Below, one piece after another: positions 1-64,000 of a stretch of 64,000 nucleotides of DNA (positions are counted from its first letter, which is position 1; each line of letters begins with the position of its first letter). The stretch comes from Terriglobia bacterium (lineage in GTDB: Bacteria; Acidobacteriota; Terriglobia; Terriglobales; Acidobacteriaceae). The notes under the pieces are model-generated. The model made no database searches. It had not been told where the DNA came from and was given only the letters and a program-made list of their open reading frames with translations. The DNA is taken from contig CAVXVR010000004.1 of NCBI GenBank assembly GCA_963765285.1, forward strand, positions 84,253-148,252, written 5' to 3'. The position numbers were made by a program, and so were the translations under genes.

Positions 1-836
1 TGCCCGGGGGAAAGCCGCCCCACGTCGGGTTCATCTACGAAGGCCCGCACCTGGACTTTGGAAAGATCGGCAAGTTGTAGGACCAGATCACCCGGATTCA
101 GATAGTTCCCCTGGCGAACCGGCAGGGAATAGACCACACCAGCAAAAGGCGCGCGGATACTGAGCTTGCTGACGACGTCTTCCGCAGCCGAGTAGGCGCT
201 CTGCGCTTCCACCTGTTGCGCCTGAACGCGTGCGACCTCCGGTTGGGAGTAACGGTCTTTCTGCTTTTCCTCCAGCAGCTTGACGTCGGCTTGCGCCCGC
301 GCCCACGCATTCTCTGCTGCGGTCACCTCCCCCGCCGAGGCGGCGCCGCTTTGCTGCAACCGCCGCAAGGCGTCAAGGTTGCGCTTGGCCGCATCTCGCG
401 CGGTGCGCGCTTTTCCCAGTTCCGATTCAACCGTCAGCACTTCTTCCTGCGTACCCCCGGTGCGCAATGCGTTTATCTCGACGTCAGAGGCACGAATCTG
501 CGCCAGGGCCCGCGCTGCCGCGCTGCGGGCGTCAGCATCGTCGAGCAGGGCGAGAAGCTGTCCTCGCTTGACGTGATCCCCCTCTTTTGCCAGGAGCTGT
601 TTCACGGTTGTCCCGATGGGAGAGCGGGCCTCGAAGTTCTGCAGCGGTTCCACTTTTCCGTTGGTCGAAACCACGCTGCGAATCGTGCCTCGTGAAGCCA
701 TCGCCGCCCGGACGGGAACAGGGTCTTCGCGCGACATAAAAGAGGCTAGCAACACTACGGCGATTACGATGCCGGCTGTCCATACCAGCCACCGGTGGCG
801 GGCGAAGAAGCTGCCTTTGTTGGGTTCCGCTGTCAT
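1..836 (-). CDS. efflux-pump periplasmic adaptor subunit (HlyD / membrane-fusion family); C-terminus lies beyond the window edge
   Basis: Not in the ORF track because it runs off the edge. My reverse-strand translation from ATG at 836 gives MTAEPNKGSFFARHRWLVWTAGIVIAVVLLASF (N-terminal anchor), then GTIRSVVSTNGKVEPLQNFEARSPIGTTVKQLLAKEGDHVKRGQLLALLDD, an Ala/Gln-rich coiled coil, then IRAPFAGVVYSLPVRQGNYLNPGDLV. This is the typical MFP layout. Confidence 0.8.
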   Translation of the reverse strand, partial: MTAEPNKGSFFARHRWLVWTAGIVIAVVLLASFMSREDPVPVRAAMASRGTIRSVVSTNGKVEPLQNFEARSPIGTTVKQLLAKEGDHVKRGQLLALLDDADARSAAARALAQIRASDVEINALRTGGTQEEVLTVESELGKARTARDAAKRNLDALRRLQQSGAASAGEVTAAENAWARAQADVKLLEEKQKDRYSQPEVARVQAQQVEAQSAYSAAEDVVSKLSIRAPFAGVVYSLPVRQGNYLNPGDLVLQLADLSKVQVRAFVDEPDVGRLSPG

Positions 837-976
837 GAAAGAGACAATCGCGACTACTTTACCACCTGATTCCAGCCTCAAGGCACTGCAAGTCTTAATC
901 TGTTAGATGCAGGCAGGCACGGGAAAATACCAGAACATAACCGGTTCTCACTTTGCCCTCGGCTGGCGGTTAGAAT

Positions 977-1390
977 GTGGTCATGGCCAACTCCCGCTAC
1001 ACTCCAGAACATGCCAAGGCCGGACTGGACGCAAAATTTCCCGAGATTGAAACTTGGCCCAACCAGTTTCCCGGCTACGAGATCGTGGTCGACGATCCGG
1101 AGTTTACCTCGGTCTGTCCCAAGACCGGATTGCCCGATTTTGGCGTCCTGACTATACGCTACATGCCCGATAAACACTGTCTCGAACTGAAATCGCTGAA
1201 GGAGTATCTACAGTCTTATCGCAACCTGGGCATCTTTCAGGAAAATATCGTCAACCAGGTGCTCGAGGACTTGGTGCGTTGGGCGAAACCCGTGTGGGCG
1301 GAGGTGAAAGGCGATTTCCGGCCAAGGGGGGGGATTTCGACGGTCGTGATAGCGAAGTGGCCGAGGCCAAAAGGAAGCAGTCGCCGCTGA
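977..1390 (+). CDS. queF: NADPH-dependent 7-cyano-7-deazaguanine (preQ0) reductase, type I
   Basis: 137-aa ORF. The catalytic Cys context SVCPKTGLPDFG and the QueF motif ELKSLKEYL are present; length fits unimodular QueF. Confidence 0.9.
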   Translation: MVMANSRYTPEHAKAGLDAKFPEIETWPNQFPGYEIVVDDPEFTSVCPKTGLPDFGVLTIRYMPDKHCLELKSLKEYLQSYRNLGIFQENIVNQVLEDLVRWAKPVWAEVKGDFRPRGGISTVVIAKWPRPKGSSRR

Positions 1391-1404
1391 ACACGTGGTG
1401 GCGG

Positions 1405-2809
1405 ATGCCTCGTCCGCCACCCCACCAAACCGGCTCTAGCTCCGAGCCACGAGACCCTCCGGGACCTCACACCTCGCCCCCATGCTATATTCACTCGCCT
1501 GTGCCCTCCCCCAAACTCTACCCTCGCACGGCCCTAGTCCTGCTCACCGCCCTGAATCTGCTCAACTACATTGACCGCAATGTCCTGTTCGCGGTACAGC
1601 CATTGATACAGAAGGAATTTCTCCTCTCCAACACCCAACTGGGGTATCTCACCAGCGCGTTCCTTGGGTTTTATATGCTCGCGGCCCCGTTCACCGGCCC
1701 GCTGGCCGACCGCTATTCGCGGAAGCTAATCATCGGGTTAGGCGCGATCTTCTGGAGCGGCCTCACCCTTCTCACTGCCGTCACCCACACTTACCACGAA
1801 CTGCTGCTCCGTCACACGCTGGTCGGCATCGGAGAAGCCACCTTCGCCACCATCGCTCCAACCTACGTAGCCGACTTGTTCCCGGAAGAAAAACGCGGGC
1901 GCGTTCTCGGCGTCTTCTATCTGGCGCTGCCGGTCGGCTCGGCGCTGGGCTACGTGCTGGGCGGTAAACTCGGAGCAATGCACGGCTGGCGTTTTCCCTT
2001 CTATATCGCCGCCCTGCCGGGATTTCTTCTCGCCATCGCCATCCTATTCTTGAACGAACCGGAACGCGGCCACTTCGATTCTTTGAAGGAGACGCCGGAA
2101 CAAGCCGTAACTTTCGAATACCGCGGCCTCCGTTTTCTGAAAGCGTCGTTGCTCACCTACCTGAGAAAGTTATACTTCGCTCTGTTCCGCAATCCCGCTT
2201 TCTGGACAGCCACGCTAGGCATGGCGGCCATGACATTTTCCCTCGGCGGCATCCAGGTCTGGATGCCCACTTTCTTGTCACAAGTCCGCCACTACTCTTT
2301 GGAATCCGCCAATCTGATGTTCGGCGGCATCATTGTTGTCGACGGGATCCTCGCCGCACTGATCGGAGGCTGGCTAGGCGACTACTTGCTGCCTCGCACC
2401 AAAGGCGCCTATTACCTGATTTCAGCCGTAGGCATGGCCGTAGGTCTGCCCGATCATGGTCGTCGCTCTATTTTCTGCAGGACGCCTCATGCTTCCCGCC
2501 ATTGCCATCGCAGCTTTCTTTCTTCTGCTCAACACGTCTCCACTCAACGCCGCCGTGCTCAACTCCGTGGGCGCGCACATTCGCGCCACCGCGATCGCGG
2601 TCAACATTCTTATCATTCATCTCCTGGGCGACGTGCCCTCTCCGACTCTCATCGGCTACGTCGCTGACCGCCGCTCGCTCCAGATCGCCTTCATCCTTCC
2701 GGTGATCGCCATGGGCATCTCTTCTGCCATACTGTTCTACGGAATGCGATTCGCCCCCACCATGCAGGTCCACAAGAACGTCAGCCCAGCAGGAGCGCCG
2801 GCGGCGTGA
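1405..2809 (+). pseudogene. MFS transporter (spinster-like), reading frame broken by a 1-nt shift near 2446-2450
   Basis: The frame of ORF 1279-2667 gives the MFS N-half (LNLLNYIDRNVLF, PLADRYSRK, 6+ TM) up to AVGMAVGLP and then turns to Arg/Ser-rich nonsense. ORF 2456-2809 continues the protein (MVVALFSAGRLMLPAIAIAAFFLLLNTSPLNAAVLNSV...). The junction is at CTGCCCGATCATGG, a C-run. ATG 1405 is the first start downstream of queF. Confidence 0.7.
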
Positions 2810-3981
2810 TTTATTTTCACTGGATTGCAGGTTCTCTGCTGGCGCTCATCTGGCTGTCCCGTGTGGTCGAAGCTGCTGTGGGCATGCCCAAAGTTACGGA
2901 CGTATCCGGTCCCGAGTGGAACCGGAGACCCGCAACGTCGCACGGCGATCCATCGGTCAGCATCATCGTCCCCGCGCGCAACGAAGAAGCCGATATCGAA
3001 CGGACGCTGCGGCAATTGCTTCTGCTCGACTACGACAATTATGAAATCATCGTCGTCGATGATCGCTCCACCGACCGCACCGGCGAAATCATGGACCAGG
3101 TTGCGGCGAGACCAGACACAAGAAAGCTCATCAAGGTGATTCACGTCGCCAACCTGCCTGCCGGCTGGCTGGGAAAAACTCACGCCATGTGGCAGGCCAC
3201 CAAGCTGGCCAAAGGCGAGTGGCTGCTTTTCACCGATGCCGACGTTTTGTTCAAACCTGACTCCGTCCGCCGCGCGCTGGCCTATGCCGAGGCGGAGCCC
3301 GCCGACCACGTCGTGCTTTTCCCCCGCATGATCATGAAGCGTCCGGGTGAACGAATGATGATTGCATTTTTTCAATCGCTTTTCGTTTTCGGGCACCGCC
3401 CCTGGAAAGTCGCCGATCCCAAGACTGACGACCACATCGGCGTCGGCGCGTTTAACCTGGTCCGCCGCACCGTCTATGACGCCGTGGGCACCTACGAACG
3501 CCTGCGGATGGAAGTGCTCGACGACATGAAGCTGGGCAAAGTGGTGAAGAAAGCTGGCTTCGCCCAGCGCAACGTCTTCGGCGGTGATTTGATTTCCCTC
3601 CGCTGGGCGCAGGGGGCAATGGGCGTGGTCAACAATCTCACGAAAAACTTTTTTGCCGTGCTCTCGTTTCAATGGCCCCGCGCCCTTGCTTCCTGCGTAG
3701 CTCTGGCGTTTCTCAATCTGATGCCCTTCGCCGGCGTTTTTCTGGCGCACGGATGGGCGCGCCTCCCCTACGCTGTCGCACTCTTCTCGATGTTCTCCAT
3801 TTACGCGGGAATGTCGAGCAAGTCGGATATCCCTCCGTATTATTTTGTCCTTCATCCCGTCAGCACAGTGCTATTTCTCTATACTGTGCTGCTTTCGACG
3901 GCGCTCACCATGGGACGTGGCGGGGTAGTGTGGCGGGGAACGCTGTATCCGCTCGACGAACTGAAGCGTGGGTTGGTCTAA
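2806..3981 (+). CDS. family 2 glycosyltransferase with C-terminal membrane domain
   Basis: SIIVPARNEEADIERTL, NYEIIVVDDRSTDRT and FTDADV (DxD) form the GT-A core, followed by 3-4 hydrophobic helices. The GTG start overlaps the MFS stop (GTGA). Confidence 0.8.
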   Translation: MIYFHWIAGSLLALIWLSRVVEAAVGMPKVTDVSGPEWNRRPATSHGDPSVSIIVPARNEEADIERTLRQLLLLDYDNYEIIVVDDRSTDRTGEIMDQVAARPDTRKLIKVIHVANLPAGWLGKTHAMWQATKLAKGEWLLFTDADVLFKPDSVRRALAYAEAEPADHVVLFPRMIMKRPGERMMIAFFQSLFVFGHRPWKVADPKTDDHIGVGAFNLVRRTVYDAVGTYERLRMEVLDDMKLGKVVKKAGFAQRNVFGGDLISLRWAQGAMGVVNNLTKNFFAVLSFQWPRALASCVALAFLNLMPFAGVFLAHGWARLPYAVALFSMFSIYAGMSSKSDIPPYYFVLHPVSTVLFLYTVLLSTALTMGRGGVVWRGTLYPLDELKRGLV

Positions 3982-4021
3982 GAAAAACCCAAACCCTTGT
4001 CGTTTCGAGCGCCTACTTTTG

Positions 4022-4150
4022 GCGCGAGAGCCTGCCCTGTCTGGCCGAAGCCCCGAGCGAAGTCGAGGGGAAGTCGAACGGAATCCAGGTTTGCCTTGCC
4101 TTCAGCCACAGCAGATTCCTCCTCTTCGCTTCGCTCATCGTCGGAATGAC
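4022..4150. repeat. composite GC-rich intergenic repeat: forward unit 4022-4089 plus inverted GTCATTCCGA-type unit 4114-4150
   Basis: GAGCCTGCCCTG..GCCCCGAGCGAAGTCGAGGGGAAGTCGAACGGAATC recurs at 25258-25312. The reverse complement of 4114-4150 reads GTCATTCCGACGATGAGCGAAGCGAAGAGGAGGAATC, the same head as the GTCATCC repeats elsewhere. Confidence 0.6.
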
Positions 4151-4311
4151 AAAAGGGTAGGTTCCCCGTCCTGTGCGCCCTCGACACCGTACTCAAATTG
4201 GAACTCCCTGTAATGCAGAATTCATCTACCGACCAAAGACATGTGTTTCAACCTATATTTCCTCAAGCGGGAACTGACAAAACCTCTGCGTTGTAAGACA
4301 ATCAACACACC

Positions 4312-4818
4312 GTGACAATCGATGTCCCGAAACCAGCCGCGCCCAGCCAGGACAAGCGCTGGAAAATTGTGGATGCGACTGTGCGCCGCGTCGGCCCGCA
4401 CTCGCGCGGACTCATCGAGACTCTGCACACGGTTCAGGAAGCATTTGGCTACCTCGACGAGACCGCGCTGCGTTACGTCGCGGCGTCGTTGCGCGTGCCG
4501 CTCAGTCGTGCCTACGGTGTGGCCACGTTCTATCATTTCTTTACCCTCAAGCCGGCCGGGGAACATACTTGCGTCATCTGTCTGGGCACCGCGTGCTATA
4601 TCAAAGGCGCCCCGCAACTGGTTGATGTCGTAAAGCACGACCTGGGAATCGCTCTTGGCGAAACCACAGCCAATGGAAAGATTTCCGTTCTTTCTGCGCG
4701 CTGTTTAGGTTCCTGCGGGCTGGCCCCGGCGGTGGTCTACGATAGCGTGGTAGCCGGCAAAGTCACTTCCGCTCAAATTCGACAGCAAATGGCAAAGTGG
4801 AACCCGCATGACGCCTGA
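4312..4818 (+). CDS. hoxE: bidirectional [NiFe] hydrogenase diaphorase subunit HoxE (NuoE-like, 2Fe-2S)
   Basis: NuoE/thioredoxin-like 2Fe-2S pattern [10 protein letters not shown] ... CLGSCGLAP. First gene of the hox cluster. GTG start with no clear SD, so the start is uncertain. Confidence 0.85.
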
Positions 4819-6442
4819 AGAGCTGGAACATATCGCTCACACCGAACGCGAGGCCCAGGCTGCCGTGAAGCAGACGGTGAACGTGTGCGCCGCCGCGGGA
4901 TGCCTTTCCTGCCAAAGCCAGTCCGTAAAAGACGCGCTTGCCAAGGAAGTCGTCGCTCGCGGCTGGGAAGGACGGTGCAAAGTCAAAGGCGTCGGCTGCA
5001 TGGGACTCTGCGCCGAAGGCCCGCTGGTCTCAACCAGCGATGGAACTCTCTACCAGCGCGTGGCGGCGTCTGACGCACCCGCGTTGCTTGATTCCCTCGA
5101 ACATGCCCCCGTGAATCGCCTGCTCTGCCCGACTGACGTTCCATTTTTCCAGCGGCAAAAGAAAATTGTGTTGGAAAACAGCGGCGTAATCGATCCGGAG
5201 CGCGTTGAAGAATACATCGCGGCGTCGGGATACCAGGCGCTGATTCATGTCCTCACCGAGATGACTCCGGCGGAAGTCATCGCCCAGGTGGTCAACAGCG
5301 GCCTGCGCGGACGCGGCGGCGCGGGTTATCCCACCGGCCTGAAGTGGAGCACGGTTTCGAAGGCCGTGGGCACGCAAAAGTTCGTGATCTGCAACGCCGA
5401 CGAAGGCGACCCCGGCGCTTTCATGGACCGCAGCGTGCTTGAGAGCGATCCCCATCGTGTTCTCGAGGGCATGCTGATCGCCGCCTACGCCGTGGGTGCG
5501 TCTGAGGGATACATCTACGTTCGCGCCGAGTATCCCCTGGCTATCGCCCGGCTGAAAGTGGGCATCCGCCAAGCCGAGCGCCTTGGACTTCTGGGAGCGA
5601 ACATCTGTGGCACGCGCTTCAGTTTCCGCATCGAACTTCGTCTTGGAGCGGGCGCCTTTGTTTGCGGCGAAGAAACCGCACTGATCTCATCGATAGAAGG
5701 CAAGCGCGGGAATCCCCAGCCCCGTCCGCCCTATCCTGCGCAGGAAGGCCTGCTGGGTCAGCCCACGCTCATCAATAACGTCGAGACCTTTGCCAACATT
5801 GCTCCTATCATCCGCAACGGGGGCGAGTGGTACGCGAGCATCGGCACCGAGAAGAGTAAAGGCACCAAAGTGTTCGCGCTGGCCGGCACCGTACAGAACA
5901 CCGGCCTGGTGGAAGTGCCCATGGGCATTACTCTGCGCGAGATGGTGTTTGAGATCGGCGGCGGAATTCCTCAGGGCAAGAAGTTCAAAGCCGTGCAAAC
6001 CGGCGGCCCCTCCGGCGGATGTTTGCCTTCGGAGTGCCTCGACATGCCGGTCGACTACGAATCCCTGGCCCAGGCCGGCTCCATTATGGGTTCGGGCGGC
6101 ATGATCGTGATGGATGAAAGCTCCTGCATGGTTGACGTCGCCAAATATTTCATGGATTTCTGCATGACCGAATCCTGCGGCAAGTGCATTCCGTGCCGCG
6201 TCGGCACCTACCAGATGCATCGCCTGCTCGATACCATCACCAAGCTGCAAGCCACCAACAAAGATGTCGAGATGCTCGAAGAACTGTGCGATCTGGTCAA
6301 GCACACCAGTCTCTGCGGTCTGGGCCAGTCTGCGCCCAATCCCGTACTGAGCACGCTTCGCTACTTTCAGGAAGAATACAAAGCCCACATTGATCACCAG
6401 CAATGCGTCGCAGGGGTGTGCGGTAAAGGAGCGCAGGCATGA
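4808..6442 (+). CDS. hoxF: hydrogenase diaphorase subunit HoxF (NuoF-like, FMN/NAD(P)H-binding, 4Fe-4S)
   Basis: [13 protein letters not shown] (FMN/NADH site), [10 protein letters not shown] (4Fe-4S) and an N-terminal extra Cys-rich domain. Overlaps hoxE by 11 nt. Confidence 0.9.
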
Positions 6443-7167
6443 GCCCGGCCCCGAATCCCGCCGCCGTCAAGACCCTGAAAATCGACGGGCGCGACTTCAG
6501 CGCCCGCGAAACTGAGACCATCCTCGACGTGGCCCGCCAAAACGGAGTGCCCATTCCGCGGCTTTGCGAACTCGACGGTCTCTCGAACGTGGGCGCATGC
6601 CGCTTGTGTCTGGTGGAAGTGAAAGGGTCCAACCGGCTGATGGCTTCCTGCGTGACCCGCGTCGAAGAGGGAATGGATGTCACCACCAATTCCAAGCGCC
6701 TGGAACGCTACCGCAAGGGCATTCTGGAATTGCTGTTTACCGAACGCAATCACATTTGCTCGGTTTGCGTTTCGAACGGTCACTGTGAACTGCAGAGTAT
6801 GGCGCAGAAGCTCGACATCACGCACATTCACTATCCTTACCGTTACCCCCACGTCTCAGTCGACGCCTCTCACGACCGCTTCGTCATCGACCACAACCGC
6901 TGCATCCTGTGCACCCGCTGCGTGCGCGTGTGCGATGAAATCGAAGGCGCCCACACGTGGGACGTCATGGGTCGGGGCATCGATTGCACGGTCATCACCG
7001 ATCTCAATCAGCCGTGGGGCTCTTCCGACACTTGCACTGGCTGCGGCAAATGCGTCCAGGTATGCCCCACCGGGGCGCTATTCGAGAAGGGCCACTCCGT
7101 CGCCGAGATGGAAAAACGCCGCGACTTTCTGCCCTACCTGCAATTGATGAGGGGGGAAAGAGAGTGA
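6439..7167 (+). CDS. hoxU: hydrogenase diaphorase subunit HoxU (NuoG N-terminal-like Fe-S protein)
   Basis: 2Fe-2S CRLCLVEV, HxxxC and [11 protein letters not shown] / [15 protein letters not shown] ferredoxin motifs. 4-nt overlap with hoxF. Confidence 0.9.
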
Positions 7168-7697
7168 GCAAGAAGCGCCTGGCTACAGTGTGGCTGGATG
7201 GCTGTTCCGGCTGCCACATGTCGTTTCTGGATATCGACGAACGCCTGCTGGTTCTGGCCGAAAGCGCGGATCTCGTTTATAGCCCCCTGGTGGACGCCAA
7301 AATATTTCCCGAAGACGTGGACCTTACCCTGGTCGAAGGCGCAGTCAGCAGCGACGAAGATTTGCATAAAATTAAGATGGTCCGCCAGCGCACCAAGACT
7401 CTCGTTTCGCTCGGAGATTGCGCGGTCACGGCCAATGTTCCGGGCATGAGAAATCCGTTTTCCACCAAGTCGGTCTACGACCGCGCCTACATCGAAAATG
7501 TGACGCTCGATCCCGGCATTCCCGATCAGGTGGTGCCGCGGCTTCTGCCTCAGGCCAGACCCATTCACGAATTTGTCCCGGTGGATGTTTTCGTTCCCGG
7601 CTGTCCGCCCTCGGCCGATACGATTTTCTACGTTGTCAGCGAATTGCTGGCTGGCCGCCAGCCGGACTTGAGCCCGAGAACGCGCTTTGGAGCCTAG
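7164..7697 (+). CDS. hoxY: [NiFe] hydrogenase small subunit HoxY
   Basis: In-frame part of ORF 6957-7697. GTG 7164 overlaps the hoxU stop (GTGA). [15 protein letters not shown] and GCPP motifs of group-3 small subunits. Confidence 0.85.
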
Positions 7698-7701
7698 CCA
7701 T

Positions 7702-9135
7702 ATGGCAGGACAACCCCGAACCATCGTGATTGACCCGGTCACCCGGATCGAAGGCCACGCCAAGATCACGCTGCATCTTGACGATCACGGGGAAGTGGCC
7801 GACGCGCGTTTTCACGTCACTCAGTTCCGCGGCTTTGAAAAGCTGTGCGAGGGCCGTCCGTTTGCCGAAATGCCTTCCCTGATGGCCCGCATTTGCGGAA
7901 TTTGCCCCGTCAGCCACTTGATCGCGTCGGCGAAGGCATGTGACGCGCTGCTCGCGGTGCGCATTCCGCCTACCGCCGACAAGCTGCGCCGCGTGATCAA
8001 CATGGCGCAGATCGTGCAGTCGCACGCCCTCAGCGTGTTTCATCTTTCTTCTCCCGACCTGCTGCTGGGCATGGATGCCGATCCCGCCAAAGCCAATCTC
8101 TGGGGAGTGTTCGAAAAAGACCCGCAAATCGCCCGCGACGGAATCCGTCTGCGGCAATTTGGCCAGCAGATCATCGAGCGCCTCGGCGGCAAACGCATTC
8201 ATCCCGCGTGGGTAGTGCCGGGAGGAGTCAGCGAGCCTTTGAGCCAGCAGGACCGCGACTTCATTCTCGCCGCGATCCCAGAGGCCATCGTCATCGCCGA
8301 GCACACGCTGAGCTGGTTCAAGAAAATTCATGAGCGGTTCCGCGAAGAAATCACCGCCTTCGGCAATTTTCCCTCGCTTTTTATGGGAATGGTGAAAGAA
8401 GACGGCGGCATCACTTTTTACGATGGAAAGCTGCGCTTCGTGGACGCCGCCGGAGAAACTATTGCCGACGATCTTGATCCCGCTCGTTATTTCGACTACC
8501 TCGGAGAAAAAGTCGAGCCCTGGAGCTATCTGAAATCCGCCTACTACAAACCCAAAGGCTACCCCGACGGAATTTATCGCGTCGGCCCGCTGGCGCGTTT
8601 GAACGTCGTCACCCGCTGCGGGACCCCCCGTGCCGACCAGGAACTGGCAGAGTTCAAGGAAATACAGCGCACCGCAGTGCTCAGTTCCTTCCATTACCAC
8701 CAGGCCCGGCTCATCGAGATTCTGTATTGCATCGAGAGACTGGAACAGCTGCTGAACGATCCGGAAATCCTCTCAAAACACGTCCGCGCCGAGGCCCGGC
8801 CCAACGCCTCCGAGGGCATCGGTGCTTCCGAAGCCCCGCGCGGCACGCTGTTTCATCATTACAAAATCGACGACAACGGCCTGATCCGCTGGGCCAACCT
8901 GATCATCGCCACCGGGCAGAACAACCTCGCCATGAATCGCAGCGTGCTGCAGGTGGCCAAGCATTTCGTCCACGGAGAGCGCCTGACTCCGGGCGTGCTC
9001 AATCGCGTCGAAGCGGTGATCCGCACCTACGATCCCTGCTTGAGCTGCTCGACCCACGCCGTGGGGCAAATGGCACTTCGCATCCAGCTGCTCGCCCCGG
9101 ACGGCGCCGTCGTCGATGAAGTAGCCCGTCCCTAA
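7702..9135 (+). CDS. hoxH: [NiFe] hydrogenase large subunit HoxH
   Basis: RIEGHAKI, N-terminal Ni-binding [11 protein letters not shown]-terminal DPCLSCSTH followed by a cleavable tail. ATG 7702 has GGAG about 10 nt upstream; the alternative start 7687 overlaps hoxY. Confidence 0.9.
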
Positions 9136-9138
9136 GCC

Positions 9139-9594
9139 ATGCCGCGAGTCTTAATTATCGCCTTCGGCAATCCGCTGCGCTCGGATGATGGCCTGGCGTG
9201 GCGCGCCGCCGAAGAACTAACTAATCTCGGTCTTCCCGCCGATATCGAAATCATCACGCGCCATCAGCTCACTCCCGAGCTGGCGCTTGAGGCCAGCCAG
9301 GCTGAGATGGTCCTGTTCGTTGACGCAGCCCAGTCGGGAGTTCCCGGAGATATCGCCCAATCACCGGTCAAGGCCGAAAGCTTTTCTGCGGCCTTCTCCC
9401 ACCAATGTTCACCCGCTGCCATTCTAGGCATGGCCCAGGAGATATACGGCAGTTCTCCCCAGGCATTCACAATTTCTCTCTGCGGCGAATGCTTCGATCA
9501 CGGCGAGACGCTCTCCGCCAAAGTCGAAGAAAGTTTGCCGCGTCTGATAACGCTAATCCGCGACTTGGCCGCTGCGTCGCTTGCGAAAATTTGA
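9139..9594 (+). CDS. hoxW: hydrogenase maturation endopeptidase HoxW
   Basis: VLIIAFGNPLRSDDGLAW N-terminus is typical of HybD/HoxW proteases. Lies immediately after hoxH. Confidence 0.85.
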   Translation: MPRVLIIAFGNPLRSDDGLAWRAAEELTNLGLPADIEIITRHQLTPELALEASQAEMVLFVDAAQSGVPGDIAQSPVKAESFSAAFSHQCSPAAILGMAQEIYGSSPQAFTISLCGECFDHGETLSAKVEESLPRLITLIRDLAAASLAKI

Positions 9595-9612
9595 CTCCTC
9601 AACCGAGGAGTC
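9593..9612 (+). terminator. 8-bp stem-loop overlapping the hoxW stop (possible operon terminator)
   Basis: GACTCCTC-AACC-GAGGAGTC is a perfect stem. There is no T-tract; it runs straight into a GTCATCC repeat copy. Confidence 0.35.
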
Positions 9613-9660
9613 ATCCCGAAGCCCCGCGTTTTCTCCAGCGGGGCGAGGGATCTCGCGCGG
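9610..9660 (+). repeat. GTCATCC-head hairpin repeat, copy 1
   Basis: GTCATCCCGAAGCCCCGCGTTTTCTCCAGCGGGGCGAGGGATCTCGCGCGG with an internal 7-bp stem GCCCCGC/GCGGGGC. Near-identical copies at 25221, 31444 (reverse) and 58016; a diverged copy at 28166. Confidence 0.85.
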
Positions 9661-9686
9661 ATCATCTCGCGCGGATCTTCTCACAC

Positions 9687-10187
9687 TCACTCCGGCTCGT
9701 TTTTAGGCACATCCATCGGAACCTTCACCGGCTGCCGTTTCTTGTAAGTCTTCGCCGCCTTCGGACGGCTGAACGTTCCCGCGCTGTAGTGGCCTTTATT
9801 TTCCACATCGTAATTCTTCGGCATGGCTGGAATTCGCGCCGCCGCTCCGCTCAATTGCCGCGACTCCGCCAGAATAATCTCCGCCCGGCCGTCGTATTCT
9901 TTCACCGGCCCGTGAATTTCCACCGTCTTACCCTGGAGTTGGCGAATATCCCCGACATTCTTCAGATCAGAAGGGAAGACCACGACCGTGAAAGGACAAA
10001 CCCGGTAATCCTGGCAGAAATCAAGATAGTGCACGCCACGGTTGCCGCGCTCAACCCGATAGACCACGCCAGTCACGCAGCGCGTCTCACCCAGATGGTT
10101 CTGGGCTTCGCTGACAGGAATGCACTCGGCGCACGCAGGCAAGGCAAGCAAGATCAAAGTCACGAAGCTTCGAAAACGGAAGGCCAT
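9687..10187 (-). CDS. secreted hypothetical protein (possibly OB-fold)
   Basis: Signal peptide MAFRFRSFVTLILLALPACA, coherent composition and a Lys-rich tail. No family recognised with certainty. Confidence 0.45.
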   Translation of the reverse strand: MAFRFRSFVTLILLALPACAECIPVSEAQNHLGETRCVTGVVYRVERGNRGVHYLDFCQDYRVCPFTVVVFPSDLKNVGDIRQLQGKTVEIHGPVKEYDGRAEIILAESRQLSGAAARIPAMPKNYDVENKGHYSAGTFSRPKAAKTYKKRQPVKVPMDVPKNEPE

Positions 10188-10197
10188 ATGCGTCGCC

Positions 10198-10300
10198 CAG
10201 TGTCCTCTGTGCCCTCCGTGGTCAATAGAATTTGGAGCCCAAGAAAACAGCGAGCCGCCCGTAAGTCCTTAGTGTCCTCAGTGTCCTCCGTGGTTGAAAC
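10198..10300. repeat. GTGTCCTCCGTG-unit repeat locus 1 (two modules)
   Basis: CAGTGTCCTCTGTGCCCTCCGTGGTCAA (10198-10225) and TAGTGTCCTCAGTGTCCTCCGTGGTTGAAAC (about 10270-10300). Same architecture at 15416, 56486 and 60732. Confidence 0.85.
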
Positions 10301-10461
10301 AATCGGGGAACGCCAGAAGTCTATAACGCAGGAAAGGAAGTCAGTGCGGATCAAGCAAAAAAACCCGCAATTCCCGAAACGGTCTTTCCCGAAACAGGAA
10401 GCGGCGGCCGGTGCGGACTGCCCATCCGCCCGGCCCTCGCGCAAACGCTAAAAAGAGGGAA

Positions 10462-10806
10462 TTAGTTGAACGACTTGACCGCTGCCGCTTCGTCGTCCTT
10501 CACATCAAAGACGGTATAGAGCTTGGTGATCTGCAGCAGATCGTGGACCTTCTTGGTCAGGTTGAGCAGCTTGAGGTCGCCGCCCTGGTTGCGCACCGTG
10601 GTGAACGCGCTGACCAACTCTCCGATGCCCGAGCTGTCGATGTAATTCACATCGCCAAGATTCAGCAGGATCTTTTTCTGGCCCTTGGACAGCAGTTCGC
10701 GGACCGCGTCCTTCAGGATCACGCTGCCTTCGCCGAGGGTGATGCGGCCGCTGCAATCCATGATGGTGACTCCATCCACCTGACGAGAACTGACCTTCAT
10801 GCTCAC
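10462..10806 (-). CDS. STAS-domain anti-sigma-factor antagonist (SpoIIAA/RsbV-like)
   Basis: 114 aa. NLGDVNYIDSSGIGELV contains the phosphorylatable Ser context (DSSG). Confidence 0.85.
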   Translation of the reverse strand: MSMKVSSRQVDGVTIMDCSGRITLGEGSVILKDAVRELLSKGQKKILLNLGDVNYIDSSGIGELVSAFTTVRNQGGDLKLLNLTKKVHDLLQITKLYTVFDVKDDEAAAVKSFN

Positions 10807-11258
10807 TGGGAAGCCTCCTTGCCGCCCCCGGATGGCCCGTGGACGTGTTTAATGAGTTTGATTTCCGTACCCGCCTGGGAGGGGTGAATCTGCACCTCGT
10901 CCATAAATGAACGAATCAGAAAAATGCCCCGCCCCGACGTCTTTAAAAGATTTTCTGCCGCCAGGGGATCGGGAATCTTGCTCAAATCCATCCCTTTACC
11001 CTGGTCCCGGATGGTGATCACCAGGTCCTCGCCAATCCGCTCAAAGGCCAGACTGACCTTCTTGCCGGGATCGTAGGCATTGCCGTGCAGCACGGCGTTG
11101 ACCGCCGCCTCGCGCACCGCCATCGCGATCCGCATCACCTCGTCGTCGTCAAAACCGGCCTCAGACGCAATGCGAGTGGCGGTCCGCTCGGCGCTGTCCA
11201 CAGTCTCCAGCGTCGAATCCAGCGTATAGCTGACCCGGTGATTGGTCATAGCCCACAA
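10803..11258 (-). CDS. anti-sigma regulatory Ser/Thr kinase (SpoIIAB/RsbW-like, HATPase_c)
   Basis: N-box EAAVNAVLHGN and G-boxes DQGKGMD / GRGIFLI. 4-nt overlap with the STAS gene. Confidence 0.8.
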   Translation of the reverse strand: MWAMTNHRVSYTLDSTLETVDSAERTATRIASEAGFDDDEVMRIAMAVREAAVNAVLHGNAYDPGKKVSLAFERIGEDLVITIRDQGKGMDLSKIPDPLAAENLLKTSGRGIFLIRSFMDEVQIHPSQAGTEIKLIKHVHGPSGGGKEASQ

Positions 11259-11425
11259 TCTGGGAACCAGCCGGCGGACGTGTACTTGCCCTGCCTGACC
11301 CGCCCGGCTCGCCCTGAACCTGTATGAAAGAGACGGTTTGCGGCGAATGCGGTAGTTTGCCCTTCCCCTGTGTAAATGTCAACGCGAAGGTTACCACGGG
11401 GCCGGCCCGCAAGTCCCACGGCGCT

Positions 11426-11485
11426 GTCATCCTGAGCGCAGGGAAGTGCGCGAAGCGCGTTTCTCCGGAGTCGAACGACCCCATA
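11426..11485 (+). repeat. GTCATCCTGAGCG-type repeat, forward arm of an inverted pair
   Basis: GTCATCCTGAGCGCAGGGAAGTGCGCGAAGCGCG... The partner on the opposite strand is at 11591-11653. Confidence 0.6.
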
Positions 11486-11590
11486 CCTGTGTGCGCTAGC
11501 ACGGATTCATCCAGGAGTTCTCTTAGCAAATCCAGTCCCCAAGTTGGTGCGGCATGGTTCCGCGATGCGTCGGCGACGGCACATACAGCC

Positions 11591-11653
11591 AAGGAATCCT
11601 TCGACTGCGGCAGCGGCTTGGCCCTGCCAAGCCGCTACTCCGCTCAGGATGAC
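11591..11653 (-). repeat. GTCATCCTGAGCG-type repeat, reverse arm of the inverted pair
   Basis: The reverse complement reads GTCATCCTGAGCGGAGTAGCGGC...GTCGAAGGATTCC. Confidence 0.6.
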
Positions 11654-11705
11654 AATGCTGCCAGAGTGCGCACATTCTGTCTGGATTCTGACGAAGCACT
11701 TGAGT

Positions 11706-12959
11706 ATGCTCGGGGCGATGCCAACGCTCGCCCTCTCCGAACTATTGGGCTCCCCGGTGTTCGACGCCGGTGGGGGCCAATACGGACGCCTGCGCGAGCT
11801 GGCTCTGCTTCCTCAGGAAGACCGCGCCCGCATAGCGAAGCTGATCGTCAAAACCAAGTCCGGCCTCCGTATGCTGCCCTTTGCCGCGGTCACCTCGATC
11901 AACGGCGGCATCCGCACCGACGCGGCCGCCTCCGACTGGATCGCCGCTGGCCCCGGCGAGGGCATGCTCCTGCTGGAGCGCGATCTGCTCGACCAACAGG
12001 TGATCGACGTTTTCGGCCGGAAAGTGGTCAGGGTAAACGACCTCGACCTTCATGAGGAACTGGTCGCAAACCGCCCCGTGCTCAGAGTCGGCTCGGTCGA
12101 TGTCGGGCCCCGAGGCGCGGTCCGGCGCTTGCTTAAAGGCCTCATCCCGTTGCCTGCTTTGCGTGCCTTGCTGCGCCAGATTCCCCCGCGTCCCATCCCT
12201 TGGGATTTTGTCGACCTCATTGAAACCGACCCCGCCCGCCGGGTCAAACTGAAGATCTCGCACGAACGTCTGGCGCGCCTGCACCCCGCCGATATCGCCG
12301 ACATCGTCGAAGATCTCGCTCCCGACGAACGCGAAGCGGTGTTTGAAACTCTTGATGAAGGCGTGGCCGCCGAAGCGCTGGAAGAGGTCGAACCCAAAGT
12401 GCAGAAGGCCATCGTCGAGTCTTTGGACTCCGAACGTGCCGCCGAAATTGTCGAAGAGATGCAACCCGATGCGGCTGCCGATCTGCTCGCCGACCTGCCC
12501 GCGGAGCGCACTACCGAAATTCTGGACGAAATGCAGCCCGCCGAGCGCGAGGAGATGGAGGAACTCCTCGAGTTCAAAGAAAACACCGCCGCCGGCCGCA
12601 TGACCACGGACTTCCTCGCGTTGGCCGTCGATAAAACCGCCCAGGATGCCATCGACGCCTTACGCTGTTTCGAGGGCCGCGTCGAGACCATGAATACGAT
12701 TTATCTGGTGGACTCACACGGTACGCTCGCGGGCGCGGTTCCCCTGGTGAAGATCGCCGTGGCCAAACCCGACACGCCGCTGCTTGCCCTGACTCAGGAG
12801 CCCTTGATCTACACCCACGCCGGAGCAAGCGAAAACGAAGTGGCCGAATTGTTCGACAAATACAACCTGCTCAGCGTCCCGGTGGTCGACGACCACAACC
12901 GGCTCACCGGGGTCATCACCTTCGACGACATCATCAGCATGCTGCGGCAGAAACTGTGA
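11706..12959 (+). CDS. PRC-barrel / MgtE N-terminal domain / tandem CBS protein lacking the MgtE membrane channel
   Basis: LLGSPVFDAGG and VIDVFGRKVVRVNDL (PRC barrels), acidic MgtE_N helices (ADIADIVEDLAPDEREAVFETL...EILDEMQPAEREEMEELL) and a CBS pair (YLVDSHGTLAGAVPL, LSVPVVDDHNRLTGVITFDD). It stops at ISMLRQKL with no TM segment. Start trimmed to ATG 11706 because upstream of it is repeat DNA. Confidence 0.75.
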   Translation: MLGAMPTLALSELLGSPVFDAGGGQYGRLRELALLPQEDRARIAKLIVKTKSGLRMLPFAAVTSINGGIRTDAAASDWIAAGPGEGMLLLERDLLDQQVIDVFGRKVVRVNDLDLHEELVANRPVLRVGSVDVGPRGAVRRLLKGLIPLPALRALLRQIPPRPIPWDFVDLIETDPARRVKLKISHERLARLHPADIADIVEDLAPDEREAVFETLDEGVAAEALEEVEPKVQKAIVESLDSERAAEIVEEMQPDAAADLLADLPAERTTEILDEMQPAEREEMEELLEFKENTAAGRMTTDFLALAVDKTAQDAIDALRCFEGRVETMNTIYLVDSHGTLAGAVPLVKIAVAKPDTPLLALTQEPLIYTHAGASENEVAELFDKYNLLSVPVVDDHNRLTGVITFDDIISMLRQKL

Positions 12960-12980
12960 GAAGCCGACCCAGCAACTCGT

Positions 12981-14534
12981 ATGGTCCCGTCTAGCCAGCA
13001 AAGACACTCATTATTGTCTGATGGCATGATTTTTATTTGGGCTATCGCTTTGGCGAAGCTTGTTTTTCACACCTACTTCAACAACCGCTATGGCTATTTC
13101 CGCGACGAGTTTGACTACATAGCGTGCGCCAATCATTTGGCCTGGGGATATGTTGACCAGCCCCCGCTCATTCCTTTCCTGGCCCGGGTTTCTCTCGTAG
13201 TGCTGGGAGATTCTCTGCGCGCCATTCGCTTCCTTCCCGCCCTGGCATCCTCGTTGTTGATCGTGCAAACTGCGCTCATCGCGCGGGAATTTGGCGGGAG
13301 CCGTTTCGCGTTGCTGCTAAGCGCCATCACTGTCGCAGTCGCGCCACAATACCTTTCGAATGCCAGTCTGCTGGGAACAAACTGCCTGGAGCCGAATCTC
13401 TGGATGGGCTGTGCGTATTTCGCGATCCTTGCCGTCAATCGCAGCCAGCCGCGCTACTGGCTGTGGTTTGGCGTGGTTGCTGGTCTGGGGCTGCAGGAAA
13501 AATATTCAATTGCCATGTTTGGGTTCGCGGTTGTGGTGGGGCTGCTATTGACTGAGCAGCGGCGCTTCTTTTTGAATAAATGGATATGGCTGGGCGGCCT
13601 AGCCGCGTTTCTGATTATCTTGCCCAACTTGCTCTGGAACCTGCACTACGATTGGCCCTTCCTTCAACTCATCCGGAACATTCGCGCCGAAGGGCGCGAT
13701 GTAGTGCTTCCCGCGGGACAGTACTTCTTTCAACAAACGTTGCTGGTCAACCCCCTGACAGCCCCGATTTGGTTGACCGGCCTGTTCGCCCTGCTTTTTT
13801 CCAGCGAGCTTAAGCCGTATCGTTTTCTTGGTTGGTCCTATCTGGTCTGCTACGGCGTTTTCTTCGCGCTGCACGGCAAGAACTATTACCTTGCGCCCAT
13901 CTATCCGATGCTCCTGGCAGCCGGCGCTGTGGTCATCAACTCCGCTCTCGATCGTCCCAGACTGAAGTGGCTCAAGCCTGCCATCGCCGTTGTCTTATTG
14001 GCCAATGGCGCGTATCTTGCGCCTGTCGTCGTCCCTGTTTTGTCGCCTCACGCATTCATTGCGTACATGAAATATCTGCCGTTCAAACTTCCCGTCATGG
14101 AACATGCTCACGCACGCGCAACTTTGCCTCAGTGGTATTCCGACCAGTTTGGATGGGAAGAGATCGTAGCCGAGACGGCAGAAGCCTGGAACCGCATCCC
14201 CGCGAATGAGCGCCGGCAGTGTGGCGTCTTTGCTCAGGATTATGGGCAGGCCGGCGCGATTGACTTTCTAGGCCGGAAATACGGTCTGCCACCGGCGCTT
14301 AGCGGCCACCAAACCTGGTTTATTTGGGGTCCACGTGGCTATTCCGGCGACTGCATGGTCGTGCTGGATGATACAAGGGAAAGACTTGAGCAGCTATGGC
14401 GGCAGGTCGATTACGTAGGCACTTCCGCCAGCAATCCTTACGCGCTGGAAAAGAATATCGACGTGTTTATCTGTAAAGGTCCAAAGTTTGGCACGCTGGC
14501 TCAGCTCTGGCCGGAGTTAAAGCGCTGGCGTTGA
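12981..14534 (+). CDS. GT-C fold membrane glycosyltransferase (ArnT/PMT-like, family 39/83 type)
   Basis: About 11 hydrophobic segments, a first-loop acidic motif FRDEFDY and a soluble C-terminal domain. The start could be ATG 13026. Confidence 0.75.
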   Translation: MVPSSQQRHSLLSDGMIFIWAIALAKLVFHTYFNNRYGYFRDEFDYIACANHLAWGYVDQPPLIPFLARVSLVVLGDSLRAIRFLPALASSLLIVQTALIAREFGGSRFALLLSAITVAVAPQYLSNASLLGTNCLEPNLWMGCAYFAILAVNRSQPRYWLWFGVVAGLGLQEKYSIAMFGFAVVVGLLLTEQRRFFLNKWIWLGGLAAFLIILPNLLWNLHYDWPFLQLIRNIRAEGRDVVLPAGQYFFQQTLLVNPLTAPIWLTGLFALLFSSELKPYRFLGWSYLVCYGVFFALHGKNYYLAPIYPMLLAAGAVVINSALDRPRLKWLKPAIAVVLLANGAYLAPVVVPVLSPHAFIAYMKYLPFKLPVMEHAHARATLPQWYSDQFGWEEIVAETAEAWNRIPANERRQCGVFAQDYGQAGAIDFLGRKYGLPPALSGHQTWFIWGPRGYSGDCMVVLDDTRERLEQLWRQVDYVGTSASNPYALEKNIDVFICKGPKFGTLAQLWPELKRWR

Positions 14535-14591
14535 CTTCCCGAGGGAAGACAGAACGGTTCTGCTTGCCTGTGAGCGATGGATGGATAAGCA

Positions 14592-15377
14592 TTAAATTTC
14601 CAGCACCCCTTGCAAATACAACCGTGCTCGCCCTGCAATCTTCACCCGGTCCCCATCCATCCGGCATCGGAACTCCCCGCCCCGCGTGCTGAGCTGTTGC
14701 GCCTGCAAGGTTCTTTTTCCCAACCGCTCAGCCCAATAGGGAACCAACGTGCAGTGTACCGACCCCGTGGCCGGGTCCTCATCAATACCCACCGACGGCG
14801 GGAAAAACCGCAGCACATAATCCACGTCTCCGCCCGGAGCCGTGACAATGGCCCCTCCTGTGCCCATCTCGATCTTGGCCAGAGCGCGGATGTCGGGCGA
14901 TAGCGCTCGCACCTGCTCCGCGTCCTCCACGACCACCAGATAGTCTCGCGCCTTCATAACCAACGCCGTTTTCAGCCCGAGCGAGGGCAACAACGCGGCC
15001 GGAAGCACACACTCTTTCGCTGGCCAAGCCGGGAAATCCATCTCCCAACGTTCTCCGTCGCGTGCCACGCTCAACACCCCGCTGCAAGTATGAAATCGCA
15101 CCGGCCACTCTGTTTGTCCACGCAACTCCAGAACGAACGCCGACGCCAGGGTCGCGTGCCCACACAAATCATCTTCGACCGCTGGAGTAAACCAGCGCAA
15201 ATCGAACTCCCCATCCTCCCGCGCCACAACAAACGCGGTCTCGGAGTGCCGGTTTTCCGCCGCAATCTTCTGCATCATCCGATCCGGCAGAAACGCAGGA
15301 AGGATGCAAACTCCCGCCGGATTCCCCGCAAAGAGCTCTCCGGTGAAGACCTCGACGTGGTAGTAAGGAATAGCCAT
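14592..15377 (-). CDS. PhzF-family isomerase
   Basis: MAIPYYHVEVFTGELFAGNPAGV ... HSETAFVV ... CGHATLA ... DPATGSVHCTL. The 32 N-terminal codons of the tracked ORF (MTTEGTEDTD...) are repeat read-through and were trimmed. Confidence 0.85.
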   Translation of the reverse strand: MAIPYYHVEVFTGELFAGNPAGVCILPAFLPDRMMQKIAAENRHSETAFVVAREDGEFDLRWFTPAVEDDLCGHATLASAFVLELRGQTEWPVRFHTCSGVLSVARDGERWEMDFPAWPAKECVLPAALLPSLGLKTALVMKARDYLVVVEDAEQVRALSPDIRALAKIEMGTGGAIVTAPGGDVDYVLRFFPPSVGIDEDPATGSVHCTLVPYWAERLGKRTLQAQQLSTRGGEFRCRMDGDRVKIAGRARLYLQGVLEI

Positions 15378-15415
15378 GGGGGCTCGTGGTGAGCGAGATA
15401 ATTGTAACAATGCCG

Positions 15416-15476
15416 CTCCGTGTCCTCCGTGGTGAAAAATCGGGTCTGTGTCCTCAGTGCCCTCTGTGGTCAAAAC
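15416..15476. repeat. GTGTCCTCCGTG-unit repeat locus 2
   Basis: CTCCGTGTCCTCCGTGGTGAAAAATCGGGTCTGTGTCCTCAGTGCCCTCTGTGGTCAAAACC. Confidence 0.85.
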
Positions 15477-15604
15477 CAGGAAAGGGAATCCACCCAGAAT
15501 TTTCGGAGAATAATCTGCTCCCCCAGCACATTTCAGCTACCCATACTCCAGAACTCCGTTTATCCTGACAGGTCATTTTGGCTTTATGCCTGCGAACTGG
15601 CCCC

Positions 15605-16855
15605 ATGAAATTCTGGAAACGCTGGAAACTCCGGATCCTGCTGTTCTTTGCCGTCGTCGGTCCGGGATTCATTACCGCGAATGTGGACAACGATGCCAAC
15701 GGCATCTACACCTACTCAGCGGCGGGCGCGCAGTTCGGCCACATGCTGTTGTGGACCATGATCCCGGTCACCCTGGCCCTGATCGTGATCCAGGAAATCG
15801 CCGCCCGCATGGGCGCAGTCACCGGCAAGGGCCTCAGCGATCTCATCCGTGAAGAATTCGGCTTCCGCATCACCTTCTTCATGATGATCGGAATCCTGAT
15901 CATCAATTTCGGCAATGTCGTGGGCGAGTTCGCCGGCATCGCCGGTAGTCTGGAACTGTTCGGCCTTTCCAAATACATTACGGTGCCAGTCTGCGGCGCA
16001 ATCGTCTGGCTGATTGTGGTCAAAGGCCAGTACAAGACGGTCGAAAAAGTCTTCCTGGTGGCCTCGTTTTTCTACATCACTTATATCTTCGCCGGAGTCA
16101 TCGCCAAACCCGCCTGGGTCGATGCCCTGAAAGCCACGATCGTGCCGCCGCCCAAGCAGATGTTCATCCGCCAGGATTATCTCTACATGATCATCGGTGT
16201 CATCGGCACAACCATCGCCCCCTGGATGCAGTTTTACCTGCAGTCTTCCATCGTCGAGAAGGGAGTGACCAAGCGCCAGTACAAAGCTTCGCAACTCGAC
16301 GTCATCACTGGCTGCATCTTCACCGATGTCGTTGCCTGGTTCATCATCGTGGCCTGCGCCGCCACGCTGTACGTGCACGGCTTTCACAACATCGCCGACG
16401 CCAAAGACGCCGCCCAGGCCCTCCGCCCGCTCGCCGGAGACTACGCCTACATTCTTTTCGCCATGGGGTTGTTCAACGCTTCGCTGTTCGCCGCATCCAT
16501 CCTGCCGCTCTCCACGGCGTACACCGTCTGTGAAGGATTGGGTTTTGAATCCGGAGTAGGGAAGCGCTTCAGCGAAGCCCCGGTCTTCTACTGGCTCTAC
16601 ACCGCCCTGATCGTGGCCGGTGGAGGCGTCATTCTCTATCCCAATCTGCCGCTGGTAAAGATTTCCATTCTGTCGCAGGTGGTGAACGGAATCGCCCTGC
16701 CGCCGGTGCTGGTGTTCATGCTGTTATTGGTCAACAAAAAAGAGCTGATGGGCGAATACACGAATTCCCGTCTCTACAACGTGATCGCCTGGGTCACCAC
16801 GGTCATTATGGCGCTGCTCAGCCTGGCGTATATCTGGACGCTGCGGACGAGCTGA
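15605..16855 (+). CDS. NRAMP/SLC11-family divalent-cation transporter with non-canonical (NRMT-like) metal-site residues
   Basis: Nramp fold (GPGFITANVDNDANG..., 11 TM). Helix-1 reads DANG where Mn/Fe-type MntH has DPGN. Helix-6 reads GTTIAPW where MntH has GA(T/V)(V/I)MPH. Confidence 0.8.
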   Translation: MKFWKRWKLRILLFFAVVGPGFITANVDNDANGIYTYSAAGAQFGHMLLWTMIPVTLALIVIQEIAARMGAVTGKGLSDLIREEFGFRITFFMMIGILIINFGNVVGEFAGIAGSLELFGLSKYITVPVCGAIVWLIVVKGQYKTVEKVFLVASFFYITYIFAGVIAKPAWVDALKATIVPPPKQMFIRQDYLYMIIGVIGTTIAPWMQFYLQSSIVEKGVTKRQYKASQLDVITGCIFTDVVAWFIIVACAATLYVHGFHNIADAKDAAQALRPLAGDYAYILFAMGLFNASLFAASILPLSTAYTVCEGLGFESGVGKRFSEAPVFYWLYTALIVAGGGVILYPNLPLVKISILSQVVNGIALPPVLVFMLLLVNKKELMGEYTNSRLYNVIAWVTTVIMALLSLAYIWTLRTS

Positions 16856-16904
16856 AAATAGATCGCTATCAGACCCGAGACAGAAAAAACGCGTGGAACG
16901 GCCG

Positions 16905-17384
16905 CTATTGTGCCTGCCGGCGGAATTTCCAACTGTAAGCGTGCTTCGGATACCGGCCCATGAGCTTGCGCCAAAATCCGTGAGCGCGATGGAACCCCGC
17001 AGTGTTGGGCAAAAACATAAACGGACATTGCCCCGGGACCACTTCCATGCCGTGCTCGCGGCAGAAATCGACCGCTTTCTGACTGACCGCGCCGCCTTTG
17101 GTTCCTGCGCGGTACATCCAGACTAGCTTGATGCCCGCTTCGGCACAGTCCTCGACTACCTTTTCCGTGACCTCCGGCGAAGTCATTAACAGCGCTGCTT
17201 CGACGGGAGTCTCGATGTCTTGCACGTTAGCGTAGCAACGCCGTCCCTGCACCTCTAGCGTGTTAGGGTTCACCGGCACCACGTCATACCCACGGCGGCA
17301 GAGTTCCTCGAACAGCTTCATGCTGAAATTCTCGGGGTCGTGCGAAATCCCTACCATCGCAATCCGTTGCTGCGCCAGGAACAT
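16905..17384 (-). CDS. CoA-binding domain protein (YccU/YneT-like)
   Basis: RIAMVGISHDPENFS ... GYDVVPVNP ... CYANVQDI. The 5' end is questionable (see findings). Confidence 0.8.
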   Translation of the reverse strand: MFLAQQRIAMVGISHDPENFSMKLFEELCRRGYDVVPVNPNTLEVQGRRCYANVQDIETPVEAALLMTSPEVTEKVVEDCAEAGIKLVWMYRAGTKGGAVSQKAVDFCREHGMEVVPGQCPFMFLPNTAGFHRAHGFWRKLMGRYPKHAYSWKFRRQAQ

Positions 17385-17759
17385 CTTCGATGGTATCGAG
17401 CGATGTTCGTTGAGTCGCCATATGTCCTCCTCTGCTGGAAACCGATGATTCCTGGCTTCCTCGATCCTTCAACGTCACCGAACGAGCCGGTTTGGTCCCG
17501 CAGAAGCCCTGTTCCCATCAGCGCGCGCGCGGCCGCAAAAATCGGGCAATTATTGTCGGGCTTTCCGGGCGCCCGGACAGCGTGTTGGGCGGAAGCCGGG
17601 AAAAATCTACCTTGGATCGAATTTCCCCGCAGTGACGCGAATCACGGGAGAATGGCAATCCTTCATGGGCACGGTTGCCGCTCATGTGACCCGGGTCACT
17701 GCGGGCGCAACTGTAGCCATTAAGCTTGAGTAGTGAATCTGCAGGAGAGGGGATCGTCG

Positions 17760-18185
17760 ATGTCCAAAGCATTGCTCCTGATCGGCGGAATTCTGAATTC
17801 ACTATTCTTCGTGATTCATGTCCTGCTGGGCTACCAGCTTTTCCATCTCACCCAACTAGCTCCGCCGTTTCGAGGGCTCATAGAAGCGCTCAACGTCGGC
17901 GGAGTGCTTTTTATTCTCTTTTTTGCCTATGCGTCGTTCTTCTATGGGCAGGAACTTCTGAGCACCGGGCTCGGGAAGGCAGTTCTGCTGCTTGCTTCAG
18001 TCTTATATCTGTCACGAGCCGCGGAAGAGTTCTTTTGGCTCAGGTTCACACCGGCGATATTCGCTCTATGCGTGATCGTGGGCGCGATTTATGCTGCCCT
18101 TCTGGTGATCGCAATCCGGCAAGGTCACGTACCGCAGCAAGTGAGCATCGCCGCCGGACCTACGGAACTTCGCCGGGCCGCCTAG
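17760..18185 (+). CDS. hypothetical 4-TM membrane protein
   Basis: MSKALLLIGGILNSLFFVIHVLLGY plus three further hydrophobic helices. GGAGAGGGG SD upstream of ATG 17760. Confidence 0.5.
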   Translation: MSKALLLIGGILNSLFFVIHVLLGYQLFHLTQLAPPFRGLIEALNVGGVLFILFFAYASFFYGQELLSTGLGKAVLLLASVLYLSRAAEEFFWLRFTPAIFALCVIVGAIYAALLVIAIRQGHVPQQVSIAAGPTELRRAA

Positions 18186-18239
18186 GCAGTCATTTAAGGG
18201 AGCCGAGCCGGGAGCGTCCGCCCGCCACGCGAGCTTTCG

Positions 18240-18632
18240 CTACAGCACCTTCCCCTCCGCCAAATCCCTAACCAACGTCTGGTCCGCCTCCAGAAAATCG
18301 TATTCCCGCAACTGCGACCGTTTCGCCCACTGCATATCCTTAAAGATTTTGTTCTCCAACTCTCCCTTATATTGCCGCACCACAAAGAAGCGAAGCTCCA
18401 CGCTCCCGCCGCCCTTGTAATCATGCCGAATACGCGCCACTTCATCCCCAACCTCAGCTTCGATCCCCAGTTCTTCGTCCAGCTCCCGCCGCAGCGCATC
18501 GCGAGGCTGCTCTCCTTCTTCGATCTTGCCTCCGGGAAACTCCCACTTCAGCGGCATGGTCTGGTAGCGCGTGCGCTGGCACACCAGAATTTCTCCGTCT
18601 TTCACGATCAGTGCAGCCACCACTCTCTTCAT
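18240..18632 (-). CDS. mutT: NUDIX hydrolase (MutT-like 8-oxo-dGTP diphosphatase)
   Basis: Nudix box GGKIEEGEQPRDALRRELDEELG. Confidence 0.8.
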   Translation of the reverse strand: MKRVVAALIVKDGEILVCQRTRYQTMPLKWEFPGGKIEEGEQPRDALRRELDEELGIEAEVGDEVARIRHDYKGGGSVELRFFVVRQYKGELENKIFKDMQWAKRSQLREYDFLEADQTLVRDLAEGKVL

Positions 18633-18735
18633 AAGCAGGATGCCAATCTAATCGAAAATATTCCGGTGACCGAGAGGCTGGACTCCACCATGTTGCCGCA
18701 CGCCGGGGCTGGCGCGGCCGAAGGGCTTCAGCTAC

Positions 18736-19239
18736 TCATGCGGGGACCTTTTCCAGATGCTTGCCGACGAGCGAGGCACAATACTCCACCAGTTCCTGGT
18801 CCTCTTCGCTGAAGGCCGCCGGGAAAAAACTGTCAATATCCAATTCACCAGCCACTTTGCCACGCCGAAACACCGGCACCACAATTTCAGATTTGGTCTC
18901 AACCGAGCAGGCCAGATAGCGGGGATCTTTGCTCACGTCATCTACTACGACAGTCTTGCCGGTGGAAGCCGCGGCGCCACAAATCCCCTGATGCAGAGGA
19001 ATCCGAGTGTGCGGCGTCATCGCTCCCTGGAATGGCCCCAACACGAGCATCGGAGGCTCTGCCGGGACCGATTTTTCCAGCATATAAAAACCCACCCAGT
19101 TGTACTTCGGCATGCGATCGTGCAGTAGCTTGACCACTTCCCACATGAAGTCTTCCGCCGAACCGGATTGCGCAGCCACCCGGTCGAGTTCTTTTACGAT
19201 TTCTTCTATCTTGGACGGAGTGGACATAGAACAGCTCAA
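18736..19239 (-). CDS. GAF-domain protein (free Met-R-sulfoxide reductase-like)
   Basis: NWVGFYML ... GPFQG ... IPLHQGICGAAASTGKTVVVDDV ... SEIVVPV. Confidence 0.75.
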   Translation of the reverse strand: MSCSMSTPSKIEEIVKELDRVAAQSGSAEDFMWEVVKLLHDRMPKYNWVGFYMLEKSVPAEPPMLVLGPFQGAMTPHTRIPLHQGICGAAASTGKTVVVDDVSKDPRYLACSVETKSEIVVPVFRRGKVAGELDIDSFFPAAFSEEDQELVEYCASLVGKHLEKVPA

Positions 19240-20102
19240 GTTTTCCCGGAACCTGGTTCAGGCCCCGGCTCTTTTACCTCGGCGATACATCTTAGCCCGG
19301 AGACTTGTGGAAAACGTTCTGGATGAACCGCCGCAGCCAACGCCCGCAGACCTCGGACCAAAGTGGGGGCAGGCGTGTTGAGAAACTCGTCACGAATGCA
19401 GTAGACCCGTCCCTGCAGTACGGCGCGCATTCCCGCCCAACCGCGATCGCGCGCGATCTTTTCCAGAGGAACCCGGTCGCCCGCCCCGCACCAGGCAGCG
19501 ATTACCACATCAGGATCTTCACATAACACCACTTGCGCAGTTGGCTTCGCGCCCGGCTTGCCCACGAATTGGCCGCCGGCGGCCTCGACCAATTCCGCCA
19601 CCCACTTCTGCGACGAAATGATCGGCTTGCCCCACTCTTCGCAAAACACGCGGGGGCGGCTGGCGCCGTTATTCTGCGCACGGACCGACTCGATCTCCTG
19701 CTGCATGTCTGCGATCACTTGCTGGCCGCGCTCAGCCGCGCCCATGAGGCCTGCGATGGCCGCGATGTCTGCATAGATATCAGCCAGGCTCTTCGGCGCC
19801 AGCCCAAGAAAGCGGGCGCCCGACTTCATAATCTCAGCCACCGCCTTCTCCTGATAAGGAACGGCCGCGATAACCAGGTCAGGCCTCGCCGCCAGAATCT
19901 CTTCGCTCTTGGCGGTCCAGGAATCGGCCACAATGCTCGTGTAGGGGCGGGTCTCAGACCCGCCCGTCCCCATGAGCTCCAGCAGTTCTGCACAATATTT
20001 AGTGCAGGCAACCACCCGGTCCAACTTGCCAATCGCCGCCAGAATGACGGTGGCGCTAGGCTGAAGGCAAACAACCCGCCGCGGAGTGTAGTCGCTGGGC
20101 AT
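19236..20102 (-). CDS. class-III (BtuF/helical-backbone) periplasmic-binding-fold protein, no obvious signal peptide
   Basis: RVVCLQPSATVILAAIGKLDRVVA, PDLVIA, PDVVIAAWCG. Carries an in-frame palindromic element at 19945-19965. Confidence 0.7.
   Translation of the reverse strand: MPSDYTPRRVVCLQPSATVILAAIGKLDRVVACTKYCAELLELMGTGGSETRPYTSIVADSWTAKSEEILAARPDLVIAAVPYQEKAVAEIMKSGARFLGLAPKSLADIYADIAAIAGLMGAAERGQQVIADMQQEIESVRAQNNGASRPRVFCEEWGKPIISSQKWVAELVEAAGGQFVGKPGAKPTAQVVLCEDPDVVIAAWCGAGDRVPLEKIARDRGWAGMRAVLQGRVYCIRDEFLNTPAPTLVRGLRALAAAVHPERFPQVSGLRCIAEVKEPGPEPGSGKT
19940..19969. repeat. palindromic GGGCGGGTCT-C-AGACCCGCCC element inside the binding-protein CDS
   Basis: TGTAGGGGCGGGTCTCAGACCCGCCCGTCC with a 10-bp perfect stem at 19945-19965, translated in frame as GTGGSETRPYT. 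Confidence 0.75.
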
Positions 20103-20126
20103 GGGCTTGATCTTAACCGACGCTCC

Positions 20127-20156
20127 TGTAGCGCGGGTCTACAGACCCGCCCGGAC
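20127..20156. repeat. second copy of the GCGGGTCT..AGACCCGC palindromic element, just upstream of the same gene
   Basis: TGTAGCGCGGGTCTACAGACCCGCCCGGAC with a 7-bp stem at 20133-20150, about 26 of 30 positions shared with 19940-19969. Confidence 0.7.
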
Positions 20157-20385
20157 AGGGCCTGAGGCGCGCCCCGACACAAACCTGTCAAGCCCCCGAA
20201 ATCTCGGATTTCCCCTCAACCTGCTGATGCAGAAGGAAATATTTCGTCTCCCGCCATGTCCCATTTACCCCTCGGGACTTGTTATTCTGAATATATGGGG
20301 TGAATCTCTCAAGCTGGGGATTAACCCTTCCAAGGTCCGGCTCTAACCTGATCTAACTCACTTACAAAGCAAATTTGGAGGAATC

Positions 20386-20574
20386 ATGCAGCGGTTCTGT
20401 GTGCGCTGCCGTCAGGAGATCCCTGCCCAGCGCGTTGTACGGGGCGCGTGCTTCTGCTCGAACGAGTGCCGGCATTCAGATCGAATCGAGCGCCGCCAGG
20501 CGCTAGCTGGCCGTCGGTGCCGATTATGTGGGCGACCGTTTTCTAGACCTCGGAATCGGCAGGATGGCACTTAG
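20386..20574 (+). CDS. small Cys-rich (double CxxC zinc-ribbon-like) hypothetical protein
   Basis: MQRFCVRCRQEI...CFCSNEC...CRLCGRPF. GGAGGA SD 4 nt upstream of the ATG. Confidence 0.4.
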   Translation: MQRFCVRCRQEIPAQRVVRGACFCSNECRHSDRIERRQALAGRRCRLCGRPFSRPRNRQDGT

Positions 20575-20676
20575 GTTCGTCCCAATCGAGGAAGGTCTTG
20601 TGCGCCGAGCGCACACGCAAAGGCGGGGCATCGTGGGCGACGGGCTGCCAAGCCAGAATATCGTTACAATTTCAAA

Positions 20677-21036
20677 ATGTACTCTCCCCAAGTTCTCGAC
20701 CACTTCGAGCATCCGCGTAACGCGGGCGACCTCAGCAATCCGGATGCAATGGTGCAGATCGAGAACCCAGCCTGTGGGGACGTTCTTCAGCTTACACTTC
20801 GCGTGGCCGATGGCTGCATCGCTGAAATCCGCTTTCTTGCGAAGGGATGCGTTCCGGCGATGGCCTGTGGCTCTTTGCTCACCGAACTGGTCCTGGGCAA
20901 AACTTTCGAGGAAGCCCGCGCGTTACGCCGGGAAGAGTTGATCCAGGAAATCGGAGGACTGCCGCAAGCCTCCAGCCACGCAAGCCATCTTGCCATGGAT
21001 GCCCTGGCGGCCGCGCTTGCTAATCTACCGCAGTGA
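20677..21036 (+). CDS. iscU: Fe-S cluster assembly scaffold, IscU/NifU N-terminal type
   Basis: LDHFEHPRNAG, NPACGD, AKGCVPAMA and the conserved late His/Cys region. Confidence 0.85.
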   Translation: MYSPQVLDHFEHPRNAGDLSNPDAMVQIENPACGDVLQLTLRVADGCIAEIRFLAKGCVPAMACGSLLTELVLGKTFEEARALRREELIQEIGGLPQASSHASHLAMDALAAALANLPQ

Positions 21037-21118
21037 GAAAGTACGGGTGCCTCCGTTGCGACCGCAGCGGGGCCTGCAAATTTACCGATTTGCGATTCAG
21101 TGGTTTATCATCAAGTAG

Positions 21119-22246
21119 ATGGGCTCGCACTCTTTTCAAACCGACGACCCGCGGCTGCAGCCGATCCACGCCAAAGTCCAGGCCGGCACACGCCTCGATG
21201 AGCAAGACGCCCTAGCCCTCTACCGCAGCGGCGACATTCTCGCCGTCGGCTGGCTGGCCAACAGCGTTCGCGAGCGCATGCACGGTGACAGGGCGTACTT
21301 CAACGTCAATCGCCACATCAATCCCACGAATGTATGTGTCGCCGCCTGCCGTCTGTGCGCCTTCGGCCGCAAGAAAGACGCGCCCGGCGCTTACACCATG
21401 GCTCTCGAAGAAGCTTTCCAGACGGCCGCTACCGGTTACACCGAAGCCGTCACCGAATTTCATATCGTCGGAGGCCTGCACCCCGATCTGCCATTTCAAT
21501 ATTTTCTGGATCTTTGCTCCGGCCTGAAGGAACGTTTTCCGCAAGTGCACCTCAAAGCCTTCACCATGGTTGAAGTGGCCTATCTCTCAAAGCGGGCGAA
21601 GCTCTCCATCCAGGAAACTCTCGAGCAACTAAAAGCCGCGGGCGTCGACTCGCTGCCCGGCGGCGGCGCTGAGATTTTCTCCGACCGCATCCGCCACATC
21701 ATCTGCGACCACAAGATTGATGGCGATCAGTGGCTCGACACCGCCAGACTGGCCCACCAGATCGGACTCAAATCGAATGCGACCATGCTCTACGGCCACG
21801 TGGAAAACGATGAAGACCGCGTCGATCACCTGCTCAAGCTGCGCGCCCTGCAAGACGAAACCGGAGGCTTCCAGACCTTCATCCCGCTGGCTTTTCATCC
21901 GGAAAACACCGCGTTGCAGCATCTGCCCAAAACCACCGGCATGCTCGACATCAAACAAATCGCCGTCAGCCGCCTGGTGCTCGATAACTTCCCGCACATC
22001 AAGTCGTACTGGCAGATGATGACGCCGAAGATCGCGCAGATTTCACTGCGCTTCGGCGCCGACGATATCGATGGAACGGTGATCGAAGAAAAGATCTACC
22101 ACGATGCCGGAGCGACCACGCCGCAGGGCATGCGCCGCGAAGAACTCGTCCGCCTGATCAAAGAAGCCGGCCGCGAACCGATTGAACGGGACACGCTCTA
22201 CCGCCCCGTCACGCGCACGGAGACGTCAGTTACTGTTGCAGTTTAG
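21119..22246 (+). CDS. mqnE: radical-SAM aminofutalosine synthase (MqnE; MqnC not excluded)
   Basis: NINPTNVCVAACRLCAF (CxxxCxxC), FHIVGGLHP, GGGAEIF, HVENDEDRVDHL. Confidence 0.75.
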   Translation: MGSHSFQTDDPRLQPIHAKVQAGTRLDEQDALALYRSGDILAVGWLANSVRERMHGDRAYFNVNRHINPTNVCVAACRLCAFGRKKDAPGAYTMALEEAFQTAATGYTEAVTEFHIVGGLHPDLPFQYFLDLCSGLKERFPQVHLKAFTMVEVAYLSKRAKLSIQETLEQLKAAGVDSLPGGGAEIFSDRIRHIICDHKIDGDQWLDTARLAHQIGLKSNATMLYGHVENDEDRVDHLLKLRALQDETGGFQTFIPLAFHPENTALQHLPKTTGMLDIKQIAVSRLVLDNFPHIKSYWQMMTPKIAQISLRFGADDIDGTVIEEKIYHDAGATTPQGMRREELVRLIKEAGREPIERDTLYRPVTRTETSVTVAV

Positions 22247-22314
22247 AAGGAATGACGCCTCGCTGCCTGATACAACCCCCGCGAGAAACGCTCGCGCACA
22301 TCGGTTCGATTAGC

Positions 22315-22611
22315 TTAGCGACTCCTATACTTTGATATTCTCTGGGCGCCATTGGCTCTGGAGCTCATCATCGCGTGCCTCAACAAAAGATTCGCCCTCG
22401 TCTGGTACCCCCTGCCAAACGTTTTCAGCCAGTTCAAAACATCCACGTCTAGCCGTATCGTCACCGGCCTCTTCGGAGGACGGTAGAACTTCCCGATCTC
22501 AGCCCGGCTCCAGTCGACCACAGCGGGCATGTCCGAGAAATCAATGTCCTCGTCCTTTTTTGTCGCGATAGCGGCGATGTCTCTTTTTTGCTCCTTGGTT
22601 AGCTTCCTCAT
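22315..22611 (-). CDS. brnA: BrnA-family antitoxin (ribbon-helix-helix)
   Basis: DIDFSDMPAV..., KRPVTIRLDVDVLNWLKTFGRGYQTRANLLLRHAM matches the BrnA pattern IDFSDIP...IRLD.DVL.W.K..G.GYQTR.N..LR. ATG 22611 or 22626. Confidence 0.6.
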   Translation of the reverse strand: MRKLTKEQKRDIAAIATKKDEDIDFSDMPAVVDWSRAEIGKFYRPPKRPVTIRLDVDVLNWLKTFGRGYQTRANLLLRHAMMSSRANGAQRISKYRSR

Positions 22612-22722
22612 ATGCGTTCCTTTCATGCGCTTGGGCGGAACGTGCGGAAAAGCCGTCTCAAAACGTACTTCGTGCTTGAGCAGATTTCGGCGGTTTTTGT
22701 GTTCGTCCCACTCGAAATGCAT
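22612..22722 (-). pseudogene. brnT: BrnT-toxin remnant (first ~24 codons only), in frame with brnA
   Basis: MHFEWDEHKNRRNLLKHEVRFETA is the BrnT N-terminus (M.FEWD..K...N..KHG.SFEEA). Homology then stops, where about 65 further residues would be expected. Confidence 0.5.
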
Positions 22723-22972
22723 GGGCTGACTCAGTACGAAAGCAGAATAATCTGAGAATTCGCATATGTCAATACATATGTACGTACATAAGAAACGCAC
22801 GATCCGTTTTTCTGAGCGGTCCCTGTTCCATATCAGCTGTGCTCGCCTTGTCCAGTTCGGGAAGCATGCCGTCCCATCCCCCAAAATCCCCCTTGCCTCG
22901 TTGCCTCCGGGTGTAGAATCAACTTGTAGCAGAAAGCTTCACGGGACCCGCCACCCGTTTCCGAGGCCGCAG

Positions 22973-24016
22973 ATGAACGTCCACATCAGCTACAAGCTGC
23001 ATCGCACACCTCAACTGGAAAAAAACCTCAACCATCTGATTGACAAGCTGCGCAAACGGCTGCAGGTGTTTCGCCCTGAGCTGGTGCATTTGAAAGGAGC
23101 GATCGAGCAAAACTCTCCGCGGGAAGGAACCACCGTTTCTCTGAACCTGCGCCTTCCCTCCGGCCAGCTGGCGGCCCAGAAATCGGCAACCGCCCCCGAA
23201 GCCGCTATCAAAAGCGCCTTCGATGATCTCTTGCAGCAGGTTACTCGCCACAAAGACCTCCTGCGCAGTTCGCATAAATGGCAGCGCCGGCGCACCCAGA
23301 ACGGCCGTCTTCAAAGCCAGGTTCCGTTTGAACAGACCATCGCGGCCGTCCAGACACCCACCGTTTCGCCCGAAGACGTCCGACTTTACGTCAATGCAAA
23401 CCTTTCGCGTCTCGAGCGCTTTGTAGAACGCGAACTGGTGTTTCGAGAAGCCGCGGAACAGATTCTGCCCGACGCTGTTTCCAAAGATGAAGTCATCGAT
23501 GAGGCTGTCGCCCGTGCCTTGGGCGATGACATCGAGAAACCGGAACGCCTTTCACTCGAGCCCTGGCTCTACCGGCTCGCCATCCACGCCATCACGGATC
23601 TGGCTGCGCGCAGCCGCGACATAGTGCCGTCGGTCCACCTGGGAGATTCTGCCCGTACTCCTAATGTCCGTGCCAGCGACGAACCCGGCCTGCAGTTTCA
23701 CCAGCCCGACGAGACCTTGACCGAAGAAAACGTCATCGCCGATCGCCGTTTGTCGACGCCGGAAGACATCGCCTATTCCGACGAAATGATCGCCCTGGTG
23801 CAACTGGCTCTTCACGGCGCCAAGCGTACCGACCGCGAAGCTTTTGTGTTGAACATCATGGAAGGATTTTCTGCCGAGGAGACCGCCGTGATCACCGATC
23901 GCCGGCCCGAAGAAGTGCGCCTGTCGGTCGCGGCCGTGCGCGAACATCTGCGGCGTTCACCTCCTCTGGCTGACCGCTTCAAGAACACAATGTTTCACAA
24001 CGCCGCTGCGGACTAA
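22973..24016 (+). CDS. fusion protein: N-terminal HPF/RaiA (S30AE) ribosome-binding domain + C-terminal ECF-type sigma-70 regions 2 and 4
   Basis: Residues 1-105 (MNVHISYKLHRTPQLEKNLNHLIDKLRKRL...APEAAIKSAFDDLLQQVTRHKD) are HPF-like. LEPWLYRLAIHAITDLAAR is region 2-like and REAFVLNIMEGFSAEETAVITDRRPEEVRLSVAAVREHLRR is region 4-like. Start trimmed from 22766 to ATG 22973. Confidence 0.7.
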   Translation: MNVHISYKLHRTPQLEKNLNHLIDKLRKRLQVFRPELVHLKGAIEQNSPREGTTVSLNLRLPSGQLAAQKSATAPEAAIKSAFDDLLQQVTRHKDLLRSSHKWQRRRTQNGRLQSQVPFEQTIAAVQTPTVSPEDVRLYVNANLSRLERFVERELVFREAAEQILPDAVSKDEVIDEAVARALGDDIEKPERLSLEPWLYRLAIHAITDLAARSRDIVPSVHLGDSARTPNVRASDEPGLQFHQPDETLTEENVIADRRLSTPEDIAYSDEMIALVQLALHGAKRTDREAFVLNIMEGFSAEETAVITDRRPEEVRLSVAAVREHLRRSPPLADRFKNTMFHNAAAD

Positions 24017-24034
24017 CCTCAGGAGGAACCTGGG

Positions 24035-25210
24035 ATGATTACTCGCGAACAACTTCGTGAGCTGGCTCAATTCCAATCGGAGGGCGCGGAGTGCGCCCTG
24101 AGTTTTTACTACCAGCCGCAGACGCCGCGCGACCGGTCGCACCGTGAAGAATCAATCCTGGCCAAAGACCTGGTGCGCTCGGCCTTGCGTGCAGCAGAAA
24201 AGAACGGGAAAGATGGACGCCTGCATGCCGACTTGAACCGGATGCTCGAGCTGGTCGGCGAGTTCCGCGACACTCGCGCACATGCCAAGGCCATATTCGC
24301 ATGCGGCGACCACAACATTTGGCTGGAATTCGACTTGCCCCGGCAACTTCCCGGTACTCAGCTCTTCGTGAACCGGCGGTTCCACCTCAAGCCCCTGGCC
24401 CTTTTGCTGGGCGCGCAGACCCGCTTGTGGCTGGCGTTGGTCGATCGCCACCGGGCGCGCTTCTTCGATGTGCGCCTCGATGAACTCAAGGAACACGAAG
24501 CACTTTTCCACCCGCTGCCTCATCGTGGCCGGGGCGATGGCTATGCGGGCTACGACGCGGGCCACTCCGAACGCAGTGTGCGCGATGAAGTTTTGCATCA
24601 CTTCAAAAACGTTGCCGCTCACTTGCAGGAGATGCTGGAGAAGAAAGTTTTCGATAACCTGATCATCGGATGCCAGGACACCAACTGGCCCGAATTCGAA
24701 TCTCACCTGCATCCCTACGTACGAAAGCGCCTGCTCGGGCATTTCTCAGCCGAGCTCGGAACCATCACCGAGGAGCAAATCCGCGAACAGGCAAGCCGCA
24801 TTCAGCGCGAAGCGCTCGATCGGCGGCGACAGAGCCTGGTGCGCGAAGCGCTCTCGCTGGCGAAGAGCAATGGCCGGGGCGTCACCGGATTGCGCCGCGT
24901 CCTCCGTTCCCTGGAACTGGGCGAAGTGCAAACCTTGCTTCTTGGCGACAAGTATCGCGCCCAAGCGGTTCAATGCACGAATTGTGGTCATCTCGACGCC
25001 CACATGGTCCACTTCTGCCCGGTCTGTGGCCGCAGCACGCAGGAATTGGAGGATGTGAGTGATGCCATCATTCCCTCAGCCATCCTGCGCGATATCGAAT
25101 TGCTTTACGTGAAAGACGATCCCGACTTTGACATGGCCGGCAACATCGCCGCTCTGCTTCGTTTCCGCGCCGACCAAAGCTCCGGCAGCCGCATCGCGGC
25201 CGCGTCGTAG
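24035..25210 (+). CDS. bacterial eRF1/Pelota-like protein (baeRF-type) with Zn-ribbon insert and no GGQ
   Basis: M-domain-like LWLALVDRHRARFF...PHRGRGDGYAGYD...VLHHFKNVA...LIIGCQ. C-domain-like GRGVTGLRRVLRSLELGEVQTLLL. CTNCGH...FCPVCG. AGGAGG SD; 18 nt after the upstream gene. Confidence 0.65.
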   Translation: MITREQLRELAQFQSEGAECALSFYYQPQTPRDRSHREESILAKDLVRSALRAAEKNGKDGRLHADLNRMLELVGEFRDTRAHAKAIFACGDHNIWLEFDLPRQLPGTQLFVNRRFHLKPLALLLGAQTRLWLALVDRHRARFFDVRLDELKEHEALFHPLPHRGRGDGYAGYDAGHSERSVRDEVLHHFKNVAAHLQEMLEKKVFDNLIIGCQDTNWPEFESHLHPYVRKRLLGHFSAELGTITEEQIREQASRIQREALDRRRQSLVREALSLAKSNGRGVTGLRRVLRSLELGEVQTLLLGDKYRAQAVQCTNCGHLDAHMVHFCPVCGRSTQELEDVSDAIIPSAILRDIELLYVKDDPDFDMAGNIAALLRFRADQSSGSRIAAAS

Positions 25211-25220
25211 TCACATCCTC

Positions 25221-25312
25221 GTCATCCCGAAGCCCCGCGTTTTCTCCAGCGGGGCGAGAGCCTGCCCTGAGCGAACCCCGAGTCGAACGAGGGGAAGTCG
25301 AACGGGGATCTT
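25221..25312 (+). repeat. composite repeat: GTCATCC hairpin unit fused to the GAGCCTGCCCTG...GAAGTCGAACGG unit
   Basis: 25221-25260 is near-identical to 9610-9650. 25258-25312 parallels 4028-4089. Confidence 0.8.
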
Positions 25313-25391
25313 GCGTGGAGCGCTACTACCGTCTATCCCCCGTGATATCCTTTCCCGTTTTCCGGACACCATTCTTGCCACGGAGGCCTCC

Positions 25392-26627
25392 ATGACCATC
25401 TCGCGCCGCGATTTTCTTACCTCAGCCGTGGTGGGTTCGCTTTCCGTAGGATTAGCCGGTCAGGAATCAAAGCCCGCCCCGCAAAAAAGCGCGTCGCCAA
25501 GTCCTTCCGGCCGCCGTCCGATCATCATTTGTGCGCACAACGGCTTCAATTACCTGGACGATGCTTATGCCTTCCTCAAGAACGGTGGCGACACGCTCGA
25601 TGCAGCTCTTCGCGTAGTCAAAGGGCCCGAGGACGATCCCAAAGATGACACCGTTGGCCTCGGCGGCCTGCCCAACGAAGAAGGCGTGGTCGAACTCGAT
25701 GCCTGCTGCATGCACGGTCCGACCCGCCGCGCCGGCTCCGTTGGGGGCGTCCGCAACATCAAGAATGTTTCCCTGGTTTCGAAAGCCGTGATGGAACACA
25801 CCGGCCACGTGATGCTGGTCGGCGAGGGCGCCGAACGTTTTGCCGTAGCCATGGGTTTCCCCCGCGAAAATCTGCTGACAGAAAACTCACGCAAGATCTG
25901 GCTGCTGTGCAAGGAATTCCATGCCACGGAAAGTTGGTGGGGACCGGGGCCGTCCGATCCGCATTGGCGGCCTCCAGCCACGGCGCCGCAGTCTGAGTTA
26001 TGGGAAGAACGTTTTCGCCGCCTATACGAAATGGCCAGGGATATCGGCATTGAACCGGAATCCCGCTGGGCCGCGATCCGCCGCGTAGTGTTTCCGCCCA
26101 CGGGCACGATTCATTGTTCCGCGCTCAACGACAAGGGAGAAATTTCCGGCTGCACTACCACCAGCGGGCTGGCTTTCAAATTACCCGGACGCCTGGGCGA
26201 CTCCCCCATCATCGGTGCGGGCTGCTACACCGATCAGGATGTGGGTTCCGCCGGCGCGACCGGCAGCGGGGAGGAGAACATCAAGGTCGCAGGTGCGCAT
26301 ACCATCGTCGAAAACATGCGCCGTGGCATGACTCCCCAACAGGCCGGGCTCGACGCGCTTCAGCGTATTGCCCGCAACTACAACAATGACGCGACCAAGC
26401 TCCACTTTTTCGACATGACGTATTACGTCCTGCGCAATGACGGAGCCTATGCCGGTGTGTCGCTCTGGGAGGGTTACGCACCCGGTAAGCCGCATCAGAT
26501 CGCGATCCACGACGGCACCAGGAGGTCCGAAACTACGACAGCGCTATTCAAAGGATGGTCGCAGGAATATCCACCCTTCCCGCCCATCCCCGAAGACTTG
26601 AAGAAGAACTCAGAATACTTGGGATAA
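25392..26627 (+). CDS. Tat-exported Ntn-hydrolase, asparaginase-2 family (isoaspartyl peptidase / glycosylasparaginase-like)
   Basis: MTISRRDFLTSAVVGS (twin-Arg signal), GTIHCSALN (autoprocessing Thr context), GDSPIIGAGCYTD and GATGSGEENIK. Start trimmed from 25128 to ATG 25392 (GGAGG SD). Confidence 0.85.
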   Translation: MTISRRDFLTSAVVGSLSVGLAGQESKPAPQKSASPSPSGRRPIIICAHNGFNYLDDAYAFLKNGGDTLDAALRVVKGPEDDPKDDTVGLGGLPNEEGVVELDACCMHGPTRRAGSVGGVRNIKNVSLVSKAVMEHTGHVMLVGEGAERFAVAMGFPRENLLTENSRKIWLLCKEFHATESWWGPGPSDPHWRPPATAPQSELWEERFRRLYEMARDIGIEPESRWAAIRRVVFPPTGTIHCSALNDKGEISGCTTTSGLAFKLPGRLGDSPIIGAGCYTDQDVGSAGATGSGEENIKVAGAHTIVENMRRGMTPQQAGLDALQRIARNYNNDATKLHFFDMTYYVLRNDGAYAGVSLWEGYAPGKPHQIAIHDGTRRSETTTALFKGWSQEYPPFPPIPEDLKKNSEYLG

Positions 26628-26840
26628 GGGCAAGGCCCACGTAGCTTTAGACGCCCCGTCCGGGGTGCGAGCTTTAGCTCGCCGTCGGAGTCAGCCGAGA
26701 AAGGCGTAAGAATGTAGCCCACAGCCTCCCCTGAGCCTGTCGAAGGGGCGTAAGCCGTGGGTAAGGCGGGAAACAACCCCAGTCCCCGAAGGGGGCGAAA
26801 GTGCAATTGCGATCCAGACTACGCGCTCCGACGCCAGCCC

Positions 26841-28043
26841 CTACTCCGTCGTCATAATAAACAGTGGCTTCATCTCGAAACTGTGATAGTGCGGCCGCAA
26901 GCGCTCGGTGTTGTAATTCTCCTTCACATTCACCACTTTCTTGGACGCAGTCACACAATCGATCGGCATATTGTCGTACCGGCCATTCTGCAGCACCACC
27001 AGCCGCCCGTGGACTTTGCTGAGCAACAGATCAAGCGCTAGATTCCCAAACGCCATCGGGGCGATCGAATCGATCGCATCGGGATCGCCGCAGCGCACCA
27101 GATACCCGAGCTTCTGGTTAATGCATTCGATGGTCTTGCCATTGTTGTACTTTGGAGAAAGCTCTTTCAGTTTTTCGGAGACCAGATCGCCGATCCCGCC
27201 GAGCTTCTTGTGTCCGAACGCGTCGGCCGCGCCCGACTCGTAAACCATTTCTCCACCTTCGAACATCGCGCCTTCAGAAATCAGGACAACCGAATAGTGG
27301 CTCGGGTTCTGCCGCCGGTCGGCCACCAGCAGCTCGGTCAACTTTTCAACGTTGAATTTGTACTCCGGAATCACACAGCGGTTGGCCGCACCCGCCATAG
27401 TGGGAAGCATGGCGGTAAATCCCGCGTAGCGGCCAAAGACCTCCAGCACTAGAAAACGTTCATGGGATCCGGCTGACGTGCGCAGGCTGTTGGTCAACTG
27501 GATGGTCCGCGTCACGCACGTGCTGAAGCCGATGCAATAGTCCGTGCCCGGCACGTCGTTGTCCATGGTCTTGGGGATTGCGACGACTTTGAACCCTTCC
27601 TGGTACAGGCGCACGCCATAGCTCAGCGTGTCATCGCCGCCGATGGGAATCAGAAAATCAACCCCCAGCCACGCCAGGTTCTTGAGCACCTCTGGAGTCA
27701 GGTCATTCTTGTCAGCACTGTAGGTGCCTTTAAGGTGCTCGGGCACGCTCGATTTCTTGACCTTGCTAGGGTTGGTCCGCGAGCTGTGCAGAAAAGTTCC
27801 GCCGGTGCGGCCGGCGCGGTTGACGACTTCCTCGTTTAACAGCTGGTAGTTGGCGCTGTTGTCGTAATCCTTTTCGCGCACCATGTCCACCAGCCCGCCC
27901 CAGCCGCGGCGAATCCCAATGACCTCGTACCCTTCCCGCATGGCGCGGATGGTCACAGCGCGAATCGCGGGGTTCAGGCCCGGCACGTCGCCGCCGCCGG
28001 TAAGAATTCCGATCACACCTTTTCGAGTATTAACATTTGCCAT
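26841..28043 (-). CDS. pfp: 6-phosphofructokinase, predicted pyrophosphate-dependent
   Basis: GILTGGGDVPGLN. IGGDDTLSY has Asp where ATP-PFKs have Gly104. PKTMDNDV has Lys where ATP-PFKs have Gly124. Confidence 0.8.
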   Translation of the reverse strand: MANVNTRKGVIGILTGGGDVPGLNPAIRAVTIRAMREGYEVIGIRRGWGGLVDMVREKDYDNSANYQLLNEEVVNRAGRTGGTFLHSSRTNPSKVKKSSVPEHLKGTYSADKNDLTPEVLKNLAWLGVDFLIPIGGDDTLSYGVRLYQEGFKVVAIPKTMDNDVPGTDYCIGFSTCVTRTIQLTNSLRTSAGSHERFLVLEVFGRYAGFTAMLPTMAGAANRCVIPEYKFNVEKLTELLVADRRQNPSHYSVVLISEGAMFEGGEMVYESGAADAFGHKKLGGIGDLVSEKLKELSPKYNNGKTIECINQKLGYLVRCGDPDAIDSIAPMAFGNLALDLLLSKVHGRLVVLQNGRYDNMPIDCVTASKKVVNVKENYNTERLRPHYHSFEMKPLFIMTTE

Positions 28044-28165
28044 AGGACGCCAGACTAGCCTCCGGACAGGAATTACCTGCGATAGATTGCACTGTGGATT
28101 CTCAAACAGTATAGCGTGAAGAACGCAAACGCTTCCTTTGGTTAGACGCTGATAATCTCATCGGC

Positions 28166-28222
28166 GTCATCCCGAGCAAGCCGTTCTTCAGGCGGAGCGC
28201 GGGATCTCGCGCAGATCGTCAC
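28166..28222 (+). repeat. GTCATCC-head repeat, diverged copy
   Basis: GTCATCCCGAGCAAGCCGTTCTTCAGGCGGAGCGCGGGATCTCGCGCAGATCG. Confidence 0.6.
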
Positions 28223-28270
28223 GCCGTTTTGGGGCGGAGAAACGACCAACGACCAACCGCCAACGACTGT

Positions 28271-29305
28271 CTACACGAACCGCACTTTCACATCGGGCTT
28301 CTTCGCCAGGTTGATGCTGTCAATGAACCGCACCTTCGCTGTGCGCAGCGTCATGATGACCGAAGACGTGCGCACGCCTTCGCCGAAAAAGCGTACGCCC
28401 TTCATCAGCGCTCCGTCAGTGACGCCGGTGGCAGCAAAGATGAGTTGTTCACCGGGGGCCAAATCCTCAGCTTTATAAATCTTTTTCTTGTCCTTAATTC
28501 CCATGCGGGCGATGCGCTCTTCGAGCTCAGGCTTGTTGATGACCAACCGCCCCAGCATAAATCCATTGAGACATCGAATGGCGGCCGCAGTAATCACGCC
28601 TTCCGGCGCGCCACCCGATCCCATGACCGCGTGTACGCCGGTGCCGATCACCGCCGCAGCAATGCCGGCGGAAAGATCACCGTCGCCGATGAGACGAATG
28701 CGCGCCCCGGCGGCTCGAATGTCGGCGATCAACTTCTCATGCCGTGGACGGTCGAGCACGATCACTACCAGGTCCTCCACGGTCCGCGACATGCGTTTGG
28801 CAATGCTCTTAAGGTTGTCGGCCACAGGCGCGTCCAGATCAACCGCATCCTTACACGAAGGGCCGACGACGATTTTCTCCATGTAGCAGTCGGGCGCGTG
28901 CAACAAGCCTCCGCGCTCGGAGGCCGCGAGCACCGTGATGGCCCCCGGCGCACCCGTGGCGCAAAGATTCGTGCCTTCGAGTGGGTCGACGGCGATGTCG
29001 ATCTCCGGAACCTCAGTGCCATCGGGAAACTCAGCGCCGACCTGCTCACCGATATAAAGCATGGGAGCTTCGTCGCGCTCGCCCTCGCCGATGACGATGG
29101 TGCCGCGCATGGGGATATTGTCCATGGTTTTGCGCATGGCCTCTGTGGCTACCTTGTCGGAAAGCGGGCGATCGCCCTGGCCCATGGTGTGAGCGGAGGC
29201 AATGGCGGCAGTCTCCACCACGCGCAGAAATCGTGAGGCCAGATCGCTCTCAATATTTTCGCCGAAGGTGCGGGCCTTACTTCCGCGGCGCGGGTTGGTT
29301 GACAT
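28271..29305 (-). CDS. glpX: class II fructose-1,6-bisphosphatase
   Basis: [48 protein letters not shown] 29305 has GGAGG 5 nt upstream; the tracked start 29335 is less likely. Confidence 0.9.
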
Positions 29306-29378
29306 GACGGCCTCCGTGATGGAACGAGCGGCCACAAACTATACCGCCAACCAGCGGGGAGGGGAAGGGCTGGTAGCT

Positions 29379-29422
29379 TCTCAGCTCGTGAGCTCTCAGC
29401 CTTCAGCCGTCAGTCGTCAGCA
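29379..29422. repeat. degenerate 7-nt periodic repeat (YKTCAGC x about 6)
   Basis: CTCAGCT CGTGAGC TCTCAGC CTTCAGC CGTCAGT CGTCAGC. Related to the perfect array at 62483-62524. Confidence 0.6.
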
Positions 29423-29831
29423 AAAAGATTCCCCTCGCAAAACGGCGGTGTGTTCCGGCCGGAACGTTGTCAATATCTATGTGTACGTACCAGTATGTAG
29501 TAAGCCGCTGGAATCGTTGGATTTGTCACGAAAGTTCCGTTTCGGCAAGGACGAGATCAGCCGCCCATCGAAGGCGCGAACGGTGGGCCCGCGTGTGCTC
29601 AGCGGTTGGGCTAGTGTCAGAAGCCACGGTTACGCATTGCCCATGTCAGCGCCGAAAGCAGGGCGAACCTGGGGCACCGGGCATGAGGTTACCAAAGTCA
29701 GACTTGCACCATCCAAACCTGCAAGCGACAATGGAGTGACCGTCAGACAAGGAACCCAATGGCCGTAGCCAAGCTAAAGCGTCAGAAAGAAGATCGGCTG
29801 GATGAACTGGCCGAACGCTTCGCAACTGACA

Positions 29832-30131
29832 TCAGCAAACGTGCCGCCAAAATGACTCCCGAGAGGCGGGCGCAGGCCGATTCTGAAACGAAGAAGATTG
29901 CTGCTCGCGTGCAGCGTCGTACTCGGTGAGTGCGGTTTCGATCTCCTCCTTGGAATAATCCCAACTCTTCAGAAGTGGCCGCAGATCTTCCCGCGTCCCG
30001 CGCCGAAATATGAGCAGCACAGCGTCCCGTCTTTCTGCCCTTTCGTTGATCGCGGCGGTGTTGATCGGCTGCTTTCTGCCTCGGCCGCGCTCTTCGCGGA
30101 TTACGTCGTTCAGATCGTCGCGTTTCTTCAC
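29832..30131 (-). CDS. hypothetical small charged protein downstream of gcdH
   Basis: GTG start 28 nt after the gcdH stop with GGGAG upstream. VKKRDDLNDVIREERGRGRK...SWDYSKEEIETALTEYDAARE looks protein-like. The last ~20 codons look non-native and overlap a convergent small ORF. Confidence 0.4.
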   Translation of the reverse strand: MKKRDDLNDVIREERGRGRKQPINTAAINERAERRDAVLLIFRRGTREDLRPLLKSWDYSKEEIETALTEYDAAREQQSSSFQNRPAPASRESFWRHVC

Positions 30132-30159
30132 ACGACTCCCGTCTGCTGACTGAATACAT

Positions 30160-31341
30160 CTAGAACGCGTCGATCCCCGTTACGCTCTGGCCGATGATCA
30201 GGGTGTGGATGTCGTGGGTGCCTTCGTAGGTCTTCACCGATTCCAAGTTCATCATGTGACGCATGATGGGATAGTCGTCGGCTACGCCGTTCGCGCCCAA
30301 AATATCGCGCGACAGGCGGGCGCATTCCAGGGCCATCCAGACGTTGTTGCGCTTCGCCATGGAGATGTGCTGGGCTCCGGCCTTGCCGGCATCTTTCAGG
30401 CGGCCGACTTGTAAGACCAGCAATTGCGCTTTGGTAATTTCGCTGATCATCCAGGTTAGCTTTTCCTGCACCAACTGGTGTGACGCGATGGGTTGGTCGT
30501 GGAACTGTTTGCGGAGAAGGGAATACTGCAGCGCGCAGTCGTAGCATGCCATGGCTGCGCCCAGAGCTCCCCAGGCGATCCCGTAGCGGGCTTGATTGAG
30601 GCACATCAACGGAGATTTCAAGCCTCCCGTGCCGGGTAGAAGATTGGATTCGGGTATGTGGACATCTTGCAAAGAAAGTCCTGAGGTTACCGAGGCGCGC
30701 AGCGACCACTTGCCGTGGATGTCTTCGGCGCTGAATCCAGGACGATCGGTCTCGACCAGGAAGCCGCGAATCTGGTTGTTTTCGTCCTCCACTTTGGCCC
30801 AGACTACGGCTACGTCTGCGATGGTGCCGGAAGTGATCCACATCTTTTCGCCGTTGAGGACGTATTCCTTCCCGATCTTTTTTGCTCGTGTGCGCATGCC
30901 GCTGGGGTTGGAGCCGAAGTCAGGTTCGGTGAGGCCGAAGCAGCCCAGCTTTTCGCCTTTCTGCATGGCGGGAAGCCAGGTTTGTTTTTGGTCTTCACTG
31001 CCGAAGGTGAAAATGGGATACATCACGAGGGCTGACTGCACGCTGACGAAGCTGCGCACGCCGGAATCGCCGCGTTCCATCTCCTGCATCACCAGGCCGT
31101 ATTCCACGTTCGACATGCCGGCACAGCCGTAGCCCTTGAGCGATGCTCCGAAGAAACCCAGCTCGGCCATAGGTTTTACCAATTCGCGAGGAAAGCGGCC
31201 CGCGCGGTTGCAGTCTTCGATGATGGGGACGAGGTTGTCTTCGATGAACTTGCGCGACGTGTCGCGGACCAGGCGTTCGTCGTCGCTGAGCAGAGCGTCG
31301 AAGCCGAGGAAGTCAACTCCGCGGAACTTTATGGCGGACAT
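30160..31341 (-). CDS. gcdH: glutaryl-CoA dehydrogenase-type acyl-CoA dehydrogenase
   Basis: LGCFGLTEPDFGSNPSGMRTRA, WITSG and the C-terminal YEGTHDIHTLIIG. Start trimmed to ATG 31341; the upstream 75 codons are read-through of a repeat. Confidence 0.85.
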   Translation of the reverse strand: MSAIKFRGVDFLGFDALLSDDERLVRDTSRKFIEDNLVPIIEDCNRAGRFPRELVKPMAELGFFGASLKGYGCAGMSNVEYGLVMQEMERGDSGVRSFVSVQSALVMYPIFTFGSEDQKQTWLPAMQKGEKLGCFGLTEPDFGSNPSGMRTRAKKIGKEYVLNGEKMWITSGTIADVAVVWAKVEDENNQIRGFLVETDRPGFSAEDIHGKWSLRASVTSGLSLQDVHIPESNLLPGTGGLKSPLMCLNQARYGIAWGALGAAMACYDCALQYSLLRKQFHDQPIASHQLVQEKLTWMISEITKAQLLVLQVGRLKDAGKAGAQHISMAKRNNVWMALECARLSRDILGANGVADDYPIMRHMMNLESVKTYEGTHDIHTLIIGQSVTGIDAF

Positions 31342-31443
31342 GATGCGTCTCGATTCTGTTTCTTCGCCGCGGACCGGCGGATGGAGGAAACGTTTGAAGG
31401 TAACAAAGGGTGGGAGGGGCGTCAATTCAAACGAGTGTAAGGG

Positions 31444-31499
31444 TCCCGCGCGGGATCTCTCGCCCCGCTGGAGAAAGCGCGGGGCTTCGAGATGACGCC
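31444..31499 (-). repeat. GTCATCC-head hairpin repeat, reverse-orientation copy
   Basis: The reverse complement reads GTCATCTCGAAGCCCCGCGCTTTCTCCAGCGGGGCGAGAGATCCCGCGCGGGACC. Confidence 0.85.
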
Positions 31500-31602
31500 T
31501 CGGAGAAGAATGAAGAAAGTGGGTAGAAAAAGGGGTAGCGGGGGCGGCCGCTACCCGGTTTTTCATTCAACCCAACGCGCGCCCTTCGACCGGCGTTCGC
31601 GT

Positions 31603-33933
31603 TTAGTGAATGGTCACTTTAGGCCCGCCCGATCGGGCCTGCATGCCAGGGGCAAACAAGTCGCCGGCATTCGGGATGCAATATCCCGAAGACTTGGAGA
31701 AGCCCCTGGCACCTACTGCCGGGAAGTTGAAGATGATGTCGTCCGCCTTGCCGTAGTAGTTGAGGTCGGTCGAGAGATTGCCATCAACCACGTTGAGAGA
31801 CGGATGATCGAAGGGAGCGGCGTCGCACTGAACCCTTGGATCGGTAAGAGACATGAGGAAGCGAACCATCGCGGCCACGTCGTCGGTTTGGTCGCTGACG
31901 CCCTGAGCTACGCAAACCGCGAGCGGGGCGCTGCCGATGGGAGCATCGCAGTCACTCAGTCCCAGCGGACGGATGACCCCGGTGACGTTGGTGTTGCAAT
32001 CGGGTTGCGTGCCCGCAACCAGACTCGCGTAGGGTGTGTCGCCGTCCGGGCCGGAACCGGAGTCGTCGCCGGAAGAGCAGGACGTGCCGTGGGCATCGAA
32101 CCCGCCGAGGCCGTGGTCAAGTACGTTTCGCCGGCTGAGACCGCGGTTGTAGAGAACCATCACCTGGCGCAGGTTCGCATAACCGCCCCAACTGAAGTAC
32201 GGCGGCGTCAATGCCACGTTGCGCAGCGAGGGAATCTTGCTCGATCCGTCGACTTCCAGTTTGAGGAAGGGGAGGGTTACTCCCGTTTTGTTGGCGGCAA
32301 CGGCCTGCTGAAGGAATGGATCGAGCAGGAAGGAGGGATCGTTGCCATGAGCCAGATAGGCCTTGTACTGCCGGCCATAGGACAACGGGTTGTTGTACGC
32401 GTCTACGCGGCCGCTCTGCAGGTCGGTAAATGCGGGACGGATCCCGATGTTAGCGAATCCGTTATCCCGCAGATCGACGTGATTGTTGATGTCGGTCACG
32501 GTGATAAAAGGTGGGAAGGGAACTCCCGCGGTGGTGGTTGCCTCAGAGAAGGTCGGAGCACCGTGGCAGAACAGACAACCCACGCCGAAACTGCTAAACA
32601 ACTGGCAACCGCGAGCCAGCAAGGGATCGACCGTACTGTCAGCGGCGCAGCCCCCTGGTCCGCGAGGGATGGTGATGTGACCTTTCGCGAGTAAGGTGTC
32701 GTACTCACTTTGGTTGGAAATCAGGCTGGCTTCATACAGCATGATGGAAATTCCCCAGAACATGGAGAAGTTGGTTTCCATCTGGGAGTAGCCGGTGCCG
32801 TCGTAGATGAGAGATCCGTTGACGATTCGATAGGCGGATTTTGCCGACCACCATCTGGGATCGAATGCCTTCTTAATCAGCGCCGCGTAGCTGTATTGCG
32901 GCCTTAGACCGTTGCCCGCGGGATTCGCGAGAGAGGCCAGGACACTATCGGTATTGGAAACCTTCTGCAGGGCGAGCGGAGAGGTAGAAAGCAGTTTCCG
33001 GCCGACGTCGGCGAAGGTTCTTCCGTTGCAGGACATTTCGACCGCGTTGGTGGGAGGTCCCATCGCCTGCGAAGCCAGGGCGCCATTCTCCAACGTCAGA
33101 TAGGTCAACGTGGGACTGTAGGAACCATCCAGCATGATCAGGCGGGCGTTGGGATTCGCATTGATGTCGCGCATGCCGAAGACGCCCACACCGTTGTAGG
33201 TATTGTTGGCCCGACCGTCCCAGAAAAGGCGGTTGAAAAGTCCGGAGTTGACTACGGTCGGCGTATTGCGCGGTTCCACCTGCCGGGAAGCGAAATTGTT
33301 TACATGGAAAACGCTGCCATCGTAGTTCTTGCAGGAGTCTTCCTGTCCCATGACGCGGACAAAGTTGAAAGTAGCGTCGACGACTCCCTGGGAGGAAATG
33401 CGATCGTTGGTGGTGGTGATGATCGGCGAATCGCGGACGGTCTCGTCGGAGAGCAGGTGCATGGGAAAGTCGTCCGGTTGCAGAACGTAGTTGGGGCCGG
33501 CCTGGTGGTAGGAGGGCATGAATCCCGGCAACACACCGCCGATGTCGGAGAGGACGGAGCCGAATTGCGTGTCCCCGCCCACGCTGATTTCACCACCGGG
33601 TGTGACGCCGACCGTCAAATCGTTAAAGCCCGGATTGAGCTGGTTCTTCAAGCGGGTGTCGGCGCCCGCGTGGAAATGGCAGCTGGCGCAAGCGTTACCG
33701 TCGCTGCCCGCTTGCTGATCCCAGAACAGGGCTTTGCCCAGGGCGATGGCCCATTTGGTGCCGCCGGGGTTGATAATGCCACCGCCTTCAGCAATCTCGG
33801 AGGGCAATGGCGGCGTGAGCGAAGTTTGAGCCAGAGCCAATCCGGACAGGAGCAAGCAGAACAAGACAGCGGCGGCCCTTTGGCACACCGCGAAGACACA
33901 AGATTGTTTTGTAACCCCCAAGCGCAAATACAT
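31603..33933 (-). CDS. large secreted di-haem cytochrome c peroxidase / MauG-family protein
   Basis: Signal peptide, first haem motif CASCHFHAG after ALGKALFWDQQ, second haem motif CLFCHGAPTFSE. 776 aa, about twice the length of a classical CcpA. Confidence 0.75.
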   Translation of the reverse strand: MYLRLGVTKQSCVFAVCQRAAAVLFCLLLSGLALAQTSLTPPLPSEIAEGGGIINPGGTKWAIALGKALFWDQQAGSDGNACASCHFHAGADTRLKNQLNPGFNDLTVGVTPGGEISVGGDTQFGSVLSDIGGVLPGFMPSYHQAGPNYVLQPDDFPMHLLSDETVRDSPIITTTNDRISSQGVVDATFNFVRVMGQEDSCKNYDGSVFHVNNFASRQVEPRNTPTVVNSGLFNRLFWDGRANNTYNGVGVFGMRDINANPNARLIMLDGSYSPTLTYLTLENGALASQAMGPPTNAVEMSCNGRTFADVGRKLLSTSPLALQKVSNTDSVLASLANPAGNGLRPQYSYAALIKKAFDPRWWSAKSAYRIVNGSLIYDGTGYSQMETNFSMFWGISIMLYEASLISNQSEYDTLLAKGHITIPRGPGGCAADSTVDPLLARGCQLFSSFGVGCLFCHGAPTFSEATTTAGVPFPPFITVTDINNHVDLRDNGFANIGIRPAFTDLQSGRVDAYNNPLSYGRQYKAYLAHGNDPSFLLDPFLQQAVAANKTGVTLPFLKLEVDGSSKIPSLRNVALTPPYFSWGGYANLRQVMVLYNRGLSRRNVLDHGLGGFDAHGTSCSSGDDSGSGPDGDTPYASLVAGTQPDCNTNVTGVIRPLGLSDCDAPIGSAPLAVCVAQGVSDQTDDVAAMVRFLMSLTDPRVQCDAAPFDHPSLNVVDGNLSTDLNYYGKADDIIFNFPAVGARGFSKSSGYCIPNAGDLFAPGMQARSGGPKVTIH

Positions 33934-34638
33934 CGCCTTCCTCCTAAAGTTGGCGTCCCCTCAACTGAAGCGCGCCTGCGGCGCACTCCTTTGCTTGCAG
34001 GCATTTGAGCAATGCGCGTCGTCCGCAACCTGCAACGGACGGCGCGATCCCACAACAAGTCGCCGCAGCGCAACGCTCGCCGCGGCATTGAATTCCACGC
34101 GAAAGCTTCGGGGGATCAGGCTCTCTCCGGCGGATACCGGGACGTTCAGGCACGCTGTGGCTTCGGGGGACGCACTACGGAACCGAAGGCCCAGGCAAGA
34201 AAACGCAAGGACTCGCGGCTCGCTGCTCCGTCGTGCATTGGCCAGGCAGCAGCCTTTGGCGGGGAATCTTTATCCGGGTAGGATCGATTGTCAAGAGGGA
34301 TAATTCTTGCGGCGAAAACTGATGAGGGTTGCGGGCTCTCCTAAGTGGTTAAGGCAGAGATGTTTATCCCACTGGGATGGAACTGCGGTAGGGGTGCGAG
34401 ACTAATCCAAACGATGCAGTCCTTCCGCAGCTGAACTATGTGGCGGTGCAAGGTCGGCCTTTAGTTTTAAGACCTGACCAATTCTTGACAATTTTTTTGC
34501 AAATATTTCCAGCAAGTCGGGCCGACGGCATCTAAACTCGTAGTCGAAATGCAGTCAAATTGCTCGCAGAATCGGACTCGAGATTGTATTCCCAAGGGTG
34601 CCCGGAAGCTTGGGCCGAACAAGGGCGTGCGAAGAGTC

Positions 34639-35463
34639 ATGGCAATTTGTGGATGGGTGCTTATCCTGGGTTCGAGGATGTTCGCAGCAGATGTTCCAGT
34701 GGTGCGTGCTTCCCTGGAACAGGGTTTTCATATGATGTACGCTCTGGACTTTGCGGGTGCGCACCAGGAGTTTGTTTCCTGGGAGCAAGAGCACCCGGAA
34801 GATCCGATGGGGCCGACCGGCGAGGCCGCCGGCCTCTTGTTCTCGGAGTTTCACCGGTTGGGAGTTTTGGAAGGGCAGTTTTTCGAAGACGACAAGACCT
34901 TCGGCTCCCGCAAGAAACTGGATCCCGATCCCGCAGTGCGCGATCTTTTCAGCTCGGCTGTCGACCGTGCGGAGAACGTCGCCAAGGCACGTCTGGCCAA
35001 AGATGCCAAGAATCGCGACGCGTTATTTGCCATGACCCTGGCTTCGGGTCTGCGAGCTGATTACGCGGCGTTGGTGGAAAAACACAATCTGGCTTCTCTG
35101 CATTACACCAAGCAGGCTAACGATTGGGCAGCGCAATTACTGGCGGTGGATCCGGACTGCTACGATGCCCATCTGGCGACCGGGGTCAACAATTACATCG
35201 TCGGCAGCATGTCGGCGCCAGTCCGGTGGTTTCTGCGCTTGGATGGGGTGGGCGGCGACAAGAAGGAAGGGATCGCGCAGTTGCAGATGACGGCGGAGCA
35301 TGGACATTTTCTGGCGCCATTTGCCCGCATCATGCTGGCCATAGCCTTCGTGCGGGAGAAGGAGCGTGCCAAAGCGCGCCAGTTACTGGATTCTCTGCGC
35401 GAAGAATTTCCTTCGAACCCACTTTTCGCACAGGAAATTGCCCGCCTCGACGCCGGCCACTGA
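34639..35463 (+). CDS. secreted hypothetical helical-repeat protein
   Basis: MAICGWVLILGSRMFA signal-like start. The rest is alpha-helical and TPR-like in composition. No family recognised. Confidence 0.45.
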   Translation: MAICGWVLILGSRMFAADVPVVRASLEQGFHMMYALDFAGAHQEFVSWEQEHPEDPMGPTGEAAGLLFSEFHRLGVLEGQFFEDDKTFGSRKKLDPDPAVRDLFSSAVDRAENVAKARLAKDAKNRDALFAMTLASGLRADYAALVEKHNLASLHYTKQANDWAAQLLAVDPDCYDAHLATGVNNYIVGSMSAPVRWFLRLDGVGGDKKEGIAQLQMTAEHGHFLAPFARIMLAIAFVREKERAKARQLLDSLREEFPSNPLFAQEIARLDAGH

Positions 35464-35580
35464 ACGCCAATCCTATTGCGCAGCTTTGATTGTGGGTTTT
35501 GACTCCCACATCGCTCCGCGATGCCTGTCGCGTTTCTGCTCCCTTAGTTCCAAGCCGCTTTCATCGGAAATTCATTCTTT

Positions 35581-35598
35581 TGTAACAGTTCTTTAACA
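35581..35598 (+). promoter_or_regulatory. Pho-box-like direct repeat upstream of pstS
   Basis: TGTAACA-gttc-TTTAACA: two 7-nt half-sites with 11-nt periodicity, 55 nt upstream of the pstS start. Confidence 0.55.
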
Positions 35599-35653
35599 AT
35601 TGGGCCGTAGAACTTAGACAGTCTACACCTATCTACTACAAGGAGGCGATCGC

Positions 35654-36655
35654 GTGATACGTCGAATTGCGCTGTTGTGTGTCGCTCTGGCGTTACCCGC
35701 CGTTGGGCAGACCACATTAAACGGGGCGGGCGCAACTTTTCCTAATCCGATCTATCAAAAATGGTTTAGCGAATATCACAAGATTCATCCGGATGCACAG
35801 TTCAACTATCAGTCCATCGGCAGCGGCGGCGGCATCCGCCAAGTTTTGGCTCAAACGGTGGATTTCGGCGCCAGCGATGGGCCCATGACCGACGAGCAGC
35901 TCTCTCAGGCCAAGACGAAAATCCTGCACATTCCCACCGTTCTGGGTGCGGATGTTCCCGCTTACAACATTCCAGGCGTAACCGCGGAATTGAAGTTTAC
36001 CCCTGAGGCTTTGGCTGGCATTTTCCTGGGGAAGATCACCTCTTGGAATGATCCGGCCATCGCCAAGGCCAACCCTGGCGTGAATTTGCCCAGCCAGCCG
36101 ATTATTGTGGTTCATCGATCGGACGGTAGCGGGACGACCTACATCTGGACGGACTACCTTTCCAAGGTGAGTCCCGAATGGCAGGGTGGTCCTGGGAAGG
36201 GTACCTCGGTCAAGTGGCCGGTCGGGCTGGGGGGAAAAGGGAATGAGGGAGTTGCCGGATTGATTCGTCAGATGCAGGGCGCGATGGGCTATATCGAACT
36301 GATCTACGCTGTGGAAAACAAGATAACCTACGGTTCGGTGAGGAATAGGGCGGGGACCTTTGTCCTAGCTTCGCTAAATAGCGTCACCGCCGCGGCGGCT
36401 TCGGTCAAGAATATGCCGGCAGACTTCCGGGTGTCCATTACTGACGCTCCCGGCAAAGATGCATATCCTATTTCCAGTTTCACCTGGCTTTTGATTCCAG
36501 AGAAGTCGAAGGATCCGGCCAAGGGGAAAATTCTGGTCGACTTCCTCAATTGGATGGTGGACGACGGACAGAAGATGACGGCCGAGTTAGCCTACGCTCC
36601 GCTGCCGGAAAATGTCGCAGTCAAAGTGAAGGCCGCGATCAAGTCGGTGCAGTAA
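35654..36655 (+). CDS. pstS: phosphate ABC transporter substrate-binding protein
   Basis: LNGAGATFPNPIYQKWF, YQSIGSGGG, VHRSDGSGTT. Confidence 0.9.
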   Translation: MIRRIALLCVALALPAVGQTTLNGAGATFPNPIYQKWFSEYHKIHPDAQFNYQSIGSGGGIRQVLAQTVDFGASDGPMTDEQLSQAKTKILHIPTVLGADVPAYNIPGVTAELKFTPEALAGIFLGKITSWNDPAIAKANPGVNLPSQPIIVVHRSDGSGTTYIWTDYLSKVSPEWQGGPGKGTSVKWPVGLGGKGNEGVAGLIRQMQGAMGYIELIYAVENKITYGSVRNRAGTFVLASLNSVTAAAASVKNMPADFRVSITDAPGKDAYPISSFTWLLIPEKSKDPAKGKILVDFLNWMVDDGQKMTAELAYAPLPENVAVKVKAAIKSVQ

Positions 36656-36672
36656 CAGAACTCAATGGTATG

Positions 36673-36707
36673 AATCCCGAGCCAGACTCCGATGCTGGCT
36701 CGGGATT
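36673..36707 (+). terminator. 13-bp perfect hairpin after pstS
   Basis: AATCCCGAGCCAG-actccgatg-CTGGCTCGGGATT followed by GTTCTATACTGTCGTTT. Confidence 0.55.
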
Positions 36708-36722
36708 GTTCTATACTGTCGT

Positions 36723-37136
36723 TTGATGAGACGAACGCTGGCCGGCGTTGGCGTCCTGCTTCTGGCTATCTTGTTGCCGAGATTGCAGGCGGTGGAGAAG
36801 CAGTACCAGACCGGCAAAATCATCAGTGTAGAGAAAAGAGCCCACACCCGGGTGTTGTATTACCTTGTAAACACGCCCATCACGCAGGACGATCCGTATT
36901 ACGAGGTGGCGATCCGATTCGGAGATCAAATCTGCATCGGGGAATACACTCCGCGGCATGCCGCCGACACCCCGCCACAGACGTGGGAGGCCGGTTCCGA
37001 GGTTCTGGCCAGGGTGGAGAAGCATCACATGTACGTGAAGGGAAGCGGTGGCGCCGAGTGGGACCTGGCGATCGTAAAACGCCTACCTGGATCTGACGGC
37101 AAGAGTACCGCGGACCCCGCTCCCACCAAGAAGTAA
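36723..37136 (+). CDS. secreted hypothetical protein
   Basis: Signal peptide MMRRTLAGVGVLLLAILLPRLQA. Beta-rich composition. Sits between pstS and ppk1. Confidence 0.5.
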   Translation: MMRRTLAGVGVLLLAILLPRLQAVEKQYQTGKIISVEKRAHTRVLYYLVNTPITQDDPYYEVAIRFGDQICIGEYTPRHAADTPPQTWEAGSEVLARVEKHHMYVKGSGGAEWDLAIVKRLPGSDGKSTADPAPTKK

Positions 37137-37179
37137 TATGGGCGTAAACTTGGCAATCTCCCCGGTACCACGCTAAGTT

Positions 37180-39327
37180 ATGGCTCGCATTTCATTGGAC
37201 AACCCGGCCTACTTCATCAACCGCGAGGCCTCCTGGCTGGCTTTCAACCGCCGCGTTCTGGAGGAGGCGCAGGACGAAAATAATCCTCTACTGGAGCGGG
37301 TCAAGTTTCTTTCCATTTCAGCCAGCAATCTGGATGAATTCTTCGAAGTGCGGGTCGCCGGTCTGTTGCAGCACATTGAAGATGGCTACAGCGAAGCTGG
37401 GGCTGACGGTCTCACGCCTGTGCAGGAGCGGGACGTAGTCTCGAAGATGACCCACGAGTTTGTGGACGAGCAATACCAGTGCTGGAACGAAAAACTGCGG
37501 CCGGCACTGGCGGAACATGGCATCCGGGTGCTGGGACTGCACGAACTGGATTCCACGGCGCGGGCGTACGTTGAGGAGTACTCTGCCGGGGAGCTGGATT
37601 TACTGCTTACCCCCGTGACCATCGATCCGGCCCATCCCTTTCCACGGGTGATCAATAAGGCGTTGTGCGTGGCGTTCTTGCTGCGGCGCCGGCGCAGGTC
37701 TTCAGTCACTTATACCGGCGTAGTCACGGTGCCGCGGGCTTTGCCCCGTCTGGTGCGCCTTCCTTCCGAAGGTACGGTCGATTTTATCTTTCTCGCCGAC
37801 CTGGTAGCTTTCCACGCTTCGCGCATGTATCACGGCTACGACATTGTTTCCTCGGCAGCGTTTCGAGTAACGCGAAACAGTAATCTTTATCTGGCGGAAG
37901 AGGAATCGAGAAACCTGCTGGAGTCGGTGCGCACGGAGCTGCATAACCGGCGCAAGGGCGATGCCGTGCGGATGGAGATCGAGGCCGATTCCGATCCGGA
38001 GATCATCGAGCGATTGCGTACCAACTTCGAGCTCGATCCCTGGCAAGTCTTCTCGGTGAACGGTCCAGTCAACCTTTCACGCCTGTTCAATATCTACGAG
38101 CAGACGGAGCATCCCGACCTCAAGTTCAAGACGTTCGTGCCGCGGGAGCTGCGGCTCACCGCCAAGTCGCAGGATCTATTTGAGGAACTTCGTCGTCATG
38201 ATGTGTTGTTGCATCACCCCTTCGATTCCTATGACGCGGTGGTTTCGTTTATCGAATCGGCGGCTGAAGATCCGCAAGTGCTCTCCATGAAGCAGACGCT
38301 TTACCGCACGAACGAGCACTCGTTGATTGTTCCGGCTCTGATCTCGGCGGCGGCCAAGAAAGAAGTGACCGCGGTGGTGGAGCTGAAGGCTCGCTTTGAC
38401 GAAGCGTCGAATATTCGCTGGGCGCGTGATCTGGAAGACGCGGGGGTGCAGGTATTTCACGGGCTGGTCGGACTCAAGACCCACTGCAAATTATCTCTGC
38501 TGGTGCGGCGCGACCCCGACGGCGTCACCCGCAGCTACGCCCACCTGGGTACAGGGAACTACAACGCCGCTACGGCGCGGATTTATAGCGATCTCAGTCT
38601 GCTCACCGCGGACCCGCAAATTACCAGTGCCGTTCACGATGTGTTCAGCTTTCTCACCGCCTACGCCGAGCACCCCAACTACGAGCCTCTGCTGGTTGCT
38701 CCCATCGATCTGGCGGAGCGCTGCCTGGCGCTAATCGAGCGGGAAGCCGACCACGCCCGTCACGGCCGGCCGGCGCACATTATCGCCAAGATGAATGCGC
38801 TGCTCGACAAAAACGTCATCGTGGCCCTTTACGCCGCGTCCCAGGCTGGGGTGGAGATCGATTTACTGGTGCGCGGCATGTGCGCCTTGCGCCCCGGAGT
38901 GCGCGGAGTGAGTGACCGGATTCGGGTGCGCAGTATCGTGGGGAGATTTCTGGAGCACAGCCGGATCTTTTACTTTCTCAATGGCGGCGAGGAAGAAATC
39001 TACCTGGGCAGCGCGGATTGGATGCCGCGCAATTTGTATGAGCGCGTGGAAGTGGTCTTTCCCCTGAAGGACGCGCTTTTGCGGGAACGCGTGCGCCACG
39101 AGATCCTGGCGGCTTATCTGGCGGACACCGCCAAGGCCCGGGTTTTGCAGAAGAGTGGACACTATGTGCGTATCTGGCAGGCCGAGGGCAAGCGCAAACC
39201 GCCGTCTTCGTTGTTTAACACTCAGGAATTTCTGATCGGGGTCGCCGAAGGAAAGCTGTCTCCGGATACAATTCCAGAATTGAAGGCGCCGAAAGTGCGC
39301 CGAGCCGTGGTGCGAAAGGAAAGATAA
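37180..39327 (+). CDS. ppk1: polyphosphate kinase 1
   Basis: 715 aa. FINREASWLAFNRRVLEEA, LDEFFEVRV, the autophosphorylated His region KTHCKLSLLVR and the C-terminal PLD-like domains. Confidence 0.95.
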   Translation: MARISLDNPAYFINREASWLAFNRRVLEEAQDENNPLLERVKFLSISASNLDEFFEVRVAGLLQHIEDGYSEAGADGLTPVQERDVVSKMTHEFVDEQYQCWNEKLRPALAEHGIRVLGLHELDSTARAYVEEYSAGELDLLLTPVTIDPAHPFPRVINKALCVAFLLRRRRRSSVTYTGVVTVPRALPRLVRLPSEGTVDFIFLADLVAFHASRMYHGYDIVSSAAFRVTRNSNLYLAEEESRNLLESVRTELHNRRKGDAVRMEIEADSDPEIIERLRTNFELDPWQVFSVNGPVNLSRLFNIYEQTEHPDLKFKTFVPRELRLTAKSQDLFEELRRHDVLLHHPFDSYDAVVSFIESAAEDPQVLSMKQTLYRTNEHSLIVPALISAAAKKEVTAVVELKARFDEASNIRWARDLEDAGVQVFHGLVGLKTHCKLSLLVRRDPDGVTRSYAHLGTGNYNAATARIYSDLSLLTADPQITSAVHDVFSFLTAYAEHPNYEPLLVAPIDLAERCLALIEREADHARHGRPAHIIAKMNALLDKNVIVALYAASQAGVEIDLLVRGMCALRPGVRGVSDRIRVRSIVGRFLEHSRIFYFLNGGEEEIYLGSADWMPRNLYERVEVVFPLKDALLRERVRHEILAAYLADTAKARVLQKSGHYVRIWQAEGKRKPPSSLFNTQEFLIGVAEGKLSPDTIPELKAPKVRRAVVRKER

Positions 39328-39333
39328 ACCGAA

Positions 39334-39864
39334 ATGATTCTTTACTTTTTGCGGCACGCCAGCGCCGGCGAGAGTCTCAGCAATCTCAAGAAGGACGAGA
39401 AACGGGCACTGGACCAGAGCGGAGTGGAACAGTGCGGGTATGTAGGACGGGCGTTGACCGCTTTGGACGCGCAGGTCGACCTGATTCTCTCCAGTCCCTT
39501 GAAACGCTCGGCGCAGACGGCATCGCTGGTCGGCAACGAAATGGGCTACGAAGGGAAGTTGCAACTAGAAGATGCCTTGCGCCCCGGCACCAATTTCACC
39601 GATTTTCGTAAGATGCTCGACAAATATAAAGCGCAGGAAGCCCTCATGCTGGTCGGCCACAATCCCAATTTGAGCGAATTTCTGGGCCGTTGTATCAGCG
39701 ACGGCGGGTGCGAAGCCGCCGTCGAGCTAAAAAAAGGGGCGGTGGCCAAAATCGAGATGACACGCAGCTCGGCGGTGCTGCACTGGTGCCTTACGCCCAA
39801 AATGCTGCGGGCGCTCTACGCCGCGGCAGCGGAGAGTTCACGGCCGAAGACCTCACGAAAATAG
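39334..39864 (+). CDS. sixA: SixA-type phosphohistidine phosphatase (histidine phosphatase superfamily)
   Basis: LYFLRHASAG (RHG-type motif), SSPLKRSAQT, LVGHNPNL. Confidence 0.75.
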   Translation: MILYFLRHASAGESLSNLKKDEKRALDQSGVEQCGYVGRALTALDAQVDLILSSPLKRSAQTASLVGNEMGYEGKLQLEDALRPGTNFTDFRKMLDKYKAQEALMLVGHNPNLSEFLGRCISDGGCEAAVELKKGAVAKIEMTRSSAVLHWCLTPKMLRALYAAAAESSRPKTSRK

Positions 39865-41345
39865 TCTTTGTCTCTTTCGACTGCCCACAGTTCCAGATCG
39901 ACGCCGGTGCGGGTCTTGGCCTGGAGTTCGAGTTTGACCACGGCCTGCCGCACCTGCACGTTGGCCGTCCGCACGGCGCCGCTCCGGCCCAGGTTCAAGG
40001 CCCGCGCCAGCCGCAACAACAAGGATGCTTTACGCACGTATTCCCGGTCCACCGGCGCCAGTACCTTGATGGGGCCGTCGCCGGGAATGGGCCGCGATTT
40101 CCCAAGGTAACGGGCGATGGCGGCAATGATGTTCCTCTGGGCCGGGGTGTATCCGAGAATCTCAGAATGCGCGATGATGTAGTGGGCGTGACGGTGCCGG
40201 CCGTTCCGGTTTACGTAGTCCCCAACTTCATACAGCATGGCCGCGGCCGAAAGCCACTCCGCGTACTCCTGCGGAAGCCGGTGGACCCGCTTCAATTTTT
40301 CGAATAACTGCATGGCCGATTCGCGCACTTGCAAGGCGTGATTCATCTCCACCCGATAGTGAGCAACTGCAGCGCGAAGCGAATCCCAGCGTTCCGACTC
40401 GAGCTGCCGTCCTGAGCGGGTGCTGTGGTCATATTCCGCCGCCATCTGGGCCAGCAAACCGTCGCGCAATCCCAAAACCGAGTAGCGAAAGCCCTGGAGT
40501 TGGCAGCGCTCCAAAAGTTCTGCGTACACGATTGCGCCCGGAATGATGATCTCAGCCCGACGCGGCCCGACCCCGGCAAGTTTTCTGCGTTCTTCCAGGG
40601 GCAAACGGGACAAAACTTTGGCGATTCGCTGCATTTGTGCCCGCGACACGCTGTTGGCCCGCGACCGTTTTGTCTTGTACAGGCCCTGACACACCACAGT
40701 CAGAGATGCTGCCGTGCCGGAAGTGGCAATGACGGCTTTTGGCCGGGCTCGCACGACGCGTTGCGAGATCCGCGCAAATTCGCGCTGCACAAAACGCCCC
40801 AACCGCCTCAGCTCAGACTTGCGCGGCGGGTCGTGGGCCAGGAACTCGTTGGCCAGGCGGACTGCGCCGAGAGGCAGACTGATGGTTTCGCGAATGTGGC
40901 CCTTGATGGATACCGTGAGTTCGCAACTGCCTCCGCCCAGGTCGACCAGCAGGAGCGGTGAAGCATTTACCCGCAGATTGGAGATTACGCCTAGGTGGAT
41001 CAGCCGGGCTTCCTCCAGTCCGGAAATGATTTCCACTTTCCAGCCGGTTGCTGAGCGCACCCATTCCAGGAAAGCGCGGGAGTTGCGAGCGTCGCGCAAA
41101 GCGCTGGTGGCGACCACGGTCACGTGGTCAGCGCCGGCGTCCTGGACGGCGCGGTGAAAGCGGCGAAGCACTTTCACGGTTTCTTCCATGGATTGTGGCG
41201 AAAGAAAGCCGGAGCGGAATACGCCTTCCCCCAGGCGGGTGACTTCGCGGTCCTCGTGTACGTCGTGGAGTTTGTGTCCCACCAGCCGCGCGATTTTCAG
41301 GCGCACGGAGTTCGACCCGATATCGACTGCCGCAAAGGTCGGCAT
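39816..41345 (-). CDS. ppx: exopolyphosphatase / GppA family
   Basis: AAVDIGSNSVRLKIA, LLLVDLGGGSCEL, GTAASL and a C-terminal HD-like domain. The 3' end overlaps sixA by 49 nt. Confidence 0.9.
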   Translation of the reverse strand: MPTFAAVDIGSNSVRLKIARLVGHKLHDVHEDREVTRLGEGVFRSGFLSPQSMEETVKVLRRFHRAVQDAGADHVTVVATSALRDARNSRAFLEWVRSATGWKVEIISGLEEARLIHLGVISNLRVNASPLLLVDLGGGSCELTVSIKGHIRETISLPLGAVRLANEFLAHDPPRKSELRRLGRFVQREFARISQRVVRARPKAVIATSGTAASLTVVCQGLYKTKRSRANSVSRAQMQRIAKVLSRLPLEERRKLAGVGPRRAEIIIPGAIVYAELLERCQLQGFRYSVLGLRDGLLAQMAAEYDHSTRSGRQLESERWDSLRAAVAHYRVEMNHALQVRESAMQLFEKLKRVHRLPQEYAEWLSAAAMLYEVGDYVNRNGRHRHAHYIIAHSEILGYTPAQRNIIAAIARYLGKSRPIPGDGPIKVLAPVDREYVRKASLLLRLARALNLGRSGAVRTANVQVRQAVVKLELQAKTRTGVDLELWAVERDKDYFREVFGRELSAAAA

Positions 41346-41430
41346 GGCAGGAGGGACTTAGTTTAACAGCGCACTCACCGCATTCAACCAGGAGGAGAAG
41401 ATTTCCACCTTGCGACGCGAGAGGATGATG

Positions 41431-42282
41431 TTACGCCACTGCCGACGTGGAGGCGGTCGCTCGGGCGGCTGGCTTTTGGGCTGAAGGTGCTCGCGGTTCC
41501 AGAATGCTGGGCTTCTTGCTTCCGAGCGCGGCCCGGGTTTCCATGAGGGAGTGAACGGCCTGGCGGAATTTGGATCGAGTTACATTCCGGAGCGCAGCCA
41601 CCAAGGGCGAACCCGGCACTCCGCCAAACATATCTTCCGCGCGGGCACTGAGCTGCAGCCAATCGTGCCAGTCACCCAAGACATCCTGCATGCGTTTGAG
41701 CTGGGCTATGAACTGCTTCACGGCGGCGTCTTTTCCTGCCAGCTCAGCCAGATAGCGGGCGCGTTTGCCCACGATCCGGTACTGATGGAGAGTCTTCTCG
41801 CTGATCGGGCCGCGGTCGGCCGCGAGTTCCGCCACGCGGCGCTGGGCCAGGGCGAAGACGTCAGTCTTTTCGCTGCTCTTCAACTTCGGCGCCGCGCGCC
41901 TCAAGCGCCTGCGGATCTCGGCCACCGTTTTCGAATCAAAAGCTCCAGCCAGCTTCTTTTCCCGTTGACCTCGCTCTTCCACGAGTACGCGCATTAACTG
42001 TGACTTTCGCCCGGGTTCCTGGGAAATCTTGAGGCTGCGCAGGGCCGCGATCTGCGCATCCAGGTCACGGACGCGTCCGGCTCTCTTGCGCAGTCGGGCA
42101 AGCAGTTTCAGCAACTTCTTCTGATTGCGGCCAGGATTGGCAGATATTTCTTCGAGCGTGGCTTCTACGCGCCGGCTGCTGATGCGGAACCCGTGGACAT
42201 TCTCCGCCGTAGGTTTGCGCGCCAGCTTCTCGAGCTGCCGGTTCAGCTTGCGGAATGTCTCTCGACTACGTTCCTGATCCAT
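41431..42282 (-). CDS. CHAD-domain protein (polyphosphate-granule associated family)
   Basis: VHGFRISSRRVEATLE, RVRDLD, HQYRIVGKRARY, LGDWHD. Confidence 0.8.
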   Translation of the reverse strand: MDQERSRETFRKLNRQLEKLARKPTAENVHGFRISSRRVEATLEEISANPGRNQKKLLKLLARLRKRAGRVRDLDAQIAALRSLKISQEPGRKSQLMRVLVEERGQREKKLAGAFDSKTVAEIRRRLRRAAPKLKSSEKTDVFALAQRRVAELAADRGPISEKTLHQYRIVGKRARYLAELAGKDAAVKQFIAQLKRMQDVLGDWHDWLQLSARAEDMFGGVPGSPLVAALRNVTRSKFRQAVHSLMETRAALGSKKPSILEPRAPSAQKPAARATASTSAVA

Positions 42283-42401
42283 ACGATCTAGCCAAACTGC
42301 GGGACAAAAAAATACTGCTTGATCCTGGGAAATGCAAATGCAAGATTCAGCGTGCCGTCCATGCGCGGGAGGCTGGCGAACGGCAGGAACTAAGATGGCA
42401 T

Positions 42402-42419
42402 TTTAACACTCCTGTAACA
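42402..42419 (+). promoter_or_regulatory. Pho-box-like direct repeat in the CHAD/ppx - pstC divergent intergenic region
   Basis: TTTAACA-ctcc-TGTAACA: the same two half-sites as upstream of pstS, in swapped order with 11-nt periodicity. Confidence 0.5.
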
Positions 42420-42442
42420 CAACTTTGCTAGCTTCCCTGTGA

Positions 42443-43477
42443 ATGGCTAATTCAGCCTTAGGAGCGCCCCACCTGCCTGGACCGCAACCTGTTCTAAGAT
42501 CAGAAGTTGCGGCGAACGGCAAGCTTCAGGCCAGGCCTCTGAGCGGGGTCGGGGATAGCCGCTTGGCTGATCGCATCTTCAGCTATGCCATGCTGGCTTG
42601 CGGTCTCTCCGTGCTGGCGCTGGTTGGGCTGATCGTCTACGAACTGATTACCAAATCGAATCTTTCCTGGCACGCCTTTGGCCTGAAGTTTTTCTTCCGC
42701 AGTGAGTGGGATCCAGTCAACGACCAGTTCGGTGCGCTGCCCTTTGTTTACGGCACGCTGGTGTCGTCGATTCTGGCCTTGGTGATAGCGGTCCCTCTGG
42801 CTATCGGCGTGGCAGTGTTCATCACCGAAATGTCGCCGCGTTGGCTCAAAGGGCCTCTAGCTTTTACGACCGAGCTTCTAGCGGCCATACCGAGTGTGAT
42901 CTACGGTCTTTGGGCGATCTTCGTGCTGGTTCCGCTGTTGCGAATGTACGTGCAACCGTGGCTGGCCAAGTATCTGGGCTGGACGGGTTTGTTCAGCGGC
43001 CCACCTTACGGCATCGGGATGCTGGCGGCTGGGGTCATCCTCGCCATCATGATCATCCCGATTATTTCCTCGATCACCCGCGAGGTGATGACTGCAGTAC
43101 CGCAACAGCAGAAGGAGGCCGTTTTAGCGCTGGGTGCGACCCGATGGGAAATGATCCGCACGGGCGTGTTGCGCAATGCGCGCGCAGGCATTCTCGGCGG
43201 CATCATTCTCGGACTTGGCCGCGCCCTGGGAGAAACCATGGCGGTCACCATGGTGATTGGGAATCGTCCCGAGGTTGCACGTTCTCTTTTCGCGCCGGGT
43301 TACACCATGGCCAGCGTAATCGCTAACGAATTCAGCGAGGCGACCGGTGACCTGTATTTGAGTTCGCTGATCGAAGTCGGGTTGGCCCTGTTTCTGGTGA
43401 CCATCATCGTGAATGCCTTGGCCCAGCTTCTAGTCTGGTCGGTTACCCGTGGAATGCCTGCGAGGGGCAATGCCTGA
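42443..43477 (+). CDS. pstC: phosphate ABC transporter permease PstC
   Basis: 6 TM and the EAA-like loop ALGATRWEMI. The start may lie further downstream. Confidence 0.9.
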   Translation: MANSALGAPHLPGPQPVLRSEVAANGKLQARPLSGVGDSRLADRIFSYAMLACGLSVLALVGLIVYELITKSNLSWHAFGLKFFFRSEWDPVNDQFGALPFVYGTLVSSILALVIAVPLAIGVAVFITEMSPRWLKGPLAFTTELLAAIPSVIYGLWAIFVLVPLLRMYVQPWLAKYLGWTGLFSGPPYGIGMLAAGVILAIMIIPIISSITREVMTAVPQQQKEAVLALGATRWEMIRTGVLRNARAGILGGIILGLGRALGETMAVTMVIGNRPEVARSLFAPGYTMASVIANEFSEATGDLYLSSLIEVGLALFLVTIIVNALAQLLVWSVTRGMPARGNA

Positions 43478-44351
43478 AACTGCAACGCCAGGTGGCACCG
43501 TTGTCCCAAGCATCGGCCTTGGGCGCAGAGTGACGGATGTAGCGGTTACGGGGGCCGCTGTCGCGGCTGTCCTTCTGGTGTTGCTGCCGCTGGGAGCGAT
43601 CTTTGTATACCTGGTCTATAAGGGCATCGGCTCGCTCAACTGGGATTTCCTAACCCAGATTCCCAAGCCCCCGGGCGAAAATGGCGGGGGCATGGCCAAC
43701 GCGATCGCTGGATCGGTTTATATCCTGCTGATTGCCAGCACAATTGGTGTTCCAGTGGGTATTGGCGCTGGAATCTATCTTTCAGAATATGGGCGCAACC
43801 GCTTGGGGAACGCTATTCGTTTCACAGCCGACGTATTGAACGGTGTGCCATCGATTATCGTCGGCATCGTGGCCTATGGACTGGTGGTCTTGACGCAAGG
43901 TCACTTTTCGGCGCTTGCCGGCGGAGTGGCTTTGGCCATCATGATGATCCCCACCATCAGCCGTACCACGGAGGAAATGCTCTTGCTGGTCCCTTCCCAG
44001 GTACGGGAAGCTGCCTATGGCCTGGGAGTATCGCGCTGGCGCACCACCTTGTCGATTACTCTGCGTACCGCCACTTCAGGCGTGATCACCGGAGTGATGC
44101 TGGCCTTTGCCCGGGTTGCGGGTGAAACCGCGCCCCTGCTTTTCACCGCGTTCGGCAACCAATACTGGAATTGGAAGATCAGTCAGCCGACCGCGGCTTT
44201 GTCGCTTCAGATCTTTTCCTACGCGATCTCGCCCTTTGATGACTGGCATCGCCAGGCGTGGGCGGGAGCGCTAATTTTGATCATTTTGATCGTGGTTTCC
44301 GTCAGTGCCGTGCGTATTGCGGCAAGTCGCGGTATGCTCAAGGGAGCGTAA
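43470..44351 (+). CDS. pstA: phosphate ABC transporter permease PstA
   Basis: GGMANAIAGS, REAAYGLGVSRW. ATG 43470 overlaps the pstC stop by 8 nt and has a GAGGGG SD. Confidence 0.9.
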   Translation: MPETATPGGTVVPSIGLGRRVTDVAVTGAAVAAVLLVLLPLGAIFVYLVYKGIGSLNWDFLTQIPKPPGENGGGMANAIAGSVYILLIASTIGVPVGIGAGIYLSEYGRNRLGNAIRFTADVLNGVPSIIVGIVAYGLVVLTQGHFSALAGGVALAIMMIPTISRTTEEMLLLVPSQVREAAYGLGVSRWRTTLSITLRTATSGVITGVMLAFARVAGETAPLLFTAFGNQYWNWKISQPTAALSLQIFSYAISPFDDWHRQAWAGALILIILIVVSVSAVRIAASRGMLKGA

Positions 44352-44358
44352 TTGAGTT

Positions 44359-45117
44359 ATGGGTGTTGGCATCCAAGTCGAAAAGCTGAATGCCTGGTTC
44401 GGCAAGACCCAGGCCCTTCAGGACATAAGCATCACGATTGCCGCGAATCATGCGACCGCGGTCATCGGACCGTCTGGCTGCGGTAAGTCGACCTTTGTGC
44501 GCTGCCTGAATCGCATGCATGAGACCATCCCGGAAGCCCGTGCCACCGGCCGGGTACGCATCGGCGATATCGAGGTTTACAACGGCACTTCGGCGGTGCA
44601 AATTCGGCGCCGCATTGGGATGGTGTTTCAGAAGCCGAATCCATTTCCCACCATGTCGATCTATGACAACGTGGCGGCCGGCTTAAAGCTTAACGGGTTC
44701 ACCGACCGCAAACGGCTCGACGAGATCGTGCAGCGCTCGCTCACCTACGCGGCCTTGTTCGACGAAGTCAAAGACACGATGCACAAGAAGTCCGGGGCCA
44801 GCCTTTCGGGTGGTCAGCAGCAACGGCTTTGCATTGCGCGCGCCCTGGCGGTCGAGCCGGAAGTATTGCTCATGGACGAGCCCTGCTCGGCCCTCGATCC
44901 CATTTCCACCGGCAAGATCGAAGAACTCATTTTTCAACTGAAAGAGCAGTTTACGATCGTCATTGTGACGCATAATATGCAGCAGGCGTCCCGGGTGGCT
45001 GAGTTTACCGGGTTTTTCCTCCTGGGAAAGCTGATTGAGTTTGACAAGACTGAGAAGATTTTTACCACTCCGTCCGACAAGCGGACTGAGGATTACATTA
45101 CAGGCAGGTTCGGATAA
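44359..45117 (+). CDS. pstB: phosphate ABC transporter ATP-binding protein
   Basis: Walker [10 protein letters not shown], signature LSGGQQQRL, Walker B LLMDEP. Confidence 0.95.
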
Positions 45118-45818
45118 TGGCGCGCACCCGCTTTTTGCAGGGACTGGACGAACTCCGCGCTCGCTTGCTCCGCATGGGCGGGCTGGCTGAGCAGGCGGTG
45201 GATCGCGCCTGTCAGGCCTACAAAGATCGCGATCTCAACCGCTGCCACCTCGTGCTTGAGGGCGAGTCGCAAATCAACGCCATGGAGCGCGAGATCGACG
45301 AGCTGGCTTTCGATCTGCTCGCGATGCAGCAGCCCATGGCGGTCGACCTGCGCTTTATTTTGGCGGTCACAAAAATCAACTCAGATCTCGAGCGGGTCGG
45401 CGATCAGGCCGTCAATATTGCGGAACGCGTTATGGACATGGTGGAGCTGCCCGTCGTCGATCTGCCGGTGGACATTCCGCGCATGGCTGCGGCTTCTTCC
45501 GCCATGGTGCGGCGCTCTCTCGAGTCTTTCATCGAAGGAAAGGCCGAGCTGGCTCAGGCTGTGCTGGAAATGGACAACGTCGTCGATCGTATGCGCGATG
45601 AGGCTTTCATCATGCTGGTGAAAGCGATGAACGAACGCCCCGAAGTGACCCGTCAGGCTCTGGATGCGTTGCTCATAGCCCGCAACCTCGAGCGGGTGGC
45701 CGATCACGCCACCAACATTGCAGAAGACGTCATTTTCTGGGTGAGGGGAGCGGACGTTCGCCATAATGTTGGGCAGGAGCAAACCCCATCCCACGAGGAA
45801 GTTAGAGAGATCCCTTAA
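45117..45818 (+). CDS. phoU: phosphate signalling complex protein PhoU
   Basis: Duplicated DLERVGDQAVNIAE / NLERVADHATNIAE motifs. TAATG overlap with pstB. Confidence 0.9.
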   Translation: MARTRFLQGLDELRARLLRMGGLAEQAVDRACQAYKDRDLNRCHLVLEGESQINAMEREIDELAFDLLAMQQPMAVDLRFILAVTKINSDLERVGDQAVNIAERVMDMVELPVVDLPVDIPRMAAASSAMVRRSLESFIEGKAELAQAVLEMDNVVDRMRDEAFIMLVKAMNERPEVTRQALDALLIARNLERVADHATNIAEDVIFWVRGADVRHNVGQEQTPSHEEVREIP

Positions 45819-45889
45819 GACGATTCTTGAAGCAGGCCGTCTTCCAGACGATTCATTCGCGCCTAGCCTTTTCATTTCTCCGTCCCGGT

Positions 45890-45907
45890 TGTAAAACTTC
45901 TTCGCAG
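45890..45907 (+). promoter_or_regulatory. weak Pho-box-like half-match upstream of the propeller-phosphoesterase gene
   Basis: TGTAAAA-cttc-TTCGCAG: the first half-site is good and the second is poor. Confidence 0.25.
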
Positions 45908-45924
45908 ATCCAGCGGGAGGTTTC

Positions 45925-48771
45925 TTGAAACGATCTATTTCTTTTTCCTTTCTCTTGCTGTCGACCATTGGCGTGTCGTTGCTGCTTGCGCTGAACTCCT
46001 TGTTTGCCCAGAACGAAAAGTCCCACGAGATTTCTTTGCCCACCAGCAAACAATTGACCGTGCCTTCGCCGGGACATATCGGTTCGTTGAATAGTTTTCC
46101 GGCGAGTGTTGCGGTCAGTCCGGACGGTCATTACGCCGCCTTTTTGAACGACGGCTATGGCACGCAGGCGAACCGCGGATTCCAGTCCATCTCGGTGCTG
46201 GATCTGGAAACGAACCAGATTGCCGAGTTTCCCGATGAGCGCCTGCCGGAAGACGCGCACCAGAGTTACTTTCTTGGCTTCGGTTTCAGTTCTGACGGCA
46301 ATCATCTGTATGCGTCGATGGGCTCAATCACCGATCCTACCGGCGAAAAGCCCAACGGCACGGGAAATGGAATTGCCGTGTACCGCTTTCAGCAGGGCAA
46401 GGTCACGGCCGAGCGTTTCATCAAGATCGCGCCCCAAAGCGTGGCCGCCGGCAAGAAGATCCCATACGGTTTGCGCAAAACACCTGCGGGAACAGCCATC
46501 CCTTATCCCGCGGGCCTTTCCGTGATCGCGGGGAAGAGCGGCGACCGTTTGCTCGTGGCAAATAATTTCTCTGACAATGTGGTGCTGCTCGATCCCACAG
46601 ACGGCCGTGTTCTCCAGCATTTCGACCTGAGCACGCGCGAGATGGTTCCCTCGTCTTACCCTTATACAGTCGTCGCCACTCGCGACGGCGGCCGCGCCTG
46701 GTGCAGCTTGTGGAATGCCTCTCAGGTTGCAGAACTCGATCTGGCGACTGGCAAGGTCGCGCGTTGGATCAAATTGAATGAACCGAAAGATCCGATGGCT
46801 CCCGGTTCTCACCCCACTGCTCTTTTGTTGAGCCCGGATGAAAAGCTGCTCTACGTGGCCCTCTCGAACGCAGACGCGGTCGCCGTCGTCGCCACTGATA
46901 CAGGTTCGCCCGTTCACCTCTTCAGCACCAGCGTAAGAGACCAGAAGCTGGCCGGAACCTATCCCAGCGCTCTGGCTCAATCGGCTGACGGCAGCCGTTT
47001 GTTCGTGGCCGATGCTTCACTAAATGCAGTCAGCGTATTCGACACGTCAAACTCGAGCAAGCACACGTCCACTGTCCCCTCCAGCTCCGTCGCCCTGGGG
47101 TTCATTCCCACCGATTGGTATCCCAGCGCGCTCGCGGTTCGTGGCGATGACTTGATCATTGCTTCCGCCAAGGGTGAAGGGACTGGCCCTAACAATTTTC
47201 CCGGCCACACGGCTTATGAACGCCGCCACCGCGAGAATGCGTATATCCCATCGCTGCTTGCTGGTTCAGTTGCGCGCCTTAAAATCTCCGACGTCGAGAA
47301 AAAACTCGACGATCTGACTGCTCAGGTCGTGTCCGACAATCTTCTCCGCCACGATCCCGGCAAAATCCTTTTTGCGCAAGGCACGAATCCCATCCGCCAC
47401 GTGATCTACGTCATCAAAGAGAACCGCACCTATGATCAAATTCTCGGTGACCTGAAAGTCGGCAACGCCGACTCGAAACTCACCATGTACGGCGCGGATA
47501 TTACGCCCAACGAACACAAGCTGGCATTGCAGTTCGGCGTGCTCGACAATTTTTACGACAGCGGAGAAGTCTCCGGCGACGGCCACGACTGGTCCACCGC
47601 CGCCATCACCAGTGATTACAACGAAAAGACCTGGCAAATCGCTTACCGCAGCAAAGAGCGCAGCTACGACTTTCAAGGGACGGTGGCCGAGGAATTGCCC
47701 CTGGAAAGTGGCCAGCCTGACGTCGATGCGCCTTCCACGGGCTACCTATGGGATAACGCCGCCAGCCACAACCTGACTTATCGCGACTACGGTGAGTTTA
47801 CGGCGTCGATATGGTGCAAGTCGCCGAGGGAAAAAGAGATTCCGGCCTCGCCGCAACAAGGCCCGGTGTCGCCGCTCGAAGGCGCATGTCAAAAGACTGC
47901 AATAAACAAAGGCGAGAATCTGCCGCCAAACGTTGGCGACCCGCACGGATCAGCGAGCCCGTGGTCCTGGCCGGTTCCCGTGCAGAAAACAAGCAAGGCC
48001 ACGAAGGCCGTCTTGCGTGACCACTATGACGCGCGCTACCCAGAGTTTGAAACCGACTATCCCGATCAGCTCCGAGCTGACGAGTTTCTGAACGAATTTG
48101 CCGGCTTCGTGCAAGCCCGTAAGGAAGGCAAGGGAACCGAGCTGCCGAACTTTGTCCTGCTTTACTTGCCCGACGACCACACCGGAGGCACTCGCCCGGG
48201 ACACCCGCGCCCGGCGGCCTCTGTAGCGGATAACGACCTTGCCCTCGGCCGCGTTGTCGATGCCCTTTCCCGCAGTCCTTACTGGGATGACACAGCGATT
48301 TTCGTCGTGGAGGATGACGCCCAGGATGGCGCCGACCATGTGGACGCGCATCGCTCTATCGCTTTCGTGATCAGCAAATATTCACCCGGTTCGCTGGAGA
48401 AGCCGTTCGTGGATAGTGGCTTCTACACTACGGTCAACATGATCCACACCCTCGAAACCGTGTTGGGCTTGCCGCCTATGAATCAGAACGATGCCCACGC
48501 GCCGCTGATGGCGCCGCTGTTTTCCGGGCCGGGCAATCAGCCGGCGTTTGCCGCCGACTGGAGCAACCGCGACAACGGTCTGATCTACCAGATCAATCCT
48601 GTTAAAGGCCAGGGGGCGAAGGAATCCGCCAGGATGGATTTCTCCCGCCCGGATGCGGCCAATAACGTAGTGCTGAACCGCATTCTGTGGCGCGATCGGA
48701 TGGGCAATGCGCCCATGCCGGCGCCCAGGTACACGGTATTCGCCAAGACCAAAGCCCGCGACGACGACTAA
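45925..48771 (+). CDS. secreted fusion: YncE/YVTN-type beta-propeller + phosphoesterase (PlcN/AcpA family) domain
   Basis: TTG start with GGAGG SD. Signal peptide LKRSISFSFLLLSTIGVSLLLALNSLFA. Propeller-like repeats (LYVALSNADAVAVV, LFVADASLNAVSVFD). Phosphoesterase motifs HVIYVIKENRTYDQILGDL and DDAQDGADHVDAHRS. Confidence 0.75.
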   Translation: MKRSISFSFLLLSTIGVSLLLALNSLFAQNEKSHEISLPTSKQLTVPSPGHIGSLNSFPASVAVSPDGHYAAFLNDGYGTQANRGFQSISVLDLETNQIAEFPDERLPEDAHQSYFLGFGFSSDGNHLYASMGSITDPTGEKPNGTGNGIAVYRFQQGKVTAERFIKIAPQSVAAGKKIPYGLRKTPAGTAIPYPAGLSVIAGKSGDRLLVANNFSDNVVLLDPTDGRVLQHFDLSTREMVPSSYPYTVVATRDGGRAWCSLWNASQVAELDLATGKVARWIKLNEPKDPMAPGSHPTALLLSPDEKLLYVALSNADAVAVVATDTGSPVHLFSTSVRDQKLAGTYPSALAQSADGSRLFVADASLNAVSVFDTSNSSKHTSTVPSSSVALGFIPTDWYPSALAVRGDDLIIASAKGEGTGPNNFPGHTAYERRHRENAYIPSLLAGSVARLKISDVEKKLDDLTAQVVSDNLLRHDPGKILFAQGTNPIRHVIYVIKENRTYDQILGDLKVGNADSKLTMYGADITPNEHKLALQFGVLDNFYDSGEVSGDGHDWSTAAITSDYNEKTWQIAYRSKERSYDFQGTVAEELPLESGQPDVDAPSTGYLWDNAASHNLTYRDYGEFTASIWCKSPREKEIPASPQQGPVSPLEGACQKTAINKGENLPPNVGDPHGSASPWSWPVPVQKTSKATKAVLRDHYDARYPEFETDYPDQLRADEFLNEFAGFVQARKEGKGTELPNFVLLYLPDDHTGGTRPGHPRPAASVADNDLALGRVVDALSRSPYWDDTAIFVVEDDAQDGADHVDAHRSIAFVISKYSPGSLEKPFVDSGFYTTVNMIHTLETVLGLPPMNQNDAHAPLMAPLFSGPGNQPAFAADWSNRDNGLIYQINPVKGQGAKESARMDFSRPDAANNVVLNRILWRDRMGNAPMPAPRYTVFAKTKARDDD

Positions 48772-48797
48772 CCGCTCGCGTAGGGACGGGTCGGAAC

Positions 48798-48847
48798 CTA
48801 TCCTGAGCGAAGTCGAAGGAACCCGTCTGGCCGAGCGACGCGAGGTG
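48798..48847 (+). repeat. TCCTGAGCGAAG-type repeat copy
   Basis: CTATCCTGAGCGAAGTCGAAGGAACCCGTCTGGCCGAGCGACGCGAGGTG. Confidence 0.55.
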
Positions 48848-48857
48848 TGATTGGCCC

Positions 48858-49844
48858 TTACTTACTTGCCGCCTTCCCCACATCCACCTCGGCAAATGAA
48901 AACGCCAAGGCTACATTCGGAAATTCCTTCCCCGCCACTTCCACGTACGGATACACGAAGTAGTTCAGCGGGGCTCCGTCCTGCTTAGGACTCAACTCCA
49001 GATCGCGTCCGACGGTGAACTGCACCCGATTCACATCATGCGCTCCGAAAAAGTAGTCCCGCTTTTCCTGGTGCTTCCAGGCTTCGGAAATGTCGACCGG
49101 AATCCATCCATGCTCCGGCTCAAAGAACTCCGCCCAGCAGTGGTAGCCGGCAATTTCTGATGAGCGCTTGTCCGGGGGCAATGGGAACCCGATTTCAAAG
49201 CGCGCCGGAATGCCCTGTGACCGAGCCATGGCGATGAACAGCGAGTGGAAGTCCGTGCAATTGCCCTTTTTCGCGTCGCAGGCATAGAGCACATCCCCGT
49301 GGCCCCACCCCGTTCCCGTCTTGTCATACCGCATAGTGGTAAAGACGTAGTCATAAATCGCATGGGCTTTGTCGAGCGGCGTCGTCTTCCCCTGGGTAAC
49401 GGTCACCGCCAACTGCGCCGGCAGTCCGGTTACGGGCACCAGTTTGTCGGGTTCCAGGTACTCTTTGCGCTGTTTCTCGCTGAGCCGTACCTCGGCCAGG
49501 TGGGGCCGCTCCAGGCCCAACGTCAGGTGCTCATGCCGTACCACGTCATACACCACCTCGAAGTGCAACTCTGCCTGTTTCGCCTTGCCTGTCTCGGCGT
49601 AATACATTTCGTTGCCGTTCTTGGACTCATGGGTTTGCTTCAGCGGCAAATCGCCGGTGGCGGAGATCACCTTCACTTCCTGATAGGCGTCAGTGTGCGC
49701 CTCCGGAAACCAGATGCGTAACTTTTCCCCTGCCGGAACGTTCTTTACGGTGAATCCGTAGTGAAATGTGAAGTGGCGCAACTCCTGCGCGCTCGCCAAA
49801 GCGGTGACGAACAGGAACATCGACAGCAATATCTGACGCGGCAT
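48858..49844 (-). CDS. transglutaminase-like cysteine protease-fold protein, secreted
   Basis: KKGNCTDFHSLFIAMARSQGIPAR (catalytic Cys), GYHCWAEF (His), IPVDISEA (Asp). Start trimmed to ATG 49844 (MPRQILLSMFLFVTALASA). Confidence 0.75.
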   Translation of the reverse strand: MPRQILLSMFLFVTALASAQELRHFTFHYGFTVKNVPAGEKLRIWFPEAHTDAYQEVKVISATGDLPLKQTHESKNGNEMYYAETGKAKQAELHFEVVYDVVRHEHLTLGLERPHLAEVRLSEKQRKEYLEPDKLVPVTGLPAQLAVTVTQGKTTPLDKAHAIYDYVFTTMRYDKTGTGWGHGDVLYACDAKKGNCTDFHSLFIAMARSQGIPARFEIGFPLPPDKRSSEIAGYHCWAEFFEPEHGWIPVDISEAWKHQEKRDYFFGAHDVNRVQFTVGRDLELSPKQDGAPLNYFVYPYVEVAGKEFPNVALAFSFAEVDVGKAASK

Positions 49845-50037
49845 AGGCGATCCTTTCCTCTGAGAACCAAGAACCGGGAACTGATCTTTCAAAACCAAGC
49901 GTTGCAAACGGCGCACCCGCGTTTCGAGGGCGGACCGTCAAGTGAAGCCTTGGCGCAGGACTGGCATGGGAGTATCGAGCCGTAATTTTAATCGAAAGTT
50001 GAAGGAACGGGCATTAACGCTAGGCTAAAATCTTTCC

Positions 50038-50970
50038 ATGCCCCCGGCTGTCGAAACCCGCGATCTGCGCAAGACTTACGACGGCAAAGTCGAAGCGGTG
50101 CGTGGACTAAGCCTCGAAATTGCCACCGGGGAATGCTTCGGCTTGCTTGGCCCCAACGGGGCGGGGAAGACGACGACCATCGAAATCCTCGAAGGCTTGC
50201 TGGCTCCGACCTCGGGCCAGGTCACGATTCTAGGCCATACCTGGCAGGAGAATCCACGTGAGCTGCGCGAATGGCTGGGTATCTCGCTGCAGGAGACGCG
50301 GCTCTCCGAAAAGCTGACAGTTCGCGAAACCATCGAGCTGTTTTCCAGCTTTTACGCTCAACCGCGCCCGGCGATCGAAGTTCTGGAGCTATTGCAACTG
50401 GAAGAAAAAGCTGATTCCTGGGTGGGCAAGCTTTCCGGCGGCCAGAAGCAGCGGCTTGCGGTGGCCACTGCCCTGGTGGGCAATCCCAAGCTGCTTTTTC
50501 TGGATGAGCCAACCACCGGGCTCGACCCCCAGAGCCGCCGCCAGCTCTGGGACATCATTCGCAAGTTTCAACGCAGCGGCGGCACGGTTCTGCTGACCAC
50601 CCACTACATGGACGAAGCCGAACGCCTCTGCGACCGGCTGGCGGTCATCGATCACGGGCAGATCATTGCCGAAGGAACTCCCGCGGATCTGATTGCCCGG
50701 CTCGGTGGGCATCATGTGGTGGAATTCGCGGTCGCCGGCGATTCGGATGGCGAGAGCCTCGAAGTTTGGCGTGTGCTGCCAGGAGTCGAATCGGTACGCA
50801 GCGATGATGGGTTGGTCAGTTTGAACGTGCACGAACCGCATTTGACTATTCCAGCGTTGCTCGACGCTGTCGACAAGCAGGGCTCTCAACTGCTTCACCT
50901 GACCACGCGCCAAGCCAGCCTGGAAGACGTGTTCGTGCGGCTTACCGGCCGTCACTTGAGAGAGGATTGA
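50038..50970 (+). CDS. ABC-2 type exporter ATP-binding protein
   Basis: GLLGPNGAGKTT, LSGGQKQRL, LFLDEPTTGLD. Confidence 0.9.
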   Translation: MPPAVETRDLRKTYDGKVEAVRGLSLEIATGECFGLLGPNGAGKTTTIEILEGLLAPTSGQVTILGHTWQENPRELREWLGISLQETRLSEKLTVRETIELFSSFYAQPRPAIEVLELLQLEEKADSWVGKLSGGQKQRLAVATALVGNPKLLFLDEPTTGLDPQSRRQLWDIIRKFQRSGGTVLLTTHYMDEAERLCDRLAVIDHGQIIAEGTPADLIARLGGHHVVEFAVAGDSDGESLEVWRVLPGVESVRSDDGLVSLNVHEPHLTIPALLDAVDKQGSQLLHLTTRQASLEDVFVRLTGRHLRED

Positions 50971-51150
50971 AGATGTTCGCTTGGCATGAATGACGCATCC
51001 CAGTCGAGATCGAGGGGGGAATCGTGAAATATCACAGCTGTTTTTCGTTCGCAATTCCTCTGTTGTATTGATTGTCGCGGTTTCTTTGGATACAGCCAGG
51101 TCGAACCCAAGCCTGGAACAGAACCAGGCACGGTTACGCCCTTTCCGCCG

Positions 51151-51921
51151 TTGGCGCAATGGAGGGAGGCCGTCCTCGCCGGAGACAGCGTGGGTTTGAA
51201 AGTCTTGTACAGCACAACTCCCGCCGCGCGAGTAATCACTCCGTCGGGAGAAACGAATGCGGACGCTGACATCAGTTTTTGGTCAGGGCTGAGGGCACGG
51301 AACATAAAACTCGAGATGCTGGAATCTCCCTCCACGCCGCCTGGCGTTCAGCAGGTCGTAATGCAGGCCGATGTTCTCTCCGCCACGCCAGCCGGTGACA
51401 AGATGGTTTACGTTACCCAAGCGCAAGTTTGGCAGAAACAAGGAGAGAACTGGCGGCTGGTTGCAGTTAAGCGCACCGATCCGGCCAGTCTGCAACAGCC
51501 GGCATCGACTGCAACAGAAATCTATCCCGCCGTGGCGGACGCGCATGCCGAAATCAAGAAAGCGGAAGAGTTGGCAGCACGCGATCACAAGCGTGTCCTG
51601 ATCGTGTTTGGGGCCAATTGGTGCTACGACTGTCACGTACTCGACCTGGCTTTTCACCGTGAGGACCTTGTTCCCGTGCTGACCAAGAACTACGAAGTAG
51701 TTCACGTGGACGTCGGGAAGGGTGACAAGAATCAAGACCTGATGAAGCAATATGGAGTGCCCATGGATAGGGGAATCCCAGGGCTGGCCGTGCTGGAAAG
51801 CGACGGCAAGGTGGTGTACAGCCAGAAGAATGGCGAGTTCGAGAATGCCCGCAGCCTCACGCCGGAAGCGTTGCTCCAGTTTTTGAATCAGTGGAAACCA
51901 GCGGAACGCCAGAGCGAATGA
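51151..51921 (+). CDS. NTF2-like domain + thioredoxin-fold (CxxC) protein; start uncertain
   Basis: C-terminal VLIVFGANWCYDCHVLD...GIPGLAVL is a thioredoxin-like fold. The N-half (WREAVLAGDS...VWQKQGENWRLVAV) resembles SnoaL/DUF4440. TTG start and no in-frame signal peptide. Confidence 0.6.
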   Translation: MAQWREAVLAGDSVGLKVLYSTTPAARVITPSGETNADADISFWSGLRARNIKLEMLESPSTPPGVQQVVMQADVLSATPAGDKMVYVTQAQVWQKQGENWRLVAVKRTDPASLQQPASTATEIYPAVADAHAEIKKAEELAARDHKRVLIVFGANWCYDCHVLDLAFHREDLVPVLTKNYEVVHVDVGKGDKNQDLMKQYGVPMDRGIPGLAVLESDGKVVYSQKNGEFENARSLTPEALLQFLNQWKPAERQSE

Positions 51922-53027
51922 TGGCCATCGCCCACCAAACACCGACCGCAGAACTCAAATCGGCGCCACCCCTTCGCAACGGCCGCTGGTCCGGCTACAC
52001 CCACCTCCTTATGGCTCGCCTTAAGGAACTTGCGCGCGAGCCCGAAGTGGTCTTCTGGGTGTTTGGTTTTCCCATCCTCCTCGCGCTGGGCTTGGGCATT
52101 GCCTTTCGCAATAAGCCCGCCGACGCTACTTCCGTTGCCATTGTTTCCGGCCCCGGCGCTGAGGATGCCCTTGCCATGCTGCATAAGTCTCCGCAAGGCT
52201 CGCCCATCCGGGCTGAGGTGGTCGATGAGCCTCGGGCTCTACAAGGTCTGCGCCTGGGCAAATACGACATGGTCATCGCGCCCGACGGCAAAGGAGGCTT
52301 TCAATATCGCTACGACCCAGCCCGCCCCGAGAGCGTTCTCTCTCGCGCCGAAGTGGATAATGCCCTCGAAACCGCCGCCGGCCGCAAGGATCCGCTCGCC
52401 ACGTCGGTTGTGGCGTCCAGCGAGCCCGGTTCGCGATACATCGATTTTCTGATTCCCGGCTTGCTAGGCATGAACCTGATGAACGCCGCCATGTGGGGCA
52501 TCGGCTTCGCCATCGTCGACATGCGCCAGCGCAAACTGCTTAAGCGCTTCGTGGCCACTCCTATGCGCCGCAGCGATTTCCTCTTAGCCTTGACCAGCAG
52601 TCGCCTGGTTCTCATGTTGATCGAAGTCGGCCTCTTGCTCGGCTTCGGCGTGCTGGTGTTTCACATGCGAGTGCTCGGGTCACTTGTGACTATCCTGATC
52701 GTGGGAACGATTGGCGCGCTCTCCTTCGGGGGCGTCGGCCTGCTGACCGCCAGCCGCGCGCAGAAAATCGAAAGCATCAGCGGGCTCATCAACCTGGTGA
52801 TGATGCCCATGTGGATTTTTTCCGGCGTCTTCTTTTCGTACGAACGCTTTCCCGCGATCACTCAACCCTTCATCAAGGCTTTACCACTGACTGCCCTCAA
52901 TGATGCGCTCCGCGCCACCATCCTTGAGGGCGCGCCGCTCGCCGCCCAGGGCGGACGCCTGTTGGTTCTGGCGATATGGGGCGGAATTTCCTTCGTCCTA
53001 GCCTTGCGCTGGTTCCGCTGGACTTAA
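51918..53027 (+). CDS. ABC-2 type exporter permease
   Basis: A large extracytoplasmic loop after TM1, then 5 TM, with LKRFVATPMRRSDFLLA. ATG 51918 overlaps the upstream stop (ATGA). Confidence 0.8.
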   Translation: MMAIAHQTPTAELKSAPPLRNGRWSGYTHLLMARLKELAREPEVVFWVFGFPILLALGLGIAFRNKPADATSVAIVSGPGAEDALAMLHKSPQGSPIRAEVVDEPRALQGLRLGKYDMVIAPDGKGGFQYRYDPARPESVLSRAEVDNALETAAGRKDPLATSVVASSEPGSRYIDFLIPGLLGMNLMNAAMWGIGFAIVDMRQRKLLKRFVATPMRRSDFLLALTSSRLVLMLIEVGLLLGFGVLVFHMRVLGSLVTILIVGTIGALSFGGVGLLTASRAQKIESISGLINLVMMPMWIFSGVFFSYERFPAITQPFIKALPLTALNDALRATILEGAPLAAQGGRLLVLAIWGGISFVLALRWFRWT

Positions 53028-53094
53028 GCGTGCCCGGTTTCGGCAGCCCATTTCTGCGAATCGCGTAGAATGTCGGACGTCACATCTCAAATTT

Positions 53095-54549
53095 ATGAAG
53101 CAACTTTTGCTGCTTGTCGGACTCTTGTGCGGAGCTCTCTTAGTTGTCGCGGCCCAGAGTGCATCGCCGCCAGATTCAACCGCGAGTGGAAACGACGAGG
53201 TAGCCCGCATCGTCGGCTATGCCCAGACGCGTGGCGGAGCTTTGTCGTTTCTAGAAACCCTGACTGACACGGTCGGCGGGCGCGTCACCGGCAGCCCGCA
53301 ATCTCACGCCGCCTCCGAGCTGATTCTCAAAACCCTGAAAGATGCAGGTTTCGACAACGCCCACTTTGAGGAGTACAGCTTCGAATCCGGCTGGCAACGC
53401 GGGCCGGCTCACGGGGAAGTGCTCAGCCCCAGCATCGCTCCCCTGTATGTCGGCTCTTATGGCTGGGCGCCCGGTACGCCCGGCCGCATCGAAGCCTCAG
53501 TCGTCGATCTCGGAACACCGGCCGGCAATGAACTGCCAAAAACCGCGGCAGGCCTGCGCGGCGCTGCAGTCCTGGTCGACCTCCACAGCATCGGCAACGC
53601 GCCCACCCCGGTCATGCGCGCCCTGATCACTCGCCAACTCGCCCAAGCCGGGGCCGCAGCGTTGCTGATCCCCTCCGACAAGCCCGACCGCATGCTGTAT
53701 ACGTCGGCATACGGTCTTTATCCCCATGCGCCTCTGCCAGTGCTCTCGATTGCCAGAGAAGACACGCTCTTCCTCCGCCGCCTGCTCACCAAAGGCCCGG
53801 TCAAGATTTCGCTGGACATTCAAAATACATTCACCGGCCCGGCGAAAGAACGTAACGTGATCGCCGATCTGCCCGGAACCAATCCCGACGAGATTGTCCT
53901 GGTCGGGGCGCACTTCGATTCGTGGGACCCGGCCCAGGGCGCGGATGACAATGGTTCTGGCGTGTCGGCGGTGCTCGAAACTGCCCGTATTCTAAGGTTG
54001 CTGGGAGTCAAGCCACGATGCACCATCCGCTTTGCCTTCTTTTCCGGAGAGGAGGAGGCAAATCTGGGATCACGCGCCTATGTGGACCAGCATCACGCCG
54101 AGCTGGATCATCTGCGAGCTTTCCTGCTGATGGATGACGGCGCACAAGTGCCTCTAGGCTTCGCCACCAACGGCCGCGATGATCTGTTAGCGCCCCTGCG
54201 CGAAACCCTGAAGCCATTGGTTGCGCTGGGTGCAGGCGCCGTTGACGCCGACGCCGACATGGAATCCGACAATGCTTCATTCATGGTCGTGGGCGTCCCC
54301 AGCCTTACCCTGCAAGTCGAGCCGGGAGACTACGACGTTCGCCATCACGCCATCACCGATACGTTCGACAAGGTCGATCCGCGCAAGCTGGCCCTCGATA
54401 CGGCCGTGATGGCGGTGGCCGCGTGGTCTGTTGCGAACGCCGAAACCCGCCCTGGACGGCGTCTGTCCGCGGCGGAAGTCAAAGAGCTTCTCAAGAGAAC
54501 CGGGCTCGAATCGGCGCAGGAACTCCAGTTCGGCCCATTGCAGCCATGA
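53095..54549 (+). CDS. secreted M28-family aminopeptidase
   Basis: Signal peptide. VLVGAHFDSWDPAQGADDNGSGVSAVLE and FFSGEEEANLGS are zinc-ligand motifs. Confidence 0.85.
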   Translation: MKQLLLLVGLLCGALLVVAAQSASPPDSTASGNDEVARIVGYAQTRGGALSFLETLTDTVGGRVTGSPQSHAASELILKTLKDAGFDNAHFEEYSFESGWQRGPAHGEVLSPSIAPLYVGSYGWAPGTPGRIEASVVDLGTPAGNELPKTAAGLRGAAVLVDLHSIGNAPTPVMRALITRQLAQAGAAALLIPSDKPDRMLYTSAYGLYPHAPLPVLSIAREDTLFLRRLLTKGPVKISLDIQNTFTGPAKERNVIADLPGTNPDEIVLVGAHFDSWDPAQGADDNGSGVSAVLETARILRLLGVKPRCTIRFAFFSGEEEANLGSRAYVDQHHAELDHLRAFLLMDDGAQVPLGFATNGRDDLLAPLRETLKPLVALGAGAVDADADMESDNASFMVVGVPSLTLQVEPGDYDVRHHAITDTFDKVDPRKLALDTAVMAVAAWSVANAETRPGRRLSAAEVKELLKRTGLESAQELQFGPLQP

Positions 54550-54595
54550 CGTTTTGCCGCGTGCTACAATTTGAGCCGGTTAGCGGGCGTGAGGC

Positions 54596-54662
54596 GACCT
54601 GAGCGTAGCGAAGGTACGCCGGAAGCCGGCTGGCGAAATCCTGAGCGCAGCGAAGGATCTGC
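54596..54662 (+). repeat. two tandem CCTGAGCG-AGCGAAGG units directly 5' of tRNA-Gly
   Basis: GACCTGAGCGTAGCGAAGGTACGC (54596-54619) and ATCCTGAGCGCAGCGAAGGATCTGC (54638-54662). Confidence 0.65.
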
Positions 54663-54673
54663 AGTCGTACGGG

Positions 54674-54748
54674 GCGGGAGTAGTTCAGCGGTAGAACGCC
54701 AGCTTCCCAAGCTGGATGTCGCCGGTTCGATCCCGGTCTCCCGCTCCA
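54674..54748 (+). tRNA. tRNA-Gly (anticodon CCC), CCA encoded
   Basis: Manual cloverleaf: acceptor GCGGGAG/CTCCCGC, D-arm GTTC..GAAC, anticodon arm CCAGC-TTCCCAA-GCTGG, T-arm GCCGG-TTCGATC-CCGGT, discriminator T, then CCA. Confidence 0.9.
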
Positions 54749-54787
54749 ATGTTGTAAGATCGCCCTGTCCTGATTGAGGTCAATCTC

Positions 54788-55030
54788 ATGGCTGAACCAA
54801 CTTATGAGGAACTGAAAGCCCGTCTGTCGGAGCTGGAAAAACAGCAGGGAACGCGCCGCACCGGAAGCCTGGAATTCCGCGTCGGGGAAAAAGGCGGAGT
54901 CAGCGTCTACGGCCTGGGCCGTTTTCCGGTCACGCTTTATTACGAGCAGTGGATCCGCCTGCTCGACTCCGGCGACAAGCTGCGCGAATTTCTCGAAGAG
55001 AACAAGTCCAAGCTGAAACTCAAAGGCTAA
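54788..55030 (+). CDS. hypothetical small protein
   Basis: An 80-aa coiled-coil N-terminus followed by EFRVGEKGGVSVYGLGRFPVTLYYEQWIRLL. Followed by a strong hairpin. Confidence 0.5.
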   Translation: MAEPTYEELKARLSELEKQQGTRRTGSLEFRVGEKGGVSVYGLGRFPVTLYYEQWIRLLDSGDKLREFLEENKSKLKLKG

Positions 55031-55040
55031 AAACAGAAAG

Positions 55041-55067
55041 GCCGGAGCGGCCCGCCGCCGCTCCGGC
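55041..55067. terminator. bidirectional GC-rich hairpin between convergent genes
   Basis: GCCGGAGCGG-cccgccg-CCGCTCCGGC is a 10-bp perfect stem, nested within AAAGGCC...GGCCTTT. Confidence 0.55.
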
Positions 55068-55089
55068 CCGGGGCCGGTAGGCCTTTACC

Positions 55090-55413
55090 TCAGGCCGCCA
55101 GGGCCTCAACAAACCTCTCGCACAGGGTGGTCTCAACCACATAGTGCTTGAACGTAACCGGCGTGGTCAGATAGGGCCGCAGGATCGCTTCCACCTTGGG
55201 ATATACATCTCTCTCGTACTTCTCGGCGTCCCATTTCTCCATCCACAGCGTGACCGTGATCACCTTCTCGGTCTTGTTCTCCGGGAAGAAGGGGAGGATC
55301 TCCAGAAATCCCTTCTGGTCTTTCAACAGCGGCAGAACCTCCAGACGGATCTTCTTTACGAACTCTTCCTTCTTTTCCATCTTTGGGATGAACTCAATAA
55401 TGCGAGCAAACAT
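55090..55413 (-). CDS. hypothetical protein, ABM/Dabb-like ferredoxin fold
   Basis: MFARIIEFIPKMEKKEEFVKKIRLEVLPLLKDQKGFLE...VTLWMEKWDAEKY. Start trimmed to ATG 55413. Confidence 0.45.
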   Translation of the reverse strand: MFARIIEFIPKMEKKEEFVKKIRLEVLPLLKDQKGFLEILPFFPENKTEKVITVTLWMEKWDAEKYERDVYPKVEAILRPYLTTPVTFKHYVVETTLCERFVEALAA

Positions 55414-55681
55414 GGGAGAATCTCCTTTTTCCTTTGGAATTGGGAGACCCGAAGCTTCCTCATTCAAACCCGGGGGGAGTTTTCGAGTCAGCGCTGGGCC
55501 GTAGCATACTTTTTGGAAAGACCTGAGTCAGTGACGCCAAACACTCCTGTCGGTGACTGGACGCACTCCAAGTCGAGAGGCCTATACAATTCGTCTGTTG
55601 CTCTTCCCTGGAGACGTGAAACCGGGAAAATGAGAACCGAGAACTGACAACTGATTCGAATTTCGTCGCGCCGGAACCACC

Positions 55682-56455
55682 ATGTCCTCTGACGACATCC
55701 TGACTCTTCCGCCTCCGCCCGCGGATGCTCGTATTCCCTACGGCACCGATCCCAACCAGTTTGGTGATTTGCGCCTGCCTAAGGCCCCAGGGTCCTTTCC
55801 CGTCGTCATGAACATCCACGGCGGCTACTGGCGTTCCAAGTACGATCTTGCCCACGCCGGCCATCTCTGCGCCGCTCTCACCGCCAAGAACCTCGCCACC
55901 TGGAACGTGGAATTCCGGCGCGTCGGCAACCCTGGAGGAGGCTGGCCGGGAACCTTTGAAGACATCGTCAGCGCCTACCGTTTTCTCCCTCAGATCGCTA
56001 AACGCTACAACCTCGACACAACCAGGATTGTCGTGATGGGCCATTCCGCGGGAGGCCAGCTCGCTCTTTGCCTGACAGCTCATGAGCCCGCGGTCAAACG
56101 CGCCGTCTCGCTGGCCGGCGTGCTCGACCTTCAGCAGGCCTTCGAGCTTCACTTGAGCAACGACGCCGTGGTGGAATTTCTGGGAGGAAAACCCAAGGAT
56201 GTTCCTGAACACTACCATGAGGCCGACCCCACGCGGCTCAAGATTCCGCAAGCCACGCAATGGCTCATCCACGGTGCCGCCGACGGCACGGTTCCCGCAT
56301 TCTTCAGCCGTAATTATGCGGAACAAAAGAAAGTTTCAGGAGAGGATGTTCACTATCTGGAGATTTCAACCGCCGGACACTTCGAGCTGATCGACCCACG
56401 TTCCTCAGCCTGGCCGAAGGTCGAAGATACCGTCCGGCACCTGGCGGGATCCTAG
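55682..56455 (+). CDS. alpha/beta hydrolase (esterase / arylformamidase-like)
   Basis: Oxyanion HGGYW, nucleophile elbow GHSAGG, late Asp/His (HGAADGTV...GHFE). Confidence 0.8.
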   Translation: MSSDDILTLPPPPADARIPYGTDPNQFGDLRLPKAPGSFPVVMNIHGGYWRSKYDLAHAGHLCAALTAKNLATWNVEFRRVGNPGGGWPGTFEDIVSAYRFLPQIAKRYNLDTTRIVVMGHSAGGQLALCLTAHEPAVKRAVSLAGVLDLQQAFELHLSNDAVVEFLGGKPKDVPEHYHEADPTRLKIPQATQWLIHGAADGTVPAFFSRNYAEQKKVSGEDVHYLEISTAGHFELIDPRSSAWPKVEDTVRHLAGS

Positions 56456-56485
56456 TGGAAATTAGAAGAAATTTTAAAGCTCTTC

Positions 56486-56558
56486 TCAGTGTCCTCTGTG
56501 TCCTCCGTGGTCAAGATCGGTTTAACCTCAGTGTCCTCCGTGCCCTCCGTGGTTAAGA
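56486..56558. repeat. GTGTCCTCCGTG-unit repeat locus 3
   Basis: CTCAGTGTCCTCTGTGTCCTCCGTGGTCAAGATCGGTTTAACCTCAGTGTCCTCCGTGCCCTCCGTGGTTAAGAG, between convergent genes. Confidence 0.85.
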
Positions 56559-56569
56559 GTGGTGAAAAC

Positions 56570-57820
56570 CTAAGCCACCTTCCTGACCACCAGCGCCGAA
56601 TTCTTCGATCCAAATGCGATGCAGTTACACACCGCGTGCTCAATCGCCCTCTTCCTTCCGCTCTCCGGCACGTAGTCCAGATCGCACTCCGGATCAGGTG
56701 TCTCCAAATTGATAGTCGGCGGAATCTGGCCGCTGTGCATCGCCACAATCGTCGCCGCCACGCCGGCCGCCCCGCAAGCGCCCTGGGGATGGCCGATCTG
56801 CGATTTCAACGCCGACATCGGTACCTGACCCGCGCGTTCTCCCAGGACCAGCTTCAAAGCGCGCGTCTCGATCCGGTCGTTTAACTGCGTCGAAGTGCCG
56901 TGCAAATTGACGTAATCCACATCGGCCGCTGCGATGCCTGCATCCGCCATCGCCATGCCGATGGCGCGCGCCGGCTCTTCGCCGCATTCCTGCAGGCGCA
57001 CGCGATGAAACGCCTCGCATGTGGAACCGTAGCCGCAAATCTCCGCCAGCATTTTCGCCCCGCGGGCACGCGCATGTTCGTATTCTTCCAGTACAAACAT
57101 CCACGCTCCCTCTGCCACCACGAAGCCATCCCGATTTACAGAAAAAGGCCGTGATCCCCGCTGCGGCGCATCGTTCCACGAATCGGTGAGAATCTTCATC
57201 AGAATGAAGCCCTTCACGATGCCTAACGCGATCGGCGCATCCGCCCCGCCACTTAACGCCATATCCAGGCGTCCGGCCCGAATTTGCCGCACTGAGTATC
57301 CCAAAGCATCGGTTGAGGAGGTGCAACCCGTGGTCACCATGTGGCTCGCGCCCAGCAATCCGAACCGCACGCTCAGGTCGCTCGAGAGCGTCCCCATTAC
57401 TCCGGTAGGCACGCAGAACAGGCTCATCTTCTTGTATTCCTGATGAAAGAAGAGACGATACTGTTCCTCGGTAAACTCCTGCGATCCGCCTCCCGAACCC
57501 ATGATCACGCCGAAGCGCCGCTTGTCCTCCAGGCTCAAAGAGTTCTGATCCAGCCCGGCTTCACGCAATGCCTCGCTTCCGGCCGCCAGCGCAAGAGGGA
57601 GCACACGCGACACATGCTTGCGCTCGCGCTTTTCCACCCACGCGAGTTCGTCAAAGTCCGGAACTTCGCCGGCGATCTGCACTGGGATTTCCGACGGGTC
57701 AAATCTTGAAATCCGCCGCACGCCGCTCCGGCCCGCAAGAATTGCCTCTGAAAACGCGGCGTTCCCCACGCCATTGGGGCTTACCGCGCCCATGCCTGTA
57801 ATAACTACTCGTCGTCTCAA
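56570..57820 (-). CDS. fabF: beta-ketoacyl-ACP synthase II family
   Basis: VVITGMGAVSPNG, active-site Cys in TTGCTSSTD, and HGTSTQLND / GHPQGACG giving the Cys-His-His triad. Confidence 0.85.
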   Translation of the reverse strand: MRRRVVITGMGAVSPNGVGNAAFSEAILAGRSGVRRISRFDPSEIPVQIAGEVPDFDELAWVEKRERKHVSRVLPLALAAGSEALREAGLDQNSLSLEDKRRFGVIMGSGGGSQEFTEEQYRLFFHQEYKKMSLFCVPTGVMGTLSSDLSVRFGLLGASHMVTTGCTSSTDALGYSVRQIRAGRLDMALSGGADAPIALGIVKGFILMKILTDSWNDAPQRGSRPFSVNRDGFVVAEGAWMFVLEEYEHARARGAKMLAEICGYGSTCEAFHRVRLQECGEEPARAIGMAMADAGIAAADVDYVNLHGTSTQLNDRIETRALKLVLGERAGQVPMSALKSQIGHPQGACGAAGVAATIVAMHSGQIPPTINLETPDPECDLDYVPESGRKRAIEHAVCNCIAFGSKNSALVVRKVA

Positions 57821-58015
57821 ATTTGGCTCCCCGCCCGCCCTTTGGTCAAACCAGCGAGCGCCTAAGGATTCAACCAGCTTACCCCCGAAGCACGGTAGAC
57901 GTACGACCGCCGTGTCAGGAGACTGTCATTCCTAACACTTCTGAGGTTCAACGGCAAGCTGATCGTTGCAATGGTTCCTGAATGTGGAAGCCCGGTTAGT
58001 CGGCATCCTGTCTGG

Positions 58016-58068
58016 TCATCCCGAAGGTCCGCGTTTTCTCCAGCGGGCCGAGGGATCTCGCGTGCACG
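58016..58068 (+). repeat. GTCATCC-head hairpin repeat copy
   Basis: GTCATCCCGAAGGTCCGCGTTTTCTCCAGCGGGCCGAGGGATCTCGCGTGCACG. Confidence 0.85.
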
Positions 58069-58172
58069 AAGAAGCAACTTACGCAACATAGTCGATCTTG
58101 TAACGCCACCTAACCATAGTAACTTTCCCTTATTTTTTCCCGATCTAGAATCTCTAAAGCACGCAGGCCAGC

Positions 58173-60230
58173 ATGGAAGACAAGAAAGTTATAGCCGACA
58201 ACGACATATCCGCCCTGAGCACCCCAGTTCCGATTCGGGAAATCGAGGGCCGCGAGTGGTGGTTGTGGGCCTTTGCCGTTGCCGTAACCCTGGTTCTGTT
58301 GTTGGGCATGGTCTCTTTGACCATTCCCGGTCTGCACCTGCGCCCGGGCAGCACCGACTGGCTCGACCTTAAAGAGTGGATACGCGGCCTGGCAGCCCTG
58401 GTGCTGATGTTCGATGTTTACACTCTCTACCAGCACTTCCAGATTCAGCGCATCCGCCGCCAGCTCACCGAACGCGACCAGCTTTTCCAATTGATCACTG
58501 AGAATGCCGCCGACATGATCGCGGTGGTAGACGCCAAGGGCAAGCGCCTCTACAACAGCCCTGCCTATCAATGGGTGCTGGGTTATTCGGCGGAGGAATT
58601 GAAGTCCACATCGCCGATTGACCAGATTCATCCCGAGGACCGCCAACGCGTGATTCAAGCCGCGGAAAAAGCCCGGCTCACCGGGCGAGGGGAGCGGCTG
58701 GAATACCGTATCCGCCACAAAGACGGTTCCTGGCGAATTCTCGAATCCACGGCCAGCGCCATTCGCGGTCCCAAGGGCGACACCGCCGGCCTGGTCATCG
58801 TGAACCGCGATATCACCGAGCGCAAGCTCGCCGAGCAGTTGCTGAACCACGCCTCCTTCCACGATGGCCTGACCAACCTGCCCAACCGCGCTCTCTTTCT
58901 TGATCGCTTGGGGCACGCTTTAACGCTGGCGCAGCGGCACCCAAATTACCAGTTTGCTGTGCTCTTCATTGACGTCGATCAGTTCAAGGTGATCAACGAC
59001 AGCCTGGGTCATTCGCAGGGCGACGAGCTGCTGATCCAAGTCGGTCAGCGACTGACCGCGTCTCTTCGCGGCATGGATACCGTGTCCCGCCCGCAAGACG
59101 CCGACCGCCCACGTTCCATCGTAGCCGACAACACGCTTGCCCGCCTGGGTGGAGATGAATTTACGGTGCTCTTGGACGACATTCGCGATCCCAGCGACGG
59201 CATACGAGTCGCACAGCGAATTCAGGAAAAGCTGGCCGCCCCGTTCCTCATCAGCGGTCAGGAAGTCGTTGTGACCGCCAGCGTCGGAATTGCCTTGAGC
59301 AATGCTGTTTCGAAAGCCGAAGAATTGCTCCGCGATGCCGAAATCGCTATGTACCGGGCCAAGCAGGCCGGAAAAGCTCGCTGTGAGCTTTTCGATCCCA
59401 CTATGCATTCGGCCGCGGTCAAACGTCTAAGACTCGAGACCGATCTTCGCAAAGCCCTCGAACTCGACGAATTTAGCGTCTTCTATCAGCCCATCGTCTC
59501 GCTTCAGACTGGCAAGATCTGCGGCTTCGAGGCCTTGACCCGCTGGCAACGTCCCTCGGGCGTGGTGATGCCCAACGACTTTATTCCGGTCGCCGATGAA
59601 ACCGGCCTGATTCTCCCCATGAATCGCTTGCTGATGCAGCAAGCCTCGCGCCAAGTAGTGTTGTGGCAGTCGCAGTTTCCCGCTGATCCGCCACTTGCCA
59701 TGAGCGTAAACATCACCTCCAAACAGTTTGCCCAGCCTGAGTTGGTCGCCGAGATTGCTCTCATCCTCGAAGAAGCCGGCCTCGCGCCCCAGAATTTTCA
59801 AGTCGAGATCACTGAAACCATAGCCATGGGCGACGAAAAAAGAGCCGAGGAAATGCTGGCCGAGTTTAAAGCGCTCGGCGTCCGCGTGAGCATCGACGAT
59901 TTCGGCACCGGTTATTCGTCTCTGAGCCGCCTGCAGCGCTTCTCTGTCGACTCCCTGAAGATCGACCGGGCATTCATTTGTAATATGGACACCGAGCCCG
60001 AAAGTCGCGAAATGGTGCGGCTCATCATCATGCTGGCCCACAATCTCGGACTGAAAGTCGTCGCCGAAGGCGCGGAAACCGAGGAGCATGTAAAACAACT
60101 GCAACAGCTCGGCTGCGAAATGGCACAAGGCTACTTCTTCTCACGCCCGGCCGACCCGCACGCCATGTCGACGCTGTTGAGCTACTTCCGCCGCGGGACT
60201 CCAGCCCTTCAGCCCGCACAGCAGAGCTAG
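58173..60230 (+). CDS. membrane-anchored PAS-GGDEF-EAL c-di-GMP signalling protein
   Basis: Two N-terminal TM segments, PAS ([23 protein letters not shown]), [30 protein letters not shown]. Confidence 0.9.
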
Positions 60231-60730
60231 TAACCCGTACAAAATTGAAAGTGCATGGGGTCGCAAGCGCTTCCTACCCACTCGCCGCCCCACTCAAACC
60301 CGGCGGAACGAAAAATTTCAACTAACCCCGCATCCATATTGCCGGTTGAACCCTGGGCGTTGTCGTCAGTATTCAGATCAATCGCGATGCCCCAGGCATG
60401 GGTCGACAGCTTCGTGCTCCGTCTCTGTGGACGAAAGGAAAAGCACCCGCCAAAGCTTTCGATTTTCGCCTGCAGCCCTCGTTTTTCGATTTCGCCGAAG
60501 ACCATTGCAAAGACCGGTGCGATCCGCTTGTGGCAAGTCATCTGAGTCACGCTGGTGGATTTGTCCCACGAGAGTCGCAGAGGGAACGGAAGAGTAAGCC
60601 GCCCAAGAAATTCGCTGTACCAACGCGCATCAAGACTGCCATCGGCGTGAATGTATTCGAAAATATCGCCAAAGTTAGTCAGGAGATCCTCCAGTCCGTG
60701 CGGTGCCGCAAGATCCTGCACGTTCTCCAT
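60227..60730 (-). CDS. M15-family zinc D,D- or L,D-peptidase (VanY/endolysin-like)
   Basis: [12 protein letters not shown] (H..D zinc ligands), [15 protein letters not shown]. Start trimmed to ATG 60730; GGAGGA lies 8 nt upstream inside the repeat. Confidence 0.75.
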
Positions 60731-60731
60731 G

Positions 60732-60803
60732 CTCTGTGTCCTCCGAGTCCTCTGTGGTGAAATAAAGTGCAGTCCTCTGTGTTCTCCGTGCCCTCCGTGG
60801 TAA
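60732..60803. repeat. GTGTCCTCCGTG-unit repeat locus 4
   Basis: CTCTGTGTCCTCCGAGTCCTCTGTGGTGAAATAAAGTGCAGTCCTCTGTGTTCTCCGTGCCCTCCGTGGTAAAAA. Confidence 0.85.
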
Positions 60804-60838
60804 AAATGAACTGCAGTTTTCACCGAACGAGGGAATCT

Positions 60839-62477
60839 GTGGCCTACGAAGACTTGCGTGAGTGGATTGCCGCGCTAGATCGTGCTGGCGAGCTAAGGCG
60901 TATCCGCACTGAAGTTGACCCAATCCTTGAAGTGGCCGAAATAACTGATCGTGTGAGCAAAGGCAATGCAGACGCGGGTTCCCCACCCTTGTCGGGTTCT
61001 TTGCGGAAGGGTGGGGGTGTTGCCCTCCTCTTCGAAAATCTCAAAGGCCATCCCGGCCAGCAGTTGCTGATCAATCAGTTCGGCTCAGCGCGCCGCATGA
61101 ACCTTGCGCTGCAAGTTGATTCGCTCGACGAAGTGGCCGATCGTATCCGCGTCTTCATGGACGTCAAATCGCCGCAGGGCTTTCTCGATAAAGTCAAAAT
61201 GCTGCCCATGCTCGCGGAGTTAGGCAAATTCTTTCCGAAAACCGTCCCCACCGGGCCCTGCAAAGAAGTCATTCGCAAAGACAATTTCTCGCTTGACTGG
61301 TTTCCCATCCTGCAGTGCTGGCCGAAGGATGCCGGCCGCTTCATCACGCTGCCGTGCGTGGTCACTCGCGATCCAAAAACCGGCAAGCGCAACGTGGGGA
61401 TGTACAGACTCCAGGTGTTTGACGAGCGCACCACGGGAATGCACTGGCAGCGGCAAAAAGTTGGCGCCGAGCACTACCGCGAAGCGCTGCGTCGCGCGGC
61501 ACAAAACGCACCCGAGGGTGGCCCATCCAAGCCCGGTTTTGGCTTGGGTGGGGATTTTTCCAGATCATCCGTCGACATCATGGCCCGCACCTCCGGCGGC
61601 TCAATGCTTGCCGAGGAGTCAGCCCGGCGGCAGGATGGAAGTGGCGGTCGCTATCGGCACCGACCCTGCGCTCACCTTTTCCGCCATCGTGCCTGCGCCG
61701 CCGGACATCGAGGAATATCTGATCGCCGGATTCCTCCGCCAGAAGCCGGTTGAGCTGGTGAAATGCGAGACGGTCGATCTCGAAGTTCCCGCCAACGCAG
61801 AAATCATTCTCGAAGGCCATGTTCATCTCGACGAACTTCGCACCGAAGGCCCCTTCGGCGATCACACCGGTTTTTACTCGCTCGAAGATCTGTATCCGGT
61901 TTTTCACGTGAGCTGCATCACGCACCGCAAGAATCCCATCTACGCGACCACCATCGTCGGCAAGCCTCCGCAGGAAGACGCCTGGATGGGCAAAGCTGTC
62001 GAGCGCATTTTTCTGCCACTGATGAAGCTGACCATCCCCGAGCTGGTCGATATCAACCTGCCCATCGAAGGCGTGTTTCACAACCTGATGATCGTCTCGA
62101 TCCGGAAATCGTATCCCGGCCAGGCACGCAAAGTGATGAACGCCATCTGGTCGCTTGGCCAGGCCATGTTCACCAAATGCGTCATCGTCGTGGACGAAGA
62201 CGTCGATGTGCAGGACCTCGGCGACGTGACGCTGAAAGTTCTCAACAACATCGATCCCGAGCGCGACATCCAATTCACGCTCGGCCCGATCGACTCGCTC
62301 GATCATGCATCGCGGCTTCCGAATTTCGGCTCGAAGATGGGCATCGACGCCACCCGCAAATGGGCCAGCGAAGGATTCACGCGTCCATGGCCCGATGAAA
62401 TCGTCATGGACGCCAAGACCAAGGCGCTGGTCGACAGCAAGTGGAAGGCGCTGTCGAAGGAGTTAGGGATCGAGTGA
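60839..62477 (+). pseudogene. UbiD-family decarboxylase (menaquinone/futalosine-type), interrupted by a ~120-nt insertion and a frameshift near 61600-61630
   Basis: The N-part sits in the frame of ORF 60767-61753 (YEDLREWIAALDRAGELRRI...ITLPCVVTRDPKTGKRNVGMYRLQVFDERTTGMHWQ). The C-part sits in the frame of ORF 61293-62477 (GGRMEVAVAIGTDPALTFSAIVPAPPDIEEYLIAGFLR...GPFGDHTGFY...). Between them is Gly/Ser-rich non-family sequence. Confidence 0.75.
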
Positions 62478-62482
62478 AGCTG

Positions 62483-62524
62483 TCAGCTTTCAGCCATCAG
62501 CTTTCAGCCATCAGCTTTCAGCCA
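62483..62524. repeat. three perfect tandem copies of a 14-nt unit (TCAGCTTTCAGCCA)
   Basis: Units at 62483-62496, 62497-62510 and 62511-62524. Each unit is two related heptamers (TCAGCTT / TCAGCCA). Confidence 0.9.
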
Positions 62525-62596
62525 AACTCTGGCTGCGGGGATTGTTTGACGTTGCCTTCGGGACCGTTTGGCTTTTAAACTAAGTGCAGCTGCTTT

Positions 62597-62785
62597 ATGT
62601 CCACCACGAAACAACAGGTCGAATCTCTGCTGCAGAAGTTGCCCGAGAACTGTTCGCTTGAGGACATCCAGTACCACCTCTACGTCCTCGACAAAGTGCG
62701 CCATGGGTTGGAGGACGCCCGCCAACAGGGGGCGCTCTCGCAGGACGACGTGGAAAAACGTTTGAGCCAATGGCTCACCGAGTAG
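62597..62785 (+). CDS. small antitoxin-like protein partnered with the ParE/RelE-type gene
   Basis: LLQKLPENCSLEDIQYHLYVLDKVRHGLEDARQQGALSQDDVEKRLSQWL is a pattern I recall from antitoxins encoded upstream of ParE/RelE toxins. 16-nt overlap with the next ORF. Confidence 0.55.
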   Translation: MSTTKQQVESLLQKLPENCSLEDIQYHLYVLDKVRHGLEDARQQGALSQDDVEKRLSQWLTE

Positions 62786-63060
62786 TCTGGTCGCCGCGCA
62801 TTCTCGCGGATGTGGAAGCGATCGCCTCCTATATCGCGTCCGATTCAACCTTCTACGCGAACGCCGTAGTGCGACGAATTGCCGCTCTAACCCGGTCGCT
62901 CGCTGCCTTTCCGTTGTCAGGCCGGAAGGTGCCAGAGTTTGACGATGAAACTATCCGCGGATTCGATCAAATCTTAGAGTGCCCGTGTGGGGACGGGCCC
63001 TCGCGCGTCCAAGCCGAGCGCAGCTCGGCGGGTTCCTGCGGGTACCTTATGCCCCAATAG
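62770..63060 (+). pseudogene. parE: ParE/RelE-family toxin, C-terminal third replaced by repeat-like sequence
   Basis: VVWSPRILADVEAIASYIASDSTFYANAVVRRIAALTRSLAAFPLSGRKVPEFDDETIRG is ParE-like. The expected ...YR(I/V)IY...HG.R core is absent and replaced by FDQILECPCGDGPSRVQAERSSAG. Confidence 0.55.
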
Positions 63061-63211
63061 AAAAGGCGCAAGCCGAAAGGCCTGCGCCTGATTTCTTAAC
63101 CCTACACTTCAGAATAGCAAATTGGACTGGGAGAATGGGACATGGGGGCGAGGTTTATATTTCCGGCGGAATGATGAGGTTAGGGGATTTTGGGGGTGCT
63201 CGGGGGCTTGA

Positions 63212-64000
63212 CAAGATTGGGGTGGTTGCACCGGAAATGGTGCAGTGGCATTTCACGAAAGGCTCGGATCGCTGCGAATTTTCGATCCCTTTTGCGGCTG
63301 CGGAAACTTCCTCGTCATCGCCTACCGCGAGCTGCGCCTGCTCGAAATCGAAGTGCTCAAGCTGCTTCGCCGCGACGAGCAATACAAGATTGCCGCCGTT
63401 TTCTCCCGCGTAGATGTGGACCAGTTCTACGGCATCGAAATAAGCGAGTTTCCCGCGCGTATCGCCGAGGTGGCCCTTTGGATGATGGACCACATCATGA
63501 ACAATCGGCTGACGGTTGAGTTCGGCAATCCCTATTTACGCATCCCGCTCAGGAAGTCGCCACACATTCACCCGGTCGACGCCCTGGAGGTGGACTGGGC
63601 CGACATTCTTCCGCCCGCTCAATGTTCGTACATTTTGGGCAATCCCCCTTTCGGCGGCGCGAAATACCAAAGCGAAAAGCAGCGCGAGCAAGTCCGCCGC
63701 ATCGCCCGCCTGGGAGGCTCAGGCGGCACGCTCGATTACGTAACGGCCTGGTACATCAGGGCGGGAGAATACCTCGCAAACGGCCGCGCTCGCATCGGCT
63801 TCGTCGGCACCAACTCCATTACGCAAGGCGAGCAGGTCGCCCAGCTCTGGCCGGTATTATTTGGCCGCTGCGGGCTGGAAATTTCCTTTGCCCACCGGAC
63901 GTTTGCTTGGGGCAGCGATGCTCGCGGCAAGGCGCACGTGCACGTCGTCATCATCGGCCTGACGCGACGCGACGACGAGCCCGCCATCAAACGGCTTTTC
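63212..64000 (+). CDS. MmeI-family (type IIL/IIG-like) N6-adenine DNA methyltransferase domain, apparently 5'-truncated; 3' end beyond window
   Basis: Frame not in the ORF track because it runs off the edge. My translation: ..AVAFHERLGSLRIFDPFCGCGNFLVIAYRELRLLEIEV (motif I) ... FYGIEISEFPARIAEVALWMMDH ... YILGNPPFGGAKY (NPPF motif IV) ... AHRTFAWGSDARGKAHVHVVIIG. In-frame stop at 63209-63211. The ~300-aa N-terminal nuclease/helical region of the family is missing. Confidence 0.75.

Follow-up and report, generated by a model that had tools for sequence, protein, structure and literature searches.

Why should a protein that resembles a ribosome hibernation factor carry a sigma-like module at its C-terminus, and why should it be encoded directly in front of a relative of eRF1? 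The question is raised by two adjacent genes in a 64-kb stretch of DNA, hereafter the window, by which we mean the whole stretch that was analysed. An earlier note had proposed a module for sensing ribosome state or rescuing ribosomes, wired to a dedicated sigma factor. The general idea of a response to ribosome state holds up; the evidence favours hibernation over rescue or surveillance and does not establish a dedicated sigma factor. In our best explanation, towards which as a whole we lean without great assurance, the two genes encode a two-protein ribosome-hibernation module, inherited vertically as a bicistronic operon of Acidobacteriota (Terriglobia), and the sigma-derived domain would serve as an adaptor rather than as a promoter-specific sigma factor. 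The reading frames and the 18-nt gap between them lie where the note had placed them:

22973–24016, plus strand: gene 1, an HPF/RaiA–sigma-like fusion protein of 347 aa (profile matches, AlphaFold model, Foldseek, family profile)
24035–25210, plus strand: gene 2, a Balon-like protein of baeRF family 10, 391 aa (profile match, AlphaFold model, Foldseek)
24021–24026, plus strand: Shine-Dalgarno sequence of gene 2, AGGAGG, within the 18-nt gap

All aligned homologues of gene 1 begin with MNVH, the start used here; an alternative, longer reading frame runs from 22766, and in homologue P0104 the start is called about 20 residues upstream of the common MNVH. Adjacency of the two genes is the rule: it was found at 71 of 80 species-level Acidobacteriota loci (67 intact, three partial or frameshifted, one cut by the end of a contig), while nine have the fusion without gene 2. 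Across the 67 loci the intergenic gap measures 17–84 nt, with a median of 45. More divergent metagenomic loci (45–60% identity) kept the adjacency in 23 of 23 informative cases, in a scan that was seeded with a relative of 34% identity and returned loci nearer to the clade of the window than to the seed. The operon is present at no fewer than 572 loci in genomes representing species, as well as in thousands of metagenomic protein clusters, and on acidobacterial chromosomes the order is fixed: a radical SAM gene (CofH/MqnC-type), the fusion, the baeRF gene, Asparaginase_2 and GlpX. Since the pair is kept across hundreds of genomes, the pairing is not due to chance; this is a genuine two-gene operon, widely conserved in soil Acidobacteria. 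Relatives of gene 1 also exist in Proteobacteria, some of them on plasmids. They are located in chaperone and heat-resistance islands, where the unannotated reading frames beside them proved to be GroEL and DnaK, and no baeRF neighbour lies within 5 kb of them. Given these relatives and the nine acidobacterial loci, the fusion does not strictly depend on gene 2. Within the 64-kb window there is no second HPF, no sigma-like paralogue and no further baeRF copy. Adjoining gene 1 on the minus strand, the reading frame at 22315–22884 encodes a BrnA domain and, of BrnT, no more than positions 1–21, in agreement with the decayed brnTA locus described before.

Two further elements precede gene 1:

22907–22920, plus strand: promoter-like box specific to the operon, CCGGGTGTAGAATC; −10-like core TAGAAT at 22914–22919
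22940–22959, plus strand: 5' leader hairpin (CACGGG, 8-nt loop, CCCGTT), recognized by covariation and ending 3 nt before the gene 1 Shine-Dalgarno sequence GAGG (22963–22966)

In 77 of 81 loci the box hardly varies and keeps a constant distance to the ATG of gene 1. The exact GGTGTAGAAT occurs 64 times in roughly 1 Mb of flanking DNA, each time upstream of gene 1, and we dropped the idea of a generic housekeeping promoter, as the box stands only before this operon in that DNA. An ECF-type autoregulatory promoter was likewise rejected: a TAGAAT-type −10 core occupies the place of the usual ECF-type motif, an observation that we counted towards the adaptor reading. No clear −35 partner accompanies the core. 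It may be that the fusion protein itself recognizes the box. As for the leader, five of the six base pairs of the helix have changes on both sides (20 cells), 89.7% of the cells are paired compared with 12–53% in slid controls, and the covariation score was reached by none of 500 shuffles. An Rfam search of the leader gave no match.

Gene 1 is made up of the following parts:

22973–23308, plus strand: HPF/RaiA-like module (residues 1–92, pI 10.2) and basic tail (residues 93–112, HKDLLRSSHKWQRRR..., pI 12), by PF02482 match and fold match
23369–23617, plus strand: σ2-like helical module, residues 133–215 (helices at pLDDT of about 75; weak Sigma70_r2 match below the cut-off)
23618–23776, plus strand: acidic, conserved σ2–σ4 linker, residues 216–268, pI 4.3 (entropy, cross-phylum invariance)
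23702–23713, plus strand: family signature QPDE within the linker, invariant between acidobacterial and proteobacterial members
23777–23962, plus strand: σ4-like helix-turn-helix module, residues 269–330 (profile match to σE region 4)

The identity of the N-terminal module is well supported, as the earlier note had suggested from the spacing of its secondary structure. Pfam Ribosomal_S30AE (PF02482) matches residues 10–95 with 29.2 bits against a cut-off of 23.7 and was matched in 21 of 21 diverse family members. The AlphaFold models of both proteins are of moderate confidence (pLDDT 62.6 and 66.3); that of gene 1 has the β-α-β-β-β-α order in residues 1–102, and Foldseek places HPF/YfiA/RaiA structures at the top (best TMt 0.83–0.85 and rmsd of about 2 Å for E. 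coli and Vibrio HPF), with the RaiA of the Balon–RaiA ribosome (8rd8_D) also matched at a TMt of 0.78. With a mean entropy of 0.69 the module is the best conserved part of gene 1, and H93 and R105–R107 are invariant across phyla. On the 30S subunit, the known binding site of HPF shares space with those of mRNA and tRNA.

More puzzling is the C-terminal half. Segments resembling sigma-70 regions 2 and 4 are present, as the note had claimed, but weak, and all sigma-type models score below their cut-offs: 17.2 against 24 for Sigma70_r2, 16.9 against 25.7 for Sigma70_r4_2, 25.6 against 27 for PhyR_sigma-like (PF22233) and 29.9 bits against 42.9 for TIGR02937, which nonetheless covers model positions 12–163 of 165. 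Among 21 diverse members Sigma70_r4_2 was detected in 19 and Sigma70_r2 in one, the window protein alone, with no match in the other 20; one proteobacterial relative passes Sigma70_r4 (26.6 against 24.1). Foldseek matched σH, σE, AlgU and σL over 190–220 aligned columns (E 9e-4 to 1e-2), a profile built from the family aligns with region 4 of E. coli σE (E 4e-7), and the WLYR motif of the σ2-like module is conserved across phyla. The linker between the two domains has an entropy of 0.76, below that of both, and is predicted to be disordered in the AlphaFold model; Q244, P245, D246, E247, E252, P263 and E264 are the same in members from Acidobacteriota and Proteobacteria that share 25–28% identity. 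Both σ2 and σ4 are kept in the right order, and purifying selection acts on the whole module. Its sigma features are degenerate all the same. The exposed positions 316, 320 and 321 of the σ4 recognition helix, which would be the DNA-contacting ones by comparison with the σE–DNA structure, are among the most variable (entropy 2.2–2.6) in a family otherwise about 70% identical, and an invariant glutamate, E314, stands at the start of the helix, aligned with a conserved Thr of σE.

How should such a module be read? It may still be a genuine sigma factor gated by the ribosome, which the HPF module would sequester on vacant ribosomes and release, so that its regulon would follow ribosome occupancy. 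The canonical order of σ2 and σ4, the near full-length TIGR02937 match, fold matches that are ECF sigma factors within holoenzymes, the closeness of σ4 to σE region 4 and the retained WLYR all speak for it, the 12-nt upstream box could be its autoregulatory target, and an island-specific sigma factor would make sense in the proteobacterial chaperone and heat-resistance islands. However, the models stay below their cut-offs, 20 of 21 members show no recognizable region 2, the recognition helix varies at its exposed face and begins with an acidic residue, the TAGAAT box lacks a −35 partner, and none of the three annotated neighbourhoods of the operon contains an anti-sigma gene. The case for the dedicated sigma factor of the earlier note is thus weak, and we regard the ribosome-gated version as unlikely, if worth a serious hearing. 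Gene 1 does share with ECF (group 4) sigma factors a σ2–σ4 core and an additional domain at one end by which activity might be gated, and regulatory extensions are known at the N-terminus of BldN and SigC and at the C-terminus of ECF41/42 (PMC7826278); in contrast to ECF sigma factors, it fails the Sigma70_r2, Sigma70_r4_2 and TIGR02937 cut-offs and its linker is unusually long, conserved and acidic. The words "ribosom", "S30" and "modulation protein" do not occur in the main text of the ECF reclassification paper (PMC7826278).

Alternatively, the module might be a decoy that titrates an anti-sigma factor encoded elsewhere, with ribosome binding controlling the switch. The precedent is PhyR, which acts as an anti-anti-sigma factor in the general stress response of Alphaproteobacteria and whose sigma-derived domain likewise has degenerate-looking DNA-contact positions, as expected of a decoy. 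PhyR_sigma-like is also the best sigma-type Pfam match of the window protein and was found in 18 of 21 diverse members. Against this, the match stays just under the cut-off, gene 1 has no receiver domain, and neither a NepR-like nor any other anti-sigma gene was seen in the neighbourhoods examined, which makes this reading improbable in our eyes.

A third reading dispenses with transcription. The sigma-derived module sits where the C-terminal domain of a long HPF would be, and a Pfam search detected no such dimerisation domain in gene 1; the module might merely replace it and self-associate to pair ribosomes (100S). A 2025 preprint surveyed HPF chimeras fused to SigE domains, often encoded beside Balon, and framed them in this way, as replacements for truncated long HPF, without giving a function (10.1101/2025.11.04.686544). 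Gene 1 shares with these chimeras an HPF without dimerisation domain and a fused SigE-type domain, but the preprint stresses variable location and horizontal spread, whereas the acidobacterial family resides in a fixed chromosomal context. No link to the "SigE-HPF" of E. coli pEc78 emerged, as the Brucella homologue, searched at the DNA level, hit nothing in E. coli genomes, and the 25 plasmid matches listed for gene 1 include none from E. coli. Simple replacement leaves the cross-phylum conservation of the acidic QPDE linker unexplained and seems to us quite improbable.

Gene 2 gives a further clue to what the pair may do. Two of its features bear on the argument:

24518–24565, plus strand: M-domain loop at the GGQ site, P162-x-x-G-R-x-D-G-x-x-G-Y-D-x-G-H177, invariant in the family and without glutamine
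24974–25027, plus strand: four-cysteine zinc ribbon of the C-domain (C314, C317, C328, C331), invariant in the family and aligned with that of Methanosarcina aRF1 (3ir9)

The protein matches baeRF_family10 (PF18854) over model positions 2–143 of 143, with 77.2 bits against a cut-off of 27.1. The model has the three-domain aeRF1 fold in a conformation like that of Balon, and its best structural match by Foldseek is the ribosome-bound mycobacterial Balon 8v9l_z (E 3e-17, TM 0.69/0.71, 393 columns). The description of gene 2 as a GGQ-less, Pelota-like member of the eRF1 family was right as to fold and missing glutamine; Balon and aRF1 (E 1e-17 to 1e-13), like eRF1, nevertheless rank above Pelota/Dom34 (E 2e-8 or worse). 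Similarly, the zinc ribbon is real, with four invariant cysteines, but its alignment with the archaeal one shows that it is no novel insertion. Residues 158–182 of the window protein contain no glutamine, no alignment places one at the GGQ position within the clade, and the Q at position 179 occurs in only seven of 26 family members, so that the clade has no conserved glutamine. Because it is invariant, the loop is functionally important; the N-domain and this loop are modelled at pLDDT below 50, too low to map the HP motif and bL27 trap of Balon onto them. Sequence relatedness to Balon is distant, with an identity of just 16–20% and scores against the NCBIfam Balon models of 44.8 versus 320 (NF052289, Rv2629 family) and 42.8 versus 330 (NF052287, AOC03_06830 family). 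At the site where a degenerate β-hairpin of Balon contacts EF-Tu, gene 2 has an intact zinc ribbon, and its binding mode may differ accordingly. Family 10 as published, in the baeRF-1 clade, was highlighted as possibly retaining a conserved catalytic glutamine (Burroughs and Aravind 2019, PMC6514570), unlike the gene 2 clade with its invariant GRxDGxxGYDxGH. It is very improbable, then, that gene 2 releases or splits stalled ribosomes like aRF1 or Pelota while gene 1 marks or reports the stall: the aeRF1/Pelota fold, the invariant loop and the glutamine suggested for family 10 would fit, but gene 2 lacks that glutamine, its closest structures are hibernation-state Balon complexes, and an HPF partner fits poorly with a stalled ribosome loaded with mRNA.

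The hibernation reading has good precedent. Balon is an A-site hibernation factor bound alongside RaiA in Psychrobacter urativorans; raiA is the commonest neighbour of Balon genes, some of which share an operon with alternative sigma factors, and both genetics and cryo-EM structures on the ribosome document Balon and the mycobacterial Rv2629 and Msmeg1130 as hibernation factors (Helena-Bueno et al., Nature 2024, PMC10901736). The view that baeRF proteins are known from comparative genomics alone is thus outdated. So is the novelty of the pairing, as an operonic link between baeRF and HPF, with predicted blocking of the A site, was described in 2019 (Burroughs and Aravind 2019, PMC6514570) and SigE–HPF chimeras beside Balon in the 2025 preprint (10.1101/2025.11.04.686544). 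Like Balon and RaiA, the present genes pair a GGQ-less protein of aeRF1 fold with a member of the HPF/RaiA family; they differ in that the RaiA partner carries a fused sigma-like module. Our literature search found no experimental work on the acidobacterial pair. Possibly new are the cross-phylum QPDE motif of the linker, the operon-specific promoter box and the covarying leader hairpin.

From fold, gene context and the work on Balon and RaiA, we infer a role in hibernation along the following lines. Gene 2 would be a Balon-type factor, with the aeRF1 fold and without the catalytic glutamine, placed in the A site and the factor-binding site of idle, and perhaps also translating, ribosomes. The basic N-terminal module of gene 1 would plug the decoding channel of the 30S subunit, like RaiA beside Balon in the Psychrobacter structure, so that both proteins would occupy the ribosome jointly. 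An ECF-sigma-derived module (σ2-like domain, acidic QPDE linker, σ4-like domain) would have taken the place of the long-HPF dimerisation domain. Our best guess is that it is a protein-binding adaptor, given that the sigma models stay below their cut-offs, region 2 goes undetected in most members, the recognition helix varies and no anti-sigma gene accompanies the operon. The likeliest partner would be the RNA polymerase core and a less likely one an anti-sigma-like protein, comparable to the partner of the PhyR sigma-like domain; either would link the state of the ribosome pool to transcription. A design of this kind occurs in another domain of life: archaeal HibA/Hib joins a ribosome-plugging HPF/RaiA-like domain to a second module, there a CBS module and here a sigma-derived one (PMC13324472).

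A more speculative idea, which we put forward tentatively and with more doubt than belief, is that the module forms a physical bridge between the transcription machinery and the pool of ribosomes. In one version, the availability of the sigma factor would be set by the number of vacant ribosomes able to bind the HPF domain. In another, the tether would park the RNA polymerase core on hibernating ribosomes, and both would be stored and reactivated together. The acidic QPDE linker might be the switch, which would either fold back onto the basic surface of the HPF module or insert into the channel of the polymerase. For experiments the family provides good starting points, as both proteins are small and soluble, the promoter box is sharply delimited and the leader contains a hairpin.

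That such a pair would act in hibernation is unsurprising after the Balon and RaiA work, and pairing of this kind has already been published. Few soil bacteria are as abundant as Terriglobia, which pass much of their life growing slowly or dormant, and the operon may be one of the chief means by which they preserve their ribosomes. If the coupling is real, there would be a direct signal at the protein level from ribosome occupancy to transcription, conserved in bacteria that dominate soils and present also in proteobacterial heat-resistance islands. The reason why an HPF was fused to a sigma-derived module through so deeply conserved a linker could reveal a direct link between hibernation and transcription.

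The earlier note had described an operon pairing an HPF–ECF-sigma fusion with a GGQ-less protein related to eRF1 and Pelota. That observation stands, and its interpretation is supported in part. The two open reading frames are intact, lie on the forward strand and are 18 nt apart, with an AGGAGG sequence in the gap. The features of the locus are:

22315-22884, − strand: BrnA domain ORF after the first 21 positions of BrnT, with a decayed brnTA look
22907-22920, + strand: operon box cGGGTGTAGAATC (CCGGGTGTAGAATC, 12-14 nt; also GGGTGTAGAATC box), upstream of gene 1
22940-22959, + strand: leader hairpin of gene 1, 6 bp with an 8-nt loop in the window, 3 nt 5' of the Shine-Dalgarno sequence
22973-24016, + strand: gene 1, intact ORF, 347 aa
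23618-23776, + strand: σ2–σ4 linker of gene 1, ~53 residues, acidic (pI 4.3), predicted disordered
23702-23713, + strand: QPDE motif, gene 1 residues 244-247, inside the linker
24021-24026, + strand: Shine-Dalgarno sequence AGGAGG of gene 2, within the 18-nt gap
24035-25210, + strand: gene 2, intact ORF, 391 aa
25392-26627: Asparaginase_2 family gene (193 bits), N-terminus MTISRRDFL...

A longer ORF opens at 22766, but the MNVH start at 22973 is found in all aligned homologues, one of which has its called start ~20 residues farther upstream. The N-terminus is an HPF module, as had been proposed from its secondary structure spacing: Pfam Ribosomal_S30AE matches residues 10-95 above its cut-off (29.2 versus 23.7 bits), and in the AlphaFold model (mean pLDDT 62.6) the module reaches ~80 and follows the order β-α-β-β-β-α. 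The top 30 Foldseek matches of the model in the PDB are all HPF, YfiA and RaiA structures (TMt 0.83-0.85 and rmsd ~2 Å for the module against E. coli and Vibrio HPF), and 8rd8_D, the RaiA of the Balon–RaiA ribosome, is among the top matches. Both the HPF module (pI 10.2) and its tail (pI 12.0) are strongly basic.

The assignment of the C-terminal part to an ECF sigma factor agrees with the fold. In the AlphaFold model, the last 200 residues fold into a pair of helical modules (133-213 and 270-330, pLDDT ~75), for which Foldseek gives alignments of 190-220 columns to σH, σE, AlgU and σL. Beyond this fold, the family profile matches σE region 4 (E 4e-7) and the TIGR02937 match spans nearly the whole of that profile, which together make a good case that the module descends from an ECF sigma factor. 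Nonetheless, every sigma-type profile scores under its curated cut-off (Sigma70_r2 17.2 versus 24, Sigma70_r4_2 16.9 versus 25.7, PhyR_sigma-like 25.6 versus 27, TIGR02937 29.9 versus 42.9). The evidence for a retained sigma-factor function is poor, since Sigma70_r2 was detected in only one of 21 diverse fusion members (S30AE in 21, Sigma70_r4_2 in 19), and since the σ4 recognition helix of the close family keeps its buried positions (S318, I319, A322, R323, L326, R327) while some of the highest variability in the protein falls on its exposed positions 316, 320 and 321. Additionally, E314, whose counterpart in the σE alignment is a conserved Thr, is invariant across phyla, and no anti-sigma gene was found near the fusion in the three annotated neighbourhoods examined. 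The DNA-contacting residues of σE are those of the σE–DNA structure. Mean entropy per residue in the close family rises from the HPF module (0.69) through the σ2–σ4 linker (0.76) and σ2 (0.87) to σ4 (1.06). A genuine sigma factor gated by the ribosome would agree with the fold; given the degenerate region 2 signal and the variable helix surface, we consider it rather unlikely. Most likely, this module serves as an adaptor for protein binding, with RNA polymerase core or an anti-sigma-like protein as candidate partners, and not as a promoter-specific sigma factor.

The best cross-phylum motif of gene 1, (F/Y)xQPDExLxxE(D/N), lies in the linker despite the predicted disorder. Q244, P245, D246, E247, E252, P263 and E264 are invariant between acidobacterial and proteobacterial fusions that share 25-28% identity, and from these alignments the QPDE motif looks like a family signature.

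Gene 2 belongs to the eRF1/baeRF proteins, passing the baeRF_family10 cut-off (77.2 versus 27.1 bits). Its model (pLDDT 66.3; M and C domains ~80, N-domain and loop <50) best matches the ribosome-bound Msmeg1130 Balon (8v9l_z, E 3e-17, TM 0.69/0.71, 393 columns), followed by aRF1, Rv2629 Balon, eRF1 and Psychrobacter Balon. The label Pelota-like suits it less well than Balon-like or aRF1-like, as Pelota and Dom34 rank clearly lower (E 2e-8 or worse). By sequence, gene 2 is not a Balon equivalog, scoring ~45 bits against cut-offs of 320-330 for two NCBIfam Balon families. The description as GGQ-less is correct however the loop is aligned, because residues 158-182 of the protein in the window contain no glutamine. 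Family 10 has been singled out as possibly retaining the catalytic glutamine (Burroughs and Aravind, 2019; PMC6514570); a glutamine near the loop occurs in only 7 of 26 clade members, at position 179. The PxxGRxDGxxGYDxGH loop is invariant, with G172, Y173, D174, G176 and H177 unchanged throughout the clade, and so are the four cysteines C314, C317, C328 and C331. These form an intact zinc ribbon that aligns with that of Methanosarcina aRF1, whereas many baeRF families carry a two-strand remnant at this site (PMC6514570) and Balon has a hairpin there that contacts EF-Tu (Helena-Bueno et al., 2024; PMC10901736). Gene 2 therefore represents a Balon-like but more aRF1-like family.

In 77 of 81 loci, the near-invariant box cGGGTGTAGAATC is located 60-70 nt 5' of the gene 1 start codon. 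It is operon-specific, because each of the 64 exact GGTGTAGAAT copies found in ~1 Mb of flanking sequence precedes gene 1. Its TAGAAT core resembles a σ70-type −10 element, and no clear −35 partner was found. Since its conservation far exceeds that of an ordinary promoter, the box is probably also the target of a regulator or a specific sigma factor. The conserved leader hairpin shows compensatory changes across species, with changes on both sides in five of its six pairs. Its covariation score was reached by none of 500 shuffles, and 89.7% of its cells are paired versus 12-53% in slid controls. An Rfam search with the leader gave no match; in the entire window, one tRNA gene (54674-54745) alone reaches an Rfam gathering threshold. 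The hairpin could be a translational control or mRNA-stabilising element.

A word-indexed protein search with the fusion returned 4853 clusters, the best 120 of which are full-length at 67-100% identity, and 753 matches at E ≤ 0.001 emerged when 1.84 billion representatives were searched exhaustively. As there are only 753, with full-length two-module relatives down to ~27% identity, these are not generic ECF or HPF matches, and by sequence the fusion is a large, discrete protein family. Species-representative genomes contain at least 572 fusion loci, the best 80 of which all come from Acidobacteriota/Terriglobia MAGs. The two genes proved to be conserved neighbours: gene 2 directly follows the fusion in 67 of these 80 loci (gap 17-84 nt, median 45), and is partial or frameshifted in three, lost at a contig end in one and absent in nine. 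In divergent metagenomic loci (45-60% identity for gene 1, 46-59% for gene 2), the pair is kept in 23 of 23 with sufficient downstream sequence. The truncated or frame-shifted gene 2 copies of homologous loci L019, L024 and L026 could reflect real decay or else assembly or sequencing errors in these MAGs.

The chromosomal order is stable: a CofH/MqnC-type radical SAM gene, a variable small insert (toxin-antitoxin or GIY-YIG), the fusion, the baeRF gene, Asparaginase_2 and GlpX. The decayed brnTA locus of the earlier note was recovered as a divergent BrnA gene, to which a BrnT remnant of 21 positions is fused. Other genomes have a GIY-YIG gene or nothing in this slot, which thus appears to be an insertion hotspot. 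The Asparaginase_2 gene directly follows gene 2 in 45 of the 80 species loci, and the fusion itself in six of the nine loci without gene 2. Given the 181-nt gap, it is probably a syntenic neighbour outside the operon; by eye, we take its N-terminus to resemble a twin-arginine signal. Two relatives (homologous locus L112, 3461-4138, and one JGI contig) have the operon flanked by a gene for protein-L-isoaspartate O-methyltransferase (PCMT), a few kb upstream, and by an isoaspartyl-peptidase-like Asparaginase_2 gene downstream. Genes for the repair of protein ageing may be concentrated near this putative hibernation operon.

Full-length relatives at 25-31% identity also occur on proteobacterial plasmids (homologous loci L082 5001-6152, L083 5001-6173 and L084 4920-6074), annotated as 'sigma-28', 'FliA' or 'sigma-70 family'. 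One of them passes the S30AE and Sigma70_r4 cut-offs alike. The plasmids are large, some conjugative, and the fusions sit within heat-resistance/proteostasis islands (three Hsp20 genes, a ClpK-like AAA ATPase, FtsH, HdeD, YfdX1/2, GroEL and DnaK), with no baeRF neighbour within 5 kb.

Burroughs and Aravind (2019; PMC6514570) described a baeRF clade with a persistent operonic link to HPF and predicted that its proteins block the A site when translation shuts down. Balon acts in hibernation: alongside RaiA and EF-Tu, it occupies the A site whether or not mRNA is present; raiA is the commonest neighbour of its gene, and operons with alternative sigma factors are possible (PMC10901736). A preprint of November 2025 surveyed, without functional data, HPF isoforms in which the dimerisation domain is missing and a Csp, SigE or CBS domain is fused to HPF, the chimeric genes often adjoining Balon (10.1101/2025.11.04.686544). 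Our literature search found no experiments on the acidobacterial pair, and ribosome- or S30-related terms are absent from the main text of the paper that reclassified ECF sigma factors (PMC7826278). The pair is very abundant, and its kind has been noted before. We found no earlier mention of its QPDE linker signature, operon-specific box, leader hairpin, intact zinc ribbon with invariant GYDxGH loop and stable vertical inheritance in Terriglobia. Taken with the Balon–RaiA precedent, fold and context suggest that the fusion and the baeRF protein most likely constitute a two-protein ribosome-hibernation module. The HPF domain of gene 1 would then lie in the 30S channel, with the A site taken by the Balon-like product of gene 2.
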